Of a stretch of 51,747 nt of DNA, positions 1 through 51,747 are shown piece by piece (position 1 is the first letter of the stretch; each line of letters opens with the position of its first letter). Source of the DNA: a virus (taxonomy: Duplodnaviria > Caudoviricetes); IMG/VR virus record IMGVR_UViG_3300046779_000926, positions 1 through 51,747 of that record; one strand, given 5' to 3'. Made by a program: the position numbers and the translations under genes. The notes under the pieces are model-generated. The model was given only the letters and a program-made list of their open reading frames with translations. It did no database searches and had not been told where the DNA came from.

Positions 1-756
1 TTTTTAGAATTTACTTCAATAAGAAATATAGCAATTACTGCTAGTAAATATTGTTTAGAAAGAAATAATATTTTATCTACTGGCTTATGCATTGAATTAT
101 TAAAACAACCATTAGATTTAGATGTATTAAAAGAGTTGTTTTATGAAAATAAAAATTATGAAGTTTATAACTCTATGCTTTTAAGTTATGGATTTTCTGT
201 AGATAAAAATGCTCCTTGGAGAATAATATTCAATATTGATAGTAAAATATCACATACGTATATGGCAAAATACCAAATAGAAAATACAGAAGATTTATTT
301 GATAATTTTTATATAAGAACATATCAAATAGAACTATCCTTATTATTAGAAACAATGATGGAATTTTATAATACTAAGTTATGTGAATTAAAACCACATA
401 TATTTAACACTCAAACAGCAATAACAAAAAATGGAATACAGACATATAACAAAACATCGATTAGAGATAAAATAACAGAAGAGACATTATTCAAAATAAT
501 ACCAGAAATATCTTTATTAAAATTATATTTTTATATTAGACTTAGAGAAGGAAGTTTTAATTTATCGCAACAAGAGTTTGATTCTCTTATGTCACAACTG
601 ACAATACTACATCAGAGTAGAGGTGTCAATGCTGTAAATGATTTTGTAAATAATTATACAAAATTTATGGTCAATGATGGTGGCAACCCAAGATTGTCCT
701 TGACACGCGAAACGGTTACGAGATATAATAACCTCAACGTGTACTTCCGCGTATAG
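1..756 (+). CDS. Hypothetical protein, 5'-truncated by the window edge
   Basis: Frame 1 is open from base 1 to TAG at 754-756; the track start at 136 (TTG) is probably internal; AT-rich codon usage. Confidence 0.7.
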   Translation, partial: FLEFTSIRNIAITASKYCLERNNILSTGLCIELLKQPLDLDVLKELFYENKNYEVYNSMLLSYGFSVDKNAPWRIIFNIDSKISHTYMAKYQIENTEDLFDNFYIRTYQIELSLLLETMMEFYNTKLCELKPHIFNTQTAITKNGIQTYNKTSIRDKITEETLFKIIPEISLLKLYFYIRLREGSFNLSQQEFDSLMSQLTILHQSRGVNAVNDFVNNYTKFMVNDGGNPRLSLTRETVTRYNNLNVYFRV

Positions 757-764
757 GAGGCTGC

Positions 765-1952
765 TTGTATTTTGAGGTTCTTGATAACAAGATTGAGTGT
801 TATGGGTTTTATGCACATGGAGAAATTCATAAAACCCTACCAGATGATGCAAAATACACTTGGAGTTATAATCCCAACATTTCATTAGATTCTGTTGAAT
901 ACATGAATCTTCGTGTTGGTGGTAGGGACATTGGCGAAGTATGCCCAGACCATCTTAAAGAAGATTGGAAGATTGCATCTGACAGACTCAAGGCTTATAT
1001 GCGGTCTTTTGTAGCTGCCAAGATTAATCTTGAACATAACTGCTTCTATGATTTGGTGCCAGAGCGTTTTCTGCTTGAATATTTCTCGATTAAATCCAAG
1101 ATTACACAATGGGTGCAAGAAAACCACAAAGCACCAGACAACTATGAATTTATGGTAGACCTTGCCAAGTTTGTAGACGACATTAAGCGTCATAAGCTTG
1201 AGATTGACCTTGCACCGCTTAACACAAAGATTGCGAATCCTCGCACCAAAGCGATGCGTAAAAAGCTTGAAACAATGCCACCATTTGTTCGCTACAATAT
1301 GTTTGGCACGATTACTGGTCGCCTATCGACTATTGAAAACTCGTTTCCAATTCTGTCTCTCGACAAAAACTATCGTTCTGTAATTAAACCTACAAATGAT
1401 TGGTTTGTCGAACTAGACTTTAATGGTGCAGAATTGCGTACATTCTTGGCTCTTGCTGGTCATAAACAGCCAGACGTAGACATTCACGATTGGAATGTTG
1501 AGAACGTGTTTGGTGGTGGTATTACGCGAGAAGAAGCAAAAGAGAAAATCTTTGCTTGGCTATATGGTTCTGGTAAGAAAGACGCAATCTTGTCTAAGAT
1601 TTATGACCGCGATATGGTTCGCGAGAAGTATTGGAACGGTTATGAAGTCAACACGCCTTATAATCGTAAGATTGAGTCCGATAGACACCACGCAATGTCT
1701 TATATCATTCAATCTACTTTCTCCGATATTGTGTTAAGACAAGCAATTAAGGTGCATAATTTCTTGAAAGATAAGAAGTCATTTATCTCGTTTGCTATTC
1801 ATGATAATATCGTGCTTGATATTGCAGATGATGAAAAAAGATTGCTTAGAGAGATTGTGAACATCTTCTCTAATACAGATTATGGACTATTTAAAGTAAA
1901 TATCAAAGTAGGAAATGACTACGGAGATATGAAAACTTTGGGTAAAAACTAA
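765..1952 (+). CDS. Compact family A DNA polymerase (Pol I-like polymerase domain)
   Basis: TGRLS; motif A ELDFNGAELR; motif B REEAKEKIFAWLYG; IIQSTFSD; motif C IHDNIVL. AGGAGG RBS before a TTG start. Confidence 0.8.
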   Translation: MYFEVLDNKIECYGFYAHGEIHKTLPDDAKYTWSYNPNISLDSVEYMNLRVGGRDIGEVCPDHLKEDWKIASDRLKAYMRSFVAAKINLEHNCFYDLVPERFLLEYFSIKSKITQWVQENHKAPDNYEFMVDLAKFVDDIKRHKLEIDLAPLNTKIANPRTKAMRKKLETMPPFVRYNMFGTITGRLSTIENSFPILSLDKNYRSVIKPTNDWFVELDFNGAELRTFLALAGHKQPDVDIHDWNVENVFGGGITREEAKEKIFAWLYGSGKKDAILSKIYDRDMVREKYWNGYEVNTPYNRKIESDRHHAMSYIIQSTFSDIVLRQAIKVHNFLKDKKSFISFAIHDNIVLDIADDEKRLLREIVNIFSNTDYGLFKVNIKVGNDYGDMKTLGKN

Positions 1953-1955
1953 TTA
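1949..1955 (+). promoter_or_regulatory. Putative late promoter motif CTAATTA
   Basis: CTAWTTA recurs just upstream of about 12 AT-rich genes; here 4 nt before ATG 1960. Confidence 0.55.
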
Positions 1956-1959
1956 TAAC

Positions 1960-3018
1960 ATGGAAACAGCATTACAAAAGATTGAAAAACAAGCTTTAGA
2001 AGAGATTAAAGATTATTCTACGGGAAAGAAATATTTTATTAGTGATTTTCAAGAGAGAGTAAGAAAGAAGAATATTAAAGCAAAGAAGAGATTAATTGGC
2101 ACAGGTAATGAAGGTGCTTTATCTGGTCTTGGTGAAAAGAAAACACATAGACTTGATAAAGAGTATGACCTATCTGCCCTTAAGAAAGGCACGAAGGTTG
2201 AAATGGAACATGAGAAGGGTGTAAAAAATAAGAAACGTGCCCATGATATGGCAGAGAAAACAGCAAAAGACCATTTAGATGAAGACCCAAAATATTATGA
2301 TAAATTAGAGAAGATTGAAGAATCCATAAAACAATATGCTGCTTTAGAAGAAGGTATTTTAAAGTGGCTAGGATTAGAAAAAGAAGACAAGGAAGAATAT
2401 TTAAATTACAGTCAACCAGATACATCTAAGACATTATATATTGGAGCTTTTCCTTCAATAGTTCAAAAAGAAATGAATGATGCTATAGAAAAATTTGATG
2501 TAATCTACAATATGTCAAGTGATGCAAAAGAGTTAATGTCAAGAAATTCTCCACAAGTATACAATAAGCTTGTAGCAGATGGAAGAATAATAGATGAATA
2601 TGCAATTGCCGATGAAGACTTGGACGAGGCATCAAGTGCTGCTAGGATTGAGCAGGAAAATAACATGCTTACAACCGCTGCCGCTAGAGTTGCACAAGAT
2701 GTACAGGCTGGTAAGCGTGTACTAGTGGTCTGTTCTGAAGGACGTAATCGTTCCGTAGCTACATCTATTGTTGCATTAAGAACTTTAGGCATGAACCCAC
2801 AAGAAGCTTATCAAGCAATTAAAGCTGCTAGAGCAAAAACTATGGATGAAGTTGAATTAATTAAAGCAGCAAAAGAAAACAGACGCGCAAGAAAAATAAA
2901 CAAACCTGTAATGCAGATTGGTGATAAACCACACGCAAGATTTATGAAATTTGCAGGGGTCACACCAGAGAAGATAGAAGAAATGGTGCGAAGATTCCTT
3001 GCCAAGATTCTTCATTGA
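1960..3018 (+). CDS. DUF5661-like domain fused to a dual-specificity/tyrosine phosphatase-like domain
   Basis: GTKVEMEH...AKDHLDEDPKYYDKL N-terminal module; C-terminal VLVVCSEGRNRS (CX5R P-loop) and LYIG motif. Confidence 0.65.
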   Translation: METALQKIEKQALEEIKDYSTGKKYFISDFQERVRKKNIKAKKRLIGTGNEGALSGLGEKKTHRLDKEYDLSALKKGTKVEMEHEKGVKNKKRAHDMAEKTAKDHLDEDPKYYDKLEKIEESIKQYAALEEGILKWLGLEKEDKEEYLNYSQPDTSKTLYIGAFPSIVQKEMNDAIEKFDVIYNMSSDAKELMSRNSPQVYNKLVADGRIIDEYAIADEDLDEASSAARIEQENNMLTTAAARVAQDVQAGKRVLVVCSEGRNRSVATSIVALRTLGMNPQEAYQAIKAARAKTMDEVELIKAAKENRRARKINKPVMQIGDKPHARFMKFAGVTPEKIEEMVRRFLAKILH

Positions 3019-3027
3019 TGTTAAGAT
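2999..3027 (+). promoter_or_regulatory. sigma70-like promoter
   Basis: TTGCCA-17nt-TAAGAT upstream of the NUDIX gene. Confidence 0.5.
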
Positions 3028-3042
3028 ATAGGTGAGGAAAAA

Positions 3043-3450
3043 ATGACATATACATCTGCTGTAGCTGTTGTAATTATCAATCAAAAAAATGAAATCCTAT
3101 CGCTTCTGAGGTCAGAAACAGATGATTGGAGGCCATTACATTGGGGGCTTCCGGGCGGTCATATTGATGAAGGTGAGACACCTTTTGAAGCCGCTATCCG
3201 TGAAACAAAAGAAGAGTGTAATTTAGATATTAATCCAATTTATGCTGGTCATATTATGACTGATGAAAACTATAAAATTTATTTATATTATGCAGTACAG
3301 TATTCTGGTGATATAGAACTTAGTTATGAACATAGCGATTTTAAATGGTATTCTAGAGAAGCACTATTAGAGGTTCAAAATAGAACACCATTACTGTATA
3401 CTAATGTCTGTAAGGCATTTGATGAAAGAAGTATAAATGAGATAAAATGA
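3043..3450 (+). CDS. NUDIX hydrolase
   Basis: Nudix box GGHIDEGETPFEAAIRETKEECNL. Confidence 0.9.
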   Translation: MTYTSAVAVVIINQKNEILSLLRSETDDWRPLHWGLPGGHIDEGETPFEAAIRETKEECNLDINPIYAGHIMTDENYKIYLYYAVQYSGDIELSYEHSDFKWYSREALLEVQNRTPLLYTNVCKAFDERSINEIK

Positions 3451-4262
3451 ACATCATAGGATTAGGAAATATTGGCTGCTCAATAGCCAAACAATTTGCT
3501 AAATATAAACAATTCTCTACCCATCTTGTTGATACTGAAAATCAAGGTGGTAGCTGCTTTGTATTGCCAGAATTTAACAAAGCAGAAGATTATGAGAACA
3601 AATACGCCAATCTTCCTTTTGAATTAGAGGAAGATTTAACTGTCATACTATCTGGTGATGAATTGATGTGTTGTTCTGTCTTACGTATTTTAGAACAATA
3701 CAGAAATCTTGACCTACACGTTATATATGTAAAACCAGATACAAAGTTTTTAACTCAAACACAGATTATGATAGACCGTACTGTGCGTGGTGTACTACAA
3801 GAATTAACAAGGTCAGCAAAAATTTCTTCAATGTTTCTTGTTGACTTAAAAAAAGTTTCTGATATAGTAGGTAAAGTGGCTCTTAAGGACAGAGAGATAA
3901 AACAATACGAACTTATTGCCACTTCATATTATATGAAAAATATGTTTGATAATATTCAGCCAGTTCTCGACAAGACAGTTGATAGTCCAATCACATATTC
4001 TATAAAAACTTTTGGAATTATGGATTTGGATAGTGGAGAAGAAAAGTTCTTTTACCCCCTTGACGAGATACGCGAGAAGAGATATAGTTACTACATCAAC
4101 AAAGCAAAGCTAGACTCCGATGTTGACCTCTCGGACCACATAGAGCATCAAATAAGTTCTAAGTTTGTGGAAAACCTAAAGGTTTCATATGCAGTCTACG
4201 AAAGTCCACTAGAGCAATCTAGCGTGTTCATAGAAGTAAAAACACCACATATTCAATCATGA
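3447..4262 (+). CDS. Divergent tubulin/FtsZ-fold protein
   Basis: N-terminal MNIIGLGNIGCSIA, HLVDT, VIYVKPD and MFLVD segments track FtsZ strands; the GGGTG signature loop is absent. Confidence 0.5.
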   Translation: MNIIGLGNIGCSIAKQFAKYKQFSTHLVDTENQGGSCFVLPEFNKAEDYENKYANLPFELEEDLTVILSGDELMCCSVLRILEQYRNLDLHVIYVKPDTKFLTQTQIMIDRTVRGVLQELTRSAKISSMFLVDLKKVSDIVGKVALKDREIKQYELIATSYYMKNMFDNIQPVLDKTVDSPITYSIKTFGIMDLDSGEEKFFYPLDEIREKRYSYYINKAKLDSDVDLSDHIEHQISSKFVENLKVSYAVYESPLEQSSVFIEVKTPHIQS

Positions 4263-4612
4263 TTATTAGAAACTCAATCATTCCACGACTATTAAGTAAC
4301 AAATATCTATACATTGATATATACGCAATTACGCTTTATCCTTTTGTTTTTGTTAGAGATGAAAGCGACGATGTAACTAATAACCATGAAAGTATTCATT
4401 TAGCGCAGCAAAGAGAATTATTTATAATTCCTTTTTATGTTCTTTATGTTTATGAATATTTTAAAAATAAATTAAAGGGAATGGATAACGATACTGCTTA
4501 TAGAAGTATTTCTTTTGAACGTGAAGCATATAGTAATCAAAAGAACTTGACTTACTTGCAGACAAGAGATAGAATGTCTTGGAAGAAATACAAAACAAAC
4601 GAGGTTGTATGA
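4259..4612 (+). CDS. Small HExxH putative metallopeptidase-like protein
   Basis: HESIH motif plus downstream FEREAY and a hydrophobic segment. Confidence 0.55.
   Translation: MIIRNSIIPRLLSNKYLYIDIYAITLYPFVFVRDESDDVTNNHESIHLAQQRELFIIPFYVLYVYEYFKNKLKGMDNDTAYRSISFEREAYSNQKNLTYLQTRDRMSWKKYKTNEVV
4547..4575 (+). promoter_or_regulatory. sigma70-like promoter
   Basis: TTGACT-17nt-TAGAAT. Confidence 0.55.
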
Positions 4613-4881
4613 CAGCATATACAGGTACATTTGTTAAGAAAGACGGTACTCAACGTACTATGACATTTATCAAGGTAGAAGATTTGCCAACAGAATTCGT
4701 TTCAACAAAAATCAAAAATACAGGACGCAAGGCTAACCTTGCAGAAGGTTCAAAAGTCGTTTACGACGTTCAAGCAAAAGAGTTTAGAATTTTCAATTAC
4801 AACACTCTCGTAGGACAGCTTACAGAGTCTAAGGTTGACACCATCCAACCAGTTGAATATGATGGTAGTACAGCAATCTAG
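4609..4881 (+). CDS. SH3/WYL-like beta-barrel protein (DUF2693-like)
   Basis: GTFVKKDGTQRTM...VYDVQAKEFRIF pattern; GAGG RBS and ATGA overlap support start 4609. Confidence 0.55.
   Translation: MTAYTGTFVKKDGTQRTMTFIKVEDLPTEFVSTKIKNTGRKANLAEGSKVVYDVQAKEFRIFNYNTLVGQLTESKVDTIQPVEYDGSTAI
4835..4863 (+). promoter_or_regulatory. sigma70-like promoter for the SSB gene
   Basis: TTGACA-17nt-TATGAT. Confidence 0.6.
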
Positions 4882-4941
4882 CAGTATACGAGATTTGGTA
4901 TACTGACTTTAACTTAACTAATCTATAAAGGAGATTAAATC

Positions 4942-5718
4942 ATGGCTCTCGACCTAAACAAAATGCGTGCAAAACTCAATAGCCTCGCCAACAACGGTAA
5001 GGACAACGGTTCTAATAGCTGGAAGCCCGAAGAGGGACAGCACAGTATTCGTATCGTGCCAACCGCTGACGGTGACCCATTTAAGGAATTTTGGTTCCAC
5101 TACGAGGTAGGTAAGACCAAGAGTGTTCTTTGTCCTAAGAAGAACTTTGGTGAGGAGTGTCCAATCTGTGAGTTTGCTTCGCAGCTTTGGAAGGAGGGTG
5201 TTGCAAACGAAGACGACGAAAGCAAGAAAATGGCTAAGTCTCTCTTCCCCCGTCAACGTTTCTCTTCTCCAATTCTTGTCCGTGGCGACGAGAAAAAGGG
5301 AGTACAGGTCTGGTCATATGGTAAGACTGCATATGAGACAATGATTAATCTCGTTCTCAATCCAGAGTATGGAGATATCACAGACCCAGAGGATGGTCTT
5401 GACCTTGTAATTGATTATGCCAAGGCTGCTGGTCCCGGTGCGTTCCCAACTACGAAGATTACTCCTCGCCGTAAGTCTTCTCCCCTCTGTTCACCAGAGT
5501 ATGGCGGTCCAGCGAAGTGCAAGGAAATCCTTGATACGCTCCCAGACTTTGACAAACTCTTCAAGCGTCTTTCTACTGCTGATGTACAGAAGATTCTTGA
5601 CGAATCCTTCTCTACTGACGAGGGTGCGGAGGAGCAATCTTCTACCGTTGAGCGTGGTGGTAGCAAGGGTGGTAAAACCAAAGTTGATGATGCCCTTGAT
5701 GAATTCATGGGAAGCTAA
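4942..5718 (+). CDS. Single-stranded DNA-binding protein, T4 gp32-like
   Basis: IRIVP, WFHY, C-P...CPICE zinc site, YGDITDP..G.DL and an acidic C-terminal tail; AAGGAG RBS. Confidence 0.85.
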   Translation: MALDLNKMRAKLNSLANNGKDNGSNSWKPEEGQHSIRIVPTADGDPFKEFWFHYEVGKTKSVLCPKKNFGEECPICEFASQLWKEGVANEDDESKKMAKSLFPRQRFSSPILVRGDEKKGVQVWSYGKTAYETMINLVLNPEYGDITDPEDGLDLVIDYAKAAGPGAFPTTKITPRRKSSPLCSPEYGGPAKCKEILDTLPDFDKLFKRLSTADVQKILDESFSTDEGAEEQSSTVERGGSKGGKTKVDDALDEFMGS

Positions 5719-5732
5719 AAATCAATAGAACT

Positions 5733-5768
5733 TGGGGGGTACATGCTCGTTGGTGTGCCCCCCATTTT
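5733..5768 (+). terminator. Intrinsic terminator
   Basis: TGGGGGGTAC/GTGCCCCCCA stem followed by TTTT. Confidence 0.7.
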
Positions 5769-5789
5769 CATTTTATAAGGATTCAAACA

Positions 5790-6929
5790 ATGGCAAAAAA
5801 AGTCGCAACTACCAAAAACGGTAAAGTATCTATCTCTCAAATGAGAGACTTAATTAATAAAAAAGCTGGTACAGAAGTAGCCTTCAATCTCACACAAGAT
5901 AATCCAACGGACGTAAATGAGTTTATTGCAACAGGTTCTCGTTGGCTTGATTCTATTATTTGTAAAGGCAAACTAGCAGGTATTCCCGTAGGAAAGATTA
6001 CAGAGATTGCTGGTCTTGAAGCATCTGGTAAATCTTACATGGCTGCACAAATTGCAGCAAATGCTCAAAAGCAAGGACTAGAAGTAGTCTACTTTGATTC
6101 AGAATCTGCTCTAGATTCTTCATTCCTTGCTCGCGCAGGTTGTAATGTAGATGAAATCCTATACGTTCAAGCAACCTCAGTAGAATTTGTTCTTGAAACT
6201 ATTGAGGAACTTTTGGGTGCTGGTACAGGCCGAATTCTCTTTATTTGGGATTCGCTTGCAATGACACCAGCAAATGCAGACCTTGAGGGTGACTTTAATC
6301 CTCAATCTTCAATGGCTCAAAAACCACGTATTCTCTCCAAGGGTATGTCTAAATTGGTTCAACCAATTGCAAACCAACAATGTGCTTTGCTCGTTCTAAA
6401 TCAACTTAAAACGAACATCACTAGCACACCCGCAGAAGCCCTTGTAGAGCCTTACTTTACTCCGGGTGGTAAAGCCCTACCCTATGCCTACTCGTTGCGT
6501 ATATGGCTTACAGGACGCAAATCTAAGGCATCCTTCCTAACAGACGAGAAGGGATATCGTATTGGTTCTGAGCTTAAAGCCCGACTTAAAAAATCACGTT
6601 TTGGTACAGAAGGTAGAGAGTGTACATTCAAGATTGTTTGGGGTGGTGATGATATTGCAATTCAAGATGAAGAGTCTTGGCTTGAAGCAATCAAAACCTC
6701 TGACCAACTTGAGCAGGGTGGAGCTTGGTTCTCGTTAGTTTACGCTGATGGAACAAAAGAGAAATTCCAGACCGCTATGTGGATTGATAAACTACAGAAT
6801 CCAAAGTTCCGCGAACGTGTACTACAAATTATGGATAAAGAGATTATTACTAATTTTGAAACTAAACAAGGTAATGCATCTAATTATTATAATATCGATG
6901 GTGATGAACCAGAGAACGTAGGAGATTGA
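5790..6929 (+). CDS. recA: RecA/UvsX recombinase
   Basis: Walker A GLEASGKS, YFDSE, WDSLA, LNQLK, TPGGKALPYAYSLRI. Confidence 0.92.
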   Translation: MAKKVATTKNGKVSISQMRDLINKKAGTEVAFNLTQDNPTDVNEFIATGSRWLDSIICKGKLAGIPVGKITEIAGLEASGKSYMAAQIAANAQKQGLEVVYFDSESALDSSFLARAGCNVDEILYVQATSVEFVLETIEELLGAGTGRILFIWDSLAMTPANADLEGDFNPQSSMAQKPRILSKGMSKLVQPIANQQCALLVLNQLKTNITSTPAEALVEPYFTPGGKALPYAYSLRIWLTGRKSKASFLTDEKGYRIGSELKARLKKSRFGTEGRECTFKIVWGGDDIAIQDEESWLEAIKTSDQLEQGGAWFSLVYADGTKEKFQTAMWIDKLQNPKFRERVLQIMDKEIITNFETKQGNASNYYNIDGDEPENVGD

Positions 6930-6930
6930 A

Positions 6931-7197
6931 ATGTTTGCTTTTCTAGTTAGTCTACTTTTTGGATGCACGGTTCAATATGCTTATGCTGAACCACCAGCAG
7001 CTACATATTATACACATGCACCTGTTCCCGTTGTCGTTCAACAATATCGTCGTTGGGTGCCCGGACATTATAATCCGCATGGTATGTGGATAAATGGCTA
7101 CTGGACTTATGGACCAGCACCAAGACCACCAGTTTATGTTCAACCACAAAACTGTCATGTTCATCGTGATGGACGCTCTCATTGCGGTAGACACTAG
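6931..7197 (+). CDS. Small exported/lipoprotein with WxxGxW-type repeats
   Basis: Hydrophobic N-terminus ending LFGC; WVPGHY and WINGYW repeats; Pro-rich. Confidence 0.55.
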   Translation: MFAFLVSLLFGCTVQYAYAEPPAATYYTHAPVPVVVQQYRRWVPGHYNPHGMWINGYWTYGPAPRPPVYVQPQNCHVHRDGRSHCGRH

Positions 7198-7223
7198 ACA
7201 GTAGGATAGAATACAAAACATAT

Positions 7224-7263
7224 GCCCATGAGGGTTGACTCCCCTCATGGGCTGTGTTATTAT
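7224..7263 (+). promoter_or_regulatory. sigma70-like promoter whose -35 box lies in the loop of an 11-bp inverted repeat
   Basis: GCCCATGAGGG-TTGACTC-CCCTCATGGGC; TTGACT-17nt-TATTAT. Confidence 0.6.
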
Positions 7264-7288
7264 ATATCTGTTCTGGAGACAGTCGCCT

Positions 7289-7717
7289 ATGGAGCCTCAC
7301 CCGAAGTCGGTAAACGACCTTTCTAAGAAGCAGCGCAATTTTATTGACCTTGCCGCACGTATCGCACAGCAGACCGAGTTTAAGGAATATAAGCATGGTG
7401 CCGTGCTTGTTCGTGCTGGCGCAGTTATGAACACCTCTTGCAACAAGAACAAGTATAAGGCTTGGGCTAATCGTTTTCGTAAGAAGCAGCGCGGACACGC
7501 GACTGTTCATGCAGAGATTGGTGCCATTCTTGGTCTTGACCGCTCTGTGACCGAAGGCGGCACAATTTATGTTGTGCGTGTTGGTCGCGATGGTTGCCTT
7601 CGCAACTCTAAGCCTTGCCCAATGTGTGAGGCTGCTATGCAGTTTGTCGGCATTAAGCGTGTTATTTATTCTAATGAACATGGACACATTGAACACATGA
7701 GGATTTATAATGAGTAA
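7289..7717 (+). CDS. Zn-dependent cytidine/dCMP deaminase family protein
   Basis: HGAVL, HAE and PCPMC motifs; GGAG RBS supports ATG 7289. Confidence 0.85.
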   Translation: MEPHPKSVNDLSKKQRNFIDLAARIAQQTEFKEYKHGAVLVRAGAVMNTSCNKNKYKAWANRFRKKQRGHATVHAEIGAILGLDRSVTEGGTIYVVRVGRDGCLRNSKPCPMCEAAMQFVGIKRVIYSNEHGHIEHMRIYNE

Positions 7718-8012
7718 GATAGGTAAGAGTTATTACGATGAAAATTTCAACAACTATCGCAATCCTTGGGACGAAGCTAAGGAAGGTTGTTGGGTAATCC
7801 GAAAGAAGGATGGTTGCACCTCGACAACTAAAATTGACAACCCAGCACTCGCAGAGGTTGAAGTTGCTCTCGCAATACTGTATGATGGTATCATGAAGTC
7901 TATGCATAAGAAGTTGGAAGAAAATAATCACTTTATTTCTCCGCACGATTATGTAATGGCAGGTATCGAACACATTCGCAAGGAGATTAACAATGCCAAG
8001 ACGCCACCGTGA
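7710..8012 (+). CDS. Hypothetical protein
   Basis: Coupled ORF in the operon; GAGG RBS. Confidence 0.65.
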   Translation: MSKIGKSYYDENFNNYRNPWDEAKEGCWVIRKKDGCTSTTKIDNPALAEVEVALAILYDGIMKSMHKKLEENNHFISPHDYVMAGIEHIRKEINNAKTPP

Positions 8013-8382
8013 AAATTATGACGAACTTGAGCAAAAGTACAAATCAATTCTAGCAATTTCTTATGGTTTTGAAACACCTCAAGGCTGGCTTCCTCTTCTA
8101 GAAGAATTTCTAGAAAAGGCTATTAATTTTGAAGGATGGTTCAAGGTTGTTCAAATAAAGGAAAAGTTTGGTGGTCTTCGCATTTATATTGATACCGAAG
8201 ATGATATTCCAAATGAAATCAGAACAATGATTGAGGGTCTTATTTCAGAAGCAGAGTTTAAGGCTAACCGTTGTTGCCATGACTGCGGTTGCTCTATTGA
8301 CAGAGATAGTGCAAAAAAGTATAGGTTCTTTGTTCTCTGCGATAGTTGCGCGGCTATGAAACATGAAACACAACAAAGGTGA
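7993..8382 (+). CDS. Conserved phage protein with QIKEKFGGLR motif and C-terminal Cys cluster
   Basis: GW..L, QIKEKFGGLRIY, CxxC...CxxC; AAGGAG RBS. Confidence 0.7.
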   Translation: MPRRHRENYDELEQKYKSILAISYGFETPQGWLPLLEEFLEKAINFEGWFKVVQIKEKFGGLRIYIDTEDDIPNEIRTMIEGLISEAEFKANRCCHDCGCSIDRDSAKKYRFFVLCDSCAAMKHETQQR

Positions 8383-8572
8383 TTTAGTAAAAGCTAACGT
8401 ATATGGTGCTTGGTCTGTAGACGGCCCATTACAAAAACCAATGTTTATGAGATATGATTTATTGGCAATAGTGTTGGAAGAACCAACAGAACATTTCTAT
8501 AGACTTCACCTACTGTCTGATGATAAGATGGTAATACTACATGAGGATGATATTAAATGCATCGAATCCTAA
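8363..8572 (+). CDS. Small SH3/KOW-like protein
   Basis: KGDLV start motif; size matches the paralogue family. Confidence 0.55.
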   Translation: MKHNKGDLVKANVYGAWSVDGPLQKPMFMRYDLLAIVLEEPTEHFYRLHLLSDDKMVILHEDDIKCIES

Positions 8573-9510
8573 TCGTTGATGCTCTCAACGCTTTTTTCCG
8601 CGCCTATATTGTAAATCCTACTCTTTCACCAAACGGACAGCCTATTGGTGGAGTTGTTGGGTTTCTTAAAATTCTACAAAAGCTTTGCAAAGAGACAAAG
8701 CCAGACCTTGTAGTTATTTGCTGGGATGGTGCTGGCGGCTCCCGCAAGCGTAAGGCTATGAATTCCAACTACAAGGAGGGTAGGGCACCTATTCGCCTTA
8801 ACCGTGATGTTCGCGTTCTATCTGAGAACGACGAGCTACAGAACAAGATTTGGCAACAGACAAGGGTAATAGAGTATCTGAACGAACTTCCAATAGTTCA
8901 GCTTATGTATCCAGAGATTGAGGCAGACGATTTGGTATCGTTTGTCTGCACCCTTCCTTTGTTTAAGGACAGCCAGAAGGTAATCGTGTCCTCTGACAAG
9001 GACTATATTCAGATTCTAGATAAGAATGTAGTCCTTATGCGTCCTATTCAAGACGAGATTCTAAATGTAAAGAGAGTTATTGATGAATATAGTATTCACC
9101 CAACCAATTTCGCCCTTGCTAGAGCAATTGCTGGAGATAAATCTGACAATCTCGATGGTGTTGGCGGTGTGGGGCTTAACACGGTAGCCAAGCGGTTTCC
9201 GTTCTTGGTAGAAAATAAGTCATTTACAATTGATGATGTTCTAGATTATTCTCGCGAACACGGAGGAAAGGTCAAGGCATATCAAAACGTACTTGAACAC
9301 GCTCAACTAATTCGTGATAACTATCGAATTATGCAGCTTTATTCTCCACAAATCTCTATTCAAACAAAGGTAGAGATTGAAAATATTTTTGATACGTTTG
9401 AGCCTCAAATGAGTCTTTTTAACTTCAAAAAAATGATGGTCCAAGATGGATTTGGAGCCTTGAATTTTTCCGTGTTGTTTGATACTATGAAGGCGACTAA
9501 GGGAGTATAA
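8557..9510 (+). CDS. 5'-3' exonuclease / flap endonuclease (T4 RNase H or Pol I N-terminal domain-like)
   Basis: LIVD, WDG, YK..R, EADD, SSDKD, GDKSDNL.GV.GVG..T. Confidence 0.92.
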   Translation: MHRILIVDALNAFFRAYIVNPTLSPNGQPIGGVVGFLKILQKLCKETKPDLVVICWDGAGGSRKRKAMNSNYKEGRAPIRLNRDVRVLSENDELQNKIWQQTRVIEYLNELPIVQLMYPEIEADDLVSFVCTLPLFKDSQKVIVSSDKDYIQILDKNVVLMRPIQDEILNVKRVIDEYSIHPTNFALARAIAGDKSDNLDGVGGVGLNTVAKRFPFLVENKSFTIDDVLDYSREHGGKVKAYQNVLEHAQLIRDNYRIMQLYSPQISIQTKVEIENIFDTFEPQMSLFNFKKMMVQDGFGALNFSVLFDTMKATKGV

Positions 9511-10521
9511 ATGGTTAGGAACGTAGACATTGTAGTTGGTGCTTGTTGGGGTGACGAGGGTAAAGGCAAAGTTACCCATCATCTAGCAAAAACTAAAAAC
9601 TATGACTTTGTAGCTCGTTGGAACGGAGGCTCTAATGCAGGACACACAATTTATCACAATGGTAAGAAATTTGCCACCCATATCGTTCCTAGTGGTGTGT
9701 TTCACAATATTACTTCTGTTATTGGCCCCGGTTGTGTGGTAAATCTTGATGCATTTTATAAAGAAGTTAATGAGCTACAAGCTGGTGGTGTTGATGTTTC
9801 TTTAATCAAAGTACATCCACGCGCACATATTGTTACAAACGAACATATCATAGAGGATAAAGCAAAACTTGCAGGTAAACTTGGCACTACTAGCCAAGGT
9901 ATAGCACCCGCTTATCGTGATAAGTATGCTAGAGTTGGATTGCTTGCTAAAGATTCAACAATCGATAAATCATTTCTATTAGAAGAAGAGTTGCACGGAA
10001 ATGTTCTGTGTGAGGGCGCACAAGGAGTCTGGCTTGATATTAATTGGGGTAATTATCCCTATGTAACCTCTAGTGAATGTTTGCCTTATGCCGCTTGTTC
10101 GCTTGGTTTCAGTCCAAAATCAATTCGTAACATTTATGCAATTGCAAAAGCTTACGATACACGCTCTGGCGAAGACCCCGACTTTCCAGCTTCGTTATTA
10201 GAGAATCCAGACCTTCTTGCAATTGCTGATGCGGGCCACGAATACGGAACTACCACAGGCCGCAGACGAAAAGTTAATTGGCTAAACTTGGATAAGTTAA
10301 TTGAATCATGTAGAATCACGGGTGCTACACATCTTATTATCAATAAATGTGATATCCTAGAGATTGTTAATCAGTACCGATTGTACTATGGTGGTAGGCT
10401 TGTTGACTTTAATAGTTGGTATAAAATGGCAAGATTCATAGACTCAGCAATAGCTACAGAATGTGCAGATATACAATCTGTTGTATTTTCTAGGTCACCA
10501 GAAGTAGTAGAATCTCTCTAG
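9511..10521 (+). CDS. purA: Adenylosuccinate synthetase (short form)
   Basis: WGDEGKG, GGSNAGHT, EGAQG, YPYVTSS, EYGTTTGRRR, NKCD. Confidence 0.92.
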   Translation: MVRNVDIVVGACWGDEGKGKVTHHLAKTKNYDFVARWNGGSNAGHTIYHNGKKFATHIVPSGVFHNITSVIGPGCVVNLDAFYKEVNELQAGGVDVSLIKVHPRAHIVTNEHIIEDKAKLAGKLGTTSQGIAPAYRDKYARVGLLAKDSTIDKSFLLEEELHGNVLCEGAQGVWLDINWGNYPYVTSSECLPYAACSLGFSPKSIRNIYAIAKAYDTRSGEDPDFPASLLENPDLLAIADAGHEYGTTTGRRRKVNWLNLDKLIESCRITGATHLIINKCDILEIVNQYRLYYGGRLVDFNSWYKMARFIDSAIATECADIQSVVFSRSPEVVESL

Positions 10522-10535
10522 AATTGTTACTTTTA

Positions 10536-10564
10536 TCCCACACTATGCTATTTATAGTGTGGGA
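10536..10564 (+). promoter_or_regulatory. Putative late promoter CTATTTA inside an 11-bp hairpin covering the next RBS
   Basis: TCCCACACTAT-GCTATTT-ATAGTGTGGGA; motif at 10548-10554; ATG at 10573. Confidence 0.6.
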
Positions 10565-10572
10565 ATTTTATT

Positions 10573-11412
10573 ATGAAATATGATTTAATAGTTGAAATTT
10601 GGAAAAGATATATTAACGAGGTAGACGTTTCTCCAACACCACCAGCAACTCCAACTGGTACTTCTCCTGCCGCAACTCCATCAACAAATCAAAGCCAATT
10701 AAAGACTTATGGTGATTTGCAAAAAATGCTTCAAAAGATTGATAGAGATAAAACATTAAAAGCTGTAGGTGATGAAGCTAAGGACGTTATCTTGGACCAA
10801 ATAGCTGGTTTAATTCCCGGTGCGTCAAATATAAAAAGTGCATTTGGATTTTTTAAATCTATCTACGATTCTAAGGATACCCAAAAAACAAATACATGGC
10901 TTGATAGATTGAATATTGATGATAACTATACCAAAATTGTTGACGATACAGTAGAAAATGCATTTTTACAAGAACTGTCACAACTGATGGGAAAAGAAAA
11001 TCCACAAACACCATTACCAACCGATTTTAATATTAATAAAAAATTAGAAGATTGGCTTAAAGAAAAATATGGTAATCGTACTTTGGCCGGCGGTATCCAA
11101 GAAAGAAAGAGCAAGAGAGCCAAAGTAGGTAAGAAGAGTGGTGGAGATAGATGTACAAGAATAGCTAAACGCAAATATGACGTTTGGCCCTCGGCTTATG
11201 CTTCTGGTGCAGTTGTTAAGTGCCGTCAAGGTAAAATCTGGAAGGGTATATCAGAAGATATGTCTGATGAAGAGATAGATGAAGCATTGTTACTTGAGGA
11301 AGTAGAAATTCTTGAAGAGAAATGGTCAGATAAATATAAGCGTTCAATTAATTGCAAAAATCCTAAAGGTTTCTCGCAAAAAGCACATTGTCAAGGTAAA
11401 AAGAAGAAATGA
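10573..11412 (+). CDS. Putative late/virion multi-module protein
   Basis: Leader MKYDLIVEIWKRYINE; small basic modules (VWPSAYASGAVVKCR; KWSDKYKRSINCKNPKGFSQKAHC) separated by acidic L-x-E linkers. Confidence 0.7.
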   Translation: MKYDLIVEIWKRYINEVDVSPTPPATPTGTSPAATPSTNQSQLKTYGDLQKMLQKIDRDKTLKAVGDEAKDVILDQIAGLIPGASNIKSAFGFFKSIYDSKDTQKTNTWLDRLNIDDNYTKIVDDTVENAFLQELSQLMGKENPQTPLPTDFNINKKLEDWLKEKYGNRTLAGGIQERKSKRAKVGKKSGGDRCTRIAKRKYDVWPSAYASGAVVKCRQGKIWKGISEDMSDEEIDEALLLEEVEILEEKWSDKYKRSINCKNPKGFSQKAHCQGKKKK

Positions 11413-12167
11413 GCTACAAACTCTTAATAGAGAGTTGGAGAAGGTTTCTCCATGAAATATCTGCTTATCACGGTTCAGCAGTTGACTTTGATTCATTTGA
11501 TGCTGAGAAAGCTAGAGAGTTTGGTTTTCATTTTGGCTCAATAGAAAGTGCAATGCACAGAAATGAAGCTAATGTTAAAAAATATAATATTGTAGTTACA
11601 AAACCACTAGAACTTGATGATGTTGGGTTTTGGGAACCAGCATCCATATTGGACAATATGGCAGTTAAAGGTTATATTGCTCAAAATGAAAAACAGGCTT
11701 TATTACAAGAAATAAATTCTGAGGCTATAAGAAAAGCAAAACTATCTGGTTCTTCTTTAAGATATGAAAAAAATGAAATACTTAAATCAAAACTTGAAGA
11801 AATGGGATATGATAGCATAGTATACCAAAATCGTGGTGAGGCTGGCGATACAGCTTATATAGTATTTAGACCAGACCAAATTAAATTTATTGAAAAGCTA
11901 GATGAAGCTAAAAAAAGAGCTTATAAACCAAACTTTTCAAGAGAAAAGAAACAAGGTCTTCATGGATGGTTTGCTCGTAATGATGGAAAAGGTTGGGTAA
12001 ACTGTAGAACTGGCGGTCCATGTGGTCGTGAATCCGCCGATAGTGGCGGTAAATACCCAGCTTGTAGACCAACTAAAGCACAATGTAAATCTGCTGGTAA
12101 AGGCCCATTAAGAAAAAAGAAATCTTCCAAAGCAATCTCTTGGACTAAAAAGAAAAAGAAGGACTAA
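11409..12167 (+). CDS. Putative late/virion protein with an ADP-ribosyltransferase-like domain plus a basic Cys module
   Basis: Leader LLIESWRRFLHE; AYHGS..F..F, GFHFG, GYDSIVY.N..E, YIVFRPDQIK pattern. Confidence 0.55.
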   Translation: MSYKLLIESWRRFLHEISAYHGSAVDFDSFDAEKAREFGFHFGSIESAMHRNEANVKKYNIVVTKPLELDDVGFWEPASILDNMAVKGYIAQNEKQALLQEINSEAIRKAKLSGSSLRYEKNEILKSKLEEMGYDSIVYQNRGEAGDTAYIVFRPDQIKFIEKLDEAKKRAYKPNFSREKKQGLHGWFARNDGKGWVNCRTGGPCGRESADSGGKYPACRPTKAQCKSAGKGPLRKKKSSKAISWTKKKKKD

Positions 12168-12170
12168 TTA
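12164..12170 (+). promoter_or_regulatory. Putative late promoter motif CTAATTA
   Basis: 4 nt upstream of ATG 12175. Confidence 0.55.
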
Positions 12171-12174
12171 AATC

Positions 12175-12774
12175 ATGAGCAAATTTTCATCATTCAAAGA
12201 CCAACAACTAATAGCAGAAAGTTGGAGAAAATATAATAATCTTAAAGAAGCTTTTTACTATAATGGAAAAGAGTTTGATTCAAGACAGGGTGTAGAAGAT
12301 TATAGAGCCGAACAAGAGGAAACTGTTGTTGATACAAAAGGTAATCTTCCTTGGGACTATGGACACGGAGAAGGTGAGAACAAGATAGAATCAGCAAAAG
12401 AAATATTGCGTAACGCAATACAACAGCTTGACAGCTTGAATCTTGCCGAAGCTGCAACATTGGATGATGGAACTCTCGTATGTGAGGCTTGCTTATTAGA
12501 GGTAATCGAGTTATCAGAGAATGTATTGCTTGAAGCTAAATATCAAGGCCGCACAGTAACTCTTAATAAGCCAACTGCTGGTGATGTTAAGAAATTTAAA
12601 GTTTATGTCAAAGACCCATCAACTGGTAATATTAAAAAGGTCAACTTTGGTGACCCAAATATGAAAATTAAAAAGAATATACCAGCTAGACGTAAATCTT
12701 TTAGAGCAAGACATAATTGCGCTAATCCGGGGCCAAAGACAAAGGCCAGATATTGGTCTTGCAAGAAGTGGTAA
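12175..12774 (+). CDS. Putative late/virion protein with a conserved basic C-terminal phage domain
   Basis: Leader LIAESWRKYNNLKE; C-terminal KKFKVYVK...KKVNFGDP...RRKSFRARHNC...YWSCKKW. Confidence 0.7.
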   Translation: MSKFSSFKDQQLIAESWRKYNNLKEAFYYNGKEFDSRQGVEDYRAEQEETVVDTKGNLPWDYGHGEGENKIESAKEILRNAIQQLDSLNLAEAATLDDGTLVCEACLLEVIELSENVLLEAKYQGRTVTLNKPTAGDVKKFKVYVKDPSTGNIKKVNFGDPNMKIKKNIPARRKSFRARHNCANPGPKTKARYWSCKKW

Positions 12775-12782
12775 AAAACTTC

Positions 12783-12811
12783 TTGACCTCAGACTAGTTT
12801 TGTATTAAGAT
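12783..12811 (+). promoter_or_regulatory. sigma70-like promoter for helicase-nrdJ
   Basis: TTGACC-17nt-TAAGAT. Confidence 0.6.
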
Positions 12812-12836
12812 ATATCCAATCCCCCAAGGTGTCTAT

Positions 12837-14219
12837 ATGACTAACGAGAAAAGTGACTTTTCGCGTTTCGGCAAAGCTTTTCAAGAAAATCTTGTACAGC
12901 TTATGCTTATTGACCGAACATTTTGCGACCAGCTTAAGGAAGTTATGGATATTCAATTCCTTGAATTGAAGTATCTACAGGCTTTCGTACAACGTATCTT
13001 TGAATACAAAGATAAATACAAGGTTCATCCAAGTTACGAAACAATGACCTCAATCATTCGTAATTCATTAGAAGATGAAAACGAAGCTTTGCAAAAGCAG
13101 GTTCGTGATTATTTTGCTCGTATCCACACCAAAGAGATTGATGGAGCAGAATATATCAAGGAAACTTCTCTTGATTTCTGTAAGAAGCAGAAACTCAAGG
13201 AAGCAATGCTTAAGTCTGTCAAGCTTCTACAAACTGCGTCATTTGACGAGATTTCAAAAGCAATTAATGATGCTTTGAAACTTGGTATGTCTAATGATAT
13301 TGGATATGACTTTCTCGTAGACTTTGAAAAGCGATTTGAGGTCAAGTCTCGTAATCCTGTAACAACAGGATGGGATGAAATGGACCACTTGTGTAAAGGT
13401 GGATTGGGTCGTGGTGAGCTTGGAGTCGTTGTAGCACCTACGGGTGCTGGCAAGTCAATGGTACTTGTGCATCTTGGTACAGAAGCTCTAAAGCATGGAA
13501 AGACCGTTGTTCATTATACTCTTGAGCTTTCAGATACTGTCGTAGCCTCTCGTTATGATAGCTGCTATACACAATTTGCTATTCGTGAGCTTCCTCAATA
13601 TAAAGACCAAATCTTTGAAATGATTAAGGATATGCCCGGACGTTTGATTGTAAAAGAGTATCCAACAAAGACAGCTACAACCAATAGTATTCGGCTTCAT
13701 ATCGAAAAGCTTAAAATGCGCGGTATCAATCCAGATATGATTATTGTAGACTACGGCGATTTGCTTCGTCCTATTTCTAATCAGAAAGAGAAACGAACAG
13801 AACTTGAAACTATTTATGAAGAGCTACGAGGTATTGCAGCAGAAACTAATTGCCCTGTATGGACAGCATCGCAAACTAATCGTTCTGGTCTAAACGCAGA
13901 AGTAATTACAATGGAATCAATCAGCGAAGCATTCAACAAGTGCTTCGTAGCAGACCTTATTTTCTCTGTTTCTCGTACTGTAGAAGACAAGACTATAAAT
14001 GGTGGAAGAATTTTCATTGCTAAGAATAGAAACGGGCCAGACGGACTTGTTTATCCTATTAGTATGGATACTAGCAATGTTAGTATTAAAATGTTGCCTT
14101 CTACTGGAGAAACACCAAACGATATCGTTACCAAGTCGGCTAAAGAACAAGAAGAAAATCTTAAGAACAAGTACAAGAAATATAAACGTAAATCAAAAAC
14201 GGAGAACCAAGATGTTTAA
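12837..14219 (+). CDS. dnaB: Replicative DNA helicase, DnaB/T4 gp41 family
   Basis: APTGAGKS Walker A, YTLEL, IIVDYGDLL, WTASQTNR, KNRNG. Confidence 0.92.
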   Translation: MTNEKSDFSRFGKAFQENLVQLMLIDRTFCDQLKEVMDIQFLELKYLQAFVQRIFEYKDKYKVHPSYETMTSIIRNSLEDENEALQKQVRDYFARIHTKEIDGAEYIKETSLDFCKKQKLKEAMLKSVKLLQTASFDEISKAINDALKLGMSNDIGYDFLVDFEKRFEVKSRNPVTTGWDEMDHLCKGGLGRGELGVVVAPTGAGKSMVLVHLGTEALKHGKTVVHYTLELSDTVVASRYDSCYTQFAIRELPQYKDQIFEMIKDMPGRLIVKEYPTKTATTNSIRLHIEKLKMRGINPDMIIVDYGDLLRPISNQKEKRTELETIYEELRGIAAETNCPVWTASQTNRSGLNAEVITMESISEAFNKCFVADLIFSVSRTVEDKTINGGRIFIAKNRNGPDGLVYPISMDTSNVSIKMLPSTGETPNDIVTKSAKEQEENLKNKYKKYKRKSKTENQDV

Positions 14220-16614
14220 CAAGGACCAAGTAAATCAAGCAAGTTTAAAATATTTTGACGGTGATGAACTTGCCGCAAATGTATTCACAACAAAATATGC
14301 ACTAAAAACAAAAAAGGGTGAATATCTGGAGTCAACACCAGATGATTTGCATAAACGTTTAGCTAAAGAGTTTGCTCGTATTGAGAGAAAATACGAGGGT
14401 CAATCTTTAGATGAAGATACGATTTATAATCATCTAAAGAACTTTGGAGAGATTGTTCCTCAAGGTTCTCCAATGTACGGTATTGGAAACAACGAGGTAA
14501 ACGTATCTCTTTCAAATTGTGTAGTTGTCGCCTCACCAGAAGACAATATTTCTTCAATTGTTGATTCTGGTAAGCAACTAGCCAATCTTTTCAAGCGTCG
14601 TTGCGGTGTTGGTCTTGATATCTCCAACCTTAGACCAGAGGGTATGACCGTAAACAACTCTGCTGGCACCACAACAGGTGCTTGGTCTTTCGCTGATTTC
14701 TATTCATACGTTTGTCGTATGATTGGTCAAAACGGTCGTCGTGGTGCATTGATGATATCACTTGATATCAGGCACCCCGACATTGAAAAATTCGTTAAAA
14801 TGAAACATGACTTAACAAAGGTAACAGGTGCAAATGTCTCAATTAGAATCTCAGACGACTTTATGGAAGCTGTGGAGCAAGACCAAGATTTTACTCTGCG
14901 ATTTCCTGTTAATTCCGATACTTATACTTACACTAAAAATGTTAGAGCCAGAGAGCTATGGAAGAGTATTGTTGATTCCGCGACAAAAACCGCAGAACCC
15001 GGACTCTTAATGTGGGGTAACATAGAGAAATACTTACCAGCGGAGAGTTATAAAGATGTTGGATTTAAGACACTTACAACAAATCCTTGTGGCGAGATTC
15101 CTCTATCTGCTTACGATTCATGCCGCCTTATTTCAATCAACCTCACATCGTTCGTTGAGAACAAATTTGAAGACAATTCTTTCTTCGATTTTGACCGTCT
15201 ATACAGCGTTGTTCGTCACGGTATGCGCTTATCTGATGATTTGGTTGACCTTGAAATTGAAAAATTGGAAGGAATCCTTTCAGCCTGTAATACTGCGGAC
15301 GAGAAGGAGTTATGGACGAACTTACTCCGTGCTTGCAGAGAAGGACGGCGTACAGGTCTTGGAACGCACGGACTCGCAGACGCACTAGCTTGTCTCAAGA
15401 TGCCATACGACTCAGCAGAAGGTTTAGTAATGATTGATAGAATTTATCAAACTATCCGTAATGCTGCTTACTTTGAGTCTTGTATGTTGGCAAAAGAGCG
15501 TGGTTCCTTCCCTGTATTCGATTGGGAGAAGGAAAAGAACAATGCTTTTATCAAAAACCTCCCAGAAGATATCCGTGAACTTATTAGAACAGTAGGTCGT
15601 AGAAATATTAGCATCCTAACAAATGCTCCAACTGGTTCTGTATCCATTATGTCACAAACATCATCTGGTCTTGAGCCAGTATTCCGTAATTTCTATATTC
15701 GCCGTCGCAAGCTTTCTCACAACGAGCAAGACCAAATGGCAGCTTTCGTAGATGCTATGGGCGATAAATGGACTGAATACAAGGTTTATCATCATAACGT
15801 ACAACAATACTTAAAGAAATTTGAGACTGACCAGATTCCATCATTCTTTACAGAGTCCGATGGTATCAATTGGAAGCGTCGTGTTGAAATCCAAGGTGTA
15901 ATTCAGAAATACATCGACCACTCCATTTCCTCTACAATCAATCTTCCAAAGGGTACAAGCCCAGATGTAGTTTCTGAGCTTTATCTACTTGGCTGGAAAC
16001 TTGGTCTTAAGGGCGTTACAGTATATGTTGATGGTTCTCGCGATGGTGTTCTTATCACAGAAACCAAGAAAGAAACGTTCCCACAACACAACGCACCAAA
16101 ACGTCCAACAACTCTTGATACTGATATCCATAATCTTACAATCAAGGGTGAAAAGTGGACTGTTCTTGTTGGTCTTCTTGATGGTAAACCATATGAAATT
16201 CTTGGTGGAGCAAACAAAATTGTTGACCTTCCAAAGAACGCTAAAAATGGTAAACTTGTAAAAGTATCGACAGGTAAAAATCAAGCTCGTTATGATTTGG
16301 CCGTTGATGATTTGCTTATCAAAGACGTAGTAAAAGTATTTGACAACGCCAATCACTCTGCCTTCACTCGCTTGCTTTCGCTCTCATTACGTCATGGTGC
16401 CCCAATCAATTACGTTGTAGAGCAAATGCAGAAAGACTCCGACTCAGATATGTTCTCGTTCTCTCGCTGTGTTGCAAGAGTTCTCAAGCAATATGTTCCA
16501 GACGGTACAAAAGTAAGTAGCCAAAAGACTTGCCCAGAGTGTACTTCAACCAATCTTATCTACCAAGATGGATGTGCAACTTGCGGAGATTGCGGTTACA
16601 GTAAATGTGGATAA
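14212..16614 (+). CDS. nrdJ: Class II (B12-dependent) ribonucleotide reductase with C-terminal Zn ribbon
   Basis: SLSNC, RRGA, TNPCGEI, APTGS.S, SISSTIN, terminal CPEC...CGDCGYSKCG; GGAG RBS supports ATG 14212. Confidence 0.9.
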   Translation: MFNKDQVNQASLKYFDGDELAANVFTTKYALKTKKGEYLESTPDDLHKRLAKEFARIERKYEGQSLDEDTIYNHLKNFGEIVPQGSPMYGIGNNEVNVSLSNCVVVASPEDNISSIVDSGKQLANLFKRRCGVGLDISNLRPEGMTVNNSAGTTTGAWSFADFYSYVCRMIGQNGRRGALMISLDIRHPDIEKFVKMKHDLTKVTGANVSIRISDDFMEAVEQDQDFTLRFPVNSDTYTYTKNVRARELWKSIVDSATKTAEPGLLMWGNIEKYLPAESYKDVGFKTLTTNPCGEIPLSAYDSCRLISINLTSFVENKFEDNSFFDFDRLYSVVRHGMRLSDDLVDLEIEKLEGILSACNTADEKELWTNLLRACREGRRTGLGTHGLADALACLKMPYDSAEGLVMIDRIYQTIRNAAYFESCMLAKERGSFPVFDWEKEKNNAFIKNLPEDIRELIRTVGRRNISILTNAPTGSVSIMSQTSSGLEPVFRNFYIRRRKLSHNEQDQMAAFVDAMGDKWTEYKVYHHNVQQYLKKFETDQIPSFFTESDGINWKRRVEIQGVIQKYIDHSISSTINLPKGTSPDVVSELYLLGWKLGLKGVTVYVDGSRDGVLITETKKETFPQHNAPKRPTTLDTDIHNLTIKGEKWTVLVGLLDGKPYEILGGANKIVDLPKNAKNGKLVKVSTGKNQARYDLAVDDLLIKDVVKVFDNANHSAFTRLLSLSLRHGAPINYVVEQMQKDSDSDMFSFSRCVARVLKQYVPDGTKVSSQKTCPECTSTNLIYQDGCATCGDCGYSKCG

Positions 16615-16629
16615 AATAGTAAATAACCC

Positions 16630-16679
16630 TTGACAATAGCCTCTATATGGTTACAATAAAATGTAATCGTATAGAGGCT
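16630..16679 (+). promoter_or_regulatory. sigma70-like promoter overlapped by a long hairpin whose 3' arm contains the RBS
   Basis: TTGACA-16nt-TACAAT; AGCCTCTATA (16638-47) pairs with TATAGAGGCT (16670-79). Confidence 0.55.
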
Positions 16680-16684
16680 TTGTT

Positions 16685-16906
16685 ATGAAACTGAATCACT
16701 TATTACCAAGACACGAAAGAGATAAAAAATGCGATAAGACTGACCCAAACAGTAAAACACACTTTTGGATTAAGACTGGAAAGATTGAAGCTAGTGTTGG
16801 CGGAAATATCGCAGTTGATTTTGTTTGTAAGTATTGTGAGCGTAGAGCTACAAGCTTTTTAACAGAACAAGAATTTAATACTCATAGAAAAGTTTTGGAG
16901 GGTTAA
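16685..16906 (+). CDS. Small putative Zn-binding protein
   Basis: C...H...CKYC; GAGG RBS. Confidence 0.65.
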   Translation: MKLNHLLPRHERDKKCDKTDPNSKTHFWIKTGKIEASVGGNIAVDFVCKYCERRATSFLTEQEFNTHRKVLEG

Positions 16907-16910
16907 GATT

Positions 16911-17192
16911 ATGTATTTCCTATCACCAAAGAACAAGTACATGCTTGTCGAACCTGTAGAACAGGATAAGAAAGAAGAGCAGCAAAGAGCTTTCTACATA
17001 CCAGATGAAAATGGTAAGACAGAAGAATATCAGATTGTCAGAGTAATTGAGGACTCTAATTTTAAATATGAACCAGAGAGTTTGGTATTGGTTCCGTCAC
17101 ACTTGCTTGAGAGAATAGAGATTAATGGACAAACCAACTATTTAATTACGGAAAACTATGTAATAGCGTCCGTGACTAAATTGGAGGATTAA
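16911..17192 (+). CDS. groES: GroES/Cpn10-like co-chaperonin
   Basis: P.N..MLVEP, FYIPD mobile-loop region, IEINGQTNYLITENYVIA C-terminus; 93 aa. Confidence 0.6.
   Translation: MYFLSPKNKYMLVEPVEQDKKEEQQRAFYIPDENGKTEEYQIVRVIEDSNFKYEPESLVLVPSHLLERIEINGQTNYLITENYVIASVTKLED
17138..17144 (+). promoter_or_regulatory. Putative late promoter motif CTATTTA
   Basis: Inside the 3' end of the groES-like gene, upstream of 17195. Confidence 0.45.
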
Positions 17193-17194
17193 GC

Positions 17195-17809
17195 GTGCCA
17201 ACTAAAATTACCATATCAGACCTCAAAGGTCTTATTCAAGAAGTGTTGAAAGAGAAAACTGACCAACCATTGGTTGAGAGTAGTTATTCGCAGGTAATCA
17301 ACATTGTCAGAGGGCAAAAAGAAAGTATATACCAATTTGGAATTATGACTGCTGAAAACCCAAGAGGTAAACCAGCGGACGCTACTTTTAATAACAAAGC
17401 AAATGCAGAGCTTGAAGCTGAGTTGCAAAAACGAGGTTATGGATATAGTAAGATTGGTGGCAAGTTTGGTGGTTCTAAAGAAAATTCATTTTTGATTAGA
17501 AACATTGCATATCACGAAATGGTAGATTTAGGTTATAAGTTCAAACAAGAAGCTGTAATCTTTGCTACAAAAAAGAAAGACGACCCATTTATGACATTCA
17601 TTTATGTTGACACCACCACTCCAAGTGGTACAATAGGTGATAAGAAAGAAGTTGTGCTATCAGATGAATCAGTCCAAAGCAGAGAGGATTTCTTCTCTAG
17701 TGTTGGAAGTGGAGAAAAAGAAAAAAAGTTCTTGATTCCATTCTTCGATGATGGTTATAATACTAAGAGGTTCACAAATGCAGGACGAACAATTGGAGAT
17801 AAATCGTAA
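17195..17809 (+). CDS. Putative late/virion protein, DUF3293-like domain
   Basis: Leader KITISDLKGLIQEVLKE; IMTAENPRG..N..L...L...GY...G.FGG.KENSFLI...FKQEAV; GGAGG RBS, GTG start. Confidence 0.65.
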   Translation: MPTKITISDLKGLIQEVLKEKTDQPLVESSYSQVINIVRGQKESIYQFGIMTAENPRGKPADATFNNKANAELEAELQKRGYGYSKIGGKFGGSKENSFLIRNIAYHEMVDLGYKFKQEAVIFATKKKDDPFMTFIYVDTTTPSGTIGDKKEVVLSDESVQSREDFFSSVGSGEKEKKFLIPFFDDGYNTKRFTNAGRTIGDKS

Positions 17810-17987
17810 GAAGAAAAATCTACAAAACCAAATAAAGATTTGTGAAGCAGCAATTAGGTTGCACCAATCACAGATACATGATAATAGTCGTACTGAGCGT
17901 TCACGCTGGCATCATGAACGCATGTTAGAAGTTGAAACTAAGAAAATGTCAGATTTGCTAGATAAACTAAACAAACTGGAGGGTTAA
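17778..17987 (+). CDS. Hypothetical coiled-coil protein
   Basis: ORF filling the gap; AGAGG RBS before ATG (MQDEQL). Confidence 0.55.
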   Translation: MQDEQLEINRKKKNLQNQIKICEAAIRLHQSQIHDNSRTERSRWHHERMLEVETKKMSDLLDKLNKLEG

Positions 17988-18250
17988 TGTCTGCAACAGA
18001 AAAGTCCAAGGAAGATTACATCGTAGATTATGTCGGTTCAATGGCTGCTATTGAGGATGCTATGGAGCCATTCAAGGAGCAGAAGCGTGATTTGCGTAAG
18101 GAGTATGTAGAGAACGGCTGGCTATCCAAGGAAGAGATTAAGACCGCTGTTCGTGCTTTCCGACTTATGAAGGCAGAGGTTGATTTTGATGAGCTTCGTT
18201 CAACTTATCGTACTCTTCGCGGTACAGTAGGACCAGAGGCAGAGGAGTAA
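17987..18250 (+). CDS. Small dsDNA-binding protein (T4 DsbA/GapR-like)
   Basis: Helical pattern IE......KEQKRDLRKEY....LS...IK.AVR; 87 aa; GGAGG RBS. Confidence 0.5.
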   Translation: MSATEKSKEDYIVDYVGSMAAIEDAMEPFKEQKRDLRKEYVENGWLSKEEIKTAVRAFRLMKAEVDFDELRSTYRTLRGTVGPEAEE

Positions 18251-18251
18251 G

Positions 18252-18773
18252 ATGGAACCAACAGTACCACAAGCCACACCAGATGTGGCTCCAACGCCAA
18301 CTGTAGAAGAGCAGGTTGTGCTGGAGGAGATGCATGAAACACAACATCAGCTACATGCAGTAAATGACCAAATTACAGATGCAGTAACGCAAACACAAGA
18401 ATCAACTGTTGTAAATGGTAACAGTACACGCGATTATCCAAGTCTTTATGATACTTACGGTACAACAATGATTGCAATTGTATTTGCAGTATCTATTATA
18501 TCCGCAGTTATTGGGCTAGTACAGTATATCTATCGCAAAGCAGCGTCAGACCATTCAGCATTAACTCAATTTGTAACTACAATGTTTGCGCTTATTGCTG
18601 GTGTATTTGTGGCAGATAAAGTTGTTGCTGGACCAACGACCGAATTGCTAAATGGTCAAGAGTCTTTGAAAGTGCTTGAGTTTATTCAGCAAACTTGCTT
18701 AATGGTATTCGCTTATTATTTTGGTACTAAAGCGCAACCACCAGCAGACGGCCCCCTTAACAAAGAGGACTAA
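18252..18773 (+). CDS. Membrane protein (2-3 TM segments, holin-like C-terminus)
   Basis: Hydrophobic segments and the AYYFG motif. Confidence 0.6.
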   Translation: MEPTVPQATPDVAPTPTVEEQVVLEEMHETQHQLHAVNDQITDAVTQTQESTVVNGNSTRDYPSLYDTYGTTMIAIVFAVSIISAVIGLVQYIYRKAASDHSALTQFVTTMFALIAGVFVADKVVAGPTTELLNGQESLKVLEFIQQTCLMVFAYYFGTKAQPPADGPLNKED

Positions 18774-19484
18774 ATGAAATCTATCGATTTATATGGTGAC
18801 GGAATCGGCAAGGTCGATTTGGTCGAACATATGGGTTCTGACTTAACAGTAGTCAATAGTGCCCGCGTATCATTTGGAAAACACAAGGAGACATTAGAAG
18901 ATGCTGACAAAAAGCTTGTGGATTATCTTATTCGTCACCGTCATACTTCTGTGTTAGAGCATAACTTTGTAACTTTCAGATTTAAAGTTCCTTTGTTTGT
19001 TCGGTCACAACACCACAGGCATCGCACTTGGTCTTATAACGAGATATCAAGACGATATACGGAGTTTAATATTGAGTTCTACCAACCAAAAGAATACCGA
19101 AAACAACACAAATCAAACAGGCAAGCTTCGACGGATGATACCTTTAATCCAGAGTTTTATAGTTCTGGCCTCGATATCAGTCATTCTGCTACGTCAGTCG
19201 TTGAAGGGTTGTTCAAAGACTCCTTACGAGTCTACAATAGACTTTTAGAGAACGGTGTGTGTAAGGAACAGGCCCGCATGGTACTTCCACAAGCCATGTA
19301 TACAGAATATTATGGTTCAGCTAATTTAAGCAACATCCTCAAATTTGTTGACCTTCGTTTACACGAAGGCGCACAATGGGAAATTCAACAAGTTGCACAA
19401 GCGGTTCTTGATATTGTTACAGACTTGTATCCAGAAACTGTCGGTGCTTACCGTAGAATTAGGGATGAAAAACACAGTTCATAA
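18774..19484 (+). CDS. thyX: Flavin-dependent thymidylate synthase
   Basis: NSARVS, H.SVLEH, QHHRHR..SYNEISRRY, EQARMVLP, AQWEI. Confidence 0.95.
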   Translation: MKSIDLYGDGIGKVDLVEHMGSDLTVVNSARVSFGKHKETLEDADKKLVDYLIRHRHTSVLEHNFVTFRFKVPLFVRSQHHRHRTWSYNEISRRYTEFNIEFYQPKEYRKQHKSNRQASTDDTFNPEFYSSGLDISHSATSVVEGLFKDSLRVYNRLLENGVCKEQARMVLPQAMYTEYYGSANLSNILKFVDLRLHEGAQWEIQQVAQAVLDIVTDLYPETVGAYRRIRDEKHSS

Positions 19485-20340
19485 GTACGATAATATAATA
19501 ATCGGTTCTACTTTAGAAGCATTATTATATTCATATATGACGGGTTATCCCGTATTTTTTGCTGGCTCAAGGTGTCCAAAGGAATTTGAATACTTTGAGC
19601 CAGCATTGGCATTTCATCTTTTGAAATCCGAAACAAGAAATATTAAATCCAACAATGGTAATATACTGGTCGGCTCTCGTAAAGATAAATTTTGGCATTA
19701 TCTAATGATATGTTTGTCTCATGTTGGATTGGTTCCAATTACCGATGCATCTTCTGTGCGAGTAGAAGAAGACCATATCAGAATAATTAAAGATAACCGA
19801 CTTATTAAGATAAAGGCAAAAACCATACACCTTTTTGACGACTTAGGTGTAGAAGGATTGATGCCACCAAAAGAAACAAGGGGCAAGTTCTCTTCTTACG
19901 AATGGGTAATATTTAACTCATTGTATCCACATGAATATGATTTGCTGCTATCTGAAGAGTCTCCAATACAGGAATTGTGGTTTTTAGAGCCTACAATGAA
20001 AGCGCGATTTAAAGACGGCTGCATAGTGTCACATTTTGATACCTTGCAGCAGATGCATGAAGAATTGACACAATTTGCTTTGATTTTTAAATTGAAAGAT
20101 ATATTCAAAAAATACGATATCAAAGGCAAGGCAAACGGCGTCTATCATATGAATAAATCAATTCAAAGATACAAGCAAGTACATTATCAGATAGTTGCTA
20201 GTGACATAGAGCATCCAAGAAATGTTTATGAATCTATTGACAACATTGTGTTTTGTGATTATACTATACAGTCACTAGTCAATCAATTAACCCCCAATCC
20301 AAAAGTCGATTATATATGGAAAAACCTGTTAAGCACATAG
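19465..20340 (+). CDS. Hypothetical protein with a degenerate Rossmann-like N-terminus
   Basis: YDNIIIGSTLEAL resembles an FAD-binding start; ATG 19465 preferred over the track start. Confidence 0.55.
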   Translation: MKNTVHKYDNIIIGSTLEALLYSYMTGYPVFFAGSRCPKEFEYFEPALAFHLLKSETRNIKSNNGNILVGSRKDKFWHYLMICLSHVGLVPITDASSVRVEEDHIRIIKDNRLIKIKAKTIHLFDDLGVEGLMPPKETRGKFSSYEWVIFNSLYPHEYDLLLSEESPIQELWFLEPTMKARFKDGCIVSHFDTLQQMHEELTQFALIFKLKDIFKKYDIKGKANGVYHMNKSIQRYKQVHYQIVASDIEHPRNVYESIDNIVFCDYTIQSLVNQLTPNPKVDYIWKNLLST

Positions 20341-21227
20341 CTGGCATTATTCCTGTTGCTGGTGAACGTTCCGACTTTGCACTAGAATGGCACGATTCTA
20401 TGATGCCAATTGCACCTAATTATTTGGCTGTTGAAAGAGCAGTATTAGAATGTGCATATGCTGGTTGTTCATCTATTTGGATTGTGTGCAATGATGATAT
20501 TTCACCCATCCTAAAATATAGGATACGCGACTTCATAAGTGACCCCGCATATTCTAGATTTAAATTTAGTAATTACGCTTTTCGTTTACGAAACGTGAAG
20601 CAGCAAAAATTAATCCCCATCTTTTATGTTCCCGTACATGCGAAATACAGAGGAAGAGTCGATTCGCTCGGTTTTTCAATTATACATGGAGCAACCTATG
20701 CTAATAATATTGCTAGTAGAGTTAGTGAGGGCACCCGACCACAAATGTACTATGTTGCATTCCCATTTGGTGCTTATGAGCCAAAGTTTATAAAGCCGCT
20801 GCGGAAACAAATGTATGCAGGTAACCGTGTGCTGGCTACATTTGATAACAAATCAGCCAGAGATAATGAGTATCTCGGCTTTTCGTTTAGATTTTCAGAT
20901 ATAAATTCATTTATTGATAAGATAAAGGCAGGAGCAAAAAAGTCATACCGCGATGATAAAGGAGAATTAATTCCTTTACCAAAGGAAAAATGGTATGAAG
21001 CAAAAGAATATACACTAGATAAGATATATGGAGACTATAATCCAAGTGATTTAGTCACAAGACCCATCAGATGGTATCATAATATCGGCTCTTGGGATTC
21101 TTATCGTAAGTTTTTGGCTACTGAACAATGCAGGTATTTAAAATACGAAAGACCCGTATTTTTATCTGCTCGTCATTATGAACAGTTTTCTATTTTAAAC
21201 GAGGAAGAAGAAGATGGGAATGTTTGA
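20316..21227 (+). CDS. Divergent sugar-phosphate nucleotidyltransferase-like protein
   Basis: AGIIPVAG, MMPIA, AGCSSIWIV, WYHNIGSWDSY. Confidence 0.6.
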   Translation: MEKPVKHIAGIIPVAGERSDFALEWHDSMMPIAPNYLAVERAVLECAYAGCSSIWIVCNDDISPILKYRIRDFISDPAYSRFKFSNYAFRLRNVKQQKLIPIFYVPVHAKYRGRVDSLGFSIIHGATYANNIASRVSEGTRPQMYYVAFPFGAYEPKFIKPLRKQMYAGNRVLATFDNKSARDNEYLGFSFRFSDINSFIDKIKAGAKKSYRDDKGELIPLPKEKWYEAKEYTLDKIYGDYNPSDLVTRPIRWYHNIGSWDSYRKFLATEQCRYLKYERPVFLSARHYEQFSILNEEEEDGNV

Positions 21228-21669
21228 TACAATTGAGATTGAAAATGATATTCAAAATGGCCCAAAAGCTGGTGAATATCAGACTAAAGACCTTGATAGT
21301 GCGCTAGAAACTTATCATATTCGTGATAATAGGCTTATTAAACGCGCATATAAATACAATGCAGTAGAGGAGTCAAAACGTAAGCACAAGTGGCATCTTA
21401 TGGAAGCAGAATTTATTGGGCTTATGGATATTGATTATCATGGATGGATTGAGATATATGGTGCTTATAGCACTTGGAGACTTAAATTTACAGATGGTGA
21501 ATTAAAGGAGTGTAAACTTATGCAACAATTCAATGAACCACCAGTTGTTAAAGATGAAGAAAAAACTAAAGAAGAGCAAACACTTAAGAACGGTGAGATT
21601 GCCTACTGGTCTGGTGATGGGCAAGAATATGAGGTTGACGAGGAAGAAGAAGCGGGATATGATTACTAA
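21214..21669 (+). CDS. Conserved phage hypothetical protein
   Basis: MGMFDTI...YQTKDLD...Y.I...KFTDGEL pattern with acidic tail. Confidence 0.7.
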   Translation: MGMFDTIEIENDIQNGPKAGEYQTKDLDSALETYHIRDNRLIKRAYKYNAVEESKRKHKWHLMEAEFIGLMDIDYHGWIEIYGAYSTWRLKFTDGELKECKLMQQFNEPPVVKDEEKTKEEQTLKNGEIAYWSGDGQEYEVDEEEEAGYDY

Positions 21670-21685
21670 ACATGGAGTTGAAAGT

Positions 21686-24600
21686 ATGCCTATCAAGTTT
21701 GTCGGACTTCACGCACATTCTGTAGCAGGTTCTATTTTTGATGCTCTTGGATATCCACAAGAGCATATGGATTTTGCATGGGGCAACGGCTCCGATGCAC
21801 TTGCACTAACAGACCACGGTAATATGAATGGACTTGCGTATCAAGTCCTTCATGCTAAAAAGATGAAGAAGGATGGTAAGGTCTTCAAGCCAATCTTTGG
21901 CTGTGAAGCCTACTTTATTCCTTCAATTAGTGAGTGGCGTTCTGAATATGAGCGCATTAAGGCAGATGAAGATAAGAGCATCGATGATTCTATTTCGGGT
22001 GCTACGGTAGAGGACGAGGCTGCGACAAAGAAGGAGAACAAGTCTGTTCTCAATCGTCGTCGTCACCTTGTTCTACTTGCACAAAATCAGCAAGGTCTAA
22101 ACAATATCTTTAAGCTCATTTCTGAGTCTTATAAGTCTGAGAATTTCTATCGTTATCCACGCATGGATTACGCACTACTTGAGAAGTATAATGAGGGCAT
22201 CATTGCCCTTTCTGCTTGTCTTGGTGGTGTATACGCTGGTTGTTATTGGGAGAATCGCGAGAAGGGTGAAGCTGCCATTCTCGCTTCTTTCCGTGAGACA
22301 ACCAAGCGTATGATGGGTATTTTTGGTGACCGTTGGTATGGTGAGCTTCAATGGAATAATGTACCAGAGCAGCATGAGCTTAACTCGTATATTATTAGAA
22401 TGCATAATGAATTTGGCATCAAGCTTGTTTCTACTGCTGACAGTCACTATCCTAATCCCGATGCTTGGAAAGACCGTGAGCTTTACAAGCGTCTTGGTTG
22501 GCTAGGCAAGGGTCGTCCCGATTGGGCAGAAGGACAAGGCCAGCTTCCTAGTGGTGTAGAAGAGATTGGTTACGAACTTTATCCAAAGAACGGCGACCAA
22601 ATGTGGGCTGCTTACAAGAAGTATTCCGCTGATTCTGATTATGATGATTCGCTTGTGATGGAGTCTATCACAAACACTTATCATATTGCACATGAGCGTA
22701 TCGATAACTTTATGCCAGACACTACGGTTCGTCTGCCAGATTTCGTCGTACCTACTGGTTTTACTGCTGGTGAGGCTTTAAAGAATTATGCATTTGACGG
22801 CTTGCGTAAACTTGGTCTGTTTACGAATGAGGAATACGTAAACCGTATGATTTACGAATTGGAAATTATTGAGAAGCAGAATTTCTCTAAATACTTTCTT
22901 ACCATGAAGGCTATTAGCGACCGTGCAATGGCAGTTCAACTTACAGGCCCCGGACGCGGCTCTGCGGCTGGTTCTCTTGTCACATATTCGCTTGGTATTA
23001 CACAGGTAGACCCAATCAAGCACGGTCTACTCTTTGAGCGTTTTATGACCAAGAATCAAGATGGGTTTCCCGATATTGACTATGACGTATCTGACCCAAT
23101 GGTACTTAAGGAGCAGCTTATCAACGAGTGGGGCGATACTACTGTAGTTCCTATTTCTAATTGGAATACACTACAACTCAAGTCTCTTGTTAAGGATATC
23201 AGCAAGTTCTACGATATTCCATTCAAGGAAGTAAATGAGGTAACATCTAAAATGATGTCAGAAGCCACTCCGCTTGCGAAGAAGGCTCATGGCATGAAGG
23301 CTGGTGTATATGTGCCTACATTTGAGGAAGTTAAGGAATATTCCAAGTCTCTACAGGACTTTCTTGCGAAGTATCCTCATATTGCCACACATATTGACAT
23401 TCTCTACGGACAGGTTCGCTCCTGTTCCCGTCACGCTGGTGGTGTTGTAGTTGGTGAGAATCTTGACCAATATATGCCTCTTATTAACTCTGATGGTGTG
23501 CGTCAAACTCCTTGGTCAGAGGGTCAAAACGTTCGTCACCTTGAGCCAATGGGTTTCATTAAGTTCGATATTCTTGGCCTTGCAACTCTCAAGATGATTG
23601 AGACTGCAATTCGTCATATTCTCAAGCGTCACCACAATAACCCAAATCCAACATTTGATGATGTTCGTAAGTTCTATGAGGATAATCTACACCCAGAGAA
23701 AATCAATCTTTCTGACAAGAAGGTTTATGACAATATCTTCCACGAAGGTAAATGGGTTGGTATCTTCCAATTTACAGAGCGTGGAGCGCAGGATTTCTGT
23801 AAGCGTGTAAAGCCCAATAATATCATTGACCTTTCTGCTATTACCTCTATCTATCGCCCCGGACCTCTATCTGCTGGTGTAGATACGCAATTTGCAGATG
23901 CCAAGGAAAACCCATACAAGGTGCGCTATGCACATCCTCTAATCAAGGAAGTAACAAAGGAGACTTACGGCTTCCTTATTTTCCAAGAGCAAATTGCTCT
24001 TCTAGCCCATAAGCTTGGAAAGGACGTATCGCTTGATGAAGGTAATAAACTCCGCAAACTACTTACCAAGAAAGGAACAGGCAAGGGTTTTGAAGAGAAA
24101 GACAAGATTCACGCGAAGTTCATTTCTGGCTGCGTTGACAAGGGGCTTGCGGAGAAGGCTGCACAGCAGCTTTGGGAAACCTTTGAGTATTTCTCTGGTT
24201 ACGGCTTCAATAAGTCTCACGCCGTCTGCTATTCTGTCCTTTCATATCAATGTGCTTGGCTTGCTACTTACTTTGAATCCGAATGGCTTTGCGCCTTTTT
24301 GGAGAAAGAGTCTGAGCAAGACCAGAATAAAGACGATAAAATCAATCGTAAAGAGAAGGCAATCAACCTTGTCAAGTCTCTAGGCTATAGCATTTCCCCA
24401 CTTGATATCAATAAGTCTGGTACAACTTGGGAAATCTCCGAAGATGGTAAGGAAATGATTCAACCTCTTACTTGCATCAAGGGTCTTGGTGAAGCAGCGA
24501 TGGAACAGATTATGAAGAACCGTCCATTCAAGAGTGCAGAAGAACTCCTTTTTAACGAGGCAGTATCTTACAGTAAGTTCAACAAGAAAGCTCTTGATGT

Positions 24601-25120
24601 TCTTATCCGTGCTGGTGCTTGTAATAGTCTGATTGATAGCCGCTTTACTGGTGCTAAACACTTCTGGTCTGCGGTCGCAGTTGACCGTCCAAAGAACAAG
24701 AAGAAACTACATGAAAACATTGAGCTTTATAAGCCAGAAGGAGATTTTAGCGATGAAGAAAAGATTGAGTATATTACAGACCTTACGGGCGAATATCCTG
24801 TCTCTATGGTTATGCCTACAGATGTTGCTAAACGTCTGGAGGAAAAATATGTCCCACCAATCGGAGAATACGACGAAGAGCTTGGAGTAGCGTGGTTTAT
24901 CGTTCGTAACGTAATCAAGAAGCGTACACAGACAGGCAAGGATTATCTTGTTCTTGAGGTTATTGATGATACCAACAAACTTACACAAGTTCGTTGTTGG
25001 GGCGTAAAGCCAAATGAGCATGTTCACAAGAATCGTGTTTATATGGCAAAGCCAAACTATGATGATTCTTGGGGTTTTTCTGTGCGTTCCGTAACTTCTC
25101 AGCTTAAAATGATTGCATAA
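21686..25120 (+). CDS. dnaE: DNA polymerase III alpha subunit (family C)
   Basis: PHP domain (LHAHS, TDHG, GCEAY, DSHY), GRGSAAGSLV, FERF, PDIDYD, HAGGVV, KFDILGL, YGFNKSHA, C-terminal OB fold; GGAG RBS supports ATG 21686. Confidence 0.95.
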   Translation: MPIKFVGLHAHSVAGSIFDALGYPQEHMDFAWGNGSDALALTDHGNMNGLAYQVLHAKKMKKDGKVFKPIFGCEAYFIPSISEWRSEYERIKADEDKSIDDSISGATVEDEAATKKENKSVLNRRRHLVLLAQNQQGLNNIFKLISESYKSENFYRYPRMDYALLEKYNEGIIALSACLGGVYAGCYWENREKGEAAILASFRETTKRMMGIFGDRWYGELQWNNVPEQHELNSYIIRMHNEFGIKLVSTADSHYPNPDAWKDRELYKRLGWLGKGRPDWAEGQGQLPSGVEEIGYELYPKNGDQMWAAYKKYSADSDYDDSLVMESITNTYHIAHERIDNFMPDTTVRLPDFVVPTGFTAGEALKNYAFDGLRKLGLFTNEEYVNRMIYELEIIEKQNFSKYFLTMKAISDRAMAVQLTGPGRGSAAGSLVTYSLGITQVDPIKHGLLFERFMTKNQDGFPDIDYDVSDPMVLKEQLINEWGDTTVVPISNWNTLQLKSLVKDISKFYDIPFKEVNEVTSKMMSEATPLAKKAHGMKAGVYVPTFEEVKEYSKSLQDFLAKYPHIATHIDILYGQVRSCSRHAGGVVVGENLDQYMPLINSDGVRQTPWSEGQNVRHLEPMGFIKFDILGLATLKMIETAIRHILKRHHNNPNPTFDDVRKFYEDNLHPEKINLSDKKVYDNIFHEGKWVGIFQFTERGAQDFCKRVKPNNIIDLSAITSIYRPGPLSAGVDTQFADAKENPYKVRYAHPLIKEVTKETYGFLIFQEQIALLAHKLGKDVSLDEGNKLRKLLTKKGTGKGFEEKDKIHAKFISGCVDKGLAEKAAQQLWETFEYFSGYGFNKSHAVCYSVLSYQCAWLATYFESEWLCAFLEKESEQDQNKDDKINRKEKAINLVKSLGYSISPLDINKSGTTWEISEDGKEMIQPLTCIKGLGEAAMEQIMKNRPFKSAEELLFNEAVSYSKFNKKALDVLIRAGACNSLIDSRFTGAKHFWSAVAVDRPKNKKKLHENIELYKPEGDFSDEEKIEYITDLTGEYPVSMVMPTDVAKRLEEKYVPPIGEYDEELGVAWFIVRNVIKKRTQTGKDYLVLEVIDDTNKLTQVRCWGVKPNEHVHKNRVYMAKPNYDDSWGFSVRSVTSQLKMIA

Positions 25121-25122
25121 TA

Positions 25123-25129
25123 CTATTTA
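25123..25129 (+). promoter_or_regulatory. Putative late promoter motif CTATTTA
   Basis: Intergenic, 6 nt before ATG 25136. Confidence 0.55.
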
Positions 25130-25135
25130 ATTATC

Positions 25136-25639
25136 ATGAAGATAACTAAAGAATATTTAACCAATCTTATCAGAGAGGCATTAGAAGAAACAGAATATAC
25201 GTCCAAAGGTCATTGGGGAGACAAAGCTAGTGGTGTCTTACTAACAACTGGAGAGCGTATATTCTTACTTCTACGTTCAGAAGAGGTTACCGAGGGGGGT
25301 ACTTGGGGTATCCCCGGAGGTGCTATTGATGCTGGTGAATCTGCCCTAAATTCAGCTATTCGTGAACTAGAAGAAGAAACTGGTTTATCATTAGATAAGT
25401 ATGATGTAATCGATAAGACTATTTATAAAGATGATGAAGACGGCTTTAAATATACTACTTTTATTATAAAGGTGTCAGAATCATTTGAATCAAAACCAGT
25501 TAGATTAGATTGGGAAAATGATGATTATCGATGGGTAGACCAAGATTGGCTTGAGGATAATGCACACGAATTACATTCTGGCGTTATGTATACTTTAGAA
25601 CAAAAGTGGAACACTATCTTCGATTCTGACTATTTATAG
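25136..25639 (+). CDS. NUDIX hydrolase with an MKIT...LIRE leader
   Basis: Nudix box GGAIDAGESALNSAIRELEEETG; leader MKITKEYLTNLIREALEE. Confidence 0.88.
   Translation: MKITKEYLTNLIREALEETEYTSKGHWGDKASGVLLTTGERIFLLLRSEEVTEGGTWGIPGGAIDAGESALNSAIRELEEETGLSLDKYDVIDKTIYKDDEDGFKYTTFIIKVSESFESKPVRLDWENDDYRWVDQDWLEDNAHELHSGVMYTLEQKWNTIFDSDYL
25630..25636 (+). promoter_or_regulatory. Putative late promoter motif CTATTTA
   Basis: Upstream of the AAGGA RBS and ATG 25656. Confidence 0.55.
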
Positions 25640-25655
25640 ATAAAGGATTTAAAAC

Positions 25656-26042
25656 ATGAAATTAACAGAATCTCAATTGAGAAACATAATCAAGCAAGAG
25701 TTAAAAAATGCCTTGTCTGAAGCACCGATGGACCCCGAAAGAAAGGCTAAAATGCTTGCTGCAAGAGCGCGTACCAAACAAGAAACAGAAGAAGGTGTTG
25801 CTTTACGAAGGGCTTATGATGCTGCTCGAAATGCTGTCCCACCAGAAGAGCGTACATATTTTAAACGCGCTCCAATAGAGGCTACATACCAAGACCTTGA
25901 TAATGATTCATGGAGTGGCGGAAGAAATGTTTGGAAAGGTGAAGATGGAAAATATTATAAAATGGCTGTAGTACCAGCAACCGCAGAAGAATATGATAAT
26001 AGTTTGTGGAGCGGTGGTGGAAGTGTTTGGAGAGATAAATAA
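25656..26042 (+). CDS. Putative late/virion protein
   Basis: Leader MKLTESQLRNIIKQELKNALSE; internal repeat WSGG...W. Confidence 0.7.
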   Translation: MKLTESQLRNIIKQELKNALSEAPMDPERKAKMLAARARTKQETEEGVALRRAYDAARNAVPPEERTYFKRAPIEATYQDLDNDSWSGGRNVWKGEDGKYYKMAVVPATAEEYDNSLWSGGGSVWRDK

Positions 26043-26060
26043 TTTATCTTAAGAAACTTC

Positions 26061-26110
26061 TTGACCCCCGAAACCCCTTGTGCTATAGTCTTCTATACAC
26101 AAGGGGTTTC
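26061..26110 (+). promoter_or_regulatory. sigma70-like promoter embedded in a 13-bp hairpin that covers the uvsE RBS
   Basis: TTGACC-17nt-TATAGT; GAAACCCCTTGTG (26070-82) pairs with CACAAGGGGTTTC (26098-110). Confidence 0.6.
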
Positions 26111-26112
26111 TA

Positions 26113-27045
26113 GTGTCTACACAGAACTTGGGCTATGCCTGTATTAATATGACTCTTTCCGATGTACCTGCCAAGCGCAAGGTCACTACCAATCGGACAA
26201 TGATTAGGAAGACTTTTAATGAACGGGGGATTAATTACGCCGCACAACTTGCCGAACAGAATTTCGTGGACTTGTATAAGATTCTACAATGGAATACAGC
26301 AAACGGAATTGGGTTCTATCGTATGTCCTCCGATATGGTTCCTTGGGCATCCGAATTCGGTATCTATAATCTCCCGAACATTGAGCGTGTTTCAGCTTTG
26401 CTTCGTAAGTGTGGGGAGTATGCTACCGCAACCAATCAGCGACTTACTTTCCATCCCGGTCCATTTAACAAACTCACATCTTCTAATCCATCTGTAACTG
26501 CTAATACCATCAAGGACTTGACGGTACACGCAGATATTCTTGATTTGATGGGACTTTCTCGTACTCCATACAACAAGATTAATATTCATGTTGGTGCGAC
26601 GTACAAGAACAAGCCTATGGCTATTGCACAGTTTCTGCACAATTTTGAGTTGCTTGACGAGAAAATTCGTTCACGTTTTACACTTGAGAATGACGACAAG
26701 GCTTCTCTATATTCTACGCAGGAACTATATAATCTAGTACATAAACATACAGGTATTCCAATTGTCTTTGACTATCATCATCATTCACTCAATTCTGGTG
26801 GTACTTCTGAGCGTGATGCAATTCATATCGCTGCTTCTACGTGGGGCAACATCAAGCCTGTCGTACATTACTCAGAGTCTCGTTCTGCCGAGCAGAAAAT
26901 CAAGTGCCCTGCCCAAGCACATTCAGATTATGTGTATCGCTATATCGATACTCACGGTCTTGATGTTGATGTAATGATTGAAGCCAAGCAGAAAGAGCTT
27001 GCACTTTTCCGCTATCGTGATATTCATAGTAAGGCGGCAGCATGA
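26113..27045 (+). CDS. uvsE: UV-damage endonuclease
   Basis: LGYAC, FYRMSS, RLTFHPG, IHVG, LENDD, FDYHHH, HYSE, AHSD, MIEAKQKE. Confidence 0.93.
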   Translation: MSTQNLGYACINMTLSDVPAKRKVTTNRTMIRKTFNERGINYAAQLAEQNFVDLYKILQWNTANGIGFYRMSSDMVPWASEFGIYNLPNIERVSALLRKCGEYATATNQRLTFHPGPFNKLTSSNPSVTANTIKDLTVHADILDLMGLSRTPYNKINIHVGATYKNKPMAIAQFLHNFELLDEKIRSRFTLENDDKASLYSTQELYNLVHKHTGIPIVFDYHHHSLNSGGTSERDAIHIAASTWGNIKPVVHYSESRSAEQKIKCPAQAHSDYVYRYIDTHGLDVDVMIEAKQKELALFRYRDIHSKAAA

Positions 27046-27305
27046 GTACAAAAGTAAGCCTTTCGTATGGGCCAAAGTTTCATTTATATCAAGAAATGTT
27101 TGATTGTGATAATGTGTATCTACAGATTGATGGTCATGAATTTGAGATATCAAATAACAGAGCAATGATTCAAATTCCACTTGAAGTATGGAATAAGATT
27201 ATTGAAGAATGGCCGAAATCCAAAGATAGATTTATTAATGAAACTGCTGATGAATGGGTAAGTTCATTGGACGAAACTATTATTTTTCAAAAGAGGAACA
27301 AATGA
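27042..27305 (+). CDS. Hypothetical protein
   Basis: ATGA-coupled ORF. Confidence 0.65.
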   Translation: MSTKVSLSYGPKFHLYQEMFDCDNVYLQIDGHEFEISNNRAMIQIPLEVWNKIIEEWPKSKDRFINETADEWVSSLDETIIFQKRNK

Positions 27306-27727
27306 GTCTTAATCTAAAAGTTATGAAACAATCTGGGTTTATTAGTTTTAAACAGCGCGATAATGGTAACGCTGGATTTGACCTATACGCTACAGAAGAG
27401 GGTTCAATTGCGCCCGGAGAAAGAATGGCAGTACCTGTAGGTATTTCCACATCATTCAGTCCAGAGTATTATATGCGTGTTGCTCCTCGTTCTGGTCTTG
27501 CAGTTAAAAGTGGTGTGAATGTACTTGCAGGAGTTATTGATTCAAGTTATAGAGGAGAGTGGAAAGTGATTCTCCACAATACCTCTCAGTTGTATTTTCA
27601 CTTTGAGTTAGGTGATAGAATCGCTCAAGCAATTCCAGAGAAGATTAGCACCGAAGAGTTTGAATTTGTAGATTCTCTTCTTGCCACAGAACGTGGTGCT
27701 GGTGGATTTGGAAGCACAGGACGATAA
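27302..27727 (+). CDS. dut: Trimeric dUTPase
   Basis: AGFDL, PRSGL, GVIDSSYRGE, GDRIAQ, RGAGGFGSTG. Confidence 0.95.
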   Translation: MSLNLKVMKQSGFISFKQRDNGNAGFDLYATEEGSIAPGERMAVPVGISTSFSPEYYMRVAPRSGLAVKSGVNVLAGVIDSSYRGEWKVILHNTSQLYFHFELGDRIAQAIPEKISTEEFEFVDSLLATERGAGGFGSTGR

Positions 27728-27728
27728 T

Positions 27729-27977
27729 ATGAGTAGCGCAAGAAAGATTAGAAAAGCCCAACAGGCTATGGCAGAAAAGAATGTTCTTTTCGGTAAATTA
27801 CCAGACAAATGTACAGGATGCAGTAAAGACTATGATAAAAAGAATAGAGAACACGTTACAACGTGGTCGGTCACGGTTTACGCACAGAGCGAACGGGTTA
27901 ACTTATATTGCCCCGAATGTTGGTCTAATGTTAAGGCGTATTTGGAAGATGAAGCAAGGGGATTGTTCAATGAGTAA
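27729..27977 (+). CDS. Small Zn-finger protein
   Basis: CTGC...CPEC. Confidence 0.65.
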   Translation: MSSARKIRKAQQAMAEKNVLFGKLPDKCTGCSKDYDKKNREHVTTWSVTVYAQSERVNLYCPECWSNVKAYLEDEARGLFNE

Positions 27978-28203
27978 AGAAGCAGTAAATCACCCACAGC
28001 ATTACAATGCTGGAAAGATTGAAGTAATTGATGCAATTGAAGATTGGAAACTTGGTTTTCATCTTGGAAATGTAGTTAAGTATGTTGCAAGAGCAGAGCA
28101 TAAAAATGATGCTCTTGAAGACTTGAAAAAAGCACGATGGTATCTAGATAGATATATCAAATTCATTGAGGCAACTAAAGATGATAAGACCAAAACAAAG
28201 TAA
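27970..28203 (+). CDS. DUF3310 / T7 gp1.7-like nucleotide kinase domain protein
   Basis: VNHPQHY, IEVIDAI, GNVVKY..R..HK...EDLKKARWYL. Confidence 0.8.
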   Translation: MSKEAVNHPQHYNAGKIEVIDAIEDWKLGFHLGNVVKYVARAEHKNDALEDLKKARWYLDRYIKFIEATKDDKTKTK

Positions 28204-28570
28204 TGTTACAGAGATAACCTTTCTTAATTTTAAAGATACCGTAATGGCATCTGATAAACCAGTTGTGATTAAATTTACAACCAGTTCTTGTCACCTTTGC
28301 AAAGCATTTAAACCAATATTTGAGAATATCGCTAACGAATATTCTGACAAGTTTAATTTTGGAAATGTAAATACAGTTACACAACAGAATCTTACTAGAT
28401 TTTTTGTTATCGATGGTGTACCAGAAGTTTACATTGTTAATCCAAAAGAGGAAGATGCTGCAAAGCGTGCCCAACTTATGAAATATCCAGAGAAACCAGA
28501 CGAACGTACAGGTTTTAGTGAATCATATTTCAAGAAACAATTAGATAAATATATTGACGAAAAAATGTGA
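28181..28570 (+). CDS. Thioredoxin-family protein
   Basis: PVVIKF...CHLC and IDGVP cis-Pro loop. Confidence 0.8.
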   Translation: MIRPKQSNVTEITFLNFKDTVMASDKPVVIKFTTSSCHLCKAFKPIFENIANEYSDKFNFGNVNTVTQQNLTRFFVIDGVPEVYIVNPKEEDAAKRAQLMKYPEKPDERTGFSESYFKKQLDKYIDEKM

Positions 28571-28578
28571 GGAGTCAA

Positions 28579-29637
28579 ATGAGCATTCATGGTGTACCAA
28601 AATTTGTTGAAACTCTAACTTATGATGATGTGCTTTTGGTTCCACAGTATAGCGACATTGAATCGCGTAAAGAGGTTAGCCTTCAGTCTTGGCTAGACCA
28701 AGATAGAGGCTTATCATTTGAGTTACCAATTATCGCTTCTCCAATGGACACAATTTGTGAAGTTAAAATGGCTATCCTTATGGCTAGAATGGGTGGTCTT
28801 GGAATTGTCCATAGATACAATACAGTAGATAAACAATGTGAAATGGCAGAGACTATCTTTGAGAATGTTTCTGCCGATAAAGTAGGATTTGCAATAGGAA
28901 TTAGTGGAGATTATCTAGAACGTGCAAAGCGACTAGTTAGTTTAGGGGCCAGAATTCTATGCGTAGATGTAGCACACGGCGACCATATTTTGATGCAAAA
29001 TGCACTTACCAACTTAAGAAAGGAGTTGGGTAATGGGCCACACATCATGGCTGGAAACGTTGCGACTCTTGATGGGTTTAATCATCTGGCTGCTTGGGGA
29101 GCTAATTCAATTCGTGTTGGTATTGGTGGCGGTAGCATTTGCTCTACTCGTATTCAAACTGGTCATGGAGTTCCTAGTTTGGCTTCTATACTGGATTGCG
29201 TGAGGAGTGTTTACAATGTCGCAATTATTGCGGACGGTGGCATTAAAAATAGTGGAGACATTACTAAAGCTATTGCTGCTGGTGCTGATTTTGGAATGGT
29301 TGGTTCACTCCTTGCAGGAACAGATGAAACACCGGGAGAAACTTATCTTGGAAAAGACTTACAACCTCGTAAAAGTTATAGAGGAATGGCGTCAAAAGCA
29401 GCACAAATGGATTGGAGAGGTAAGGCATCGTCTTTGGAAGGCATTTCTACATCTGTTCCATATAAAGGAAGTGCGAGAGATATTCTTGAACAACTTGATA
29501 ATGGAATACGTTCTGGCTTCAGTTACTCTGGTGCTAGGAATATTGTAGAGTTTTGGCACAAGGCAAAGTTTGTGCGTCAAACCTCTGCTTCTGCACACGA
29601 ATCCAGCACACATATTTTGAGCAGAAATGGTGAGTGA
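28579..29637 (+). CDS. IMP dehydrogenase/GMP reductase family enzyme without CBS domains
   Basis: [49 protein letters not shown]; AGGAG RBS supports ATG 28579. Confidence 0.88.
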
Positions 29638-29953
29638 CAAGTTAAAGCGCATCGCATTAAACTTTCCAGAGAAAACTCAGATTGATTTTTTAATTCGTCT
29701 AAGATATGACGACTTTAAAGGTCAGACTGATTTCTTTAGGGAAGTTATTTATGCTTATCTAAACAATGACCCACATATATTAGATTTTGTTGAATCAATA
29801 AAAGTAAAAAAATCAATACAAAATAAAAAAAGGAATAAACAAAATAGAAAACTAATTAATGATGGTCAGCAGATTTTAAAAGAATTTGCATTAGATAAGG
29901 ATGAAATCGAAAATATTTTTGACATATTAGAAGAAAATAATATTGATTTATGA
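29627..29953 (+). CDS. Hypothetical protein
   Basis: Coupled ORF of 108 aa. Confidence 0.65.
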   Translation: MVSDKLKRIALNFPEKTQIDFLIRLRYDDFKGQTDFFREVIYAYLNNDPHILDFVESIKVKKSIQNKKRNKQNRKLINDGQQILKEFALDKDEIENIFDILEENNIDL

Positions 29954-29971
29954 TTTTTGTTTACTTTATTA

Positions 29972-29978
29972 CTATTTA
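29972..29978 (+). promoter_or_regulatory. Putative late promoter motif CTATTTA
   Basis: Intergenic, upstream of the AGGAG RBS and ATG 30001. Confidence 0.55.
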
Positions 29979-30000
29979 AATCTGTAGGAGTTATACAACA

Positions 30001-30486
30001 ATGAGCAAGAGACTATTAAGTGAATCACAAATAAACCGTTGGGCCAAGCTTTCTGGCGTTAAGCTCAACGAGAATTATGGTATGTCTGGTGAACGTGAAG
30101 AAGATGCACCAATGGACGATATGGGCGGTGATATGCCAGCCGAAGAGGGTGGCGATTTAGGCGGCGAAGATATGGGTGCTGATATGGGAGCCGAAGGCGG
30201 CGAGTCCGAAATGACAGTCGAGGACGACCAACTTATGGCTATGATTGAGAAAGCAGTTGAAAACGTATTAGTAAAAATGGGTCTTGGAGAGGAAGGTGGA
30301 GCCGAAGAAGGTGACGAAGGTGGAGGTGAAGAGGGAGGTGATGAACTCGCTGAACCCGACGCTGGAGGCGAAGCCGAAATGGAAGCTGGCGAAGAGGGTG
30401 AAGATGAAACCCTAGCCGAAATGGTTTCAGATGATGAAATCATAAATGAGACTCTCAAGAGAGTTATTAAAAGACTCGTAGGTTAA
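30001..30486 (+). CDS. Highly acidic low-complexity protein, possibly prohead core/scaffold-like
   Basis: LLSESQINRWAKLSG..LNE leader; E/G/D/M-rich body; basic amphipathic C-terminal helix IINETLKRVIKRL. Confidence 0.6.
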   Translation: MSKRLLSESQINRWAKLSGVKLNENYGMSGEREEDAPMDDMGGDMPAEEGGDLGGEDMGADMGAEGGESEMTVEDDQLMAMIEKAVENVLVKMGLGEEGGAEEGDEGGGEEGGDELAEPDAGGEAEMEAGEEGEDETLAEMVSDDEIINETLKRVIKRLVG

Positions 30487-30513
30487 TTATAACAATCATT
30501 GTTGTGTAAAACT

Positions 30514-30547
30514 AAGCCATACATCTTAATTGGTGTATGGCTTTTTT
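30514..30547 (+). terminator. Intrinsic terminator
   Basis: AAGCCATACATC/GGTGTATGGCTT stem followed by a T-run. Confidence 0.75.
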
Positions 30548-30549
30548 AC

Positions 30550-30577
30550 TTGACATACCCCGTACTTGTGTTATATT
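30550..30577 (+). promoter_or_regulatory. sigma70-like promoter
   Basis: TTGACA-16nt-TATATT with TG extension. Confidence 0.55.
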
Positions 30578-30597
30578 AATAAAGCAATGGAGATAAT

Positions 30598-31302
30598 ATG
30601 CGATTCAATCTATTCGGTAAAAAACGTGTTGAAGATGATGTTGAAGAAGTAGACGAGACAGGCGAAGATAAAGAAAGCGAAGGCGAGTCCAAGGCGTTAA
30701 CTAAAGCACTTATTCCTATCTTGGCTGGTGATGATGAACCAGATATTAGAACTATTGGTCTTTATGGTGAAGTAGAAGAGAAGAAAGTATCAGAGATTAT
30801 CGGTGGTCTTATTGCACTTGCTGCAACCGCCGAAGTAGAAGAACCAATCAACCCAGAGAAACCAGAAGAGGGAACTCAAACCGTAATTGACCCTATTGAA
30901 TTCCTAATCTCTACCCCCGGAGGTAGTGCTGATGATATGCTATCATTGTATGATATGATGCGTGTTATCAAGGCAAAATGCCCAATCCATACTTTTGGTA
31001 TTGGTAAGGTAATGTCGGCTGGTGTACTAATCCTAGCAGCAGGTACAAAGGGAAAGCGTCGTATTGGTAAGAACTGTCGCGTTATGATTCACTCAGTAGC
31101 GGGTGGTAACGTTGGTTCCTTCCATAATCTTGAAAACGAAATGGAAGAGATTCGTCATATTCAAAAAACATATATTAGACTGTTGGCCGAAGAAACAAAT
31201 ATGACAGAGGCACAACTTAAAAAGATGATAAATAAGAAGGTAAACGTCTATTTATCAGCAGAGGAAGCAGTAGAATTAGGTATTGCTGACGAAGTATTCT
31301 AA
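30598..31302 (+). CDS. clpP: ClpP-family protease subunit
   Basis: ISTPGGS, G.VMSAG, GKRR, RVMIHS, YLSAEEAVELGIAD. Confidence 0.88.
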   Translation: MRFNLFGKKRVEDDVEEVDETGEDKESEGESKALTKALIPILAGDDEPDIRTIGLYGEVEEKKVSEIIGGLIALAATAEVEEPINPEKPEEGTQTVIDPIEFLISTPGGSADDMLSLYDMMRVIKAKCPIHTFGIGKVMSAGVLILAAGTKGKRRIGKNCRVMIHSVAGGNVGSFHNLENEMEEIRHIQKTYIRLLAEETNMTEAQLKKMINKKVNVYLSAEEAVELGIADEVF

Positions 31303-31310
31303 AATAGGAA

Positions 31311-31317
31311 CTATTTA
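31311..31317 (+). promoter_or_regulatory. Putative late promoter motif CTATTTA
   Basis: Intergenic, 4 nt before ATG 31322. Confidence 0.55.
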
Positions 31318-31321
31318 AGAT

Positions 31322-32734
31322 ATGAACAAACAAGAAATAGATTTAATGGTTGAAAACTTTTTGAAACCAACGACGGGTAATAAGAATAAAGAATTGTCGC
31401 TTAGTGAGTTAATCTCATTAGTTAACGAAGTTCAGTCTACACTAGGCCCGCGCAGTTTATTAAACGAGGAAGCGCGTGGAGGTAATACCTTACAATACTC
31501 TTCAATCCCAGAAATATCCGTTTCAGAATTGGGTTGGTCTTCGTTTGATGATAAAGAAGCTAGTGTACCGTCAGAACAAAGAGCTGCCTTGCAACAATAT
31601 TTACAAAATATCGAAGGCTCAACATTTCAAGAAAAGATTAATAGTATTAACAATTTCTTTAAAATGTCAGCAGAAGAATTAGAATCTTCTTCTTTTATCC
31701 AAGCAGATAGTAATTCTTCAAAAATTCAAAAACTCATTTCATATTTAGTATTCTACAAAGCACTAACAACAATTATAACCAACTTCAATGCTGCTGCTGC
31801 TGGTTTCGCATTTGAATCTTTTATTGCCGTATTGTTAAATGGAAAACAGGTTCCAACAGGTCAAGGTACTATCGCAGATTTATGGACGGGTGATAATGTT
31901 CCTATGAGTTTAAAACTATACTCGCAAAGTAGCGTAGATGTTGGAGGAAGTTTTAAAGATTTGTGCAACGATATGATTGACCCAAAAAAACCAGAAAATC
32001 CATTTATCCGTTATTTGGTTGCTACTAAAGACTTGCAAGGTGAGGCATTAAATTTAGAGGGTGTAATTTCTCTTTATCAATTTGATATTGACTTAGATAA
32101 TATTATGGAAGTAATGGTTCAAACAGGTATTCATTCTAGAGATTCAATTAGACTGCCAAAACCTTCTCAGATTCAACCTTCGATAGAGCCTATAGTTGAT
32201 ATGGAACAACCATCACCTTCTGAGCAACAGCCACCCTCTGAAGAACCGTTGATGGAAAAACAAGGTTCAAAGCCAAAGAAGGGTGCAAAAGCAGAGCCAA
32301 AAGTTAAAATTGAGTATTATTCACCAGAAGAATCTGCTGCTATGTATAGTTCAATGGATGAAAAAGAAAAGAAAGCAGCACTAAGAACCACAAAAGGTTA
32401 TCAAGAAGTGCTACAATGGTCAATGACAAAACAACATGTATTTACCGTTATTAGTGGCGTAAAACCATCAAGAAAGCGAAACGCAGTAAACCCAGACCCA
32501 AAAATTGGAACTATTGTGGTTGGTCGTAAAAATATTGAAGCGACAATCAATAAAATATCAGCATTGATTAATGCATCGGTATTCGATATTTTCAGCAATC
32601 TAAAGAGTTTGACAACTAATATTAATAGTTATTTTGCTACTGGTATGAAAGACGACAATCTTGCAGACCAAGCACAAACATCTGCACAAAATATCGATAA
32701 GAAAACAGAAGAATTGCAACAAGCTAAAGAATAG
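31322..32734 (+). CDS. Putative late/virion protein with a PD-(D/E)xK-like motif
   Basis: GFAFESF...TIADL...MSLKLY; LLNEE and LME candidate processing sites. Confidence 0.6.
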   Translation: MNKQEIDLMVENFLKPTTGNKNKELSLSELISLVNEVQSTLGPRSLLNEEARGGNTLQYSSIPEISVSELGWSSFDDKEASVPSEQRAALQQYLQNIEGSTFQEKINSINNFFKMSAEELESSSFIQADSNSSKIQKLISYLVFYKALTTIITNFNAAAAGFAFESFIAVLLNGKQVPTGQGTIADLWTGDNVPMSLKLYSQSSVDVGGSFKDLCNDMIDPKKPENPFIRYLVATKDLQGEALNLEGVISLYQFDIDLDNIMEVMVQTGIHSRDSIRLPKPSQIQPSIEPIVDMEQPSPSEQQPPSEEPLMEKQGSKPKKGAKAEPKVKIEYYSPEESAAMYSSMDEKEKKAALRTTKGYQEVLQWSMTKQHVFTVISGVKPSRKRNAVNPDPKIGTIVVGRKNIEATINKISALINASVFDIFSNLKSLTTNINSYFATGMKDDNLADQAQTSAQNIDKKTEELQQAKE

Positions 32735-32737
32735 CAC

Positions 32738-32765
32738 TTGACGTTTTCTAATATCTGGTTATAAT
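32738..32765 (+). promoter_or_regulatory. sigma70-like promoter for groEL
   Basis: TTGACG-16nt-TATAAT. Confidence 0.55.
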
Positions 32766-32787
32766 TCCCCTATACTTTGAGGTTCGT

Positions 32788-34377
32788 ATGAGCAAGGAAT
32801 ATTGTAATGGTCGTACATTAAGCGAGAAAATCCTTAGTGGCGCAAATGTCTTGGCAGACAATGTTGTTTCAACATTAGGGCCAAAAGGAAGAAACGTAAT
32901 TCTTTATGATGGTAGCAAACCTGTAATTACCAAAGACGGTGTTACAGTTGCTAATTTTATTGAGTTATCTGACCCATTTGAGAATTTGGGTGTTCAAGTA
33001 ATTAAACAAGCCTCGCAACAAACCGCTGCACAGGCTGGTGACGGTACTACTACAAGCATCGTCCTAGCCCGCGCAATGCTCCGTGAGGCACAGAAGTATA
33101 TTAGTGCTGGTGTATCCCCTATTGACCTTAAACGTGGAATGGACGCCGCTGCAAATGATATTGTATCGGTGATTGCAGAGATTGCAGTACCAATATCAAG
33201 CGAGCAAGAGATTGAGGATATCGCCACTATCTCAGCCAACAATGACCGTTCTATTGGTAAATTAATTGCTACTGCCGTAGATAAGGTAGGTAAAGACGGT
33301 GCTATCACTATTGAGGAAGCACGTTCTATGGAAACCTCTCTTGATATTGTAGAGGGCTTCCGCTTTGATAGTGGTTATCTAGCAACTGCTTTCGTCAATG
33401 ATGAACGTCGTGGCGTTGTAAAATATGACGACCCATATGTTCTTGTGACAGACCACAAACTTGAGACTGTAAATGAAATGCTACCAGTTCTTGAATTAGT
33501 TGCAAGAGAAGGTAGACCCCTTGTTATTGTTGCAGATGATATTGAAGGACAAGCACTTGCCTCTCTTATTATGAACGCAGTCCGTGGCTCTATGAAGGTT
33601 GTAGGTGTCAAAGCACCAAGATACGGAGAGGAGCGCAGAGCAATTCTAAAAGACTTGGCTGTTTCAGTTGGTGCTACCTATGTATCTACAACGCTTGGAA
33701 TGAAACTTGGAGCAGTTAAACTTACAGATTTCGGTCGTTGTAAGTCAATTGAAGTTTCCAAAAATCTAACAACAATTGTGGGAGGCAAAGGTTCTTATGA
33801 ACAAATTGACCAACGGATTGAATCACTTAAGTCTGAAATGGCAAGCACAGATAGCATCCACGATGCCCAACGTATACAGGAACGTATTACGCGCCTTGCA
33901 AGCGGCATTGCCATTATTCGCGTAGGTGCTGCTACAGAAGTTGAAATGATTGAGAAGAAGCATCGTATCGAAGATGCTTTGGAAGCAGTTAAGTCGGCAC
34001 AACAAGAGGGTATCTTGCCCGGAGGTGGTGTTGCACTATTGCGTGCAGCAGAACTCCTCAAGCGAAATGCAATGAAGGCCGATGATTTGACTGAAGCAGA
34101 GAAGATGGGTTTCCTAATTGTAGAGCGTGCTTGTTATGAGCCTGTTCGACAAATGGCATTAAATGCTGGTGAATCACCAGACTTAATTATCCAGACAGTA
34201 GAACTTGCAGGTAAGGAAGAGTGGTTTGAGGGCTACGATTTTAGAACAGGAACCGTAAAACATATGGTTAAAGCTGGTATTATTGACCCTGCAAAAGTCA
34301 CTCGTTGTGCAGTACAAAATTCTGTATCTGCGGCAGGAACTTTAATTACTACCAACTATGCTGTTGTCAAAGTATAA
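32788..34377 (+). CDS. groEL: Chaperonin GroEL
   Basis: TLGPKGRNV, ITKDGVTVA, AGDGTTT, GILPGGG, GIIDPAKV; lacks the GGM tail. Confidence 0.97.
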   Translation: MSKEYCNGRTLSEKILSGANVLADNVVSTLGPKGRNVILYDGSKPVITKDGVTVANFIELSDPFENLGVQVIKQASQQTAAQAGDGTTTSIVLARAMLREAQKYISAGVSPIDLKRGMDAAANDIVSVIAEIAVPISSEQEIEDIATISANNDRSIGKLIATAVDKVGKDGAITIEEARSMETSLDIVEGFRFDSGYLATAFVNDERRGVVKYDDPYVLVTDHKLETVNEMLPVLELVAREGRPLVIVADDIEGQALASLIMNAVRGSMKVVGVKAPRYGEERRAILKDLAVSVGATYVSTTLGMKLGAVKLTDFGRCKSIEVSKNLTTIVGGKGSYEQIDQRIESLKSEMASTDSIHDAQRIQERITRLASGIAIIRVGAATEVEMIEKKHRIEDALEAVKSAQQEGILPGGGVALLRAAELLKRNAMKADDLTEAEKMGFLIVERACYEPVRQMALNAGESPDLIIQTVELAGKEEWFEGYDFRTGTVKHMVKAGIIDPAKVTRCAVQNSVSAAGTLITTNYAVVKV

Positions 34378-34378
34378 A

Positions 34379-34385
34379 CTAATTA
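34379..34385 (+). promoter_or_regulatory. Putative late promoter motif CTAATTA
   Basis: Intergenic, immediately after the groEL stop. Confidence 0.5.
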
Positions 34386-34422
34386 TATGTAGATAGCATT
34401 GCATGTAATGGAGGGTTCTATC

Positions 34423-34707
34423 GTGGGTACTACTGACCAAGATATGTCTGATTTGAAAGAAGCAATAGTAAATTTAGATAAAAAACTTGATAGACTAGTA
34501 ACCACGGTAGACACTATAAAATCCGCGCAAGACTTATTTGCACAAGATATGCAAAAGATTAAAGACCCCGACACAGGCATATATCCACGTATACGAACAT
34601 TAGAACAATGGAAAGATACACAATCTAAGTTTATGTGGATATTTGCCACCAGCATGGCTGGTGTTATAGCAAAAATAATTTGGGACTTGCTATCGTTGCC
34701 AAGATAG
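34423..34707 (+). CDS. Coiled-coil protein with a C-terminal TM helix (XhlA/holin-like)
   Basis: Heptad region, RIRTLEQW, hydrophobic tail; GGAGG RBS suggests GTG 34423. Confidence 0.5.
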   Translation: MGTTDQDMSDLKEAIVNLDKKLDRLVTTVDTIKSAQDLFAQDMQKIKDPDTGIYPRIRTLEQWKDTQSKFMWIFATSMAGVIAKIIWDLLSLPR

Positions 34708-34732
34708 GTTATACTTCTTAAATGGAGTATGG

Positions 34733-35128
34733 ATGTCAGATAAAATTAAAAGAGAATATTGTTTATTTAAAATCAATAAATCTTCTTATAAAACCGTCAA
34801 TAATGATAAAGTAATCTGGCAATGGGATAATATGTACAATTATGCCCGTCTTAAGCCAGCTAAAAATCGCTCTGGTAATCTATGGACAAAGAGCGGTGTT
34901 CTGTTTGTAGACGAAATTCCACTAGCAGTCAATTTAGGTAAAGGACGAGATTGTGTATACGTCCATCCGATTTACCTTGACAATCTCCCTGAAGTATCTT
35001 ATGTTAAGAGGTATGCTAGAGAAGTGGAGAAGTATCTGCAACTGCATGGTAAGTATGAAAATACTAAAGGATATCTCCCACTAAGCATAGATATTATACA
35101 AGAAATAGCGGAGATTATACTAAAATGA
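34733..35128 (+). CDS. Hypothetical protein
   Basis: GGAG RBS; TTGCTA-17nt-TATACT promoter at 34687-34715. Confidence 0.65.
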   Translation: MSDKIKREYCLFKINKSSYKTVNNDKVIWQWDNMYNYARLKPAKNRSGNLWTKSGVLFVDEIPLAVNLGKGRDCVYVHPIYLDNLPEVSYVKRYAREVEKYLQLHGKYENTKGYLPLSIDIIQEIAEIILK

Positions 35129-35415
35129 GAGTAGGAATTACATATTCTGTCGAATTAGAAGATATACCTCAAGAAATCATTAATTTGTTAGACGAAGTTT
35201 CTTTTCCAAATAATATGGATATTAAAGAAATTAATGATAATATTAGTGATAACAATATGTTAAAGGCTTTAGAAAACATACATCACCTTCGTAAGAGTCT
35301 TAGTAGTATAGATTACAGACTACAGGATTGCGCGGCTATCATAACGGGTTATACTAATACTGTAGCCAAGAAAGTAACAACTGACACCAGCGATGAATCG
35401 TCCAACGAAGGGTGA
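35125..35415 (+). CDS. Hypothetical protein
   Basis: ATGA-coupled ORF. Confidence 0.65.
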   Translation: MRVGITYSVELEDIPQEIINLLDEVSFPNNMDIKEINDNISDNNMLKALENIHHLRKSLSSIDYRLQDCAAIITGYTNTVAKKVTTDTSDESSNEG

Positions 35416-35623
35416 TTTAGTACATATACCAGCAAATTGCTGCATGTATGACCCGAATAACATTAAGAATCCACAGAGATACTATATTCCAACAGCCCCA
35501 ATGATGGGGGTGTTGTTAGATTCTGTTAACGAAGAAATGACGACAGTTTATGTTAATGGTGAGTATTGGGCCACCGAGAACGAGAACATCTACCCATTTA
35601 AACAAAGGAGCGAAAATGGTTAA
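35393..35623 (+). CDS. Small SH3/KOW-like protein
   Basis: KGDLVHIP start motif. Confidence 0.55.
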   Translation: MNRPTKGDLVHIPANCCMYDPNNIKNPQRYYIPTAPMMGVLLDSVNEEMTTVYVNGEYWATENENIYPFKQRSENG

Positions 35624-35903
35624 ACTTACTGAAATTTTTCAAGAGTCTATGTCTACAAAGATTGGAGTTCGTGAAGTTTATATCAATCCTAACCATGTTG
35701 TAATGGTGCGAGAGGATATGAACTTTGGACGATATCTACTAGAGGGTAAACTAAATGATTTAGGTGTCAATCAAGCAATGCGATTCACTCGTATTTCAGT
35801 TCGTAATAGTGGAACAGGAAACTATGAAATCGTAGTGTTTGGAGATACAGAAGCAGTATATGAGAAAATTCGCACAAGTCAGAAGTCACTTCTAAAGGGG
35901 TAA
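35616..35903 (+). CDS. Hypothetical protein (FlbD-like small beta fold)
   Basis: MVKLTE...VYINPNHVVMVRE; AAGGAG RBS supports ATG 35616. Confidence 0.55.
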   Translation: MVKLTEIFQESMSTKIGVREVYINPNHVVMVREDMNFGRYLLEGKLNDLGVNQAMRFTRISVRNSGTGNYEIVVFGDTEAVYEKIRTSQKSLLKG

Positions 35904-35905
35904 AC

Positions 35906-36082
35906 ATGGTTTGGACTGTAGTTGGTTATAAAGACGGCAAGACCGTGGTTCATACATTCCACGGTTCTCAAAATGGTAAAGATTCAATTAATGATGCCTA
36001 CAAGGTTTTTCCGGGTATTGAGGTAGTCGCTATTGTCGCAGGAAATCATCTATCTTCAACCTATATCAAAGAGAGGAAGTAA
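35906..36082 (+). CDS. Small hypothetical protein (58 aa, missing from the ORF track)
   Basis: MVWTVVGYKDG...IKERK*; AAGGGG RBS; stop overlaps the next ATG. Confidence 0.65.
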   Translation: MVWTVVGYKDGKTVVHTFHGSQNGKDSINDAYKVFPGIEVVAIVAGNHLSSTYIKERK

Positions 36083-36708
36083 TGGGTCGTCCTAAAGGTT
36101 CAAAGAATAAGCCAAAGACTGATTCTAGTGGAGTTAAACTAGAGGCACCTAAAAAGCGTGGTCGTCCCGCTAGTTCTAAAAATACCTCTGCTATGAAAGT
36201 AGAAGCACCAAAAATTACTAAACGCACACGCAAGCCAAAGACGCCCGTGGTCGTTTCTGATACTGTCAATGAAGTAGACGACGGGCCTGTTTATAATTAT
36301 CTTGATAACTATTTGAATCCATTTGAAGATACAGGTCACTCTTTTGAGTGTCGCTTTGAAGAGACATATGAGTGGGGCAACATCATCCCACCCAAAGCAG
36401 ATGCAAAGAAGAGACTTGGTAATTATTCTTCCTGTCGTGTACCAGTAAAACCAGTTTCAAAAACGCTTTATCCTATTGTTGCCTATATTCAAGCAGATAT
36501 CGAAACCTTGCGTAGCCAAGGATATAGTGATAGAGATATCTATGCTGGTTGTGTTAATTATCTAAATCGCAATCAGAGCAAATCCAAACTCAAGCGGTTT
36601 GGTAACTTAATGCCTTATTATTTTAAGGTTCTTGAAAGTGGTAAGATTTCAGCAATGTTCCTAACTGACGAGAAGAAATCAAAAATGTTTTGGGGAGAGG
36701 GAGAATGA
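36082..36708 (+). CDS. AT-hook-containing putative DNA-binding protein
   Basis: GRPKGSKNK and KKRGRP motifs in a basic N-terminus. Confidence 0.65.
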   Translation: MGRPKGSKNKPKTDSSGVKLEAPKKRGRPASSKNTSAMKVEAPKITKRTRKPKTPVVVSDTVNEVDDGPVYNYLDNYLNPFEDTGHSFECRFEETYEWGNIIPPKADAKKRLGNYSSCRVPVKPVSKTLYPIVAYIQADIETLRSQGYSDRDIYAGCVNYLNRNQSKSKLKRFGNLMPYYFKVLESGKISAMFLTDEKKSKMFWGEGE

Positions 36709-37088
36709 GAACAACGAAGCATGTATCAAAGCCTTGGGGTAACGAAGAGATTTGGGCACAGACAAGCGATTATGTAGGTAAAATCCTTTACATCAATCGC
36801 AACTCTAAACTATCTCTACAATACCATCAGCAAAAGGAAGAGACTATTAGGGTCTTGAGGGGTAGACTATATCTCCACTATGGAGAGAACAAAGATAATC
36901 TACAAATCCTAGAAATGGTTGAGGGTGATACCTACCATGTTCTACCAAACCATATTCATCGGTTTGAAGCCCGTGACGAAGCAGTAGAGTTGGTTGAGGT
37001 ATCTACTAACCACCTACATGACGTTGTAAGAATCGAAGATGATTATAGTCGTGTAAGAGAGAAATCTAGTGATTTCCCCTCAGTATAA
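36705..37088 (+). CDS. Cupin (mannose-6-phosphate isomerase C-terminal-like)
   Basis: KPWG.E, LSLQYH..KEET, HIHRF, EVST...DVVRIEDDY. Confidence 0.85.
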   Translation: MRTTKHVSKPWGNEEIWAQTSDYVGKILYINRNSKLSLQYHQQKEETIRVLRGRLYLHYGENKDNLQILEMVEGDTYHVLPNHIHRFEARDEAVELVEVSTNHLHDVVRIEDDYSRVREKSSDFPSV

Positions 37089-37104
37089 TATCCAATAAGT
37101 TAAT

Positions 37105-37142
37105 AATTAAAGGCATCTATTGAGGTGCCTTTAATTGTTTTT
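37105..37142 (+). terminator. Intrinsic terminator
   Basis: AATTAAAGGCATC/GGTGCCTTTAATT stem followed by GTTTTT. Confidence 0.7.
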
Positions 37143-37145
37143 ATG

Positions 37146-37152
37146 CTATTTA
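37146..37152 (+). promoter_or_regulatory. Putative late promoter motif CTATTTA
   Basis: Directly after the terminator, upstream of the AAGG RBS and ATG 37174. Confidence 0.55.
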
Positions 37153-37173
37153 TATCATAAGGTCGCTACAGTT

Positions 37174-39681
37174 ATGAACGAAATAAAGAAATTTTTAGGT
37201 GTTTGGAATAACCATCTTGAACGCAAAGATTTAATTTGCGAAATGGATGAAAGGCATATCGATGCTATTGATGAAGAAATAAGAAAAGCAGAAAGTGGCA
37301 GAGCAACAGATATGCCATTCAATGATATTTTTGGTATGCCAGAGCCAAGCAATCCAAAAACCAGAATCATAATGCCTTATGGAAATGAGGATATCGAAAA
37401 ATTCAAATATGCTCTTGATAAAATTGAAAATAAAATAAGAGCAGAATTGGCAGAAGAAACTGTAAAATTTGCAAATACTGGTGAAGGAAATATTCAATCA
37501 TATAAAATTCCTATTTGGATAGTAGATACTCAAACCGTTCAACAAAAGCAAAAACCACAAGGCTGGCAAGAAGGTGACCCTATTGAGACTTATGACAAGA
37601 CAACAGGCAATATCCTTATTCGTTATCATTTTACACCATCAAAAGGTAAAGGCCAAGAACGTAAGGTAGAAATAGGTTTTGCAAAAGCATTACAGAAATA
37701 TCTACCAGACTATTTTGAATGGTGGCAAGGTGGAAAAGGTAAAGAAGGAAAACACGCTTTCTTTACAAACAATGTAGTGTTGGCTAAACAACTTGTTGAT
37801 TTAGTGAATAATGGATATTATGATTCTTCAAGTCCTCCATCTAAAGCAGGTATGACGCTATTTTCTCGTCACCCAATTGATGTATTAAGAATGTCAGACT
37901 TTAAGAAGATAAAATCTTGTCACTCGCCACCAGAGAAAGGTGGTTCATATTGGAATCGCTGCCGCATGGAAGTAAAGGACAATGCTGGTGGTGGCGTATT
38001 GTTTACTGTAAAACCCGAAGAAATTCAAAAACTATTCCCAGACGGTGTAATTCCTCAAAAGGGAGATATCTTTAATGATGATGATAGAGGTATATATGGT
38101 CTATTGTCAGACCCAGATTCTCGCTTGAGAGTTAGAAGAGTATATAACGATGATGGTGAAGAATATGCAGTACCAGACCAAAAGATTTATGGTGACCACG
38201 ATACAACATTCAGAGGGCAAAGTTTTGAATTTTTTGCAGAGAAGCAAAAAGATAAATTTGTAAACAAAGAGGGTAAGTGGATGATACCAAACCCATATCA
38301 TCTTACAAGATATGGTGGTTCATATGAGGATTCTTTTAGCGTTGGTCAAAACTTTCTAGAATTAATGAACTATGTTTCAACACAAGCAAATGTAGAATTA
38401 AATAATCAAACACCAGATTATGCTGGTTTGAAGCAAGTGCTTCAAGCCAATTCTATCCGTTGGGGTGGTGCAGCAGACGTAGAAGCCTCACTTGAAGAAC
38501 CAGAAGAAAATGAATGTACCGAACTTATGAACGCTGTTAATATGATAAACAATTTATCCTACGGCATTCTAGACCTCATGGCAAGCGCAGAGTGTCATGA
38601 AGACCCTCCATATGCATATATGAATGGCTATTTGGCTGCTTATATTCCATTTGATAATTTAGAAAATTGGTTCCGTGGTGAGTTGGTACAATCAAAAGGA
38701 AACAATTATCAAAAGCAAAGAGATTTTGAAAGAGTTTTTAAACGTGATGACCCTCTTGGCGATATTGCAGGAATTGGTATTGAATACATGGATTTACCTT
38801 TTGAAGATGTTGAAATTTCTGTAGAACCGCATCCAACGACAGGCGATTTATCTGCTAAAGTTCAACTACAGTTTCAAGGAATTTCAACTGAACCAAGAGA
38901 AATTATCTCCCGTGGAAGAGATGCAAGAGTCTTTTCGCAGAAAATAACTCAAGAACAACTCCAAGCAGCCGTTCATCAAGCATTTGAAACATTAGGTTGG
39001 GCAAAAGAATCTCCTTATGCTGCTAAAAAAGATATGATTGAATCTTTTTCTGACTCACTTGATGATTTAGAAAACTTTGATTATGAGATAGGTGATAACA
39101 AAGCAAAATTTGAATATAAAAACATAATCCTTAGTGAATTCCTTAAGAATCTACCACAAGAATTTGTTAAGGAAATCGATTCTCCTGCAAGTCGTGAAGC
39201 AATCGTAAGCGAGTTTGCTTATAATTTTAGACAAGCATTTAATAGAAGAGCAGCACAATATAAAAATGAAATAGCAAGACAAATGCCGTTGTTTGCTGGT
39301 GTTCAAGATACCAGCGATGTAACATTTGTGAACATGCCTGTATTTATTGAGCCTTCTATTTCGTGGGTATTTAATTGGAAGGGCGGATTCCCTGCAACTC
39401 CAGAAAAGAAAACAATCGAAATTCAATTTAAATTAGAGATATTACTTGATAAATCACTAACAGACGACCAGATAGAATACGCTTTGAGATTTATCCAACA
39501 TATTGTTGATGATGAAGATGTTATACTTGACATTGCCTATGGACAATTAAATCAAGTGCTAAATACTCCATCTACTGTTCGTAGTCCGTTGACAGAAAAA
39601 AAGAAGATTACCATTCAAGAAGCAAAAGAAATGCGTAAGAAACTGAAAGAGTGGATGAAAGCCAAACAAGGAAAGAAATAA
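37174..39681 (+). CDS. Large hypothetical protein (~835 aa), putative late/virion protein
   Basis: Long ORF; leader with W...L.E; SRHPIDVLRMSD..SCHS motif; basic C-terminal helix after PLTE. Confidence 0.75.
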   Translation: MNEIKKFLGVWNNHLERKDLICEMDERHIDAIDEEIRKAESGRATDMPFNDIFGMPEPSNPKTRIIMPYGNEDIEKFKYALDKIENKIRAELAEETVKFANTGEGNIQSYKIPIWIVDTQTVQQKQKPQGWQEGDPIETYDKTTGNILIRYHFTPSKGKGQERKVEIGFAKALQKYLPDYFEWWQGGKGKEGKHAFFTNNVVLAKQLVDLVNNGYYDSSSPPSKAGMTLFSRHPIDVLRMSDFKKIKSCHSPPEKGGSYWNRCRMEVKDNAGGGVLFTVKPEEIQKLFPDGVIPQKGDIFNDDDRGIYGLLSDPDSRLRVRRVYNDDGEEYAVPDQKIYGDHDTTFRGQSFEFFAEKQKDKFVNKEGKWMIPNPYHLTRYGGSYEDSFSVGQNFLELMNYVSTQANVELNNQTPDYAGLKQVLQANSIRWGGAADVEASLEEPEENECTELMNAVNMINNLSYGILDLMASAECHEDPPYAYMNGYLAAYIPFDNLENWFRGELVQSKGNNYQKQRDFERVFKRDDPLGDIAGIGIEYMDLPFEDVEISVEPHPTTGDLSAKVQLQFQGISTEPREIISRGRDARVFSQKITQEQLQAAVHQAFETLGWAKESPYAAKKDMIESFSDSLDDLENFDYEIGDNKAKFEYKNIILSEFLKNLPQEFVKEIDSPASREAIVSEFAYNFRQAFNRRAAQYKNEIARQMPLFAGVQDTSDVTFVNMPVFIEPSISWVFNWKGGFPATPEKKTIEIQFKLEILLDKSLTDDQIEYALRFIQHIVDDEDVILDIAYGQLNQVLNTPSTVRSPLTEKKKITIQEAKEMRKKLKEWMKAKQGKK

Positions 39682-39682
39682 T

Positions 39683-40279
39683 ATGAACCTAAATAAATGG
39701 AAGAAATTCTTGTTTGAAGAAGAACAAGAGGTCAAGAAATTGAGAGTCTTTGACCTTGATGATACGCTTGTTAAGACTTCTGGCAAAGTAAAATTAACCT
39801 TACCAACAGGACAGTTTAGATATCTAGACCCTGCTGAATATGCTGTATATGAACCAAAAGAGGGTGAAACCTATGGTGACGATGCATATGAGCAATTCCA
39901 TTCTCTAATCGACCCACGAATGATTAAGTATACAACTTCAATTTTTAAGAGTGTATACAATGCTGGTCTTGGAGAACAAAGAAAACTAGCGATTCTAACT
40001 GCCAGAGGGCCAATGGTCAAACAAAGCCTTGAAGATTGGCTAACCAAAGCCGTCAAGATAAATCCAAGAGATATCGAAATAATTACGTTGGGTGATTCAG
40101 ACCCTTTAAAGAAAAGAGAATGGATTGAACAACAAATTATGGACGGTGGCTATAATGATATTGAATTCTTTGATGATAGTGAGAAAAACGTTAGAGCAGT
40201 AATGAGTCTTAAAAATGATTATCCACATATCAAATTAAGGTCTAGACGAGTTGTTGCTGATATCCATGAGGAAACATAA
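39683..40279 (+). CDS. HAD-superfamily phosphatase with a short leader
   Basis: FDLDDTL (DxD), ILTAR, K, FFDD motifs; leader MNLNKWKKFLFEE. Confidence 0.8.
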   Translation: MNLNKWKKFLFEEEQEVKKLRVFDLDDTLVKTSGKVKLTLPTGQFRYLDPAEYAVYEPKEGETYGDDAYEQFHSLIDPRMIKYTTSIFKSVYNAGLGEQRKLAILTARGPMVKQSLEDWLTKAVKINPRDIEIITLGDSDPLKKREWIEQQIMDGGYNDIEFFDDSEKNVRAVMSLKNDYPHIKLRSRRVVADIHEET

Positions 40280-40500
40280 TGGAATCCGAAGAAAGAGATA
40301 AATTATTAAAGAAAATTAAGAAGTTAGAAAAAGAATTAAGCGTAGCATCTGCAATGATAACCGAATTGCAGGATGAAAACTCTATGCTTTGGGATTATAT
40401 GGAAGAACTAAAACGGTCAGATATGCAAGCATTGCAAGAAATTCAATCCAAGTTTATGGAAGAATTGTTTAAATCTGTAAAGACCGTTGGTGATGCGTAG
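40279..40500 (+). CDS. Small coiled-coil protein
   Basis: Heptad pattern; GAGG RBS. Confidence 0.65.
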   Translation: MESEERDKLLKKIKKLEKELSVASAMITELQDENSMLWDYMEELKRSDMQALQEIQSKFMEELFKSVKTVGDA

Positions 40501-40822
40501 AATAATATTAGAGATTGGGGATTTAGTAGTTTTAAAAGATAAGAAATACAGAAAGAAAACAATTAGAGATAAACTATTTAAATCCGAGTTCACACAAGAT
40601 ATTGGTATAGGTATAATAACTGAAAAGTTAGAGGAACTTTTTGTTTTGCCAGATTTAACTTTAGAAGAGTTTTCTGAAGAAATGACCATTTATGATTTAG
40701 CAGAAAAGCAAACACCAAAAAAAGTTCCTATTCAAACCACAATAGTTCGTGTATTGTGGATAAAACTAGACAAGAATAGATGGGAATACGAAGAAGATTT
40801 GCAGATTTATAAAGCCCCTTAA
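40493..40822 (+). CDS. SH3/KOW-like protein
   Basis: LEIGDLVV...GIGII...VRVLW...EEDL. Confidence 0.6.
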   Translation: MRRIILEIGDLVVLKDKKYRKKTIRDKLFKSEFTQDIGIGIITEKLEELFVLPDLTLEEFSEEMTIYDLAEKQTPKKVPIQTTIVRVLWIKLDKNRWEYEEDLQIYKAP

Positions 40823-40834
40823 AGGAGACAGAGC

Positions 40835-41128
40835 ATGAATAGACGCTTTTCTATTGGTGATTTGATTGAGCATACATATCGATATGCAGCAAGAGTAGAA
40901 CGAGATACAAAATTTTATATGCCAGAAGAACCAGAAGAACGAACAGAACCAATTATTTATGTAAAAGATAAAGAAACACTCTTGATAGAAGCCGAAGAAG
41001 GTGATATGTTTGTTGTACGTCCAATAGGAAAGGAAGCAAAAGAAGTACCATATAGAATTTCTCTTGCTAATGGTTGTTTTAAGATGCCAAAAGATTATAT
41101 TGAGAAACACACAAAACTGGTGAATTAA
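40835..41128 (+). CDS. SH3/KOW-like protein
   Basis: FSIGDLI; AAGGAG RBS. Confidence 0.6.
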   Translation: MNRRFSIGDLIEHTYRYAARVERDTKFYMPEEPEERTEPIIYVKDKETLLIEAEEGDMFVVRPIGKEAKEVPYRISLANGCFKMPKDYIEKHTKLVN

Positions 41129-41370
41129 TGTTTGAGATAGGTGATATCCTTATTCTTAAGGAAATGCAAAGAAGTTCGGATAAATATACAGAAACAGCCT
41201 TGTCAGAGAAACTGATGCTTGTTACGGGAATAAGCGATTCACCATATAATCACTATGTAGTGGATTTCCCGTTCAGTAAATCAATTGTTGAAAAGATAGT
41301 CCGTTCAAAGGACTTTCTAGAGTCATATTACGAAGTTTATGAAGGTAAAACCCCCACAAATCAACCATAA
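41128..41370 (+). CDS. SH3/KOW-like protein
   Basis: MFEIGDILI. Confidence 0.6.
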   Translation: MFEIGDILILKEMQRSSDKYTETALSEKLMLVTGISDSPYNHYVVDFPFSKSIVEKIVRSKDFLESYYEVYEGKTPTNQP

Positions 41371-41379
41371 ACTTTTTCC

Positions 41380-41408
41380 TTGACACCTTAAACCATCTGC
41401 GATATAGT
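41380..41408 (+). promoter_or_regulatory. sigma70-like promoter, probably leaderless transcript
   Basis: TTGACA-17nt-TATAGT; ATG 6 nt after the -10 box, no SD. Confidence 0.65.
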
Positions 41409-41414
41409 ATAAGC

Positions 41415-42041
41415 ATGAAGATTGAAGAACGCCTCGCCGCTCTCTCCTCTTTGCCTCTCAAGGGTTGGGAGATTAATTTTTACAAGTCTTTCAAGGATGC
41501 CACCTCTCTCACAGAGAAGCAGTTGGCTACGCTTGAAAAGATTGAAAAGCGTTTTGCTGCTGGTAAGCAGAAGGAACGTGCAGATTGGATTGCTTCGTGG
41601 GATAACGAGAAGCGTAACCGTTTCGTGTTTGCTTGTAAGTATCTTCGCTCGCATAGCGTTCCAAGAAAGTATCGTGTCAAGTATATGGCTATTACAAGTT
41701 ATCTCCATGACCCTGTAGCCTATATTCCCGATGAAAAGTCATATCGTACTATTGTGGAGAATTCATATGTTGTCAAGGCTTATAATGCGTATTGCGCTGC
41801 TGCCAAGTATTCTGTTGGCGATATGGTTTATGTGAATAAGTCACAGTATGCTACAAAGAAGGGCAAGCCTTCCGATAAGGAATTTCATTGGACAGGCATC
41901 ATCACAGAGGTTAGAGAGAGTGATGCCGTTTCTCTTCATACCCGTGATTATGTTGTAGAGCCTATCACGCCTGTTTTGTACGAGACTGCTCCTCACATTG
42001 TTAAGGAGTATTGTATGCGCCGCTTTGTTGCAGGAGGCTAA
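41415..42041 (+). CDS. Hypothetical early protein with a C-terminal SH3/KOW-like domain
   Basis: WE..F..S.....LTEKQ...L.KI N-terminal motif; KYSVGDMVYV. Confidence 0.7.
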   Translation: MKIEERLAALSSLPLKGWEINFYKSFKDATSLTEKQLATLEKIEKRFAAGKQKERADWIASWDNEKRNRFVFACKYLRSHSVPRKYRVKYMAITSYLHDPVAYIPDEKSYRTIVENSYVVKAYNAYCAAAKYSVGDMVYVNKSQYATKKGKPSDKEFHWTGIITEVRESDAVSLHTRDYVVEPITPVLYETAPHIVKEYCMRRFVAGG

Positions 42042-42280
42042 ATTTAAATAAGACTCGCTATGGATTTATTTCCTTGTTGTTATAATTATATCGTATCACG
42101 GGGCTGATACACTAATATTTATGGTTATCCCACGGGTCTGTTCTTTTCCCGTGGCTCTCTCAATATAGATTCAGTTTTGACTATATTGATGATAGATTAA
42201 GAACTAGCGATTAGACGGCGAAAACAGTCAAAAGCCCCACCAATTTAAATCTGTAGCGAGTTTTATTTAAGTTTAGTCTC
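42034..42280 (+). ncRNA. Candidate structured ncRNA: tRNA-like ends (42100-42242) enclosed in a 35-bp stem
   Basis: 42034-68 pairs with 42246-80 using only Watson-Crick and G.U pairs; GGGGCT...AGCCCC-ACCA; two internal hairpins; TGTTATAAT at 42078-86. Confidence 0.6.
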
Positions 42281-42416
42281 ATGCACAAAATCTTTGATGT
42301 AAAGCCCTGTCCCAACAAAAGTTATTACCATGTGCAAGCCATATGGGTTGCTCACGGTACTAGTCCAACTTGGGCTACATTGCATAAATGCGTTATACCA
42401 CAAGAATGGATGGATT

Positions 42417-42638
42417 ATGCAGACGGAAAGCGAGACAGACCTATTTGAAATAGGTGATATGCTTCGTTACGATAAGTCACATATTAAAGGATATATGGCA
42501 GAATATTTTATTGTAACGGACATTACATATATCATGGGTATGCCTGTACGATACGACCTAATTCAGTTAGATGATAACTACAAGTGCAAACTTGACATTG
42601 GCTCACCATCACACAAGAGGTTCATAAAAATATCATGA
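42417..42638 (+). CDS. SH3/KOW-like protein
   Basis: LFEIGDMLRY; ATG 42417 preferred over the track start. Confidence 0.55.
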   Translation: MQTESETDLFEIGDMLRYDKSHIKGYMAEYFIVTDITYIMGMPVRYDLIQLDDNYKCKLDIGSPSHKRFIKIS

Positions 42639-42741
42639 TTTCAAAGATTGGTACATTTCTTATTGACCTAACCGTAAAGGTTGTTCTGCTTACATTCTTT
42701 TGGACGTTGTTCCAAACTATTCGTTCCGTAGCGGGTTATTG

Positions 42742-42924
42742 ATGTTTGATGTTGGAGATTTGGTTAAACATTTTAACGAATCAGAGGAACTATATGGGAT
42801 TGTTACTAGGTTTGGTTCAATACAGGGTGGACATTCTACTTACTATGTTCATTGGTTTACTAACGATGAATTATCTAATAAATCTGATTGGATTGAATGG
42901 GAATACGAACTAAAGAGGGTGTAA
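42742..42924 (+). CDS. SH3/KOW-like protein
   Basis: MFDVGDLVKH..YGIV..YYVHWF..ELKRV. Confidence 0.6.
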   Translation: MFDVGDLVKHFNESEELYGIVTRFGSIQGGHSTYYVHWFTNDELSNKSDWIEWEYELKRV

Positions 42925-42925
42925 T

Positions 42926-43453
42926 ATGGTTGAAGTTATATGCGGCGGTATGTTCGCTGGAAAATCTGAAATGCTTATCCACAGGCTTAAGCGCGCCGCA
43001 TATGCGAAGAAGAAGATTGTAGCATTTAAGCCAGCAATCGACAATCGCTATTCTGTTAGCGATATTGCCTCTCATTCGGGACATACGATTAATTGTATTG
43101 CCGTTGCAAATGCTGGAGATATCCTAAAATATCTAAAGGATGAACAAGTCGTCGGTATAGACGAAGCGCAGTTCTTTGACAGTTATATAATCGATGTGGT
43201 TGATATCCTTCAAAGAAAGGGTATAGACGTTTATATCGCTGGTTTAGACCTTGATTCAATGGGTAAGCCATTTGGTAGTATGCCTTACTTGCTTTCAGTA
43301 GCAGAAAAGGTTACAAAGATATCAGCGGTGTGCATGAGTTGTGGAGCAGATGCTACACGCTCGCAACGTCTGATTAAGACAACCGAACAAGTTTTAGTGG
43401 GTGCAGCAGATAGTTATGAGGCTCGTTGCTTCAATTGCTGGTATCCACAATAA
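42926..43453 (+). CDS. tdk: Thymidine kinase
   Basis: GGMFAGKS, FKPAID.RY, IDEAQFF, AGLDLD...PF, C..CG, Y.ARC..C. Confidence 0.95.
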   Translation: MVEVICGGMFAGKSEMLIHRLKRAAYAKKKIVAFKPAIDNRYSVSDIASHSGHTINCIAVANAGDILKYLKDEQVVGIDEAQFFDSYIIDVVDILQRKGIDVYIAGLDLDSMGKPFGSMPYLLSVAEKVTKISAVCMSCGADATRSQRLIKTTEQVLVGAADSYEARCFNCWYPQ

Positions 43454-43457
43454 TTTA

Positions 43458-43828
43458 GGGGGCGTAAAGGTTTCGACAGAGTTAAAGATATTGATAGTGC
43501 AGGTAGTCAATGATTTCTGACTATAAAGTAATCAAAATGTTAAGTGCCAATAATACAGCACACTTCGATTCTTCCGCTCTTCTAGCAGCATAGTATCGAT
43601 GGGGTTTTCCAAGACCTTATAACCAAACTTGGAATAACAGGTCAAACCTGCGAAAACAAAAGGGAAATGGTTATCCATCTTTTAGATGGTGGAACGCAAC
43701 AGGACTGTAAGCGTTGGTGGAACCACAGTCTATCTTTGTTTGTTTCTGATAGTAAATAAACTAAACCTGTGAATGACTTGACATTGAATTGGCTTTGGAC
43801 GCGGGTTCGACTCCCGCCGCCTCCACCA
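43458..43828 (+). ncRNA. ssrA: tmRNA (SsrA); tag reading frame 43546-43593 encodes ANNTAHFDSSALLAA*
   Basis: 5' GGGGGCGTAAAGGTTTCGAC; 3' GGACGCGGGTTCGACTCCCGCCGCCTCCACCA; G3.U70 pair; tag ends in LAA. Confidence 0.93.
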
Positions 43829-43841
43829 CTTATGGTGACTA

Positions 43842-44012
43842 ATGATTTTAATCGGTGATTTAGTATATTACGGAAGCCTAAAAGAAATGGGTGTTGTCAT
43901 AGATATAGTACCACGCGCTGAAATCTACAAATACAAAGTCCATTTCTTGGAAAGCAATTTTGTTTGGACGTATGATAAAGATGAACTAACAAAGATTGAA
44001 CATGCAATTTGA
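43842..44012 (+). CDS. SH3/KOW-like protein (56 aa, missing from the ORF track)
   Basis: MILIGDLVYY..MGVVIDI..YKVHF..DELTKI. Confidence 0.6.
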   Translation: MILIGDLVYYGSLKEMGVVIDIVPRAEIYKYKVHFLESNFVWTYDKDELTKIEHAI

Positions 44013-44199
44013 AATTGGAGATATTGTCCATGCTCGCGATACAAAAGATTGGTATGGACTTATTACCAATGTCGTGGGTAAAGATTCTTATGTTCAATGG
44101 TTTGAAAAAGAATATGAACGTAATGGATGGTTTATATACTATTTGTTAGAGAAGGTGAACTTCAAAGAATCCCTTGACAACCTAAACGAGAGAGGTTAA
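44002..44199 (+). CDS. SH3/KOW-like protein
   Basis: MQFEIGDIVH..YGLIT..YVQWF..LEKV. Confidence 0.6.
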   Translation: MQFEIGDIVHARDTKDWYGLITNVVGKDSYVQWFEKEYERNGWFIYYLLEKVNFKESLDNLNERG

Positions 44200-44202
44200 G
44201 AT
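44174..44202 (+). promoter_or_regulatory. sigma70-like promoter, probably leaderless transcript
   Basis: TTGACA-17nt-TAAGAT; ATG 44209 is 6 nt downstream. Confidence 0.65.
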
Positions 44203-44208
44203 AAGAAC

Positions 44209-44415
44209 ATGCGATACCTTCAATACTCCGAACCCGATATCGATGGAAAACAAAAGATTGTTCGTGTTTCTGTTCAAGAAGCGATAAGGAGTGCAAAGGC
44301 TACTGCTATTTATGTCGGCTACTTTTACGAGAATGACGAAGAAGCACTACAAGATTTTATCGCTGTAAATTGGGCTTCTTACACGGATGCCTACCTTGAT
44401 GAAGAAAGTTCTTGA
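44209..44415 (+). CDS. Hypothetical protein
   Basis: ORF directly behind the promoter. Confidence 0.65.
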   Translation: MRYLQYSEPDIDGKQKIVRVSVQEAIRSAKATAIYVGYFYENDEEALQDFIAVNWASYTDAYLDEESS

Positions 44416-44440
44416 CAAGAGGAACGAGAGCGGATAAGAT
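44412..44440 (+). promoter_or_regulatory. sigma70-like promoter for tRNA-Ser
   Basis: TTGACA-17nt-TAAGAT. Confidence 0.7.
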
Positions 44441-44450
44441 ATAAAATGAT

Positions 44451-44540
44451 GGAAGCATGACCGAGAGGCTTAAGGTAGCACTTTGCTAAAGTGCCGTGCC
44501 ATAAAAAGCACCGCAGGTTCAAATCCTGCTGCTTCCGCCA
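44451..44540 (+). tRNA. tRNA-Ser(GCT)
   Basis: GGAAGCA/TGCTTCC-G-CCA; GCACT-TTGCTAA-AGTGC; long variable arm. Confidence 0.93.
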
Positions 44541-44575
44541 CTTAAAAAGAGAACAAAAAAAGTTTTCTAAACCCC

Positions 44576-44714
44576 TTGACGGGGGAGATAAGGCGAGATA
44601 AGATATAAGGGTGAGGGCAAGAAACCTCACGGCTCTTTGAAAACCCAATAAGAAATGTGAACGAAAAGAAAGTTTAAGAAACCTCTTGACGGGAGACTTG
44701 AGAGAGGTTAAGAT
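44576..44714 (+). promoter_or_regulatory. Tandem sigma70-like promoters with a boxB/boxA-like leader for the tRNA operon
   Basis: TTGACG-17nt-TAAGAT at 44576-604 and 44686-714; hairpin GTGAGG/CCTCAC then GCTCTTTGAAAA at 44632-43. Confidence 0.65.
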
Positions 44715-44760
44715 AATAGGGTAAGAAGAAAGCAGCGAGGTTCAAGCCCTCGCGATGAAT

Positions 44761-44837
44761 GTGGGGTTAGCGCAATCGGATAGAGCAACAGGTTTCTACC
44801 CTGTAGGTTGGGGGTTCGAGTCCCTCACTCCACGCCA
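44761..44837 (+). tRNA. tRNA-Arg(TCT)
   Basis: GTGGGGT/ACTCCAC-G-CCA; ACAGG-TTTCTAC-CCTGT. Confidence 0.92.
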
Positions 44838-44899
44838 CTTTGGCAGACCAATTGAGAACGCTATTAAATCTGTGCAATATTGACTGATGCAACCATTTT

Positions 44900-44975
44900 A
44901 GGCGGGTAGCGCAGCGGTCAGCGCAGTTGGCTTATATCCAATTGGTCGTGGGTTCAAATCCCACCCCGCCTACCA
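44900..44975 (+). tRNA. tRNA-Ile(TAT)
   Basis: AGGCGGG/CCCGCCT-A-CCA; GTTGG-CTTATAT-CCAAT. Confidence 0.9.
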
Positions 44976-45006
44976 TTTCAATGATTGTGAGATAATCAAT
45001 CTGACT

Positions 45007-45285
45007 CGCTGGAAAGACAGCGGTTTTTCAACTTTTCAAGAGGAAATAATGAAGTTCTCCGATTTTCTTGGCAACAACAAGATTTCTGCTGGAATGAAAA
45101 TCACACTTAAAAATGATAGCGAAAGTATTCATACTTTTTGGGTTGGAGACTGCACTCCTTATCACGAACCATCTGATAATGATGGTGGCTTTGGTTGGGA
45201 TAATTATCTTGAAGAGTATGGTGATTGGAATGTAGTTACTGCAATCCAATTCTAATAAAAAGACACGCTGGAAAGACAGCGGTTT
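45007..45285 (+). repeat. 20-bp direct repeat CGCTGGAAAGACAGCGGTTT (45007-26 and 45266-85), each copy a small hairpin
   Basis: Identical copies flank ORF 45049-45255; stem CGCTG/CAGCG, loop GAAAGA. Confidence 0.85.
45049..45255 (+). CDS. Small hypothetical protein within the tRNA cluster
   Basis: AGAGGA RBS; 68 aa. Confidence 0.65.
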   Translation: MKFSDFLGNNKISAGMKITLKNDSESIHTFWVGDCTPYHEPSDNDGGFGWDNYLEEYGDWNVVTAIQF

Positions 45286-45287
45286 AT

Positions 45288-45372
45288 GGCTTCTTGGTGG
45301 AACGGTATACACAACTGACTTAAAATCAGTCGCCCTTCGGGCTTGCGAGTTCAAATCTCGCAGAAGCCACCA
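45288..45372 (+). tRNA. tRNA-Leu(TAA)
   Basis: GGCTTCT/AGAAGCC-A-CCA; ACTGA-CTTAAAA-TCAGT; long variable arm. Confidence 0.93.
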
Positions 45373-45377
45373 CTTTT

Positions 45378-45462
45378 GGGAAGATGGTGTAATGGCAGCC
45401 ACGGCAGACTCAAAATCTGCTGCTTAACAAGCGTGCGGGTTCAAGTCCCGCTCTTCCCACCA
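45378..45462 (+). tRNA. tRNA-Leu(CAA)
   Basis: GGGAAGA/TCTTCCC-A-CCA; GCAGA-CTCAAAA-TCTGC. Confidence 0.93.
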
Positions 45463-45468
45463 CATCAT

Positions 45469-45543
45469 GCCGAAATAGCACAGGGGTAGTGCAGCGCATT
45501 TGTAACGCGCAGGTCGTCGGTTCAAATCCGACTTTCGGCTCCA
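45469..45543 (+). tRNA. tRNA-Thr(TGT)
   Basis: GCCGAAA/TTTCGGC-T-CCA; loop TTTGTAA. Confidence 0.9.
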
Positions 45544-45547
45544 CTAT

Positions 45548-45622
45548 GGTCGCATCGTCTATCGGTTAAGACTCCGGGTTTTCATCCCGGCAAGCGGGGT
45601 TCAACTCCCCGTGCGACTACCA
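45548..45622 (+). tRNA. tRNA-Glu(TTC)
   Basis: GGTCGCA/TGCGACT-A-CCA; CCGGG-TTTTCAT-CCCGG. Confidence 0.9.
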
Positions 45623-45641
45623 CTTTAAAAATCGTTATAAT

Positions 45642-45717
45642 GGGCTGGTAGCTCAATTGGCAGAGCAAAAGACTCTTAATCTTTAGGTTGTGGAATCGTC
45701 CTCCACCCAGCCCACCA
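45642..45717 (+). tRNA. tRNA-Lys(CTT) with an atypical T-loop
   Basis: GGGCTGG/CCAGCCC-A-CCA; AAAGA-CTCTTAA-TCTTT; T-loop ATCGTCC. Confidence 0.85.
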
Positions 45718-45735
45718 CTTAAAAATAGAAAAAAC

Positions 45736-45811
45736 GGGATGGTAGCTCAGTTGGTAGAGCACCGGACTTTTAATCCGAGGGTCGTGGGTTCAACCCCCAC
45801 CCGTCCCACCA
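45736..45811 (+). tRNA. tRNA-Lys(TTT)
   Basis: GGGATGG/CCGTCCC-A-CCA; loop CTTTTAA. Confidence 0.92.
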
Positions 45812-45817
45812 CATCAT

Positions 45818-45894
45818 ACAGGTATGGCTCAGTCTGGTAGAGCGTCGCGTTTGGGGCGCGAAAGTCGTAGGTTCAAATCCTGCTACCTGTACCA
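45818..45894 (+). tRNA. tRNA-Pro(TGG)
   Basis: ACAGGTA/TACCTGT-A-CCA; TCGCG-TTTGGGG-CGCGA. Confidence 0.9.
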
Positions 45895-45898
45895 TTTA

Positions 45899-45986
45899 GG
45901 GGAAGTTGCAAGTGTTGGTAGTTTGCAACGGACTGTAAATCCGTTACCGTTGGTCGTCGGGAGTTCGATTCTCTCCTTCCCCACCA
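45899..45986 (+). tRNA. tRNA-Tyr(GTA)
   Basis: GGGGAAG/CTTCCCC-A-CCA; ACGGA-CTGTAAA-TCCGT; long variable arm. Confidence 0.9.
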
Positions 45987-46002
45987 TTTAATAAGTAATT
46001 AT

Positions 46003-46079
46003 AGGGGTATAGCTCAGTTGGTTAGAGCGTTTGACTGATATTCAAAAGGTCGCAAGTTCGATTCTTGCTACCCCTACCA
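46003..46079 (+). tRNA. tRNA-Ile(GAT)
   Basis: AGGGGTA/TACCCCT-A-CCA; TTTGA-CTGATAT-TCAAA. Confidence 0.92.
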
Positions 46080-46083
46080 CTAC

Positions 46084-46160
46084 GTCCGATTAGTTCAGTT
46101 GGTTAGAACAACAGACTGTTAATCTGTGGGTCGCTGGTTCAAGTCCAGCATCGGACGCCA
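46084..46160 (+). tRNA. tRNA-Asn(GTT)
   Basis: GTCCGAT/ATCGGAC-G-CCA; ACAGA-CTGTTAA-TCTGT. Confidence 0.92.
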
Positions 46161-46183
46161 CTTTACATTTATAACACATTAAA

Positions 46184-46190
46184 CTATTTA
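46184..46190 (+). promoter_or_regulatory. Putative late promoter motif CTATTTA
   Basis: Intergenic, upstream of the GGAG RBS and ATG 46211. Confidence 0.55.
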
Positions 46191-46210
46191 ATATCGTTGG
46201 AGATATTAAA

Positions 46211-46474
46211 ATGAAAATTACAGAAAGTCAATTGCGTACAATAATCCGCGAAGAGTTAGTAAACGAAATGCAAGGCAGAGTTTACAATGTTAGCGGCACC
46301 CGTTATAGAATTGGTGATAAAGTAGAGGCCACATATAACGGTAAAGTTGGCACAATCGTTGATATTCGTATGCATCACGATGAGTATGGAAATACAGGTG
46401 GTGCCACTTTCACAGTAGAATTTGACGATGGTAGCCAAGATACCTATAGTTCAACCTATTTTCAAAAAATCTAA
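46211..46474 (+). CDS. Leader-bearing SH3/KOW-like protein
   Basis: MKITESQLRTIIREELVNE followed by YRIGDKV..GKVGTIV..TVEFDDG. Confidence 0.7.
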   Translation: MKITESQLRTIIREELVNEMQGRVYNVSGTRYRIGDKVEATYNGKVGTIVDIRMHHDEYGNTGGATFTVEFDDGSQDTYSSTYFQKI

Positions 46475-46483
46475 AGAGAGAAT

Positions 46484-46981
46484 ATGAAAGACACAATCAA
46501 GCACCATCTACCTCAAGTAATTACCGAGGTAGATAAGCGACTTTCAGTATTAAAGTCTGTGACCGATTGGCAGTCATTCTCTACTAAATTGAAGTCAGAG
46601 TTGATTTCAAATATCGTAGAAACCTCGTTTGCTACCATCATTCCTAATACTGTAGACCCAAAGCGGGATGCAGAACCCGACTTGTATATTGATGATAAGC
46701 CATTGGAATTGAAAACCTCAAAGACTACAACTACTTGGAGAGGTGGAGAATTCTCAAAGCGAGACTCCGATTATCTTTTGATTGCATGGGATGAAGAAGA
46801 TAGTGCGTTTAAATGGTTTGTTTGTTGGACGCATCTAAAAGAAATTGATTGGAAATCTTCCAAATCATCTAGTTATTATGCTACTACCATAGATATTGAT
46901 GATGTTCTAAAATTAGAGCAAACTGAAATTCTAATGGGCGATGTAGTTAAAAAGCGTATAAAAAATCATATACGTTTCTAA
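46484..46981 (+). CDS. PD-(D/E)xK restriction-endonuclease-like protein
   Basis: NIVE...EPDLYIDDKPLELKT motif. Confidence 0.6.
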   Translation: MKDTIKHHLPQVITEVDKRLSVLKSVTDWQSFSTKLKSELISNIVETSFATIIPNTVDPKRDAEPDLYIDDKPLELKTSKTTTTWRGGEFSKRDSDYLLIAWDEEDSAFKWFVCWTHLKEIDWKSSKSSSYYATTIDIDDVLKLEQTEILMGDVVKKRIKNHIRF

Positions 46982-47009
46982 CCCCGCTATTGATAGTATC
47001 TTTAGCCCG

Positions 47010-47047
47010 ATACCGCAAGACTTAACGGTTTTGCGGTATTTCTTTTT
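47010..47047 (+). terminator. Intrinsic terminator
   Basis: ATACCGCAAGAC/GTTTTGCGGTAT stem followed by a T-rich tract. Confidence 0.7.
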
Positions 47048-47051
47048 CCTC

Positions 47052-47080
47052 TTGACAGCCTAAAGGGGCCATGCTATATT
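47052..47080 (+). promoter_or_regulatory. sigma70-like promoter, probably leaderless transcript
   Basis: TTGACA-17nt-TATATT with TG extension; ATG 47087 is 6 nt downstream. Confidence 0.65.
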
Positions 47081-47086
47081 GATTGC

Positions 47087-47689
47087 ATGAAAAGCGATTT
47101 CTCCATCAAGTCCATTTCTAAAAAGCAAGCAACCGACATTCTCAAGGAGTATCACTACCTCTCTTCTATCTCGCGTGGATTTAAGAGCGGGCACAACTAC
47201 GGACTTTTTAAGAACGACGTTCTTTGCGGCGTCTGTATTTTTACAGGTCTACCTGCACCCGAAATTGCAAAGGGTTGCTTTGGCCTTGAACGCGCCAATC
47301 AAGATGGTCTTTTTGAACTCTCGCGCCTGTGCCTTTCTCCCGATGTTCAGAGCGAAGAACATAACCTTGCTGGCTGGTTTTCCGCAAGGGCAATCAAGCA
47401 GTTGTGCAAGGATACCAACGTGCGTGCTATCCTTTCCTATGCTGACAACGACTTTCATAGCGGCGTTGTATATGCTGCAACAAATTGGAAGTATTATGGT
47501 CTGACCGACATTAAGAAGGACTTTTGGTTTAAGCAGGAAGATGGAACCTTTATCAAGCACAATCGCGGCAAGGTGAAGGGAGCAGAAGGCGAATGGCGAG
47601 AGCGTAGCCGCAAGCATCGTTTCTTGAAGGTGTTTGACCGTTCTCTCAATGTTCTGTGGAACGAGCAGAAGTGGGGTAGCAATGTTTGA
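47087..47689 (+). CDS. Mom-family (GNAT-fold) DNA modification enzyme
   Basis: YHYL, YGLF....GVCIF, ELSRLCL, ILSYAD...HSGVVYAATNWKYYG, KHRF. Confidence 0.75.
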   Translation: MKSDFSIKSISKKQATDILKEYHYLSSISRGFKSGHNYGLFKNDVLCGVCIFTGLPAPEIAKGCFGLERANQDGLFELSRLCLSPDVQSEEHNLAGWFSARAIKQLCKDTNVRAILSYADNDFHSGVVYAATNWKYYGLTDIKKDFWFKQEDGTFIKHNRGKVKGAEGEWRERSRKHRFLKVFDRSLNVLWNEQKWGSNV

Positions 47690-47894
47690 GATTGGTGAAC
47701 TTATTGAATATATTGCTGATTATCAAGAAAATGAAACCAAACTAGTAGGATTAGTAGAAAATGTTGTAGATGGTAAAATTGGAGTTAGATGGTTAAATAA
47801 TACTGGGTATTACGACGCCCATCTTTCTGTTTTCACAAATCCCCTTGACTATCTCCGAAAGGTTGATAAGATAGAAGAACGAGGTAAGAAATGA
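47682..47894 (+). CDS. SH3/KOW-like protein
   Basis: MFEIGELIEY..VGLV..GVRWL..LRKV. Confidence 0.6.
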   Translation: MFEIGELIEYIADYQENETKLVGLVENVVDGKIGVRWLNNTGYYDAHLSVFTNPLDYLRKVDKIEERGKK

Positions 47895-48079
47895 ACGACA
47901 ACTATGCTGGCGTACTTGTGTTGGCAGGTATTGTTTTGCTTAATTTTATGATTGGGTTTTGGAGTGCTTCTGCTTTTTGGAAAGAGGACACCTTCGATTG
48001 TACCAACACTTGTAGTGGTAGACATTCAATTTATAATACTGATACTAAAATTTGTTACTGTGAGGTAGAACCTAAATGA
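47891..48079 (+). CDS. Small membrane protein with a Cys-rich C-terminus
   Basis: N-terminal TM; C...C...CYC; promoter TTGACT-16nt-TAAGAT at 47845-72. Confidence 0.6.
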   Translation: MNDNYAGVLVLAGIVLLNFMIGFWSASAFWKEDTFDCTNTCSGRHSIYNTDTKICYCEVEPK

Positions 48080-48306
48080 AATATAAAGCAAAAGTATGGT
48101 ATAACGAAACCTATGAGAAAGTCATGGAGTTTGAGATTGATATTGACATTCCAGCAGACTTAAATGAAGATAATCGTGCCAATCTAATTTATAATTCTAT
48201 TGAGAACAAGATGCATGATAAATTCGACATAATGATGGAACAAGACGAGCGTTTGCGTTTTGAGATTGACGATATGACGTTTAAAAAGATAGAGTCAACA
48301 GAATGA
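48076..48306 (+). CDS. Hypothetical protein
   Basis: ATGA-coupled; GAGG RBS. Confidence 0.6.
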   Translation: MKYKAKVWYNETYEKVMEFEIDIDIPADLNEDNRANLIYNSIENKMHDKFDIMMEQDERLRFEIDDMTFKKIESTE

Positions 48307-48725
48307 GATTAAGCCCCGAAAATCCTTGGGTATTCATTGAGAATACAAACGCTGACGACTTTCTGAAAGAAGTCCTAAAACTTGGGAAACCTACAGAAGT
48401 GTCAGTAGTTGGTGTCTTTGGCAAGGACGGACGAGGCAGCACACAAGATATGGATTTGCCTCTACATTTTGATGGTGATTATTCAGCCCGCAAGGCAGCA
48501 GAAAAGGGCTTGACATTTGATAAGAAGATTGATATACTTGCTCTCTACTGTTTGAATGGTGGAGATACGATTACAACCCTTGAATGGGATAGAGGATATG
48601 AAGAGATTGTCTTTAAGACAGGACAGGCATTAATCCTTGATAATCATCTATGCCGTCATGGCAGAAGAGGCGCAGTAGGCGATAGATTGCTGCTGCGTGT
48701 TTGGATTGAGAAACTTAACAACTAA
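48303..48725 (+). CDS. Minimal TauD/TfdA-like Fe(II)/2-oxoglutarate dioxygenase
   Basis: LPLHFDG (HxD), ILALYCL..G..TT, GQALILDN...HGR, RLLLRVWI. Confidence 0.7.
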   Translation: MRLSPENPWVFIENTNADDFLKEVLKLGKPTEVSVVGVFGKDGRGSTQDMDLPLHFDGDYSARKAAEKGLTFDKKIDILALYCLNGGDTITTLEWDRGYEEIVFKTGQALILDNHLCRHGRRGAVGDRLLLRVWIEKLNN

Positions 48726-48737
48726 TAGGAGACATAA

Positions 48738-49022
48738 ATGCGTAATTTCTTTCTTGCACTCGTTCTTTTCGGTGGCGTAACCCTTACAGGTTGCAGCGAC
48801 GACAAGGATGATACTGCCGTTGCTTGCCCACAGGACACCGCAACTGATAGTGGTGGCACCGATACCTCTACCTCTGACACATCGGATACCTCTGCAACCG
48901 ATACAGGCGGGACAGATACAGGTGGAGATACAAGTGTTCCTGTAGATACAGGAGCGGATACAGGCACCTCTGACACAGGTACAGGCGATACAGGTGGTAC
49001 TGACACCAGCGCAGCAGGTTAG
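48738..49022 (+). CDS. Lipoprotein with D-T-(G/S) low-complexity repeats
   Basis: Signal peptide with lipobox LTGC; repeated DTG/DTS; AGGAG RBS. Confidence 0.75.
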   Translation: MRNFFLALVLFGGVTLTGCSDDKDDTAVACPQDTATDSGGTDTSTSDTSDTSATDTGGTDTGGDTSVPVDTGADTGTSDTGTGDTGGTDTSAAG

Positions 49023-49030
49023 GAGAGTAT

Positions 49031-49315
49031 ATGAAAAGCATCTTGACAGAAGAACTTGGTAGTTACACAGGTGTTGTAATGTTTGGAGCCTCATGGTGTA
49101 TGCCGTGTAGGTCTGCAAAGCCAAAGGTTGAGAAACTATCTGATAGCAGCAAGGTTCCCGTCGCATATTTGGATATTGACGACGCACAGGATTATATTCG
49201 TTCGCTTGGAATTCAGTCTGTACCTACCTTTATTCGATTTGAGGGCGGCAGTCCAACAGGCGCACGGCTTATCGGTGCAAATGATGATGGACTAAAGGTT
49301 CTTTTCGGAGTTTAA
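49031..49315 (+). CDS. Thioredoxin
   Basis: FGASWCMPC, IQSVPTF. Confidence 0.88.
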   Translation: MKSILTEELGSYTGVVMFGASWCMPCRSAKPKVEKLSDSSKVPVAYLDIDDAQDYIRSLGIQSVPTFIRFEGGSPTGARLIGANDDGLKVLFGV

Positions 49316-49409
49316 AATTGTCAATTTGAGCAATTATCCGTTCTGTAGTTTCGATTACAGAACGGATTTTGCTTATAGGATATAGTGTATCTACCAAACA
49401 GGAGAAACT

Positions 49410-49745
49410 TTGGATATCCCCGAAACTTATATCAATCAAGCCGTCAAGCCCCGTGGTGCTACCGTAAACGAGCGTCTTACCTACCTTCTTGATTGGTATG
49501 TAAATACGGGTACAAAGGTTGGCAAGGACTCTGATTGGCCCTATCAGATTGAATTCTGTGCGGTCATGGCGCAGCATGGTAATACGCTGCGTCCGCTTCT
49601 ATTGAAGGAGACAGATGAAGATACGCGAAATGCCATTACTAACTTTCTTCCTATTGTTGAGTATATGCGAGGTAGCAATCGCTCTGCTGCTGGCATTGCC
49701 TTCTTTACCTATCTTTACGTCGAACTAAACAAGGTGATTGCATGA
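49410..49745 (+). CDS. Hypothetical protein
   Basis: AGGAG RBS before a TTG start. Confidence 0.6.
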   Translation: MDIPETYINQAVKPRGATVNERLTYLLDWYVNTGTKVGKDSDWPYQIEFCAVMAQHGNTLRPLLLKETDEDTRNAITNFLPIVEYMRGSNRSAAGIAFFTYLYVELNKVIA

Positions 49746-49975
49746 TTTTATTTCTTCTAATCCTATCTATCGTATTTTTTGTAGTTAATATGTATTATTA
49801 TCTGCTCCCTTATTGGGAAACGGAGTATAATTTATACGCTACTAAATTTCAATCGGATGCTCAAAAGGCAGTAATAGCACCCGTTGTTGTTGAAATGCTT
49901 GAGGATAATGAATGGGACGACGACCCGCCCACGGTTGTAGCGACTCCTAAAAACCGCTCAAACCTCAAAGCATGA
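49742..49975 (+). CDS. Small membrane-anchored protein
   Basis: N-terminal TM helix; ATGA-coupled. Confidence 0.6.
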   Translation: MILFLLILSIVFFVVNMYYYLLPYWETEYNLYATKFQSDAQKAVIAPVVVEMLEDNEWDDDPPTVVATPKNRSNLKA

Positions 49976-49993
49976 TTTTGTATTTCAGACTAC

Positions 49994-50022
49994 TTGACAA
50001 GGGACGCCACCCGTTATAAGAT
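49994..50022 (+). promoter_or_regulatory. sigma70-like promoter, probably leaderless transcript
   Basis: TTGACA-17nt-TAAGAT; ATG 50029 is 6 nt downstream. Confidence 0.65.
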
Positions 50023-50028
50023 GTAGGC

Positions 50029-50238
50029 ATGAAGAACGAACCACCCCCATTTAAAATCGGTGACTTGGTATCTTTTTGCGATTGGGTTTGGACAGCACGC
50101 AAAAAGTATGTTGGTGTGGTTGTCTCTATGGACACCATGACTGATATTGTTGGTGTTACATGGCTTAATTCGCAACATGATGGTGATATTTCCCTATATG
50201 GCAGCATAAACCTCGTAAAGCATCGTGAAGGAGTATAA
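50029..50238 (+). CDS. SH3/KOW-like protein
   Basis: FKIGDLVSF..VGVVV..GVTWL. Confidence 0.6.
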   Translation: MKNEPPPFKIGDLVSFCDWVWTARKKYVGVVVSMDTMTDIVGVTWLNSQHDGDISLYGSINLVKHREGV

Positions 50239-50239
50239 T

Positions 50240-50431
50240 GTGGAAAAGCCAAAAGAATTTAAAATTGGCGATTTCGTTATGCAGAGGCGTCTGCATGGTC
50301 GTGACCCTTTTTGGTATGGAACCATCTTTGGTTATCATTTTGTGAACGACCATAAATTCTATCTTGTTGATTGGGTAGACGTTCACAAACCTACTCCCGA
50401 ACGTGCTGAAAACCTTATTTGGGTGGCATAA
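50240..50431 (+). CDS. SH3/KOW-like protein
   Basis: FKIGDFVM..YGTI..YLVDW..ENL; AAGGAG RBS suggests GTG 50240. Confidence 0.6.
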   Translation: MEKPKEFKIGDFVMQRRLHGRDPFWYGTIFGYHFVNDHKFYLVDWVDVHKPTPERAENLIWVA

Positions 50432-50631
50432 TGCAGTTTCAAATTGGCGACTTGGTTAAGTACCGTAACGCTCTCTTGAGCGATACGTCCAAGTATGTTG
50501 GCTATATCAGTAAGACCGCCAACAACGGATACGAGGATATGGCTTATATTGAATGGATTAGTCACAAAATTCACGAACTCCCGTATGGATTTACGGGTTT
50601 CATCTATATGTCAAAATTGGAGAAGGCATGA
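50431..50631 (+). CDS. SH3/KOW-like protein
   Basis: MQFQIGDLVKY..VGYI..YIEWI..LEKA. Confidence 0.6.
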   Translation: MQFQIGDLVKYRNALLSDTSKYVGYISKTANNGYEDMAYIEWISHKIHELPYGFTGFIYMSKLEKA

Positions 50632-51035
50632 AGTGGCGTTATGGTATTGTGAAGTATCGACACAAACAGAACGAAAGGATACGCTTTTATGGTATTGGCG
50701 AACTTTTCTACGATACCGACCCGCTAAAGGTCTATGCTTGCACGCAAGAGCCTGTAGAAGTATATACCGACGCTGATGCAGAAAGCGAGGAAGAAATCCG
50801 AGAAAGCATAACTTGGCAACTCAATGCCGTGCTTAAAGATATTGCAAAGTTCCCTGTTTTTGACGTTGATGGGCCTTTTGAAAAATATCCCATCGATGTA
50901 AACGAGGAAGAATGGGTAGAATTGACCGAAGAAAAGTTGAAGGAACTATTCGGTAAGGAAGGTCACCAAGAAGAGGTTGCCGACGAGGGCTTGCAGGATT
51001 ACATTAGGAGTATGCAAGAGGAGCAGAACGAGTGA
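50628..51035 (+). CDS. Hypothetical protein
   Basis: MKWRYGIV...YGIGELFYD; acidic C-terminus. Confidence 0.65.
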   Translation: MKWRYGIVKYRHKQNERIRFYGIGELFYDTDPLKVYACTQEPVEVYTDADAESEEEIRESITWQLNAVLKDIAKFPVFDVDGPFEKYPIDVNEEEWVELTEEKLKELFGKEGHQEEVADEGLQDYIRSMQEEQNE

Positions 51036-51247
51036 CCGAATACAAAGTTGGCGATTTGCTTGATGTTACGCCCAATACCGTCGAAAAGACGACCACTCGC
51101 GTATTAGTTGAGAGTGGGCCTCATTCCATGTGCAATAGTGATGGTGAGGAATGGTGGATTGAGTGGCATTGTGTTTCTCTTCAAACAGGTAAACGAATTA
51201 ATATCAGTAACCATCGTAATGTTTATGATATCAAAAAGGTGTCTTAA
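51032..51247 (+). CDS. SH3/KOW-like protein
   Basis: YKVGDLLDV; GAGGAG RBS, GTG start. Confidence 0.55.
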   Translation: MTEYKVGDLLDVTPNTVEKTTTRVLVESGPHSMCNSDGEEWWIEWHCVSLQTGKRINISNHRNVYDIKKVS

Positions 51248-51261
51248 CGCCTTAAATCATG

Positions 51262-51268
51262 CTAATTA
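51262..51268 (+). promoter_or_regulatory. Putative late promoter motif CTAATTA
   Basis: Intergenic, upstream of the AAGGAG RBS and GTG 51300. Confidence 0.45.
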
Positions 51269-51299
51269 TTATCTAACAAACTAAAAAGGAGTTTTTATA

Positions 51300-51503
51300 G
51301 TGTCTCGTCCATTTATTGATTTTGATAGTGTCTCTAACACCAATAGCAACAAGAATGTTATTGCGTGCCCTACGCATGGAGATTATCCTGCTTCTATGAA
51401 GAATTTTGGGTGTCCCGATTGCGTCAAGGAGCGAGAGGAATACGAGGAAGAACTTGAGGAATTGAGCAATTCGCGTGTTCGTCGTTTCAACGGACGCCGA
51501 TGA
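51300..51503 (+). CDS. Small Zn-ribbon protein
   Basis: CPTHG...GCPDC. Confidence 0.6.
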   Translation: MSRPFIDFDSVSNTNSNKNVIACPTHGDYPASMKNFGCPDCVKEREEYEEELEELSNSRVRRFNGRR

Positions 51504-51747
51504 ATGAAGCATTAATATTAGAAACCTTTGAGATTAATGCAAGGTACGAGGATAATCCTGTAAAAGCAACCGTTTACTGTATGATGCCACCGTGGCGTGG
51601 TGCATTATTCGTGAGAGTATCGACAAATTTAAAATTGCAAGAAACGCTTATTTTTAAGTCAGACGACAAGGGAAAAGTGCTTGATTGGTCAGAACTTGAA
51701 GGAATAGGCGACGTTATACCTCACGATGAAATGATGATAAGGATAGG
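51500..51747 (+). CDS. Hypothetical protein, 3'-truncated by the window edge
   Basis: ATGA-coupled ORF MNEALILETF... open to the end of the window. Confidence 0.55.
   Translation, partial: MNEALILETFEINARYEDNPVKATVYCMMPPWRGALFVRVSTNLKLQETLIFKSDDKGKVLDWSELEGIGDVIPHDEMMIRI

Follow-up and report, generated by a model that had tools for sequence, protein, structure and literature searches.

What is encoded by the 247 nt at positions 42034–42280, between ORF1 and the small ORFs that lead to thymidine kinase? The window, by which we mean the whole 51,747-nt stretch analysed here, is a virus record of 52 kb; it carries genes for replication and nucleotide metabolism, one tmRNA and 13 tRNAs. A first-pass annotation, made from the letters of this DNA, described the element as a structured RNA, in which a tRNA mimic of 143 nt is released from a 35-bp stem. 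We have compared the element with its counterparts in related phages, with contigs from RNA libraries and with known RNA families.

Fold of the element and its counterparts in related phages

The arms of the element, at 42034–42068 and 42246–42280 on the + strand, form 35 contiguous pairs. Thirty are Watson-Crick pairs, five are G.U (5′ positions 42037, 42043, 42052, 42061 and 42062) and there are no mismatches. The element ranks first among the inverted repeats of the window and contains its only stem of at least 18 bp closing a loop of 90–330 nt. No shuffled sequence was as stable as the 247-nt fold (0 of 200; z = −7.84), and the 143-nt core folds with z = −3.04. Pair probabilities are 0.89–1.0 for the outer helix, 0.90–0.96 for the inner, acceptor-like helix and 0.84–1.0 for hairpins A, B and C. 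The stem, its five G.U pairs and the inner hairpins all lie where the first-pass annotation had put them. Neither Rfam, tried at the gathering score and at E values up to 10, nor ARAGORN matched the element.

Within the terminal helix, a 7-bp block (42045–42051, paired with 42263–42269) is invariant. All seven pairs are unchanged in the homologues L179 and L262, and in each of these three RNAs, which we call type A, the block begins 11 bp in from where the contiguous helix ends. Just inside the helix is CCUUGUUGU (42072–42080), present in the window, L179 and L262 and mostly unpaired (unpaired probability 0.36–0.98). The core is closed by P1, the acceptor-like helix (42100–42105 with 42233–42238). 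The 5′ strand of P1 is followed by hairpin A (42106–42129), by hairpin B (42130–42154), the loop of which (42138–42146) is the 5′ strand of a pseudoknot, and by helix C (42155–42195). Helix C has a variable tip and a conserved base, in which CUCUC lies opposite GA-AG, after UGAUGA. The pseudoknot 3′ strand (42198–42207) ends in a conserved UAG. The 3′ hairpin (42214–42229) has a 7-nt GCGA(A/G)AA loop and one bulged base; with 15 of 16 positions identical in L262, it is the most conserved sequence of the RNA. The 3′ strand of P1 runs into ACCA (42233–42242). The 3′ arm then ends flush against the next small ORF, whose start codon is at 42281.

Scans of virus and metagenome data found four near-identical copies. 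The window and one close relative differ at a single position within the 247-nt element, compared with 25 positions in ORF1 and 16 across 644 nt of downstream sequence. At least two variants occur among the copies: C42150T changes a G-C pair of hairpin B to G.U, and A42226G is on the bulge of the 3′ hairpin. Both of these are benign. The DNA records holding the element are mostly from aquatic metagenomes.

Diverged homologues were reached via neighbouring genes, after searches on the tRNA-like ends had failed. In those searches only near-identical copies were true (1 of 9, 1 of 34 and 3 of 32 matches) and the rest were due to chance. A pattern combining the arm and the loop motif gave five loci, two true and three by chance, and ORF1 as the query gave one close relative. 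No copy besides those of the close relative and L179 turned up at 101 loci whose tmRNA start is similar or at 58 that have a relative of a 198-aa gene. Prokaryote genomes gave nothing for one marker, and all 14 cellular thymidine kinase loci were without the RNA. Two weak DNA matches in related records were rejected as chance. A clade-specific thymidine kinase pattern returned eight viral loci, six of them in the clade. L262 was found (E ~4e-10) by a covariance model built exclusively from window-like cores.

L262 carries a full homologue of 288 nt directly behind its ORF1, overlapping the ORF1 stop codon as in the window. Ten of the outermost 11 helix pairs are changed on both sides in L262 and one on a single side; none is broken. 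For L179 the equivalent figures are five double changes, two single changes and four unchanged pairs, again with none broken. On these comparisons, the turnover of the outer helix is a mark of selection on pairing rather than on the repeat sequence. Pairs of the type-A core were counted by anchored positions, MAFFT having misaligned parts of the type-A pair. In L262, P1 has two compensatory pairs and two extra pairs, making 8 bp, and is followed by a U-run and no CCA. Hairpin A keeps its outer four pairs, one of which is compensatory; one of the inner four is compensatory, one is the same and two are broken. Hairpin B keeps six of seven pairs, with two compensatory and one broken. At helix C, 4/4 base pairs are unchanged around a central mismatch and the tip is 33 nt longer. 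Pairs of the 3′ hairpin are unchanged. For the pseudoknot, nine positions were compared: four are the same, two have double changes, two have single changes and one is broken. The double changes back the pseudoknot that had been proposed between the loop at 42140–42145 and the segment at 42199–42204. Homologues in which to look for covariation had been wanted from the outset; L262 and L179 supply the paired changes, from three distinct sequences for the outer helix and two for the core, the latter too few for a statistical test.

The L179 RNA is a short form of 135 nt (L179:11587–11721, + strand; z = −9.3), with a helix of about 42 bp and a 43-nt loop containing CCUUGUUGU. Thus, the outer helix, the invariant block and CCUUGUUGU are kept and there is no core. 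The RNA is directly behind a near-consensus TTGACG-17-TATAAT site and its neighbour gene is 69% identical to that of the window. There is no adjacent ORF1, and the contig ends some 630 nt later. The same contig has, at L179:12152–12352, a 66-aa ORF that by eye resembles a Flp-type pilin.

Taken together, a fold more stable than its shuffles and covariation in L262 bear out the conserved, structured RNA that the first-pass annotation placed on the + strand. The element is very probably a real RNA gene.

The same slot is occupied by a different RNA in three phages of the clade that are more distant from the window. This type-B RNA, of 210–245 nt, is between the ORF1 homologue and thymidine kinase in L264 (about 3551–3763, − strand), L265 (3247–3490, + strand; the same record as L259) and L269 (3240–3469, + strand). 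The folds have z values of −1.9, −5.4 and −6.9, respectively. In layout, type B combines a closing helix and two hairpins with two pseudoknot helices. One hairpin is on the 3′ side and has a loop of 7 nt. The loop of the other forms the first pseudoknot helix, by pairing with a stretch that ends at a conserved UAG; all seven of these pairs form in all three RNAs and two columns covary. In all, type B has two covarying pseudoknot helices. Covariance models of types A and B, run with filters off, did not detect each other in either direction. Thus, the two types share a slot and resemble each other in layout, with homology not established. Rfam gave no match to the relatives' RNAs at E values up to 0.5, and type-B RNA is a candidate ribozyme or riboswitch.

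Five of the six clade loci reached via thymidine kinase have an ORF1 homologue with a long-stem RNA directly behind it, and L267 has neither; gene order among such kin is not independent evidence. One relative, G007, is a complete 184-kb genome with T4-type capsid, portal, sheath and terminase genes. The stem in its slot is the only one of at least 18 bp around a 25–330 nt loop in the whole genome. Type B is present in G007 and type A is absent, as are a tmRNA and a reverse transcriptase. The window model gave no match in five related records, G007 included, nor did the type-B model in another 100 sources. Cultured phages include none that is close: DNA comparison gave nothing meaningful, ORF1 has no relative among them, and the best cultured-phage match to the window polymerase is 30% identical.

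Contigs from river RNA libraries

The RNA data are from five of the six RNA runs in which a small share of the region occurs; they are riverine, date from 2018–2019 and possibly belong to one campaign. One near-identical contig of 176–272 nt lies over the element in each of the five libraries examined. These contigs span 42061–42236, 42066–42249, 42043–42294, 42053–42260 and 42010–42281. Single contigs span the core and no joint was seen in the RNA runs. The contigs show that molecules of about 250 nt, including the arms and uncut across the core, are present; they carry no strand, ends or level, and are compatible with DNA carry-over and with a shorter form as well. The tmRNA was covered in all four RNA runs examined for it.

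A 143-nt product cut out at 42100 and 42242, as first proposed, is not supported by these contigs. Contigs cross 42100 in 5/5 runs, by at least 31 letters, and cross the CCA end at 42242 in 2/5. The contig ends are scattered (5′, 42010–42066; 3′, 42236–42294) and cannot mark RNA ends. Two of the helix G.U pairs become Watson-Crick pairs in the sequences of three runs. The same three runs have T42250C, which gives an A.C mismatch where both arms are covered. The flanking genes, which DNA runs cover, are uncovered in the RNA runs apart from 63 letters of one contig, which is then unlike the window; we do not count missing flank cover as evidence.

Promoter-like sites, ORF1 and the neighbouring genes

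A σ70-type promoter-like site, TTGACA-17-TATAGT, is at 41380–41408 on the + strand and matches the consensus at 11 of 12 positions. It is the likely source of a transcript containing ORF1 and the RNA, judging by sequence. Similar sites are upstream of the homologous units in L179, L262, L264 and L265. An extended −10 element that had been proposed as the start of the RNA (42078–42086) is present. However, it has no −35 element, unlike the TTGACA/TTGACG-type sites nearby, and is not kept in L262 or L179. The extended −10 lies inside the outer stem, so a transcript beginning there could not form that stem.

ORF1 (41415–42041, + strand) encodes 208 aa and its stop codon is inside the 5′ arm of the RNA. 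Searches of Pfam and PHROG gave no family, and its 12 homologues are all unnamed. The predicted structure (model pLDDT 80.6) has a helical N-terminal part and a C-terminal SH3/Tudor-like barrel. A fold search against the PDB found nothing at E ≤ 0.001, with weak PWWP/Tudor rows only. The SH3/Tudor-like barrel is a fold class that often binds nucleic acid. Judged by eye, small SH3-like proteins are apparently common in these phages.

Thymidine kinase (42926–43453, + strand) and the tmRNA (43458–43828, + strand; Rfam RF00023), which is ahead of 13 tRNA genes, are context and not part of the RNA. The tmRNA is found in the window and its close relative and is absent from G007. Four tandem TTGAC(A/G)-17-TAAGAT promoter-like sites (44174–44714) precede the tRNA cluster. 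One of the tRNAs (44900–44975) has a TAT anticodon, for direct reading of AUA, and related phages have it too. A 68-aa ORF is inserted between tRNA-Ile and tRNA-Leu, with a repeated short hairpin either side (45006–45023 and 45266–45281); the insert is apparently missing in the close relative L044. Directly downstream of the tRNA cluster is a Mom-family DNA modification gene (47087–47689).

The motif CTATTTA is strongly enriched 11–29 nt upstream of genes on the coding strand. It precedes 7 of 73 window ORFs (1.1 expected) and 27 of 215 G007 ORFs (2.9 expected), and is a candidate phage-specific promoter. CTATTTA is the reverse sense of the T4-type late promoter. A late promoter within the invariant helix block was considered and rejected; the enriched motif is CTATTTA and the arm is without its C.

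Possible functions and comparison with known RNAs

Our preferred reading, to which we give a probability of about 0.4, is that the element encodes a conserved non-coding RNA of about 250 nt, in a clade of large T4-like aquatic phages, that acts in trans as a protein-binding scaffold or decoy, possibly with the ORF1 protein. The RNA would be made from the 41380 promoter as the 3′ part of the ORF1 message, and would survive with both ends shielded by the helix of 28–35 bp. The pseudoknot, the invariant 3′ hairpin and the single-stranded CCUUGUUGU would be its binding surfaces. Binding of a partner is preferred to switching because alternative folds carry no weight and the gene that follows is not constant among loci. 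The ORF1 protein would be the leading, if tentative, candidate partner, on the basis of gene order and the predicted Tudor/SH3-like barrel; the absence of an adjacent ORF1 in L179 weakens the partnership. A broader and, we think, unlikely extension is a modular RNA machine. Here, a long-helix chassis would carry swappable pseudoknotted cores (two folds or none). Its action would be that of a ribonucleoprotein formed with the adjacent Tudor/SH3-like protein, of a new ribozyme, or of a decoy against a host defence or expression factor.

The position of the RNA suggests a cis-acting leader, such as an attenuator, antiterminator or riboswitch, for the small genes, thymidine kinase and the tmRNA/tRNA cluster. 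All five clade loci that have the RNA and extend as far as thymidine kinase carry it ahead of that gene, and in L259/L265 the ribosome-binding site of the kinase is within the 3′ arm. A U-run follows the closing stem in L264, and the next start codon abuts the helix in the window. However, the downstream gene differs between loci and no terminator-like site was called at the element. A conformational switch was part of the first-pass annotation, but its alternative hairpin has a pair probability of 0.03 and no competing fold has weight; a 35-bp helix would, moreover, be expected to lock one state. We consider control in cis improbable.

Somewhat less probable is a base-pairing small RNA that would target host mRNAs at their A/C-rich ribosome-binding regions through CCUUGUUGU, with the helix providing stability. 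GcvB is the comparison for such pairing. CCUUGUUGU is the only loop sequence common to all three type-A RNAs, the short L179 form included, and its mostly unpaired state would suit this role. The phage window has no excess of matching or complementary sites (10 found, 8.8 expected). Similar letters in type B are paired and covarying, and the conserved core would be left unexplained.

We see an outside chance of a ribozyme, self-cleaving or acting in trans, for example in processing of the neighbouring tRNA transcript. The compact pseudoknotted core has invariant unpaired bases, the tRNA cluster is nearby, and the two covarying pseudoknot helices of type B are a topology typical of ribozymes. 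Against this, the single RNA contigs that span the core, with no joint in the RNA runs, indicate that uncut molecules exist. Known ribozymes (hammerhead, HDV-like, twister, pistol, hatchet, group I and RNase P) gave no consensus-core match in Rfam. By eye, a hammerhead core and the conserved regions of RNase P are also missing, as is a bulged P7 like that of group I introns.

The tRNA mimic of the first-pass annotation, 143 nt long, CCA-ended and cut from the stem by RNase III and RNase P, is now very improbable. The window and its near-identical kin do have a G-rich helix followed by ACCA, the real tRNAs of the window encode CCA, and a helix this long could be an RNase III substrate. However, the acceptor-like helix has 6 bp in place of 7, and L262 has an 8-bp helix and a U-run where the mimic would need CCA. 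The T-arm-like 3′ hairpin exists, with a pair probability of ~0.36, but is not a T-psi-C arm: there is no T-psi-C loop, and three unpaired bases separate the hairpin from the helix. RNA contigs bridge both proposed ends. In L179 the outer stem persists without a core, so it is not just packaging for a tRNA-like RNA. L262 largely refutes the model, and finding a G-rich helix with CCA in a single genome does not suffice to identify a tRNA mimic.

Similarly remote is a 6S-like decoy that would occupy the host RNA polymerase, its helix and bubble imitating an open promoter. The long closing helix is followed by an A/U-rich single strand with UAUAAU in the window. This hexamer is not kept in L262 or L179, the bubble is asymmetric (31 versus 7 nt), the inner helix has 6 bp with no long second helix, and Rfam gave no 6S match. 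Finally, a MITE-like insertion or chance inverted repeat, suggested by terminal inverted arms between genes and by a position relative to one small gene that differs between the window and L179, can be dismissed: the element is single copy in the window, arm sequences turn over with pairing kept, no direct repeat is flush with both ends, and the element is conserved more strongly than its coding flanks.

Among known RNAs, tmRNA (RF00023) is similar in the G-rich first helix strand and the pseudoknot; its gene is 1.2 kb from the element, and the same RNA runs cover both. The element differs in having no T-psi-C arm, no conserved CCA and no Rfam or ARAGORN match; it also lacks G3.U70, having G3-C70 by sequence, as first noted. 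Moreover, the phage has a separate, true tmRNA. GOLLD, ROOL, IMES and manA, large ornate RNAs without an assigned function from phages and metagenomes, are structured and pseudoknotted and, like the element, often near tRNA genes (compare 10.1101/2024.12.08.627333). Size and topology are different, and neither the window nor its relatives gave an Rfam match to them. Retron msr-msd RNAs are likewise structured RNAs closed by long inverted repeats. A retron RNA was rejected, there being no reverse transcriptase among the 71 window proteins; PF00078 was found in none of five related records (one complete), in a search for which the control was positive in 3 of 14 genomes. A Y RNA was also rejected, with no TROVE (Ro60) protein among the 71 window proteins or 110 G007 proteins of 150–1200 aa, and YrlA did not match the element.

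We found no description of this RNA in the literature. In the part of PMC10690425 compared here, candidates are at most 151 nt and no motif or contig name matches, although a fragment of the RNA may be listed in the alignment archives of that study. The phage RNA family is real and apparently undescribed. The locus offers two apparently undescribed, covarying, pseudoknotted folds of 210–290 nt, a natural deletion form (L179) that isolates a minimal unit, and a candidate protein partner. The RNAs and the partner are small enough for in vitro probing, cleavage and binding assays.

The closest parallels in kind are T4 rnaC (species 1) and rnaD (species 2) (AF158101), likewise structured phage RNAs beside a tRNA cluster; as described in the parts of PMC3014915 and PMC9697503 drawn on here, both are stable RNAs still with no known role. 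The window model did not match the rnaC/rnaD locus. The window RNA also differs from rnaC, in which a canonical T-psi-C arm stacks on an acceptor-like helix and the fold includes no long helix at the flanks. Phage stable RNAs beyond tRNA and tmRNA have been a long-standing blank, of which T4 rnaC and rnaD are examples, and the RNA described here belongs to that already known kind, the phage stable RNA of unknown function.
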